From Promethearchaeia archaeon (GTDB taxonomy: Archaea > Asgardarchaeota > Lokiarchaeia > Sigyniarchaeales > SOKP01), in assembly GCA_046497275.1 (NCBI GenBank), contig JAWOFX010000054.1, positions 90,001-122,000 on the forward strand: a DNA stretch of 32,000 nucleotides, written 5' to 3'. Shown here piece after piece: positions 1 to 32,000 of this stretch. The notes under the pieces are model-generated. The model had not been told where the DNA came from, made no database searches, and worked only from the letters and a program-made list of their open reading frames with translations. Made by a program: the position numbers and the translations under genes. Position 1 is the stretch's first letter. Every line of letters begins with the position of its first letter.

Positions 1-793
1 CTGTTTTTTCCGTTTTTAGGATGAGTTCAGAATGAATCTCTTTTTGATGACTTAAATGAATAATCTCACCTGGTTTTACGTCTCTTATAAAATCTGCTCC
101 TACAGAATCAATTGCACAAGATTCTGAGGCAACGAAATAGAGATTTCTATTCTCTGTTCTCTTTTCTCCTATACATAGTGGTTTAAATCCTAAAGGATCT
201 CGCATTGCATAAATGTCACCATTTGGTGTTAACAAAATAAGAGAATATGCACCATCTAAGAATTTACTCATTAGCTTCAAGATTTCTGGCCAATTTTCAC
301 TTCCGAGAGATATAGAAGCAATTAATTGAGCAATTACTTCTGTATCTGTTTTAGTAACAAATACCCTTCCCATATCTTCCATTTTAGCCTTTATTTCAGC
401 ATAGTTTGGAATCGTTCCATTAAATGCGAAAGAAAACTCAATTTCATTATTATTAAAATGATAAGGTTGAATATAATCTTGAGAATAATACTCTTCAGAG
501 CCAGTAGTGGCATAGCGATTGTGTCCAATTCCCACATTGCCCCAATATTGAGATAATTTTTTACTATCCAATACCTTTGACACTAATCCTTTTTGCTTAT
601 ATGTATAAATTTTTCCTCCTGTTTTTAAAACTGAAATCCCAGTTGATTCTTGCCCTCGATGTTGTAGAGCGATTAAGCCCTTATATAGATATTTTGACAC
701 CGAAAATCCAATATCATCGCATGTAACTCCAAAAATAGCACAATGCTCTTTTGGTTTATCCTTAACAGAATAATCTAATTGATTTATGCGCAT
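1..793 (-). CDS. purF: Amidophosphoribosyltransferase, N-terminal part (runs off the window start; absent from the ORF track)
   Basis: Manual translation from ATG at 793: MRINQLDYSVKDKPKEH-CAIFG...LQHRGQESTG...GIGHNRYATTG. These are Ntn glutamine amidotransferase motifs of PurF, with a 17-aa propeptide before the nucleophilic Cys. Confidence 0.93.
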   Translation of the reverse strand, partial: MRINQLDYSVKDKPKEHCAIFGVTCDDIGFSVSKYLYKGLIALQHRGQESTGISVLKTGGKIYTYKQKGLVSKVLDSKKLSQYWGNVGIGHNRYATTGSEEYYSQDYIQPYHFNNNEIEFSFAFNGTIPNYAEIKAKMEDMGRVFVTKTDTEVIAQLIASISLGSENWPEILKLMSKFLDGAYSLILLTPNGDIYAMRDPLGFKPLCIGEKRTENRNLYFVASESCAIDSVGADFIRDVKPGEIIHLSHQKEIHSELILKTEKT

Positions 794-805
794 TTTAACA
801 AATAG

Positions 806-834
806 AACAAGAGAAAACTTTTCTAACTCTTGTT
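806..834. promoter_or_regulatory. Inverted repeat in the purF leader / purF-mobA divergent spacer
   Basis: AACAAGAG (806-813) and CTCTTGTT (827-834) are exact reverse complements. A nested AGAAAA-C-TTTTCT lies at 812-824. Confidence 0.35.
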
Positions 835-925
835 AATTATAATAATTATAATTTTACAATTAATTTAGTGTTTTATAATTTTTATTAATTAGTTTAATAC
901 TTAATTAATAAACTATAAGAATTTC

Positions 926-1615
926 GTGATTAAAATAAGCTCAGAAAGGAAATATTTAGCATTCTTATTATTAATTGGAGGAGAAAGTAAAAGATTTGGC
1001 GAAGATAAAGGATTATTTAAAATTGGCAACAAACATTTAATTGAATATCAAATTGATACTTTAAATGAATTCAATTATGATTTATTTTTAGTTGCTCACT
1101 CTAAACACCAAGTTAAAAAATATATTGATAATATCAATTATAAGAATATCACTGGCTTTATAGTAGATGAATCAAACGAATTTTTTAAGCAAGATATCAG
1201 ATCACCCATGCTTGGATTATATTCTTCTTTTAAAGAATTACAAAAACATTCGTATCAAAAATGTTTTGCTATTTCTTGTGATATGCCATTTATTCACCTC
1301 AAAGTGGTTGAATTTTTAATAAATAAATCTTTTAATTTTGATTGTTGTATGCCTATTTGGAATAATAACTATATTGAACCATTATTTACTATTTATCCAG
1401 TAAAAAAAGCTTTTTATAGCGCACGAGAAAATTTAAATAATAAACAATTTAAGCTAACTAATTTAATTAAACCTAATTGGAAAGTAAATTTTATTTCAAT
1501 AGAAAACACCATTAAACATCTTGACAAAAATCTTCTTACTTTTATCAATATCAATCAAAAAGAGGATTTAGAAGATTTAAGCTTAGATTTATTTAAAAAG
1601 TATAAAGAAAAATAA
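926..1615 (+). CDS. mobA: Molybdenum cofactor guanylyltransferase-like protein (paralog 1)
   Basis: LLIGGESKRFGEDKG nucleotidyltransferase loop, SPMLGLYS, SCDMPF, EPLFTIY and C-terminal FININ motifs; GTG start. Confidence 0.85.
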   Translation: MIKISSERKYLAFLLLIGGESKRFGEDKGLFKIGNKHLIEYQIDTLNEFNYDLFLVAHSKHQVKKYIDNINYKNITGFIVDESNEFFKQDIRSPMLGLYSSFKELQKHSYQKCFAISCDMPFIHLKVVEFLINKSFNFDCCMPIWNNNYIEPLFTIYPVKKAFYSARENLNNKQFKLTNLIKPNWKVNFISIENTIKHLDKNLLTFININQKEDLEDLSLDLFKKYKEK

Positions 1616-1645
1616 AAAAATAAGATTAAATTTTAATAGTTTAGT

Positions 1646-2164
1646 TTAGTAGAAGTCTTCTCTTGGTAGGACTCCGCTAATAATCCCGAGAACGCCACCC
1701 GCTAATAATAAGTAAACACCTAAACCTGCATCTCCCAAATTAACTAAAAACGGAAATACATCGCCATATTGTTCACCTATAGAAGCAAGAACGAATAGTA
1801 AATAGAGTGGTCCAGATGTTCCTCCAAAAATATCAGGAACATATAATGCCAACATAAAAACTAAACCTAAAGTCAGTGGAAAGAGAGAGAAAATTATTAT
1901 TACAGCTCTGCTTTTTATACCAATTAATTGTAGGACTCCTGAGGCTAACCAAATTATGAATAATATAACAAAGACCCAATATAATATTATATTTATTCCA
2001 AATCCGGAAGCTATACTTGTTGAATCCATTAATAATTCTGGTATATTAAGCATAAGTCCAATACCTGAACCGACGAAGCCAGTCGCACCAAATAGAGCAA
2101 AGACAAACGTCCCTAAAATAGTGACAATTCCAGCAATAATGGCTAAAATTTTTCCAGCGCCCAT
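1646..2164 (-). CDS. Gly-rich small integral membrane protein of unknown function (about 4 TM)
   Basis: 172-aa ORF with several hydrophobic Gly-rich helices; AAGGTT SD-like sequence upstream. Confidence 0.75.
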   Translation of the reverse strand: MGAGKILAIIAGIVTILGTFVFALFGATGFVGSGIGLMLNIPELLMDSTSIASGFGINIILYWVFVILFIIWLASGVLQLIGIKSRAVIIIFSLFPLTLGLVFMLALYVPDIFGGTSGPLYLLFVLASIGEQYGDVFPFLVNLGDAGLGVYLLLAGGVLGIISGVLPREDFY

Positions 2165-2377
2165 AATTTTTTAACCTTTTTAAGATATTATTTTTTTTTA
2201 AGTTACCATTTAGATTTGTCAAATAAAAATCTTTAGAATAGTATCATTATATGCATTTATATATTATAAGAATTTCTATATTTTTTAAAAAAATTTTATT
2301 TTATTTTCTTATTTTATCAATGAGACAATTTAGAAGAAGATAAAAAATAAATAAGAACAATACTCTAATTAAAAGCA

Positions 2378-3043
2378 ATGGAACAAAAAAAATATTTAGC
2401 AATAATAATTTTGATTGGGGGGAAGAGTAACCGTACTGGATATGAGAAGGGAGAATTTGAATTAGATGGAAAACCTTTACTTCTACATCAAATTGAAACA
2501 TTATCCGAATTTGATGAAGATGTATATTTAGTAGCAAATTCAGAAGAACAAATCCTCAAAATTAAGAAAAAAATTGAATTTCCTAAAGAGGTAGAGTTTG
2601 TCATCGACGATAGGGATTTTTTCCCTTATCCTGGGATCTTTACACCTATGATTGGTATATATTCGGGATTTCATAAATTAAAGAATCTTCAATTTAAGAA
2701 AACTTTTCTACTTTCGGGAGATGCGCCTTTGATTAAATCTAAAGTTATAAAATATATGATAAATAATTCAGAAGGATTTGATTGTGTAATACCTAGATGG
2801 GAGAATGGATTTTTAGAAACTTTATTTGCTATATATCCAGTTACTAAAACTTTTGAGAATGCCAAAAACATTATCAAATCTCAAAAGCATTATGCGCTTA
2901 CTAAACTAATAGATGAGGCTTGGAATATCAATTATATTTCAGTCGAAAAGGAACTTAAAGAGATAGATCCTAATTTACTGAGCTTATTCAACATAAATGG
3001 ACCAATTGATATTGAAAAAATAAAAAGAGTATACAAGAAATAG
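2378..3043 (+). CDS. mobA: Molybdenum cofactor guanylyltransferase-like protein (paralog 2)
   Basis: ILIGGKSNRTGYEKG, TPMIGIYSG, SGDAPL, ETLFAIY and FNIN motifs; colinear with paralog 1. Confidence 0.85.
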   Translation: MEQKKYLAIIILIGGKSNRTGYEKGEFELDGKPLLLHQIETLSEFDEDVYLVANSEEQILKIKKKIEFPKEVEFVIDDRDFFPYPGIFTPMIGIYSGFHKLKNLQFKKTFLLSGDAPLIKSKVIKYMINNSEGFDCVIPRWENGFLETLFAIYPVTKTFENAKNIIKSQKHYALTKLIDEAWNINYISVEKELKEIDPNLLSLFNINGPIDIEKIKRVYKK

Positions 3044-3214
3044 AAAAAATTGATTTCTATTATTAATTTTCTCTATTATGCAAAATGCAAGATAATAAAA
3101 TAGCTAAGAGTTCAAAAAATTTATAAAAATTAACACTTGAATTTATTTATAAAGATTTTTGAGATAACTACTATTCTATTATTAAAAAATATTTGGGTTT
3201 GATTGATTATCGTT

Positions 3215-3595
3215 ATGGGATTAAATATTGAGTGGGAAAAACTTAAGAAAGTTTTAAACGATATTATTGAAATTTCTTTGGATGAGGATTCATCCTCAGT
3301 TAAAATTAATATTTCAGATAAAGATTTTATGGAAAGTAAATTAGGGCGAAACCTTATAGGAAGTGAAGATTCCATCAACTTGCTACTAAATAATTATATA
3401 AAGGATAAAAATATTAAACCTAAAATAGAAATCAATCGAGAAGAAAATTCTATTCTATTAAGTCTTGATAATAATCACGATGCTAAGAAAATTCAGAAGT
3501 TTTTTGAAGATTTCTTTTTTGGAGATATTCTTAAAAATATGATTGAAGCTTTATTCGGAGCTTTTGGAGGAATGTATGGAACGGAAAATATTTAA
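3215..3595 (+). CDS. Hypothetical soluble protein
   Basis: Open frame with host-like codon use. ATG at 3215 is preferred over the upstream TTG at 3203. No family recognised. Confidence 0.7.
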   Translation: MGLNIEWEKLKKVLNDIIEISLDEDSSSVKINISDKDFMESKLGRNLIGSEDSINLLLNNYIKDKNIKPKIEINREENSILLSLDNNHDAKKIQKFFEDFFFGDILKNMIEALFGAFGGMYGTENI

Positions 3596-3707
3596 CATCC
3601 CTCATTAAAAGATTTCTAAAATATTAAAAAAAATTAGATTCAAATAATTCCGCTTCAATCAAAATATTATAAATGAAACATTTTTTAATTGAAAATTTCT
3701 TTTTAAA

Positions 3708-4250
3708 ATGAATAAGATTATGAAGAATCAACCAAATCTTAAAATTCTAATAACAAAACGACAAATTAAGAGCAAAATTAAGGAACTAGCTAAAGAGATT
3801 AGTAGAGATTATGAGGGAAAAATTCCTCTTTTAATAGCAGTATTGAAAGGATCATTTATGTTTCTTGCAGATTTAGTGCGTGAATTATCAATCGATATTG
3901 AAATTGAATTCATTGAGCTTTCAAGCTATGGAAAATCTACAGAAAGTTCTGGTGAAGTCAGAGTTATTAAATGGTTAAAAAAAGAAATAGAGAACCGGGA
4001 TATTTTATTAATCGAAGATATTGTCGATACAGGTTTAACCTTATCAAGTTTATTGAATAAAATTAAAAAGAATAGTCCCTCCTCCTTAAAAGTTTGCTGT
4101 TTAACGAGTAAACCTGCTAGAAGAGAAATTGATGTCCCTATAGATTATTTAGGATTTGATGTGCCAAATAAATTCATAGTTGGATATGGTATTGATTATA
4201 ATGAAATCTATAGAAATTTACCAGAAATTTACTATTTAGAAAATGAATAA
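3708..4250 (+). CDS. hpt: Hypoxanthine(-guanine) phosphoribosyltransferase, bacterial type
   Basis: VLKGSFMFLADL, LSSYG flexible loop, LLIEDIVDTGLTL PRPP-binding motif, FIVGYGIDYNEIYRNLP. The start could be 3720. Confidence 0.95.
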   Translation: MNKIMKNQPNLKILITKRQIKSKIKELAKEISRDYEGKIPLLIAVLKGSFMFLADLVRELSIDIEIEFIELSSYGKSTESSGEVRVIKWLKKEIENRDILLIEDIVDTGLTLSSLLNKIKKNSPSSLKVCCLTSKPARREIDVPIDYLGFDVPNKFIVGYGIDYNEIYRNLPEIYYLENE

Positions 4251-5955
4251 TTCTAAATACTTGAAAGAACTTATAGCTGTTTCGACAGGGGATCAAATAG
4301 CAGACGTTCTAATAAAGAATATAAGATTGATAAACACCTTTAATGGCGAAATTGAGGAAACGAATATAGCACTATATAAGGATAGAATCGCAGGTATTGG
4401 AGATTATACTCAATCGAAAGAAGAGATTGATATTGATAATGATTTTTTAGCACCTAATTTTATTGATGGACACACTCATTTAGAGAGTTCAATGCTTCAT
4501 CCTCTAGGATATACAAAAGCGGTCATCCCAAAGGGAATCTCGACTATCGTGACAGATTTGCATGAATTGGCAAATATAGCAGGAATTGAAGGTATAGAAT
4601 TTGTACTTGAATGGTCTGATAAATTACCGATGGATATTATTTTGGAAGCTCCTTCTTGCGTACCTTCAACCGATTATGAGACCTCAGGTGCAGAAATAAA
4701 TGAAAATGATATTAAAGAACTTTTAGACTATAAAAATGTTATTGGATTAGGCGAAATGATGAGTTTTCCCGCAGTTATACAAGGAAATGAGGATACATTG
4801 AAGAAAATCTTAATAGCTAAGGATAAAATTATTGATGGCCATGCGCCAGAACTTAATGGAAAAGAATTAAATGCCTATATTTCCGCAGGTATAAGATCAG
4901 AACATGAATCGACGACACTTCAAGAAGCAAAAGAAAAACTAAGAAAAGGAATGTATATCATGATAAGAGAAGGATCATCTGAGAAAAATTTAGAAGCACT
5001 TCTTCCTTTGGTTGACGAAAATACTTATAATCGTTGTATGTTTATAACAGATGATAGAACATGTTCTGATTTATTAAGAGAGGGAGGAGTTGATCATATT
5101 GTAAGAAAAGCAATAAAATTTGGTTTAGATCCAATAAGAGCTATTCAATTAGCAACTATTAATCCTGCAAATTATTTTAATTTACGAGAGAGAGGATTAA
5201 TTGCTCCAGGATTTTTAGCAAACATGTTCACTTTTAAGGATTTAAATAATATCAACGCAAATTTAGTTTTTTATAGGGGAAAGCTTGTTGCACAAAATGG
5301 TAACTCTATTTTTAAAGCACCACCAATTCAAAATGAATTAACCGATACTTTTGATGTAAAAGATTTCTCTAAAGATTCATTGAAAATTAATACAAATAAA
5401 ATTCAGAATGGCAGCATCAATTATCCAGTAATAAAAATAATACCTCATCAAATAATAACTGAAAAAATTATAAAAGATCTACAAGTCTCTGATGGGATAA
5501 TATTACCTGATCCTAAGAATGATATATTAAAATTAGTTGTTATTGAAAGGCATAAAGCAACTGGAAATATTGGTAAGGGATTTGTAAAAGGTTTCGGGTT
5601 AAAAAAAGGGGCATTAGCCTCATCAATAGCACATGATTCTCATAACATTATCTGTGTTGGATATACTGATAAAGCCATTACTATTGCTGTAGAAAAAATA
5701 AGACGTCTTAATGGAGGCTTAGTTGTTGCTAATAATGACCATATTATTTCAAATCTCCCCTTACCTATTGCGGGATTATTATCTCCAAAACCACTTAAAA
5801 AGGTAGTTGTAAATTTCGAAAAGCTAGAGAAAGCTGCACATCAGTTAGGAGATTTACCAGATGAACCATTTTCGATTCTTTCATTCTTAGGGCTTGCTGT
5901 AATTCCGGAATTGCGCTTAACTGATCGAGGATATTTCGATCTCACAGAAATATAA
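4243..5955 (+). CDS. ade: Adenine deaminase (amidohydrolase superfamily)
   Basis: DGHTHLESS, DLHE, GLGEMM, DGHAP, REGS, TDD and AHDSHN motifs. It overlaps the hpt end by 8 nt, consistent with translational coupling. Confidence 0.95.
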   Translation: MNNSKYLKELIAVSTGDQIADVLIKNIRLINTFNGEIEETNIALYKDRIAGIGDYTQSKEEIDIDNDFLAPNFIDGHTHLESSMLHPLGYTKAVIPKGISTIVTDLHELANIAGIEGIEFVLEWSDKLPMDIILEAPSCVPSTDYETSGAEINENDIKELLDYKNVIGLGEMMSFPAVIQGNEDTLKKILIAKDKIIDGHAPELNGKELNAYISAGIRSEHESTTLQEAKEKLRKGMYIMIREGSSEKNLEALLPLVDENTYNRCMFITDDRTCSDLLREGGVDHIVRKAIKFGLDPIRAIQLATINPANYFNLRERGLIAPGFLANMFTFKDLNNINANLVFYRGKLVAQNGNSIFKAPPIQNELTDTFDVKDFSKDSLKINTNKIQNGSINYPVIKIIPHQIITEKIIKDLQVSDGIILPDPKNDILKLVVIERHKATGNIGKGFVKGFGLKKGALASSIAHDSHNIICVGYTDKAITIAVEKIRRLNGGLVVANNDHIISNLPLPIAGLLSPKPLKKVVVNFEKLEKAAHQLGDLPDEPFSILSFLGLAVIPELRLTDRGYFDLTEI

Positions 5956-6134
5956 GATATAACGATTAAATATCTAAAAAAAAGAAATTTTTTTCATTTC
6001 TTAAAATTAATAGGTTTTATATTGGAAAATCTTAGAATATTACTGACTTATCTTATAAAATAAATCTTAATAAAAATAATGATTTATTCTAAATACTAGG
6101 TTTTAATAAATAATTATACTAATTGAGATATACT

Positions 6135-7856
6135 ATGGAAAATTCTATAACCATTAAGAACGGTATTGTTTACGACCCGATAAATGATATAGATGGTGAA
6201 AAGCGAGATATCTATATAAAGGATGGTGTAGTAGTAGAAAAACCAGATCCTGATGCGAAAGAAATTGATGCATCCGAAAAGATTGTCATGCCAGGTGGGG
6301 TAGATATTCATTCCCACATTGCGGGCGCAAAAGTTAATTCTGGACGATCTTTTCGACCAGAAGATCATATGATTGATGAAGTTAAAAAAACGAAAACTAC
6401 GAGATCTGGGACAGGCTATTCTGTTCCTTCTACATGGGTCACAGGATATCGATATGCAAAACTAGGCTATACAACAGTTATCGAACCCGCCATGCCTTTA
6501 TTAGAAGCAAGACATACTCATGAAGAGTTTTTAAATACACCAATTATAGATAAAGCAGCATTTCCTTTGCTTGGGAATAATTGGTATGTTATGCAATTCA
6601 TCAAGGAAAAAGACTGGGAAAAACTAGCGGGGTACCTTGCATGGATCATGAAAGCGACAAAAGGATATGCAGTAAAAATAGTTAATCCTGGTGGTGTTGA
6701 AAATTGGGCCTGGGGTAAAAACGTCGATTCATTAGACAGCGAAGTTTTTCATTTCGGAGTGACCCCAAGACAAATTTTAGAAGGACTTGCAAAAGCAAAT
6801 GAAATGTTAGAATTACCTCATTCAATTCATATGCATGCTAATAATTTAGGTCACCCTGGAAACTTCGAGCACACAATTAATAGTTGGAAAACCTTAGAAG
6901 GAATTGAGCCAAGGGGAGATCGAAAAACTACAGTTCATTTAACTCATTGTCAGTTTAATGCGTATGGCGGTTCTAATTGGGGAGATTTTCGTTCGGCAGC
7001 TCCCGAAATTGCAGAGTATATTAATACTCACGATCATGTAACGATTGATATGGGACAAGTAGTTTTTGCTAAGGCGGCAACAACTACGATGACCGCAGAT
7101 GGACCTTGGGAGTTCGCACTTTATCATCTGAGTGGAATGAGTGGATGGGGTGCAAAACCAGGTGTGAAGTGGATTAATGGACAAGTGGAGGGTGAATCTG
7201 GGTCTGGTATTGTTCCATATTTCTTTAGTCCTAAAGTAGGGGTTAACGCTATACAATGGGCTATTGGACTTGAATTAGCTTTGTTAGTTGACGATCCTTG
7301 GAAGATTTTTATGACAACGGATCACCCCAATGGTGGACCATTTATCTATTATCCAAAAATTATTCGCTGGTTAATGGATAGAAAGACTAGAGATGAAATG
7401 CTTGATACTATATCTAACAAGGCAGATTCTCAAACTCAATTACGAGATATTGATAGGGAACTCTCTTTAAATGAAATCGCTATTATGACACGCGCTGGAA
7501 CTGCGAAATGCTTAGGATTAAAAGATAGAGGCCACTTAGGAAAAGGTGCGATAGGAGATGTATCTATTTTCGATCTAGATCCAAATAATAACAATGATGG
7601 GCACACAATTGAAAAAGCATTTTCCAATGCCGCCTACACTATCAAGGATGGACAGATTGTAGTTCAAGATGGAGAAATCGTAGCCTCACCAATGGGAACT
7701 ACTATCGTATCCGAAGGTAAAATCAAAGACAGTATTTTAGAGGCAACCATCGATGAGGTGAAACTTCGTTGGAGAGATCATTATAGTATCAACTTCAATA
7801 ACTATGAAATAGGCGATTATTACACTCCTAAGATTAAAGTCGTAAACGGAGCTTAA
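6135..7856 (+). CDS. fwdA: Formylmethanofuran dehydrogenase subunit A (binuclear amidohydrolase subunit)
   Basis: GGVDIHSHIAG, VKIVNPGG, HMHANNLGHPGN, HLTHCQF, TADGP and TTDHPNGGPF motifs. ATG at 6135 is preferred over TTG at 6123. Confidence 0.95.
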   Translation: MENSITIKNGIVYDPINDIDGEKRDIYIKDGVVVEKPDPDAKEIDASEKIVMPGGVDIHSHIAGAKVNSGRSFRPEDHMIDEVKKTKTTRSGTGYSVPSTWVTGYRYAKLGYTTVIEPAMPLLEARHTHEEFLNTPIIDKAAFPLLGNNWYVMQFIKEKDWEKLAGYLAWIMKATKGYAVKIVNPGGVENWAWGKNVDSLDSEVFHFGVTPRQILEGLAKANEMLELPHSIHMHANNLGHPGNFEHTINSWKTLEGIEPRGDRKTTVHLTHCQFNAYGGSNWGDFRSAAPEIAEYINTHDHVTIDMGQVVFAKAATTTMTADGPWEFALYHLSGMSGWGAKPGVKWINGQVEGESGSGIVPYFFSPKVGVNAIQWAIGLELALLVDDPWKIFMTTDHPNGGPFIYYPKIIRWLMDRKTRDEMLDTISNKADSQTQLRDIDRELSLNEIAIMTRAGTAKCLGLKDRGHLGKGAIGDVSIFDLDPNNNNDGHTIEKAFSNAAYTIKDGQIVVQDGEIVASPMGTTIVSEGKIKDSILEATIDEVKLRWRDHYSINFNNYEIGDYYTPKIKVVNGA

Positions 7857-7859
7857 ATA

Positions 7860-7883
7860 TTTTCTTTATTTTTACATTTTTTT
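7860..7883 (+). terminator. T-rich archaeal-type intrinsic terminator after fwdA
   Basis: TTTTCTTTATTTTTACATTTTTTT immediately follows the stop codon. Confidence 0.45.
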
Positions 7884-7982
7884 ACAATAATTACCTAAGA
7901 TATGAGTTTTTTTATTTTTTCAAAAACATTGTTAAAAACTGAATAAAAATAAATTATTTACTGAGTTTATAGTATTCATATT

Positions 7983-9449
7983 ATGGATATTTGTTTTATT
8001 AATCCGGCCCCGGTTTCTTATATTAGAGAACGCGGACATGAAAAGACAGGCGCATACCCCCCTTTAGGAATACTCTCAATCATTGCCTATCTCAAACAAC
8101 AAGGTTATGATAATAATATTCTAATAGATCAACATGCTACAAAAGAACCTACTGCTAGTGTTCTAGAAAAAGTTAAAGAATTCGACCCAGATGTTATTGG
8201 TTTTAATTCAATTACAGACATAAATATGGGAGTTCAAGCAGTTAAAATTGCTGAAAAAGTTAAACAATTCAATCCGAATGTCAATCATGTGTTTGGAAAT
8301 TATCATGCGACTTTTAATCACAGAAGATTGCTTGAAAAGTATCCATTTATTGACATCTGCGTGAGAGGGGAGGGGGAATTAACTTTCTTAGAATTAATAA
8401 AAACGATAGAAAGTCAAAAAGAACCCGAAAATGTTCGAGGGATTACTTACCGAAATTCGCAGGGAAAGATTAAAATTAATGAAGATAGACCTTTAATTAA
8501 AGATCTCGATTCATTACCCTTCCCAGATAGATCTATTCTTGGAAAAGTTCAATATTCCCAAAATTATGGTGGATTTAATGCAGATTATGGAAAATTTACA
8601 ACCATTCAATCCAGTAGAGGATGTACTTTCAATTGTGCGTTTTGCTCCCAGAGTAGGGTATCCAATCAGCGATGGAGGGGTAAATCGGTTGATTACGTGA
8701 TTGAAGAATTACAATATCTTGAAGAATTAGGATACACAAATCTCTATTGGGTTGATGATAATTTCACAAATAAACCAAATAGAACAATTGAACTATGTAG
8801 AGCAATACGGAAAAATCATCTTGATTTTATTTGGATATCTGAACAAAGAGTGGATCTTGTATCAAAAAACTTAATCGAAAATATGCGAAAAGCGGGATGT
8901 AGAACTATTTCCCTTGGAATTGAAAGTGCTAATCAAAGAATCTTAGATTATTTTAATAAACGCATCACACCTAAAATGGCTTTAGATGCGACAAATACAA
9001 TAAAAAAAGCAAAAATCGATTTTTTAATGGGAACATTTATTATAGGTGCCCCAACTGAAACCTTAGAAGAAATAAAAAGAACTTTTGAATTTGCGTGCCA
9101 ATTAAATATAGATTTCCCGCAATTTCATATATTTGGGGCGATCCCCGGTACAGATGTTTGGGATGATCTTGTGAAATCGGGTAAAATTGATCCTGAGAAA
9201 TATTGGGAAACAGGTGTGAAAACTCTTGAGTCTCCTCTAAAATTAGTTGAAAAAGAAATGCGTCGAGCTTATTTTGATTTTATTATGCGCCCGAATTTTA
9301 TCATAAAACAATTATTTCAATCTTTAAAAAGTATTCATCGATTAAAGATACTCTTTACTAATTTAGGATTCTTTACGGATGTAAAAAGTGTAGAGCGATT
9401 TTTGAATTTCACAATGGATACATGGACTCATGGAACCGAATTAGACTAA
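7983..9449 (+). CDS. Cobalamin-binding radical SAM protein
   Basis: N-terminal B12-binding domain (YPPLGILSI, VIGF, VFGNYHAT, RGEGE), SSRGCTFNCAFC CxxxCxxC motif, WVDDNF, GIESANQ. Confidence 0.92.
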   Translation: MDICFINPAPVSYIRERGHEKTGAYPPLGILSIIAYLKQQGYDNNILIDQHATKEPTASVLEKVKEFDPDVIGFNSITDINMGVQAVKIAEKVKQFNPNVNHVFGNYHATFNHRRLLEKYPFIDICVRGEGELTFLELIKTIESQKEPENVRGITYRNSQGKIKINEDRPLIKDLDSLPFPDRSILGKVQYSQNYGGFNADYGKFTTIQSSRGCTFNCAFCSQSRVSNQRWRGKSVDYVIEELQYLEELGYTNLYWVDDNFTNKPNRTIELCRAIRKNHLDFIWISEQRVDLVSKNLIENMRKAGCRTISLGIESANQRILDYFNKRITPKMALDATNTIKKAKIDFLMGTFIIGAPTETLEEIKRTFEFACQLNIDFPQFHIFGAIPGTDVWDDLVKSGKIDPEKYWETGVKTLESPLKLVEKEMRRAYFDFIMRPNFIIKQLFQSLKSIHRLKILFTNLGFFTDVKSVERFLNFTMDTWTHGTELD

Positions 9450-9586
9450 AGAGATTTAATGATTAAATTCTATTAAATTGATTTTTAGTGATATATTTTT
9501 ACCTTAATCTTTATTAAATTGAAAATCAAAGTAAAAATAAGAATTAACAATTTTAGATAAAAAGTTAAAAAACTCTTAAAATTCAA

Positions 9587-10441
9587 ATGATTGAAATGAA
9601 TGAAAAGAATTCTAAATCACTTCTTAAAAAGTTTATTATCCTAGTAATTTTTTTAGGAGTAATTATCATAACTGCAGAGGTAGATTGGGCGGCTGAAAAT
9701 TCTCTTGTCGGTTTAGGTTTTCGATATTTCTGGTTTATTTTATTACTAAGTTTAGCTATAATTCTACCACTACTGTTTATGTATCTTGCAGGAGGAGAAA
9801 TGCGAGAAGAAAATGAATATGAGAGAAAACTGTTTATCATTTCCATAATTTTATTTGTTATTGCTAATGGTATTCCAATAATTTTCTATGTTATCATTGG
9901 AATCCCACCCGGATTCTTTATTTATTTACAATTAGCTCTCTTTGGCCTTATCCCGGCTTTTTTCCCAAGATTAAGAGATAATAGATCGCGAATAATTCTA
10001 CTGGTTTTACTTTATACTATTATAATAGTACCAATCGGAATTCTAGTTAATTCGGCAATTTCTTCACTTTGGGCAGGAGGAGATAATTGGATTTACTATC
10101 TCTCTTTCTGGGGATTGCTTATGACTTTTTTTTATCTTCTAATTGCAATCGGATGGAAATTAGGTGGAGGTACACAAAGACAAAGTTGGAATATATTTGT
10201 AGCCGGTACAATATTACAATATAGTACTTTAGAAGATTTCTTTTTTTTCTTGTTAAATGGGCAATCTCTACCTGGAACTTGGGATTGGATGGACCAATTT
10301 GTCATCAATCTTGAATGGCTTTTTGGTCGCGTTCCTACTGACTTAGATTTATTGCTTTTTTGTATAATTACATCAAGCATCGCCTTGTTTGTTCTTTTCG
10401 ACGTTCACGGTTATATTTGGAATAAATTAAAAGCAAGTTAA
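9587..10441 (+). CDS. Polytopic membrane protein (about 8 TM), unknown function
   Basis: 284-aa hydrophobic ORF with a polar-looking segment STLEDFFFF...LPGTWDWM. Confidence 0.8.
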   Translation: MIEMNEKNSKSLLKKFIILVIFLGVIIITAEVDWAAENSLVGLGFRYFWFILLLSLAIILPLLFMYLAGGEMREENEYERKLFIISIILFVIANGIPIIFYVIIGIPPGFFIYLQLALFGLIPAFFPRLRDNRSRIILLVLLYTIIIVPIGILVNSAISSLWAGGDNWIYYLSFWGLLMTFFYLLIAIGWKLGGGTQRQSWNIFVAGTILQYSTLEDFFFFLLNGQSLPGTWDWMDQFVINLEWLFGRVPTDLDLLLFCIITSSIALFVLFDVHGYIWNKLKAS

Positions 10442-10564
10442 TCGAGAAAAAAATAACTTATAAATTTAAACTGTAATATCTCTTTATTTTTTTATTAAAT
10501 TGAATAACCATATCTGATATTAATTCACCCATTTAATTACAATAATGGAGAAGAGAATTGATTT

Positions 10565-12034
10565 CTACCTATAAGGTTCATTACGTTCGAGAATTTTATT
10601 TATAAGATGTTCTCTACCTGTATTTTTAAGCCTTTTTTTATATTTATCAAGCATTCCTCGACAATGAGAGGGCCCTCCTTCTTGCCACACAGTCCAAAGT
10701 GGGTCAATTTGAGACTCTGAAGTGTTCATCATTTCTTGATGCCATTCTTTTAAGTATTTAGAAGCTTGTCCAACTATATCTGCCCTCTTCTCGGCAAGAT
10801 TATCTAACATATGAAAATCGTTTTGCCGGTCAAATAACATAATTTTTGGAAAATCTTTCATTCCCGTATGATAAGTATTAATCATTATCCATTTATCAAA
10901 TATCACAGTTCTCTGACTACTCCATGCATTCTGAGAAATAATCAAATATTCTCTTCCAAAATCAGCATTACTCTCAATTTCTTGATAAAAGCTTTTTCCA
11001 TCCCAAGATTCTGGGATTTTTTTCTTTAATCCCCTCGCTATAGTAGCAGATATATCTGCTTGATAAACTAAGTTATCATATTCTTTATTCCAATCTTTCT
11101 CTGGCCATCGAATTATCATAGGGATACGATTAACAAAATGATCAGCAGTGGCATGATCTCCGTATACATTAAGTTCACCTTGGCTTTCTCCATGATCCGC
11201 GCCAATAATAATTAAACTATCATCATAAATTTCAAGATTGTTAAGAATACCTACAATTTTACCTACAAAATCATCAGCATACCTTATTCCTACATCATAT
11301 CCATCAATCCAATTTTTAAAATCTTCTAAATTTTTGATTTCAGGTGATTTTATTCTAGGAAAGGCTTTTAAGAAGAATTTTTCTTCCTCTCCAAATCCTA
11401 GTAAATCTCGAGCTGAGCGAGGTCCATAGCTATTTCTGTGTTCATCAATTATATCTTGAGTAATCCATGAAGGAGGGGGATCATTCTCGAAAGGATTCCC
11501 ATAAGACATAGGCGTTCGATAAGGAGTATGCGGATCCCAGGTATTAATATGCAAAAACCAATTATCTGTTTTTCCATTCTCCTCAAGCCATTTTTTAGCA
11601 TACGGATATACAGTATCGGCAATTTCCATTCCTTTTTTTCCGGGATTATATATCTCTTTAAAAGGGGCATAAAACCAATATGCTGAATGTCGTTCTGCAT
11701 ATGGTGAAATTGATACAGTATGAAATCCAGCACTTCGTATAAGATTAACCCAGAAATTTTGATATCGTTGATCTTCAAAATCACGTTCTTTCCCCTTTAA
11801 TCTTAGATCTGCGGCAGTTCCACCGTGACTAACTATTCCAGTATGAATTCCAAATCGTCCCATGAACATAGATGCCCGAGAAGGTAAGCAAGGAGCATCA
11901 GATGCATAACAATTTGTAAATTTCGTTCCTTCCTCAGCGATTTTGTCAATATTAGGGGTTGTATTTCTCTGATATCCATAACATCCTAAATGATCTGCCC
12001 TTAAAGTGTCAATGTCGATATAAATTATTCTCAT
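10565..12034 (-). CDS. Formylglycine-dependent (Cys-type) sulfatase family protein
   Basis: DIDTLRADH, CLPSR (CxPxR), WDPHTPY, GADHGE and RIPMI motifs. Confidence 0.93.
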   Translation of the reverse strand: MRIIYIDIDTLRADHLGCYGYQRNTTPNIDKIAEEGTKFTNCYASDAPCLPSRASMFMGRFGIHTGIVSHGGTAADLRLKGKERDFEDQRYQNFWVNLIRSAGFHTVSISPYAERHSAYWFYAPFKEIYNPGKKGMEIADTVYPYAKKWLEENGKTDNWFLHINTWDPHTPYRTPMSYGNPFENDPPPSWITQDIIDEHRNSYGPRSARDLLGFGEEEKFFLKAFPRIKSPEIKNLEDFKNWIDGYDVGIRYADDFVGKIVGILNNLEIYDDSLIIIGADHGESQGELNVYGDHATADHFVNRIPMIIRWPEKDWNKEYDNLVYQADISATIARGLKKKIPESWDGKSFYQEIESNADFGREYLIISQNAWSSQRTVIFDKWIMINTYHTGMKDFPKIMLFDRQNDFHMLDNLAEKRADIVGQASKYLKEWHQEMMNTSESQIDPLWTVWQEGGPSHCRGMLDKYKKRLKNTGREHLINKILERNEPYR

Positions 12035-12122
12035 ATATGAGAAATATTAATTGTTTAAATAAAAACTTTAAATAAATATAGATTATAGTAAAACAAGATA
12101 CATTAAGGAGTGGTTATTCAAA

Positions 12123-13307
12123 TTGTCAGTCGATTGGGAAAAAATAAGAGAAGAAGAATATCCAACAATCAGAAAAAATAATTTGATTTATTTGCTCTCC
12201 GCAGGGGCATCCATAATGAATAAAAGTGCATTTATAGAAGGGCTTAACTATTTAGATCAAATGCGAACTTATGGGGACATTAATTATGAATTATTTTTCT
12301 TAGAATTAGATCAGATAAGAAAGCAAATTGCGGAATATATTAATAGTGATCCAAGTGAAATCGCGTTTTTATTGAATACGACTTCAGGGATCTCAGCCTC
12401 AGCATATATGCTAAAAAAGGATATAGGAGAGATATTATATCCATCAATCGAATTCCCTACATCTATTCATATGTTTAGAAGATTAGGATTTCCTTGTTTA
12501 AGAATCGATCATGAAAATGGAAAATATCCCATTAAAAATTTTAAAAAAAAACTTTCAAAAAAGACCAAATATAGTATACAAAGTCAAGTACAATCTTTCA
12601 ATGGATTCAGACAAAATTTAGAAGAATATGGAGCTTTTTGTAAGAAAAATGGCTTACTAAATATTGTAAATTCAACTCAAGCATTTGGAGTATTTGAGAT
12701 TGATGTTAAATCCCAAAATATTGATATTCTTGTATCTAATGCTTTAAAGTGGTTGGGTTGTGGATATGGTATTGGAATCATATATATTAATGAAAAACTA
12801 ATTAAAAAATATAATCTCCCATTTACAGGCTGGTTATCTATTAATGATCCTTTTGCTATGGATAATGAAAATATGAATATAATTCAACAAACAAGAGCGA
12901 TGGATTCACTAGGAGGATGTCCAAACTTTGCATCTTTACTTACCTTAAGAGGAGCATTATCCTTGATAAAAGAAAAAATTGGAGAAGGTGATATAAAATT
13001 AGGAATAAAAAAAATCCAAGAAAGGATAATATCTTTAACTTCTTATTTTTTAGAAAAATTAGACAATACAGACTTTAAAATTATAACACCAAGAGAAAAG
13101 GAATATAGATCAGGAATTATTACTGTTGAGCATAAAAATGCTAAAAAAATCCATCGATATCTAACTAAAAACAATGTATTTACCACTTTAAAGCAATATC
13201 CTAAAGCAGATAATGAGACATTAATTCGATTTGCAATAAACTATTACAACAATTTCCAAGATTTGGAAAAAACAATAAATATCCTTAATAGTTGTAGATA
13301 TTTCTAA
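12123..13307 (+). CDS. Class V (fold type I) PLP-dependent enzyme, aminotransferase/lyase-like
   Basis: NTTSG, IEFP, NSTQAFG, DILVSNALKWLG..GIG with the PLP Lys, C-terminal IRFAINYYN; TTG start preceded by AAGGAG. No desulfurase Cys loop was recognised. Confidence 0.85.
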   Translation: MSVDWEKIREEEYPTIRKNNLIYLLSAGASIMNKSAFIEGLNYLDQMRTYGDINYELFFLELDQIRKQIAEYINSDPSEIAFLLNTTSGISASAYMLKKDIGEILYPSIEFPTSIHMFRRLGFPCLRIDHENGKYPIKNFKKKLSKKTKYSIQSQVQSFNGFRQNLEEYGAFCKKNGLLNIVNSTQAFGVFEIDVKSQNIDILVSNALKWLGCGYGIGIIYINEKLIKKYNLPFTGWLSINDPFAMDNENMNIIQQTRAMDSLGGCPNFASLLTLRGALSLIKEKIGEGDIKLGIKKIQERIISLTSYFLEKLDNTDFKIITPREKEYRSGIITVEHKNAKKIHRYLTKNNVFTTLKQYPKADNETLIRFAINYYNNFQDLEKTINILNSCRYF

Positions 13308-13348
13308 GTTCTATAAAAATAAAAAGAAATAATTTTTATTGTAATGTA

Positions 13349-13774
13349 TTAGCGCCCATACTTCCCCATCAATTCTGTCTTTTCTATTAAATGATCCCCA
13401 AATTTCTTTTTGTAATTATTTTTATTCACTCCCTCTAATTTCGGTGTATCTAAAGCATACAAACGAAAGAAATATCTATGAACTCCTCCTGGAGGACAGG
13501 GGCCTCCATAATCTGTTTTCCCAAAATCATTCTTTCCTTCTGATCCAGGAACAGGTCCTCCTTGGGGAATTTCATTAACATCAGGAGGAATATTATATAC
13601 AATCCAATGAATCCATCCTCCTGATGCATCTGGATCATCACATAATATTGCGAAACTCTTCTTATTGTCTGGAGCATTTTCCCAACGTAAATGTGGGGAA
13701 ATATCGTCACCATCGCATGTAAATTTTTTCGGGATCATTCCATCTTGGTCAAAATCATTGGAAATAAATTCCAT
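13349..13774 (-). CDS. YbhB/YbcL (PEBP/Raf kinase inhibitor-like) family protein
   Basis: DISPHLRW, DDPDA, HWIVYNIP, GKNDFG, YGGPCPP and HRYFFRLYALD motifs. Confidence 0.93.
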   Translation of the reverse strand: MEFISNDFDQDGMIPKKFTCDGDDISPHLRWENAPDNKKSFAILCDDPDASGGWIHWIVYNIPPDVNEIPQGGPVPGSEGKNDFGKTDYGGPCPPGGVHRYFFRLYALDTPKLEGVNKNNYKKKFGDHLIEKTELMGKYGR

Positions 13775-14090
13775 ATTTAATTTTTACAAATATAATATTT
13801 AATTATTATGGAAATAGATTATAGATTCATGAGATATACCAATTATTGGTTTATATTGTAAAAGGGATTATAAAATCAGTTGGAAAACTAATAGCAAAAA
13901 CTCTTAAATCAAAATTTCTTTTTTAATCATGGATATTGAACAATAAATATTAGGTATTAGAATAAAAAATTAGGAATTTCAATTTTTAGAGATAAAGTTA
14001 AATTTAAAAATTTTCATAATAAATTCAGCTGTCAAGTTTTCAAATATATTAAAATTTAGCTTTTTCTCTTTTAAATTAGATGAAAAATCA

Positions 14091-17000
14091 ATGACTCAAA
14101 AGTTTTCCAATTTAGAGAGCGCACAAGATGTATATCGCCTAACCTTTAATTTTACAAATGAATTAATAGCTATTCTTAAGCCTAAAGATGATTTTAAAAT
14201 AAAGCTAATAAATGAACGTGTCTTTGAGAAACATTTAAATTATTCTACACATAATTTGCTTGGAAAATCATTTCTTAAGATAATACATCCTGATTATGTT
14301 GAGTTTGCTGCTAAACTATTAAAGCAAGAAGAAAAAAATTCCAACGAATGGACAGAAATAAAGTTGATCGATAAAAATAAGAATGAAAAATGGTTCGAGA
14401 TAAAAGCACATCCTTATGATACTAAAAATGAGAAAAATCTTTTTGTAATACTTAAATCAAAAACCCAACAAAAATTGTTAGAGTCTAAGTTAAATGAGAG
14501 TACCAGTGCGCTAAAAAAGATTACCGAACAGATTCCTGAGATACGTTTTTGGAAATTATTTAGTCCCGAGAAATTTGAAGAAGCATTAAAAAGTTCTTTT
14601 AAAATACTTGAAATGGTCATTGAAAATATTCCTCAGTTCGTATTTTGGAAAGATACCAATCTGAATTATCTAGGATGCAATAAAAATTATGCAAAATTTA
14701 TAGGGATCGATTTAGTGGAAAATATAATCGGGAAAAGGGATAAAAACTTAATTAAAGATCCGGAAAAATTAAAAAGGATAAAAGAGAAAGAAAAAGAGGT
14801 TATAAAAATTGGAAAAGCACAAATTAACCAAACTGAAATATGGGAAACAAATTCTGAGAAATTATTATTTAAGGTTAACCGAATTCCCTTAATTGATGAG
14901 AATGGTAAATCTCTAGGTTTATTGGTTAGTTATGACAACATCACCTATTTAAAAACAAAGGAAATCCAACTTCGTAGAGAAAGAGATTTACTTGAGAAAA
15001 TTATGGAAACTAGCCCCGTGGGTATTATGTTAGCAAACAAAGAAGGAAAAATTACATTTTCAAATGCTCAAATTGAGAAACAGTTGAAAATGACAAGCTC
15101 GGAAATTAAAAGAAGAATTAATCTTAAAAATTTGAGATTTAAAAATCTTGAGGGAAAGATTATTTCATCCGAGGAATTACCTTTCAATGTTATTTTAAAA
15201 ACAAAGAAACCAATTTTGGATTTTAAATTTTCTATTGATTTTCCAAATTATAATGAGATGTATTTCTCATTAAATGGTGGACCATTATTTGATTCTGACG
15301 GAGATTTTGATGGTATTGTGGTGATTATAGATGATATAACCAAAGAAATAAAAACAAAGAGACGAATTATAGAATCAGAAACAAAATACCGCTATTTATT
15401 TGATAAATCTCCTTACGCCATTACTCTATTTACTCTTGATGGAATTTTAGTTGACTGCAATAAAACATTTAAGAATTATATTTCAATTCAGAATAAATCA
15501 GAATTGATTGGGAAAAGTTATAGAGATCTTCTTATGATTAATCCAAAAAATAAGAAATTAGTTCCTTTAGTGGAGGATTTCTCTCAGAGAGTCATAAATG
15601 GCAAATCTCAGAAAAGCCTTGAAATGAAGTTATACAAAAGGAATAATGAAATATTTTGGCTTAATTTCTATTCTTCTTTGATTGAAATTGATAATAAGAA
15701 GTATTTTCATCATATAGTCCAAGATATAACAGAGAGGAAAAGATCTGAAGAAGAACTTAAAGAATCAGAACAAAAATTTAGAAATATCTCAGAAAAATCT
15801 TTAATGGGGATAATAATACTCCAAGATTTTAAAATTAAATATGCTAACGGTATATTCTTAGATACAATTGGCTATAGTGAAGAAGAAGTCTTAAAATGGA
15901 AATCAAGAGAATTCTATAAAATCATTCATCCCGATGATGTGGATTATTTAGAAGAAATGATTATTAAAAAATATCGTAGTGAAATAAAAGTAATAGAGAA
16001 TTTAAAATTTAGATTTATATCTAAAAATGGTCGAATATATTGGGTTGAAGCACTATCCAATACCATAAATTATAAAGGAAAAGATGCGGATTTAACATCT
16101 TTAATAAATATTACCGACAGAAAAGAAGCAGAGGAAAAATTAAAACAATCTGAGAAGAAATATAGAAGCTTATTAAAAACATCCACAGTAGGTATACTCG
16201 AAGTTGATACAAAAAATGAAAAAATTACATATGTGAATCCTCGATTATTAAATATTCTCGGCTATACGAAGGAAGAGTTAAATATGGAAGTAATTAGAGA
16301 TCTCCTCCATCCAAATGATTATGAGAGGATTTATAGAGATCTTGAAGAAAGAGATTTAGAATTTCGAGTCTTTAATAAAAAAGGAGAGATCAGATGGTTA
16401 TCAGGAAAAAGAGTACGACAATATAATGATGACGGAAATTTAGTTAGTGTGAGGCTATGGCTTGATGATATTACAGAAAGAAAGAAATATGAAAGATTAA
16501 TAACTGAAGTTAATATTGATTTTCTTAATTTTACAGTAGATACTCAAAAAAATATCCAATTGCTTTTGAATACTTCGATTAAACTATTGGAAGGAGAAAT
16601 AGCTATATATATTCAGAAAAAAGATGATGATTTTTTTAAAGTAATAACTAGTGATAACGAAATTTATAATTTTGATAATGTTAAAGATTTTGGAGAGGAA
16701 TTATTTTTTACAGAACTATTTAATGTAAAACATGATTTTCCCCAGAAATTTTTAGTTATAGAAACCGAAAAATATTTTGAAACAGATCCTTTAATTCAAA
16801 ACCATAACATTAAGGCTGCTTATGGGAAATTAATTAAAACAGAAAATGATTTTAATGAAGCAATATGCGTTTTTTTTGATGATATTCCAGATATTGCTCA
16901 TGAACATCAGTTAATTCTTTTTCTTATCGCAGATGCAATTGAAATTGAGCATAGGAGATGGGAAGTAAAAGAATATCTTGAAGATCAAAATCGAATGCTT

Positions 17001-17705
17001 AATGAAGTAAATCAATTAAAAACAGATTTACTCACGAGAACTTCCCATGAATTAAAAACCCCACTTATTTCAATAAAGGGCTTTACTGAATTATTATCCA
17101 AGCTCCATAAATCTAAAATGGATTCTGATATGATTTCGATCGTAGATGGGATTATGGATGGAGCGAAAAGAATGGAGAAAATTATTAATACACTTATACA
17201 AGCCTCTAAATTAAATCAAGGCCTTTTAAAACTTAATAAGACAGAAGAAGATCTAGCCTTTTTAATCAAATTCTGTATTGATGAAATTAAAGGATTAATA
17301 AATTTGAGGAATCATGAGATTGAACTCAATTTAGAAAATAATCTTAAAGCAAAATTCGATAAGGAAAGAATATATGAAGTAATATCTAATCTCTTAGTAA
17401 ATGCTGTAAAATATACACCTCCAGGGGGTAAAATATCAGTTATTTCTAAAAATGAGAATAATTCTATAATTACAGCTGTCCAAGATAATGGAGTAGGGTT
17501 AACTAAAGAGGAAAAGGAACAATTATTCCAACAGTTTGGAAAGATTGAGAGATATGGTCAAGGATATGATTTAGGAATTGAAGGAAGTGGATTGGGATTA
17601 TATATTTCTAAAAAAATTATCCAACTGCATGAAGGAAAAATCTGGGCTGAATCAGATGGAAGAAATAAAGGAAGTACATTTTATTTTGAATTGCCACTTA
17701 CTTAA
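14091..17705 (+). CDS. Soluble sensor histidine kinase: six PAS domains, GAF-like domain, HisKA and HATPase
   Basis: Repeated PAS-PAC units ending in DITERK-like motifs; H-box RTSHELKTPL, N-box NLLVNAVKY, G1 DNGVG, G2 GSGLGL. No TM helices or receiver domain seen. Confidence 0.93.
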   Translation: MTQKFSNLESAQDVYRLTFNFTNELIAILKPKDDFKIKLINERVFEKHLNYSTHNLLGKSFLKIIHPDYVEFAAKLLKQEEKNSNEWTEIKLIDKNKNEKWFEIKAHPYDTKNEKNLFVILKSKTQQKLLESKLNESTSALKKITEQIPEIRFWKLFSPEKFEEALKSSFKILEMVIENIPQFVFWKDTNLNYLGCNKNYAKFIGIDLVENIIGKRDKNLIKDPEKLKRIKEKEKEVIKIGKAQINQTEIWETNSEKLLFKVNRIPLIDENGKSLGLLVSYDNITYLKTKEIQLRRERDLLEKIMETSPVGIMLANKEGKITFSNAQIEKQLKMTSSEIKRRINLKNLRFKNLEGKIISSEELPFNVILKTKKPILDFKFSIDFPNYNEMYFSLNGGPLFDSDGDFDGIVVIIDDITKEIKTKRRIIESETKYRYLFDKSPYAITLFTLDGILVDCNKTFKNYISIQNKSELIGKSYRDLLMINPKNKKLVPLVEDFSQRVINGKSQKSLEMKLYKRNNEIFWLNFYSSLIEIDNKKYFHHIVQDITERKRSEEELKESEQKFRNISEKSLMGIIILQDFKIKYANGIFLDTIGYSEEEVLKWKSREFYKIIHPDDVDYLEEMIIKKYRSEIKVIENLKFRFISKNGRIYWVEALSNTINYKGKDADLTSLINITDRKEAEEKLKQSEKKYRSLLKTSTVGILEVDTKNEKITYVNPRLLNILGYTKEELNMEVIRDLLHPNDYERIYRDLEERDLEFRVFNKKGEIRWLSGKRVRQYNDDGNLVSVRLWLDDITERKKYERLITEVNIDFLNFTVDTQKNIQLLLNTSIKLLEGEIAIYIQKKDDDFFKVITSDNEIYNFDNVKDFGEELFFTELFNVKHDFPQKFLVIETEKYFETDPLIQNHNIKAAYGKLIKTENDFNEAICVFFDDIPDIAHEHQLILFLIADAIEIEHRRWEVKEYLEDQNRMLNEVNQLKTDLLTRTSHELKTPLISIKGFTELLSKLHKSKMDSDMISIVDGIMDGAKRMEKIINTLIQASKLNQGLLKLNKTEEDLAFLIKFCIDEIKGLINLRNHEIELNLENNLKAKFDKERIYEVISNLLVNAVKYTPPGGKISVISKNENNSIITAVQDNGVGLTKEEKEQLFQQFGKIERYGQGYDLGIEGSGLGLYISKKIIQLHEGKIWAESDGRNKGSTFYFELPLT

Positions 17706-17725
17706 TCCTTTAACAACGTAAAGAT

Positions 17726-18433
17726 CTACATATCTTTCCCTATCCCTAAATAGAGTAAAATTGCAGAGGCTAGATTAATTACTGTAAAGATTGACCAACT
17801 AAGGCGAAATATTTGATTTTCCCATGTATTATATAACACTAAACCATAGGCTTGAATTAGCAATCCAAAAGTCCCTATCAGTGTATTTCGTACTCTTTTT
17901 TTAAGACTAAAATACTCTATATGTCTGTATAATCTATAAGATAAGATTGAAATTGGGATCATATAAGAAAATGTTAAAAATAAATAATTAACAATGAGAA
18001 AGGGCCAACTCCATTTCGGTCGCCACCCATTATCAAGATTAAATTTTATTCCTTCAGGGATAAATATTAGAAATAATATAAAAATAGCATAAACAAATAT
18101 CAAAATTACTAATCTAATATTTGTAATCTTCATTTCTTCTTTAAAAAAATTAAGTAAAAAGAGAAGATAGAAAATAACACCAAAATAAAATAGAAATACG
18201 GATAAATAATATAAAAATAAAACTAAATAGCTGAATTCTAATAATACTATGACCGCATTATTTAAGGCGAGAAAACTTTCAATTATAAAAAAAATTCCAA
18301 GATATAATGAGGTTTGAATGAATTTCCGCTTTAATACTTTATAAGATAATACTAAAAAAACGATTCCCATTCCTAATTGGAATATAAAAACAAAATAAAT
18401 TCGTGTCCAATCAGGATTAACTGTTAGGATCAT
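17726..18433 (-). CDS. Stand-alone 7TM membrane protein (resembles kinase N-terminal 7TM sensor modules)
   Basis: Seven hydrophobic segments by eye in 235 aa, with a WRPKWSW loop; no cytoplasmic enzymatic domain. Confidence 0.75.
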   Translation of the reverse strand: MILTVNPDWTRIYFVFIFQLGMGIVFLVLSYKVLKRKFIQTSLYLGIFFIIESFLALNNAVIVLLEFSYLVLFLYYLSVFLFYFGVIFYLLFLLNFFKEEMKITNIRLVILIFVYAIFILFLIFIPEGIKFNLDNGWRPKWSWPFLIVNYLFLTFSYMIPISILSYRLYRHIEYFSLKKRVRNTLIGTFGLLIQAYGLVLYNTWENQIFRLSWSIFTVINLASAILLYLGIGKDM

Positions 18434-18618
18434 CTTTACTCAATTCTTAACTCATAAATAAATAATTAATATTAAGCATAGATCTATTTAAGAATTCCCT
18501 TCGGTAGTATTGAGATATCAAAAATGGACTACATTTAATTATTATAAGATAATTTTTTCTAATTATTTGAAGAGAATTTCATTTTTGAAAAATAAAAACT
18601 AATAATTCTTGATGTAAA

Positions 18619-18846
18619 TTGAATTCTACAGGGAATCGGGATAAGTTTGATTTTGAAAAATTAGATATTATTAAAAGATATTTTTCAAGAAGATATACCG
18701 TTGTCTCTAAAGATGTGAGAGAAATTTTACTAAAATTAGAGGTTTCTAAAAAAGAATTGAAAGAAATATTGAAAGCAATAGCATTTTTACCAGAAGAGAA
18801 ACAAAAGGAATTTTTATCAGAATTAATAGATGAGAATGAAGATTAA
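18619..18846 (+). CDS. Small charged helical hypothetical protein (75 aa)
   Basis: TTG-start ORF filling an otherwise empty gap between kinase-related genes; amphipathic helical pattern. Confidence 0.55.
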   Translation: MNSTGNRDKFDFEKLDIIKRYFSRRYTVVSKDVREILLKLEVSKKELKEILKAIAFLPEEKQKEFLSELIDENED

Positions 18847-19005
18847 AAATACCTTACATGGAAATATTTAATTATAATATAGACATTATTTATATTCTCT
18901 AGCTTTTAAAAATTTTTAATGGAATAGAAAACTAGTCCTTCAAAAAATTTTAAAAATAGATTTCGGTTTTTATAAATTATTCAAATACATTCCTATATTT
19001 AATGA

Positions 19006-19011
19006 AGGTGA
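19006..19011 (+). promoter_or_regulatory. Archaeal-type Shine-Dalgarno (AGGTGA), 5 nt before an in-frame ATT
   Basis: Sequence aatgaAGGTGAgatagATTaaaaag; matches the usual archaeal 16S anti-SD. Confidence 0.5.
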
Positions 19012-19016
19012 GATAG

Positions 19017-20102
19017 ATTAAAAAGGAAAAGAATGAAACATTACGGGCTCTCATTGATAATACACCGGTATCAATCGCATATATGGATAAGAATTTCAAT
19101 TTTCTACGTGTAAATAAAGCTTATGCTGAAGCTGATGACAAAAATATCTCTTATTTCGTTGGAAAAAATCATTTTGAATTATACCCAAATAAAGAAAATG
19201 AGAAAATCTTCAGAGAAGTGATTAACTCTGGGAAACCTTTTTATATAAGAGGTAAACCATTTATTTATCCTAACAATCCAGAGCGCGGCTTAAGCTATTG
19301 GGATTGGAGCTTAATCCCAGTTAGAAATAAACATAAACGAGTGAATAGTGTAGTACTCACTTTACGTGATGTAACAGACCGAGAAATAGCAAAACAGAAA
19401 TTAGAACAATCCTATAAACGTACTAATTTTTATAAAGACTTACTTGCCCATGATATGAGAAATATTCTTTCCTCAGTTCAATTATCTATAGATTTACTCA
19501 AGAAAAAGACGAAAAAACCTTTAAAAGTATATGATTTAACATCAGTTTTTAAAAATATCGAAAACCAAGTTGAAAAGGGAGCTGCTTTGATATCAAATGT
19601 CCAAAAGTTATCAAAGATTGACGATAAAACTATTTTGATAAAAACCATCGATCTTAAGGAAGTTTTAAAAGAAGCAATCTCTTTAATTCAAGGATTAATT
19701 AAAAAAGAAAACATCAATCTAAATATTAACTTTTCAGATACCCCCATTAATGTTAAGGGAGGGGAATTACTGCTTGATGCATTTGAAAATATTCTAATAA
19801 ACGCAGTCAAGCATAATACCAATAAGAAAAAACATATTTGGATTAATATATCTAAAACTAAAGAAAATGACGATGAATATATTAAATTGGAATTTAAAGA
19901 CAACGGGACAGGATTTCCTGATAAAAATGTTGAAATTTTTAGCGGAGAATACAATTCTCCAAGTTCGGGCGGAATGGGGATTGGATTGACACTAGTGAAG
20001 GCTATAATCAAAGCATATGGGGGACGTATCTGGGTGGAGGATCGTATAGGAGGAGATTACACCCAAGGCAGCAATTTTATTATCTTGCTACGACCCTCCT
20101 AA
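19017..20102 (+). CDS. PAS-domain histidine kinase (N-terminus extended beyond the ORF-track ATG at 19083)
   Basis: The frame upstream of 19083 encodes a PAS N-terminus (ETLRALIDNTPVSIAYMD). H-box AHDMRN, NILINAVKH, DNGTG and GMGIGL follow. The start codon is uncertain. Confidence 0.85.
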   Translation: MKKEKNETLRALIDNTPVSIAYMDKNFNFLRVNKAYAEADDKNISYFVGKNHFELYPNKENEKIFREVINSGKPFYIRGKPFIYPNNPERGLSYWDWSLIPVRNKHKRVNSVVLTLRDVTDREIAKQKLEQSYKRTNFYKDLLAHDMRNILSSVQLSIDLLKKKTKKPLKVYDLTSVFKNIENQVEKGAALISNVQKLSKIDDKTILIKTIDLKEVLKEAISLIQGLIKKENINLNINFSDTPINVKGGELLLDAFENILINAVKHNTNKKKHIWINISKTKENDDEYIKLEFKDNGTGFPDKNVEIFSGEYNSPSSGGMGIGLTLVKAIIKAYGGRIWVEDRIGGDYTQGSNFIILLRPS

Positions 20103-20253
20103 AACTAATTGAGTTAGATCTAAAATTAATTTTAAATAACATAAGAAAACAAAAAATATCGAAAGGGATATTTTTTAATCCAAATATAGGATTAGAAGTT
20201 TTTTGAAAATTTTAAGACAAAAGTCTTGATAGATTAAAGAGTTTTTAAAATTG

Positions 20254-21180
20254 TTAAATTCTTCTTTTAATATCCTTGGCACGACTTCTTAAAGTTACTT
20301 CTGTGCACTTAGCCACTTCTGCTACTTCTGCTTGGGTTTTTCGCTCATTAGTTTCTTTTGCTGCCATATAAATAACCGACGCTGCGAGTCCTTTAGGGTC
20401 TTTTCCTGTTCTGATGAGTCCGTTTCTCGTAGCTGCTACCAGCATATCAACCGCTCGCTTTTGAGTCTTCATTGTAAGATCTAAATCATTCCCGAATCTA
20501 AAAACAAGCTGTTCAGCGGTGATTGGACGATATTTTAGATTTAATTCAGGTAAAATTTCTTTCACAATCATTCCTAAAGAACGAATAACTGTGCGCCTAG
20601 AAGTCATAGAGGCATCACTTACTTCCTCAAGTAATCGTGGAAATTCATGTACCCGGATTGCGGCATATAACGCAGCAGCAATGAACCCATCAATCGAACG
20701 ACCCATTGTTAATTTCTTTTTTGCTACTTCTGAATATATTTTCCAAGCCGTTTCTTTAATATATTCTGGTATATTCATTTTCGAGCATAACATTTTTAAT
20801 TTCGGTTTTGCCTCCCAGAAATTACGCTCGATACTTGAAATTAATGATTGTTGAATTTTCGATAATCGCGAAAATAATGTTTTTCCTTTCGCACCTAAAG
20901 ACCGTCCTTTTGAGTCTGTCTTAGGATTTGCTATCGTTGTCCGAGGGCCAAATTCTCGCCAACGAGGTTCAGTTCGTCTTCTCTTTTCAATCTCCTCAAC
21001 AGTATAGGCTCTTCTTTCATTTCCAACAAGATCTCTGCCTATAACCATCCCGCAATTAATACATACCGAATTCCCATCTCTTGTTTCAATGCAAGGGTCA
21101 TCACAGCAACGGTAATGAGTAGATTCTTCGACTCCTTCAGAAGGTTTTGTTCGGAGTCGTTTTTTATAATCATTTTCCAT
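20254..21180 (-). CDS. tfb: Transcription initiation factor IIB (TFB) paralog
   Basis: N-terminal Zn ribbon (CCDDP...CINCG), ERRAY B-reader-like segment, two cyclin repeats with GRS and GKDP, C-terminal HTH TQAEVAEVAKCTEVTLR. Confidence 0.93.
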   Translation of the reverse strand: MENDYKKRLRTKPSEGVEESTHYRCCDDPCIETRDGNSVCINCGMVIGRDLVGNERRAYTVEEIEKRRRTEPRWREFGPRTTIANPKTDSKGRSLGAKGKTLFSRLSKIQQSLISSIERNFWEAKPKLKMLCSKMNIPEYIKETAWKIYSEVAKKKLTMGRSIDGFIAAALYAAIRVHEFPRLLEEVSDASMTSRRTVIRSLGMIVKEILPELNLKYRPITAEQLVFRFGNDLDLTMKTQKRAVDMLVAATRNGLIRTGKDPKGLAASVIYMAAKETNERKTQAEVAEVAKCTEVTLRSRAKDIKRRI

Positions 21181-21247
21181 AATTCTTCACATGTGAATGT
21201 TGTTAAATTGAACTTTAGTTGTAAGTTCAAATCAATTACAAATAATC

Positions 21248-21292
21248 TTGGGAAAGTAATAAAAGTTTTATTTCTTCCCATTCATTTCCCAA
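21248..21292. promoter_or_regulatory. Imperfect inverted repeat with alternative pairings upstream of tfb
   Basis: TGGGAA (21249-54) pairs with TTCCCA (21275-80) around AATAAAA-G-TTTTATT; TTGGGAAA (21248-55) also pairs with TTTCCCAA (21285-92). Confidence 0.35.
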
Positions 21293-21369
21293 TAAAACTC
21301 AGAAATTATTGGTTAATATCTATATAAACCAAACACCTATTTATAGTTTATACTTATAAAGTCTGTTTC

Positions 21370-21412
21370 GTATCATTGAAACGATTTTTGCACTAAAATT
21401 TGCGTATGATAC
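21370..21412. other. 43-nt bulged hairpin in the YaeQ-like/tfb spacer
   Basis: GTATCAT/ATGATAC (7 bp), ACG/CGT (3 bp) and ATTTT/AAAAT (5 bp) stems, with 4-nt and 3-nt bulges on opposite arms and a 6-nt loop. Confidence 0.35.
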
Positions 21413-21457
21413 TGGCATTGATAAGCTAAAAAGCTCTTAAGGAAAAATTCTCAGAAG

Positions 21458-22060
21458 TTATTGTTTATTACAAAATTCAATTTCTCTTTTCCACCTTCGA
21501 TCTATGATGATCAGTGTCTCTTCATTTCTTTGAATAAACCACTTTAAATTTCTGCCTCCCATTTGATATGCTAAAAAATCATATTCTTGATAAGTCATAT
21601 CAATTCCTATAAGTTTTAAATTTGTATGAGAATCGAATTTTTTAAGAATTTTAGGATGGGAAAGCAGTCTCTCAAAATAGTGATCTATATGAAACCAATA
21701 TATTTGACCTCGAGGGAGTGTCTTTGCTAATTTTAGTAATTTCTTTTCGGACACATCTTTGCATTCTACCCAAATACCCACATCTTTTTTCAAACGACGG
21801 GGGATCTCTGATGGGATGAGTTGAAGAAGATCTGGTTTATATCCTTCAACCCTATAGTTAGGCTCTATAATAAGTTCTCTTGGCTCATCCCAGAAATAGC
21901 AATACGCTAAAAATTTAAGAAGGAGATGATGGAAGGTTTCTGAATGCCCTTTTCTAAAAAACGGCTTTCGGCTTTCTCGATTTTCCTCGTTTTTTTCCAT
22001 TGTGACTATAATCTCAAATTGATAAGACAAATTTAATTCTTCATAAGTTATTTGATTCAT
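21458..22060 (-). CDS. YaeQ-like protein, restriction endonuclease-like PD-(D/E)XK fold
   Basis: KGHSETFHHLLLKFLAYCYF resembles the YaeQ HPSET segment; it is followed by YKPDL...WVECK. Confidence 0.6.
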   Translation of the reverse strand: MNQITYEELNLSYQFEIIVTMEKNEENRESRKPFFRKGHSETFHHLLLKFLAYCYFWDEPRELIIEPNYRVEGYKPDLLQLIPSEIPRRLKKDVGIWVECKDVSEKKLLKLAKTLPRGQIYWFHIDHYFERLLSHPKILKKFDSHTNLKLIGIDMTYQEYDFLAYQMGGRNLKWFIQRNEETLIIIDRRWKREIEFCNKQ

Positions 22061-22341
22061 TTTATCTTTTCTGATTATTTTTGAAATTATGCTTCTTTTA
22101 AATATTTAGAATAAAACCAATCGGATGCCTTTAAAAAATTTTTTTTAATTAATAACATGTAGATTTCTCTTCTCTCATCAATATTAAAATAGGAAATATA
22201 ATCTTCCAAACCTATTCTATGAAAATTTTTCAATTTATAAATTTAAAAAGAATAAATCTTAACCTTCTCATTTAAATTGGTTATCAAATATCAAAGAATA
22301 AATTTTTATTAAAAACTTCTTTTTCCTAAGTAGATTAATTA

Positions 22342-22365
22342 TTTGAATGTTTGATCAAACGCAAA
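22342..22365. promoter_or_regulatory. Palindromic candidate operator upstream of hdrC
   Basis: Perfect 12-bp palindrome GTTTGATCAAAC (22349-22360) with flanking TTTG/CAAA, downstream of a TATA-like TTTATTAA (22305-12). Confidence 0.35.
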
Positions 22366-22435
22366 CTAGTAGCTTAATTTTTCAAGAATATACTCAAATC
22401 AAGCTATTACCAAATTATATGAGATTTGAATTAAA

Positions 22436-23050
22436 ATGAGCGATAATGTAGAAAAATATATTAAACGTAAGACCTACAAGGGCACAAGCGATGAAATATC
22501 TGATAAATTCGTTGATGCGGGCTTAGAAAAAATACGCGCGTGTATTAATTGCGGAACCTGTACTGGGAGCTGTCCATCAGGGAGAAGAACCGCTTTACGA
22601 ACTCGAAGTGTGATTCGGAAAGCGTTAGCCGGAGATGTAACAGTGCTTCAAGACATCGATATATGGTTATGTAGTACGTGCTATTATTGTTATGAGCGTT
22701 GCCCAAGAGATATCCCCGTAACTGATATGATTATCAAACTAAGAAATATAGCAGTTGAAGAAGGACAAATTTTGGATAATCATTTAGTCTTAGCTGATGA
22801 TATTTTCTATAAAACATGTCATGGAGTACCTGCTAACCAGCCAGATCAACAAAAATGGAGGGATTTACGAGAATCTTATGGTCTACCCGCTTTGCCTCCC
22901 ACCGTGCATTCATACCCTGAGGCAGTTGAGCAGTGTCATGAATTAATGGAGATGACTGGTTTTCGAAAGTTATTAGACCATGCAAGAGAAGTTAAAAAAA
23001 GGGAAAAGGAAGAACAAGAAAAGCAAGAGGAGGATAAAAAGGATGAGTGA
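22436..23050 (+). CDS. hdrC: Heterodisulfide reductase subunit C
   Basis: Two 4Fe-4S motifs, CINCGTCTGSCP and CSTCYYCYERCP, plus WLC; first gene of hdrCBA. Confidence 0.93.
   Translation: MSDNVEKYIKRKTYKGTSDEISDKFVDAGLEKIRACINCGTCTGSCPSGRRTALRTRSVIRKALAGDVTVLQDIDIWLCSTCYYCYERCPRDIPVTDMIIKLRNIAVEEGQILDNHLVLADDIFYKTCHGVPANQPDQQKWRDLRESYGLPALPPTVHSYPEAVEQCHELMEMTGFRKLLDHAREVKKREKEEQEKQEEDKKDE
23028..23040 (+). promoter_or_regulatory. Ribosome binding site of hdrB (inside the hdrC 3' end)
   Basis: AGGAGGATAAAAA precedes ATG 23043; the identical 13-mer precedes hdrA. Confidence 0.75.
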
Positions 23051-24005
23051 GCTCTCCAAAGATTCTCAATATAAATGGAGATATGGATTCTTTCTGGGTT
23101 GTGTTATTCCTAATCGGTATCCAATGATTGAACGAAGTATTCGTGATGTGTTTGACGAATTAGGAGCAGAATTGTTAGATTTACCTGGAGCATCATGTTG
23201 TCCTGCACCAGGAGTATTTCGCGCATTCCATATTCCAACGTGGTTAGTTCTGGCCGCAAGAAATATAGTAATCGGAGAAGAGCTCGGAGTGAGTACGATC
23301 ACTGGTTGTAATGGTTGTTATGGAACATTACGAGATGCATGGTACGATCTTGAGCATAATCCCGAAGAAAAAAAGAAGGTAAATGAGTATTTAGCGAAAG
23401 TTGGAAGAAAATATACTGGAAAATATGAACCTAAGCATATCGTACAAGGTTTATATTTGGATATGGGACTTGATTATGTAAAGGATTTCATAAAATACAA
23501 ATTCTCTGATTTAAAAGTTGGGGTACATTATGGATGTCATATAGTTAAACCAAGCGATAAGCGTCCTTGGCATGGACAATATGAAAATCCACAATTTCTT
23601 GATGAATTAGTGGAAATTACGGGAGCTAAAAGTATTCCATACAAGGATAAATTTATGTGTTGTGGGGCTGGAGGTGCCGTTCGAACTGCAGTAAAGGAAG
23701 TTGCAGCAGATTTTACCAGAGAGAAGTTAGTGAATATGAGAGACGCGGGGGTTGATATTATCGTCAATTGCTGTCCATTCTGTCACTTGCAATTAGATCT
23801 AGGACAAGTAGAGGTTAATAACTTCTATAAGGACATCATTGGTGAACCATTCAAGATACCTGTAATATACATAACACAATTACTTGGCGTTGCGATGGGT
23901 ATGGATCCAAATCATTTAGGTCTTGTAAAGAATCATGAATTAAGTGGTGTCTCTCCATTTATTCCAATAGAACCATTTTTAGATATAGTAAAGGAGCAAA
24001 TTTAA
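23043..24005 (+). CDS. hdrB: Heterodisulfide reductase subunit B (start at 23043 rather than 22980)
   Basis: Two CCG domains: FLGCVIP, SCCPAPG, GCNGC, HYGCH, CCGAGG, CPFCHLQLD. The SD supports the MSELSK start overlapping the hdrC stop. Confidence 0.95.
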   Translation: MSELSKDSQYKWRYGFFLGCVIPNRYPMIERSIRDVFDELGAELLDLPGASCCPAPGVFRAFHIPTWLVLAARNIVIGEELGVSTITGCNGCYGTLRDAWYDLEHNPEEKKKVNEYLAKVGRKYTGKYEPKHIVQGLYLDMGLDYVKDFIKYKFSDLKVGVHYGCHIVKPSDKRPWHGQYENPQFLDELVEITGAKSIPYKDKFMCCGAGGAVRTAVKEVAADFTREKLVNMRDAGVDIIVNCCPFCHLQLDLGQVEVNNFYKDIIGEPFKIPVIYITQLLGVAMGMDPNHLGLVKNHELSGVSPFIPIEPFLDIVKEQI

Positions 24006-24017
24006 GGAGGATAAAAA
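24005..24017 (+). promoter_or_regulatory. Ribosome binding site of hdrA
   Basis: AGGAGGATAAAAA directly before ATG 24018. Confidence 0.8.
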
Positions 24018-26033
24018 ATGACAGAAAGTAAACAAGTAGAAGAAATAAAGGTTACTGGCAAGGAAAAACCAAGAGTTGGCGTATATGTTTGCCATTGCGG
24101 AATCAATATTGCTGGGGTAATTGATGTAGAGAAATTACGAGATTATGCCAAAACTTTACCTGATGTGGTTCTTGCGAAAGATTATTCTTTTATGTGCTCA
24201 GATATCGGACAAAATATGATTAAAGAGGATCTTGAAGCAGGAAAAATCAATAGAGTTGTAGTAGCTGCGTGTTCCCCTCGAATGCATGAGCCTACGTTTC
24301 GAATGGTATGTAAAGAATCTGGTCTTAATCAATTTCTTTTTGAGCAGGCGAATATTCGAGAGCATGCCTCGTGGGTAAATATGAAAGATCCAGAAGGAGC
24401 GTATGATATAGCGGAGGATCATATTAGAATGGCAGTGGCTAAAGTACGGAAATTAAAGCCCTTAGAAGTGCAGAAGGTTCAAGTAGAACCAAAAACCTTG
24501 GTTATCGGTGCGGGAATTGCAGGGATGAATGCTGCCTTAGATTTAGCAGATGCTGGCTATAAAGTATACTTAGTGGAAAAAACTCCGACTATTGGAGGTC
24601 ATATGGCTCAGCTTGATAAAACTTTTCCGACAATGGATTGCTCTTCTTGTATTCTGACGCCACGGATGGTTGATGTTGCGAGGAATGAAAATATTGAGAT
24701 TATGACCTATTCGGAGGTTGTAGACGTGAGTGGTTATGTTGGTAATTTCGATGTACGAATTAAGAAGAAACCTCATTATATTGATCAAGAAGCGTGTACC
24801 GCATGTGGTGCATGTGTTGAAACTTGTCCCATTACCGTTGGAAATGAATTTGAATTAGGGATGGGGACCAGAAAAGCAGTATATATTCCATTCCCACAAG
24901 CAGTTCCAGGTCAATACACAATAGATATGGATCATTGTATTCAATGCGGTATTTGCGCACGACCAGAAGTATGCGAACCAGATGCAATTCGTTATGATGA
25001 TAAACCAGAATATGTGGATGTAAAGGTTGGCACAATAATTGTGGCTACCGGCTGGGATTTATTTGATCCAACTAGCTTAGAGCAATATGGTTATGGAAGA
25101 TATCCTAATGTGATTACGAGCTTTCAAATGGAACGTCTGTTAAGTTCTTTTGGACCTTTAATGGGAAAACCCGCACGACCATCAGATCTTAAGGCACCAC
25201 ATAGTATAGCATTCCTCCAGTGTGTAGGGAGTCGATATTTCCGAGAGGATGGAAATTCTTATTGTTCTCGAGTATGTTGTATGTATGCTACGAAGCAAGC
25301 TCGTCAGTATAAAGAAAAGCATCCAGAAGCGGAAGTATATATCTTTTATATTGACATTAGAGCATTTGGAAAAGGATATGAGGAGTTCTATGAATCTGCC
25401 CAAAGAGAATATGGTATTAACTACATTCGAGGAAGAATCGCAGAAGTAACTGAGGATGAGGATCACAATATCATCATTCGATCAGAAGATACAGTAATGC
25501 AACAACCAATTGAATTAAAAGTTGATTTATTTGTGCTTTCATGTGGCTTAGAGCCCAGCGAGGATGCTGATAAAATTACCTCATTACTAAGCATACAGCA
25601 ATCTTCCGACGGATTTTTTATGGAGGCACATCCCAAATTAAGACCAGTTGATACATTAACAAATGGTATTTTTGTTGCTGGAGTATCTCAAGGACCAAAA
25701 GATATTCCTGATACAGTTGCCCAAGCAAAAGGTGCAGCAGCTGGAGCAATAGCATTAATGGCAAAGGGAGAGTTTGAAATTGAGCCATATTATGCTGTGG
25801 TTCTAGAGCATGTATGTAGTGGATGTAAAACATGCCAATCACTTTGCCCCTTTGGAGCCATAGAATTTGATGAATTCAAGAATGTTGCGAGAGTAAATCC
25901 TGCACTATGTAAAGGATGTGGAACATGTGTGAGTGCGTGCCCATCCGATGCATTAATACAAAATCACTTTTCTGATATTCAACTATTTTCAATTATAGAT
26001 GTTGAAAGAGAAAAATCTACTGCCCAAAACTAA
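24018..26033 (+). CDS. hdrA: Heterodisulfide reductase subunit A (FAD, electron-bifurcating type; Cys form)
   Basis: VYVCHCG, VVAACSPR, GAGIAG FAD motif, KTFPTMDCSSC, inserted ferredoxin, CSRVCCMYATKQ, C-terminal 2x4Fe-4S ferredoxin. Confidence 0.97.
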   Translation: MTESKQVEEIKVTGKEKPRVGVYVCHCGINIAGVIDVEKLRDYAKTLPDVVLAKDYSFMCSDIGQNMIKEDLEAGKINRVVVAACSPRMHEPTFRMVCKESGLNQFLFEQANIREHASWVNMKDPEGAYDIAEDHIRMAVAKVRKLKPLEVQKVQVEPKTLVIGAGIAGMNAALDLADAGYKVYLVEKTPTIGGHMAQLDKTFPTMDCSSCILTPRMVDVARNENIEIMTYSEVVDVSGYVGNFDVRIKKKPHYIDQEACTACGACVETCPITVGNEFELGMGTRKAVYIPFPQAVPGQYTIDMDHCIQCGICARPEVCEPDAIRYDDKPEYVDVKVGTIIVATGWDLFDPTSLEQYGYGRYPNVITSFQMERLLSSFGPLMGKPARPSDLKAPHSIAFLQCVGSRYFREDGNSYCSRVCCMYATKQARQYKEKHPEAEVYIFYIDIRAFGKGYEEFYESAQREYGINYIRGRIAEVTEDEDHNIIIRSEDTVMQQPIELKVDLFVLSCGLEPSEDADKITSLLSIQQSSDGFFMEAHPKLRPVDTLTNGIFVAGVSQGPKDIPDTVAQAKGAAAGAIALMAKGEFEIEPYYAVVLEHVCSGCKTCQSLCPFGAIEFDEFKNVARVNPALCKGCGTCVSACPSDALIQNHFSDIQLFSIIDVEREKSTAQN

Positions 26034-26037
26034 TAAT

Positions 26038-26063
26038 TCTTTATCTTTTTTATCTATTTTTTT
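26038..26063 (+). terminator. T-rich terminator after hdrA
   Basis: TCTTTATCTTTTTTATCTATTTTTTT just after the stop codon. Confidence 0.5.
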
Positions 26064-26228
26064 AATTACCTTTATAAGATGGAATGTTATTTTCAAATAT
26101 AAATAAAAAGGCAATTTTCATATATCTTTAATATTGATATATTCTGTTTTTTATTTTCTATAATTGGAAAGTTAAAATTATTTAATTGTCAATTAGAATT
26201 AATAAATATTTTTAAAAGGTGTAAACTC

Positions 26229-26615
26229 ATGGGAGAAGAAAATAAGAATTGTTTAGTATTCATATTTAATGCAGACAGTGGAGCTATTAATTCTGTCAAG
26301 GATTTCTTTCATAAAATGGTAAAGCCAAGCACGTATGAATGTAATTTATGCGCAGTCACCTTTGGTAATTTCGGTATGAAAAAGGAATGGGCAGAATATG
26401 TAAGTGATCTAGAAAATGAAGTGAATATTGAATTTCTTCATAGAGATGAATTTGAAAAATATTATCCTAATACAAAGGATGCAAAATATCCTTCTGCGTA
26501 TATTGAACAACCTTATGGTTTAGAAGTGTTTATATCGCAAGCAGAAATGAATAATGTTGAATCGGTGGAAGGTCTTAAAAATTTAGTTAATAGAAGACTT
26601 CAAAAATATATTTGA
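26229..26615 (+). CDS. Conserved hypothetical CxxC protein (possible thioredoxin-like fold)
   Basis: FIFNADSG...HK..KPSTYECNLCAVTFG..GMKKEW...EFLHRDEF pattern, which I recall from a widespread uncharacterised family; AGGTGT SD-like sequence upstream. Confidence 0.75.
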   Translation: MGEENKNCLVFIFNADSGAINSVKDFFHKMVKPSTYECNLCAVTFGNFGMKKEWAEYVSDLENEVNIEFLHRDEFEKYYPNTKDAKYPSAYIEQPYGLEVFISQAEMNNVESVEGLKNLVNRRLQKYI

Positions 26616-26673
26616 ATCAAATTTTATTTTTTCTATTTTTTGTGCTGATGAATTGGCTAATTTAATTATTTCT

Positions 26674-28758
26674 TCATTTCCATTTTGGATCCATAAAATT
26701 TAGAAGTTCTTCTATAGAATTAGTTGGGGTTTTACATGTCTTATCTACGCATACATATCCCGTTGGCTTTTCGTTAATTTTATCAAAATATCTAATATAA
26801 TCTGAAATTTCATCTATTTTCGGGTTAGACTCATCCGCAGGTCGAAAAATAAATGTTTTATTTGGTAAAAAGTATCTATTTATTTCTTTAAGTATTTTTT
26901 CCGTCTCTTTCATTTCATTATTGCCTACAATAACTAAAGTATATGAAGGACCTATAGCAAAATCAAGGGCAGTCATTAAATGAGTAAATGCCACTGGATT
27001 TTTGCGTATTAATTCGGCAAAGACCATTCCTATATATTCAGCTTTTTTCTCTAGTTCATGATCACCCGTGAAAAAACTTAGCCGTAATAAATTTAACATT
27101 GAAACAGAATTTCCAGAAGGGATAGCTCCATCATAAAATTCTTTCTGTCGAACTAATAGTTCCTCATTCTGATCTGAGGTGAAATAAAAAGCACCGATAT
27201 TATCATCCCAGAAATTATCTATTTGTTTTTGATTAAAATTGAGTGCGAGTTTTATGTATTTAGGATTAAAAGTGGTTTCATATAATTCGATTAATCCCCA
27301 TATGAAAAACGCATAATCATCAAGATATCCTTCAATCCCCGCCTCCCCTTCCCTATAACGATGAAATAATCTTTCTTCAGAAGGTTGTAAATTTTCTAAT
27401 ATGAATTCAGTTGCCTTAATAGCAGCGTCAGAATATTTTTTTTCATTAAGAATTCGAGCACCTTTTGCCAGTGCTGCAATCATTAATCCATTCCAATCCG
27501 TTAAAATTTTATCATCCTTACCAGGATGTACTCGTGTTTGTCTATATTCAAATAATCTTTGTCGAATTTGTTCAATTCTCATTTTAAGCTCATCATAAGT
27601 CATATCAAAGTTAACTGCTAATTGGGAAAATGATTTGTTTCTATGTAAAATATTTTTCCCCGTATTTTTTCTAGTAGCTTCTTCAAGATAATTTCCACTT
27701 TTTTCTACATTATACACACTTACAATTATTTTTGCGTCTTTTTCATTCAAAATCTCATGAAGATCATTGTGCTCCCATACATAGAATTTACCCTCAACCC
27801 CATCACTATCCGCATCTTCAGCTGAATAAAATCCACCTTCAGATGATGTCATATCCCGAAGAACATATGTGAAAATCTCGCGAGCGGTCTCGGCATAAAA
27901 TTCTTTATTTGTTGCTTGATATGCTTCTAAATATGCGATGGCTAAAAGAGCTTGATCATACAACATCTTTTCAAAATGAGGGACTAACCACTTTTGATCT
28001 GTTGAGTATCTATGAAAACCGAATCCGATTTGGTCAAATATTCCTCCCATTCGCATATTATTTAAAGTCTTTTCAACCATTTCAAGAGCATGGTTATCAT
28101 TTGTTCTTTTCCAGAATCTTAAAAGAAATGAAAGTTGATGTGGAGAAGGAAATTTAGGAGCTTGTCCAAATCCCGCATATTTATCATCAAACCGCATCGA
28201 TAATTGATTGAATGCTTTACTTAAGGTTTTTTTATCTAATTTATTTCCGGGTTGCTCATCAGCAACTTCTTGAACAGCATTAATTATCTGCTGAGTACCC
28301 CTTAATAATTCATCTCGCTCATTTTCCCATAGATCTTTAATTTTTTTTATGAGATCAATTAAACCTGTACGACCGAATCGACTTTCCTTAGGAAAATATG
28401 TGCCTGCGAGGAATGGCTTTTTATCTGGTGTCATAAAAATAGTTAACGGCCATCCCCCAGACCCTGTTAAAACTTGACAAACTGTCATATAAACTTTATC
28501 AATATCAGGTCGCTCTTCTCTATCAACTTTTATTGAGATAAAGGTTTCGTTCATTAATTTAGCTACTTGTGGATCCTCAAAAGATTCATGGGCCATGACA
28601 TGGCACCAGTGACAAGTCGAGTAGCCAATTGAGAGGAATATTGGTTTATCCAGCTCTCTAGCTTTATTAAAAGCCTCCTCTCCCCATGGATACCAATCAA
28701 CGGGATTATTTGCATGTTGAAGTAGGTAAGGACTTTTCTGATCTGCTAATTTATTCAT
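26674..28758 (-). CDS. Thioredoxin domain-containing protein, YyaL/DUF255/SPATA20 family
   Basis: [47 protein letters not shown] and DGAIPSGNS motifs. Confidence 0.95.
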
Positions 28759-28778
28759 AATTATATTATATCTCGATC

Positions 28779-29351
28779 TTATTTTTGATTCAATTTATTT
28801 CCATAATCATTAATATAACAAAATTCACTTAATTCTTTTCTTGGAGGTCTTTGTTTCTCTCCTAATTTCATATTATCTGATAAATCAGGATTTATGGTAT
28901 CCGAGTGTTTTCCAATATTTACCAATGTAATTAATCGCATATTTTCAGGGATATTCAAAATTCTTTTTGCTTCTTTTTCATCATAGCCTGCAATAGGATG
29001 TGCCACCAATCCTAATTCAGTAGCTCTTAAAATTATAAAAGCGGTCGCTAATCCCGTGTCAAATAAGTAATATTTTCGCTCATTTATGAGACAATCATCT
29101 TCTGGTTTACTAAAAACGGCTATTATCATTGAAGCCTTTTCAATCCATTTATTTGTTTTAGTTAAGGTTTTAAAAAGACGTTCAAGCTGTTGTTTTTCAT
29201 ATACAAAAATGAAATTCCACGGTTGTTTATTAAAGCAAGAGGGCGCGATTTGCGCAACATGAGCTAAATCATTTATTAAATCCTTATTGATCTCTACAGG
29301 ATCGAGTGAACGGTAGGCTCTTCTTTTTTCGATAGCTTTTTGAACATTCAT
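28779..29351 (-). CDS. Nitroreductase family flavoprotein
   Basis: [23 protein letters not shown] and [10 protein letters not shown] motifs. It lies 20 nt upstream of YyaL on the same strand, so the two probably form an operon. Confidence 0.92.
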
Positions 29352-29597
29352 ATCGATTTTTCTCTTTATTTTAATTGAAATCTACATCTGATAATAAGGG
29401 ATAAAAGATATGAAATTGACCTTTATAATCTATTAAAGCTTTTTAATCAAAAGAGAAAAGAAATTATAATTTAAGGAGAGAATTTAATAATTTATAAATT
29501 TAGATATAAAATAATGCATTTCTAAAACAATTAAAGGTAGTAAACACAAAATTACTTAATATTAATAAAAATAAAGCATAATAAAGAGGATATTTAA

Positions 29598-30776
29598 TTG
29601 TTAAATAATCACTCATTATTGAATAAAATTGTTTGTACTGAATGTGGTTCAGAATATAATATTACCGATTTGCATAATTTATGCACATCTTGTGGAAAAG
29701 TTCTATTCCCTCAATATGATTTAGAAAAGGCAAAAGAATTTCTTTCTAAAGATCAGATCCAGCAAAAAAAAGTCTATAACATCTGGCGTTTGAATGAAAT
29801 AATGCCTGTTAACAACTCTAAATATAGGATATCTCTTGGAGAAGGTTGGACTCCAATCATAAAAATAAATAATTATGGAAAAAGTATCGGCTTAAACAAT
29901 TTATATATTAAAGACGAGGGTCAGAATCCAACTGGAACCTTTAAGAGTCGTGGTCTCTGTGCAGCAGTTTCCAAAGGATTAGAATTAGGTGTAAAAGATT
30001 TTGTAATGCCCAGTGCAGGAAATGCAGGAGCAGCTTTATCCGCATATACGGCTCATGCTGGAGTTAACGCCCATATTTTTGCTCCCAAAGATGCTCCGGA
30101 ATTTATTCTAAAAGAAATAGAAGTTATGGGAGGAGATCTTGTATTAGTTGATGGGTTAATAGACTATGCTGGAGAGAAAGCGAAGATTGCTCAACAAGAA
30201 AATGGTTGGTTTTCTGTTTCCACTCTAAAAGAGCCTTATCGGGTAGAGGGAAAAAAGACGATGGGATTAGAATTAGCGGAACAATTCGATTGGACTTTAC
30301 CTGATGTCATAATTTATCCCACTGGAGGCGGTACTGGAATCGTTGGAATGTGGAAGGTATTTTCTGAATTAGAAAAACTTGGATTAATAGGGAGTGAAAG
30401 ACCTCGTATGGTTTCTGTACAACCCACAGGATGTCAACCTATCGTACGTGCATTCAAAGAGGGTAAAAAATATGCGACCAAATGGGAGGATGCACATTCA
30501 TTTGCTGGAGGGATAAGAGTACCAAGTGCAATAGGTGATTATTTAATATTGGAAGCCCTTAAGCAGTCCAATGGTACTGCTATTGCTGTACCTGATTCAG
30601 ATATCAAAATAGCTATGTATGATTTAGCGAGAATTGAAGGTATTATGCTTTGTCCTGAAGCAGCAGCAACCGTGGATGCAGCAAAAAAATTAGTAGAAAG
30701 AGGATTTTTAGACAGTGATGAGAATGTTGTATTATTTGGAACAGGTTCTGGTTTAATCACTCCGAATGATTGGTAA
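29598..30776 (+). CDS. thrC: Threonine synthase family (fold type II PLP) enzyme with N-terminal Zn-ribbon-like Cys pairs
   Basis: SLGEGWTP, KDEGQNPTGTFKSRG, PSAGNAG, EGKKTM, PTGGGTG and CPEAAA motifs; TTG start after GAGGA. Exact substrate is not certain. Confidence 0.8.
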   Translation: MLNNHSLLNKIVCTECGSEYNITDLHNLCTSCGKVLFPQYDLEKAKEFLSKDQIQQKKVYNIWRLNEIMPVNNSKYRISLGEGWTPIIKINNYGKSIGLNNLYIKDEGQNPTGTFKSRGLCAAVSKGLELGVKDFVMPSAGNAGAALSAYTAHAGVNAHIFAPKDAPEFILKEIEVMGGDLVLVDGLIDYAGEKAKIAQQENGWFSVSTLKEPYRVEGKKTMGLELAEQFDWTLPDVIIYPTGGGTGIVGMWKVFSELEKLGLIGSERPRMVSVQPTGCQPIVRAFKEGKKYATKWEDAHSFAGGIRVPSAIGDYLILEALKQSNGTAIAVPDSDIKIAMYDLARIEGIMLCPEAAATVDAAKKLVERGFLDSDENVVLFGTGSGLITPNDW

Positions 30777-30849
30777 AATTCGTTAAATTTCTTATATACA
30801 AAAATTGAATATAGATAAAAAATTTAAAAATAAAAGATATTGAATTTAA

Positions 30850-32000
30850 CTAGGGATCATTACGAAGAGGATGTCGCGCATTCTCTTTATTTTCTAATGC
30901 TTCATTTACGTCGGGATTTCCTTCTAAAGCTTTCCTAATAGCATTTCTAGTCGCTTTATAATTATTGATGAAAACTCTTTTCCTTCTACTCGCAGTGGGA
31001 TGGACGAATACATTTATAATTATAACCAATTCCTCTGTAAGTTCAGAGGGGATGATTCCATCTTCCACACATTGCATAATTGCCTTTCCTATCGCTGCTT
31101 GTGCTGGACCATAGACTAAACTTGAATGGCGAAGTGATGAAACTTTTACCGTTGGAATCATAATGGATGCAGGTTTAACTTGCATGTTAGGCTCTAATAT
31201 CACTTGAAGACCTTCTACATCTTTTTTTGAGTGGGATAAAGCTAGAGCATAAGCCTCTCCTACTGGACCATCTTTTCTTCCTATAATTAGATCAACATGG
31301 GCTAATTCAGCTCCTTCTCCAACAAGTGATTCTCCTACTTTTAAATTGAAATTTTCAATCTTTTTTGGAGTAATTCCTATTGAATAGAATTTACTTGAAA
31401 TTTCTTTTTCTTTGAATTCAAATTTCAGTTCTTTTTTCTCGATATAACCTATCTTTTCCAATTCTACCCGCAGTTCATCCCTTATTTCATAAGATAATGT
31501 GTCACCTAATATTACTGGTTTTCTTGTAACTCCTACAGGAATTCCCATCATATTTAAACACTCTTTAGCACCTAGGGCTCCACTGTTAATCAATAGTCTG
31601 GCTAATTTTTGGATCTTTTTTTGATGAGTTTGAGCTTCCTTTAACTCATTTTTTTTAACATGATTATATATCTTAAGCCATTCTTTTGGAAGAACATTCG
31701 CCGACCCTAAAATCGCGCCAGCCGCACCTCCTGCTAATGCTCCTAGAAAATTTTCATCCCATCCTATCAACACAGATATTTTATCACTTAGCTTCTCTAA
31801 TAAAGCAGAAAAATATTTATAATCTCCACTAGAATCTTTGATTCCTACGAAATTTTCAATTTCTGCAAGATCTTCTACAACTGTCCAAGGTAATTCTATC
31901 CCAGTACAAACTGGAATGTTATAAATAACAATAGGAATATCTGTATTATCAGATATTTCATAATAATGATCATACAACCCTTTTGCTTTAGGCTTTAAAT
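30850..32000 (-). CDS. fae: Fusion of a DapA/NAL-family class I aldolase domain and a C-terminal formaldehyde-activating enzyme domain; 5' end is outside the window
   Basis: The frame is open to 32000 (LKPKAKGLYDHY). DHDPS-family YNIP, GIKDSSG (Schiff-base Lys, codon 31839-37), GWDE and GSANV are followed by Fae-type VGESLVGEG..AHVDLIIG.KDGPVG, KP..MIP, GPAQAA, VFVHP and NY.AT..AI..A. Confidence 0.9.
   Translation of the reverse strand, partial: LKPKAKGLYDHYYEISDNTDIPIVIYNIPVCTGIELPWTVVEDLAEIENFVGIKDSSGDYKYFSALLEKLSDKISVLIGWDENFLGALAGGAAGAILGSANVLPKEWLKIYNHVKKNELKEAQTHQKKIQKLARLLINSGALGAKECLNMMGIPVGVTRKPVILGDTLSYEIRDELRVELEKIGYIEKKELKFEFKEKEISSKFYSIGITPKKIENFNLKVGESLVGEGAELAHVDLIIGRKDGPVGEAYALALSHSKKDVEGLQVILEPNMQVKPASIMIPTVKVSSLRHSSLVYGPAQAAIGKAIMQCVEDGIIPSELTEELVIIINVFVHPTASRRKRVFINNYKATRNAIRKALEGNPDVNEALENKENARHPLRNDP

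Follow-up and report, generated by a model that had tools for sequence, protein, structure and literature searches.

A widespread aldolase-Fae fusion of Asgard archaea and Bathyarchaeia and its orphan TIM-barrel partner: a candidate link between the one-carbon pool and the homoserine node

The window analyzed here is a 32,000-nucleotide stretch of DNA (C44:90001-122000) from a 3.85-Mb assembly of a Promethearchaeia archaeon with a completeness of 98.9%. At its right-hand edge, an open-ended reading frame of 382 aa runs on the minus strand from window position 31998 to a TAG stop at 30850-30852. The upstream 5' end, which the original prediction lacked, was recovered on the same contig: the complete gene lies at C44:120850-122337, begins with ATG, encodes 495 aa and extends past the window to the equivalent of position 32337. 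The features are as follows.

29598-30776, plus strand: threonine synthase with an N-terminal zinc ribbon, convergent and outside the unit (NF006050, 552 bits)
30850-32000, minus strand: aldolase-Fae fusion gene, 3' 382 codons plus the TAG stop (reading frame and full-contig gene)
30865-31338, minus strand: Fae domain, residues 334-491 (Pfam, NCBIfam and alignment to the solved Fae 1y5y)
31339-31455, minus strand: inter-domain linker of 39 residues, 295-333 (Pfam domain limits and alignment)
31456-32000, minus strand: DHDPS/NAL-family class I aldolase domain, in-window part, residues about 114-294 (Pfam and alignments)

The prediction that one reading frame joins a DHDPS/NAL barrel to a full-length Fae domain was borne out by both Pfam and NCBIfam, with each domain far above its cut-off in a single frame. 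The Pfam DHDPS model (PF00701) covers residues 8-294 (E 2.9e-77, profile positions 2-287 of 289), and the Pfam Fae model (PF08714) covers residues 334-491 with positions 1-158 of its 159 (E 1.2e-53; 181.8 bits, cut-off 27); the NCBIfam Fae model TIGR03126 reaches 184.6 bits, its cut-off being 118. A linker does separate the domains, but its 39 residues slightly exceed the 30 or so first claimed.

The fusion is not an artefact of a lost stop codon or a chimeric assembly, since the best 120 cluster representatives (481-505 aa) all carry both domains and full-length matches in a single frame occur in many genomes. The suspicion that it might be confined to one assembly can therefore be set aside. 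Full-length fusions are found in hundreds of Asgard genomes, in many Bathyarchaeia, and in some Thermoplasmata, Methanofastidiosia and Chloroflexota, and full-length matches of 42-80% identity occur in ten families of the phylum. Full-text literature searches for DapA-Fae, and for Fae together with dihydrodipicolinate synthase and fusion, found no description of such a protein, in agreement with the earlier statement that no DapA-Fae fusion has been characterized; none of the papers found on Fae and Lokiarchaeota, or on Asgard archaea and Fae, deals with the fusion as far as titles and abstracts go. The fusion belongs to a widespread, so far unstudied enzyme family.

Aligned with E. coli DapA, NanA, YagE and YjhH, the N-terminal domain keeps the Schiff-base lysine (Lys167 in GIKDSSG, codon 31837-31839), the catalytic tyrosine (Tyr139 in YNIP, codon 31921-31923) and GTTGE at residues 49-53. 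These it shares with DapA (TIGR00674; E. coli b2478), which is of the same PF00701 fold and family. The arginine that binds aspartate semialdehyde, R138 in the YNVPSRTG of the E. coli enzyme, is also present in the DapA of this genome, whereas the fusion has Cys144 (codon 31906-31908) in its place. The first table of fused proteins (the fusion gene and 22 others) has C, V or L at this position in 23 of 23, and further fused rows set beside the tree have C, V, A or T, never Arg. The GDD of DapA is likewise replaced by G(W/H/Y/F)DE in the fused proteins and by GWDE in the fusion gene itself (Trp193-Asp194-Glu195, 31753-31761). At these pocket positions the E. coli sequences that match are not DapA but NanA (YNIPALSG, GYDE) and YagE/YjhH (YNFPxLTG, GYDD).

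The genome also carries a canonical dapA (YNVPSRTG) adjoining dapB on contig C28, whereas dapB was never found beside the fusion among the loci examined. In the tree that had been proposed as a check against DapA and NanA, to which YagE and YjhH were added, the genome's own DapA and E. coli DapA form a clade with 100/98 support and the fusion falls outside it; the tree contains only these four characterized enzymes, with the reference sequences on long branches. The fusion scores 232.6 bits on the dapA HMM (TIGR00674) and so passes the equivalog cut-off of 206.15, but the genome's own DapA scores 105 bits higher, at 337.6. On the NanA HMM, whose cut-off is 281, the fusion reaches 191 bits versus 147 for the genome's own DapA. 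The solved structures closest to the fusion by sequence are DapA enzymes, and NCBI and JGI label its relatives 4-hydroxy-tetrahydrodipicolinate synthase. Judged by sequence, tree and gene context, the fusion is nonetheless an extra paralogue and not the cell's DapA.

NanA (N-acetylneuraminate lyase) and YagE/YjhH (2-keto-3-deoxy-pentonate/gluconate aldolases of E. coli) belong to the same family as the fusion and work as retro-aldolases that form pyruvate from hydroxylated 2-oxoacids, as the fusion is expected to; they share with it a hydrophobic residue in place of the DapA arginine and the G-aromatic-D-(E/D) motif that lines the aldehyde pocket. They differ in that none carries a Fae domain and that their aldehydes are C2 to C6 rather than C1; the fusion also falls below the curated cut-offs of those families.

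The C-terminal domain has a complete set of Fae motifs: GESLVG, AHVD, GPAQ, NVFVHP, NNYKAT and ARHP. It aligns to M. extorquens Fae (1y5y) over 160 residues (E 3e-31) with identical motifs (AHxD, GPAQ, FxHP, NY, HP), and the motifs are common to the genome's own Fae-Hps. The histidine of AHVDL is kept just where it had been placed, as His347 (31297-31299), followed by Asp349 (31291-31293); the catalytic residues of Fae are presumably those assigned in the structure study of 1y5y. In lineages with a tandem duplication of the fusion, Fae motifs have been lost from both copies in a complementary fashion, which argues that the Fae site is under selection.

The host was expected to have the archaeal tetrahydromethanopterin (H4MPT) one-carbon pathway, and its genome does contain two copies of Ftr, a fragment of Mch at a contig end and a canonical Fae-Hps (432 aa, C43), along with a Mer-like match below its cut-off. 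Among five Chloroflexota genomes with the fusion (of unknown completeness), Mch and Ftr were found in only one and neither was seen in the other four, so that the pterin carrier may be something other than H4MPT in some lineages.

The comparison with Fae-Hps (5,6,7,8-tetrahydromethanopterin hydro-lyase / 3-hexulose-6-phosphate synthase) holds at the level of architecture. Both proteins join Fae covalently to an aldolase-type enzyme, which in Fae-Hps releases or consumes formaldehyde and in the fusion is predicted to, and both are found in archaea with the H4MPT pathway. However, the domain order is reversed, with Fae at the C-terminus of the fusion; the partner is a Schiff-base pyruvate aldolase and not an Hps of the OMP-decarboxylase fold; and pyruvate, not ribulose 5-phosphate, is the co-substrate predicted for the fusion. 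The Fae-Hps model NF009833 accordingly matches only the Fae part of the fusion (positions 2-161 of 392; 157.7 bits against a cut-off of 274), and there is no Hps domain.

Just past the edge of the window, 19 nt upstream of the fusion and with a GGAG, lies an orphan TIM-barrel gene of 426 aa that the original prediction had missed. This barrel adjoins the fusion in all four close loci, and within one family (f1) the two genes are present or missing together. Across phyla, 55 of 80 species loci have the barrel or a short form of it no more than 3 kb from the fusion; the two genes run in one direction in Asgard archaea and diverge in Bathyarchaeia. In lineages that lack the long form, the short one adjoins the fusion in 8 of 8 loci. 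In f9, the largest family, the two genes are not linked, and in some families each is found without the other, which speaks against the reading proposed below.

No Pfam or NCBIfam model matches the barrel. Foldseek searches of PDB and Swiss-Prot gave generic TIM-barrel matches, with TM 0.3-0.45 to class II FBP/tagatose-bisphosphate aldolases, and VIA-align returned similarly generic flat lists (Z about 12-15). In the Atlas, the barrel matches unnamed clusters of about 310 aa at TM 0.73-0.86, some with weak Peptidase_U32 labels. The kinship of short and long barrels is drawn from the Atlas structure clusters that they have in common; hhalign of the short (c2) against the long (c1) form gave a probability of 18% and E 1.3e-3, with a single suggestive local motif. 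Complex prediction for the barrel and the fusion scored 0.00, under the mark, and provides no evidence either way on binding.

In Asgard families without the fusion, a class I/II aminotransferase directly follows the barrel in 23 of 24 loci. Most of those with enough contig then carry a bona fide homoserine dehydrogenase (415 bits, with a cut-off of 373), together with an aldehyde:ferredoxin oxidoreductase (AOR). The transamination partner of homoserine is 4-hydroxy-2-oxobutanoate (HOB) (PMC8879981). The original prediction had named HOB, and these contexts, which are independent of the fusion, do point to the homoserine/HOB node; for the fusion itself we infer this substrate.

Based on these data, we propose that the fusion is a bifunctional pyruvate aldolase and Fae catalyzing pyruvate + formaldehyde/methylene-H4MPT <-> HOB, with the barrel acting at the HOB/homoserine node, and we give this reading a probability of about 0.5. 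The N-terminal domain would be a lysine-Schiff-base class I pyruvate aldolase, with a pocket built like those of the sugar-acid aldolases, that interconverts pyruvate + formaldehyde and HOB. The Fae domain would exchange formaldehyde with tetrahydromethanopterin, possibly with channelling between the two sites, so that the net reaction, in either direction, would be pyruvate + methylene-H4MPT <-> HOB + H4MPT. The barrel would be co-transcribed and serve the same pathway, and the fusion would be a functional analogue of Fae-Hps and PanB.

Two observations speak against this reaction. The one pointer to formaldehyde as the aldehyde is the fused Fae domain, and the pocket motifs resemble those of aldolases for larger hydroxylated aldehydes. 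In addition, the sugar and sugar-acid gene clusters around divergent homologues of the barrel would also fit a sugar-acid pathway.

The closest precedent for the aldolase step is the HOB aldolase activity of RhmA in the synthetic homoserine cycle, where pyruvate and formaldehyde likewise give HOB, which is then transaminated to homoserine (PMC8879981). In that engineered pathway a class II aldolase carries out the step as a promiscuous side reaction, and HOB is described as a non-native metabolite (PMC8879981), whereas the fusion would be a natural class I enzyme devoted to the reaction and coupled to a one-carbon carrier. The net chemistry is predicted to be the same as that of PanB (ketopantoate hydroxymethyltransferase, PF02548), in which C3 of a 2-oxoacid receives a pterin-borne one-carbon unit and a 4-hydroxy-2-oxoacid results. 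In support of the preferred reading, a barrel homologue directly follows panB in one genome. However, the fold of PanB is unrelated and its catalysis depends on a metal, not on a Schiff base, and its co-occurrence with the fusion in most genomes indicates that neither substitutes for the other.

A broader scheme can be offered only tentatively and is rather doubtful as a whole. Asgard archaea and Bathyarchaeia might possess a natural, dedicated route from Wood-Ljungdahl one-carbon units to C3/C4 compounds, in which the fusion reversibly makes HOB from methylene-H4MPT and pyruvate, while the barrel (as a new enzyme family), the aminotransferase, homoserine dehydrogenase and AOR link HOB to homoserine, aspartate semialdehyde and aspartate. 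Such a route would be nature's counterpart to the engineered homoserine cycle. An anabolic route from HOB to homoserine would not be needed in this organism, since the genome has a canonical homoserine dehydrogenase, adjoining an ACT-domain gene, which leaves no gap; the idea that the fusion is required for homoserine supply was rejected for this reason.

The pocket motifs shared with NanA, YagE and YjhH raise the alternative, unlikely but the strongest of those considered, that the fusion is a sugar-acid aldolase with an attached formaldehyde scavenger: a 2-keto-3-deoxy sugar acid would be cleaved to pyruvate and a C2-C3 aldehyde, and Fae would trap formaldehyde from another step, possibly that of the barrel. 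Divergent barrel homologues outside Asgard archaea do have as neighbors an IlvD/EDD dehydratase, an MBL-fold hydrolase, Dak1/Dak2, PfkB kinases and a sugar-isomerase-like barrel, and E. coli yagE and yjhH each adjoin an IlvD/EDD-type xylonate dehydratase. However, covalent fusion across phyla and the complementary splitting of the Fae site between tandem copies argue for coupled activities, and the commonest alternative context of the barrel is the aminotransferase and homoserine dehydrogenase, not sugar genes. Furthermore, in the loci examined, the conserved neighbors of the fusion itself include no sugar-acid dehydratase, kinase or transporter.

Somewhat less probable still is a PanB-like hydroxymethyltransferase, for which a 2-oxoacid other than pyruvate, such as 2-oxobutanoate, would as its enamine accept the methylene group from the pterin, perhaps with no formaldehyde set free. 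The chemistry is that of the preferred explanation, the barrel homologue next to panB fits this reading too, and no PanB was found in this genome or in one of the same genus. Nevertheless, PanB occurs alongside the fusion in most fusion-bearing genomes (67 of 76 in family f9, 18 of 19 in f14 and 11 of 11 in f29), so that the fusion was rejected as a general PanB substitute. Pyruvate is moreover the characteristic substrate of DHDPS/NAL-family enzymes, and the GTTGE, tyrosine and lysine that bind it are unchanged in the fusion. It is quite improbable that the protein is a true 4-hydroxy-tetrahydrodipicolinate synthase with a mechanistically unlinked Fae domain: the equivalog score, the nearest solved structures and the database names favor this, but the fused proteins tabulated lack the aspartate-semialdehyde-binding arginine, the cell has a separate, higher-scoring DapA that groups with the E. 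coli enzyme and is encoded next to dapB, and the fusion has no such neighbor in the loci examined.

If the proposed reaction of pyruvate with H4MPT-borne formaldehyde is correct, it would constitute an undescribed enzymatic link from the H4MPT one-carbon pool to pyruvate and homoserine in Lokiarchaeia-type Asgard archaea, Thorarchaeia and Bathyarchaeia, which are among the most abundant subsurface archaea. Metabolic reconstructions of these organisms would then change, and with them an input to models of eukaryogenesis and of sediment carbon cycling. The fusion would also supply a natural and presumably efficient pyruvate-formaldehyde aldolase to synthetic methylotrophy, which now has only promiscuous enzymes. 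The name 4-hydroxy-tetrahydrodipicolinate synthase is probably wrong for hundreds of database entries, and lysine biosynthesis could be falsely scored as present on their account. For the discovery of a new enzyme activity, the orphan barrel of 426 aa offers a well-defined target.

The remaining neighbors of the fusion were rejected as functional clues. The convergent threonine synthase gives no pathway clue, because it is missing from that position in related loci (L007-L010) and the adjacency is thus not conserved. Other recurrent neighbors reflect lineage-specific synteny: CitG, a thiolase, an ADP-forming acyl-CoA synthetase and an rRNA methyltransferase in family f14, two large unknown proteins and an M20 peptidase in f9, and TrmI and an M24 peptidase in Bathyarchaeia.

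The aldolase-Fae gene continues beyond the right edge of the window, and its complete reading frame was retrieved from the rest of the genome (an assembly of 3.85 Mb in 188 contigs, 98.9% complete).

30850 to past the right window end, minus strand, in-window part of the fusion reading frame, with its TAG stop at 30850-30852

The full gene encodes 495 amino acids from an ATG start, bearing out the original prediction of a single uninterrupted frame that joins a DHDPS/NAL-family domain to a Fae domain. Pfam places the DHDPS domain at residues 8-294 (E 2.9e-77) and the Fae domain at residues 334-491 (E 1.2e-53), with a 39-residue linker between them. The NCBIfam dapA and Fae domain models score 232.6 bits (cut-off 206) and 184.6 bits (cut-off 118), respectively. 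The predicted coordinates were also correct, including the codon for His347 at 31297-31299.

The fusion is no assembly artefact. A chimera or lost stop codon limited to one assembly is ruled out by full-length, single-frame fusions in ten families (42-80% identity, 301 genomes of the phylum searched) and in other phyla. When one genome per species was scanned, many Bathyarchaeia proved to carry the fusion (52-59% identity), as did genomes labelled Thermoproteota, Methanofastidiosia, Thermoplasmata and Anaerolineae/Chloroflexota (42-49%). With the whole protein as query, the best 120 cluster representatives all measure 481-505 aa, carry both Pfam domains and share 76-96% identity with it; for those with names, the label is mostly Promethearchaeota, Lokiarchaeota or Hodarchaeota and the database name is "4-hydroxy-tetrahydrodipicolinate synthase". 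In a search of about 8.4 million full texts, no paper described a DapA-Fae or DHDPS-Fae fusion, just as had been supposed, and, judged by titles and abstracts, none of the papers found on Fae with Lokiarchaeota or Asgard archaea concerns it. The closest known system is Fae-Hps, in which Fae is likewise joined to a formaldehyde-handling aldolase; the present fusion, however, differs in its aldolase family and its predicted substrate, and it has an orphan partner that is new.

The database name is probably misleading. In this genome, the DHDPS family and Fae are represented by two genes each, and the second member of each pair is conventional: a 299-aa DHDPS gene on contig C28 that directly adjoins dapB and carries YNVPSRTG, and a canonical 432-aa Fae-Hps. 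In alignments to solved DapA structures, the fusion has Cys at the position of the Arg that binds aspartate semialdehyde. The pocket positions were compared with those of E. coli K-12 genes.

Pocket positions of the fusion and of E. coli enzymes
E. coli DapA: YNVPSRTG; SGDDAS
E. coli NanA: YNIPALSG; NGYDEI
E. coli YagE: YNFPALTG; CGYDDH
Fusion: YNIPVCTG; IGWDEN

Among 23 fused proteins from ten families (the protein of the window and 22 others), the Schiff-base Lys (KDSSG), the Tyr (YN[IL]P) and G[TS]TGE are kept in every one, G[WHYF]DE always substitutes for the GDD of DapA, and the DapA Arg is never present, with C, V or L in its place. The Arg is also absent from the further fused sequences shown with the tree (Bathyarchaeia, Chloroflexota, Thermoplasmata and Methanofastidiosia). 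By maximum likelihood, E. coli DapA and the DapA of this genome form one clade (100/98 support) that excludes the fusion. The proposed tree test separates the fusion from the organism's own DapA, but it includes only four characterised enzymes, all from E. coli, whose long branches have no firm attachment point among the fused sequences. The dapA HMM gives 337.6 bits for the genome's own DapA versus 232.6 for the fusion, while the NanA HMM gives 191 bits for the fusion versus 147 for that DapA. Identity of the fusion with DapA is rejected, given the separate dapA beside dapB, the missing Arg and the position outside the DapA clade. The pocket motifs, tree and HMM scores together argue that the domain is a predicted pyruvate Schiff-base aldolase with an aldehyde pocket of the hydroxy-acid rather than the DapA type.

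The Fae domain is intact. Its alignment to the M. extorquens Fae structure (1y5y, E 3e-31) spans 160 residues, with AH(V/I)DLIIG, GPAQ, VF(V/I)H, NY and HP shared. Every single-copy fusion, including that of the window with its complete set, retains these motifs. Several loci instead carry tandem pairs.

Loci with tandem fusion pairs of complementary Fae motif loss
Families f23, f11 and f9: L023, L024, L025, L026, L027
Also: L100, L110, L113

In the pairs of f9, f11 and f23, the upstream copy lacks AHxD and ARHP and keeps GPVQ, whereas the downstream copy lacks GPAQ and keeps AHxD, FVHP and ARHP; the aldolase Lys and Tyr are present in both. This complementary loss implies selection on a Fae site that is shared between subunits, and suggests that the tandem pairs form a heteromeric enzyme.

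Markers of tetrahydromethanopterin (H4MPT) metabolism in the genome are two Ftr copies, Fae-Hps and a fragment of methenyl-H4MPT cyclohydrolase (Mch). The fragment, the only Mch match, is 35 residues long and lies at a contig end (C184, 3603-3707), so the H4MPT pathway is incompletely assembled here. Of five fusion-bearing Chloroflexota genomes, whose completeness is not established, one (G302) has Mch and Ftr side by side; neither was found in the other four, and the pterin carrier may therefore differ in bacteria.

Chloroflexota carriers without Mch or Ftr
G301 (L113); G303 (L101); G304 (L105); G305 (L108)

An orphan gene lies directly upstream of the fusion.

32357-33637 in window-equivalent positions (C44, 122357-123637; locus L006, 357-1637), minus strand, beyond the window edge, 426-aa orphan protein

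It ends 19 nt before the fusion start on the same strand, with GGAG in the spacer. The protein falls into no family of Pfam or NCBIfam. It is very strongly conserved, with 74-80% identity among many Asgard-labelled genomes, yet clustering at the 50% level leaves only 473 representatives. In its AlphaFold model (pLDDT 88), a helical bundle at the N-terminus precedes a (beta/alpha)8 barrel. Fold matches are generic (class II FBP/tagatose-bisphosphate aldolases, TM 0.3-0.45; a flat VIA-align list at Z about 12), and the Atlas matches are unnamed clusters of about 310 aa (TM 0.73-0.74).

This long barrel is a conserved operon partner of the fusion, which it adjoins in all four close loci. In f11, f14, f15, f20 and f23, which have no long barrel, an orphan of about 315 aa adjoins the fusion in 8/8 loci; this short form, too, is modelled as a barrel (pLDDT 79) and matches the same two Atlas clusters (TM 0.86 and 0.78). 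Compared profile against profile (hhalign), the two forms match with a probability of 18% (E 1.3e-3). HMMs of both forms place a barrel no more than 3 kb from the fusion in 55 of 80 species loci (50 long, 5 short). In Asgard loci it precedes the fusion on the same strand; in most Bathyarchaeia loci it is adjacent and transcribed divergently. The persistence of this pairing across different gene arrangements is good evidence that the two genes are functionally linked. About 18 genomes of the window's own family lack the fusion, and it is in these genomes that no barrel was found; among them are lone species within two genera. Because these genomes are related, the joint absences are not independent events.

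Barrels also occur away from the fusion. In three families with a barrel and no fusion (f7, f24 and f26), a class I/II aminotransferase gene follows the barrel by about 25-50 nt in 23 of 24 loci, and homoserine dehydrogenase (NF004912, 415 bits, cut-off 373) and aldehyde:ferredoxin oxidoreductase (AOR) genes come next in most loci where the contig is long enough. A distant homologue lies directly 3' of panB on a contig of sample ERZ25039489. The product of PanB is ketopantoate, and 4-hydroxy-2-oxoacids are involved in both of these contexts. Homoserine and 4-hydroxy-2-oxobutanoate (HOB) are transamination partners (PMC8879981).

Based on these data, the most economical reading has three parts. 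Family chemistry and the fused Fae domain suggest that a pyruvate enamine on Lys167 would add to or release formaldehyde, so that HOB is made or consumed. The conserved Fae motifs and the H4MPT enzymes of the host suggest that the Fae domain would exchange that formaldehyde with H4MPT, and gene context suggests that the barrel would work on the same pathway. A 2022 review (PMC8879981) regards HOB as a non-native metabolite whose only producers are promiscuous class II aldolases. The AOR context and a canonical homoserine dehydrogenase in the genome fit a catabolic direction, with homoserine or HOB yielding pyruvate and a C1 unit for the Wood-Ljungdahl pathway; the anabolic direction is equally possible chemically.

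A less likely alternative is that the fusion is a sugar-acid aldolase. The pocket motifs agree with this, as do two outside contexts of distant barrel homologues (L013 and L015), one beside IlvD/EDD dehydratase, MBL-fold hydrolase, Dak1/Dak2 and IclR genes and another beside an MFS transporter, GntR, two PfkB kinases and a sugar-isomerase-like barrel. PanB (PF02548) was not found in this genome (98.9% complete) or in G183 of the same genus, although it is present in most genomes of the family. A role for the fusion as a PanB substitute is rejected, since the two co-occur in most genomes.

Among the genes downstream of the fusion within the window are the following three.

29598-30776, plus strand, threonine synthase (NF006050, 552 bits) with an N-terminal zinc-ribbon-like CxxC...CxxC
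28779-29351, minus strand, nitroreductase-family protein
26674-28758, minus strand, 694-aa DUF255/thioredoxin-like protein with weak glycoside-hydrolase-like matches

The synteny of the DUF255 and nitroreductase genes with the fusion is kept in related Asgard genomes, where a peroxiredoxin gene, missing at this position here, also lies downstream of the fusion. Here the threonine synthase gene separates the nitroreductase/DUF255 genes from the fusion, apparently as an insertion.
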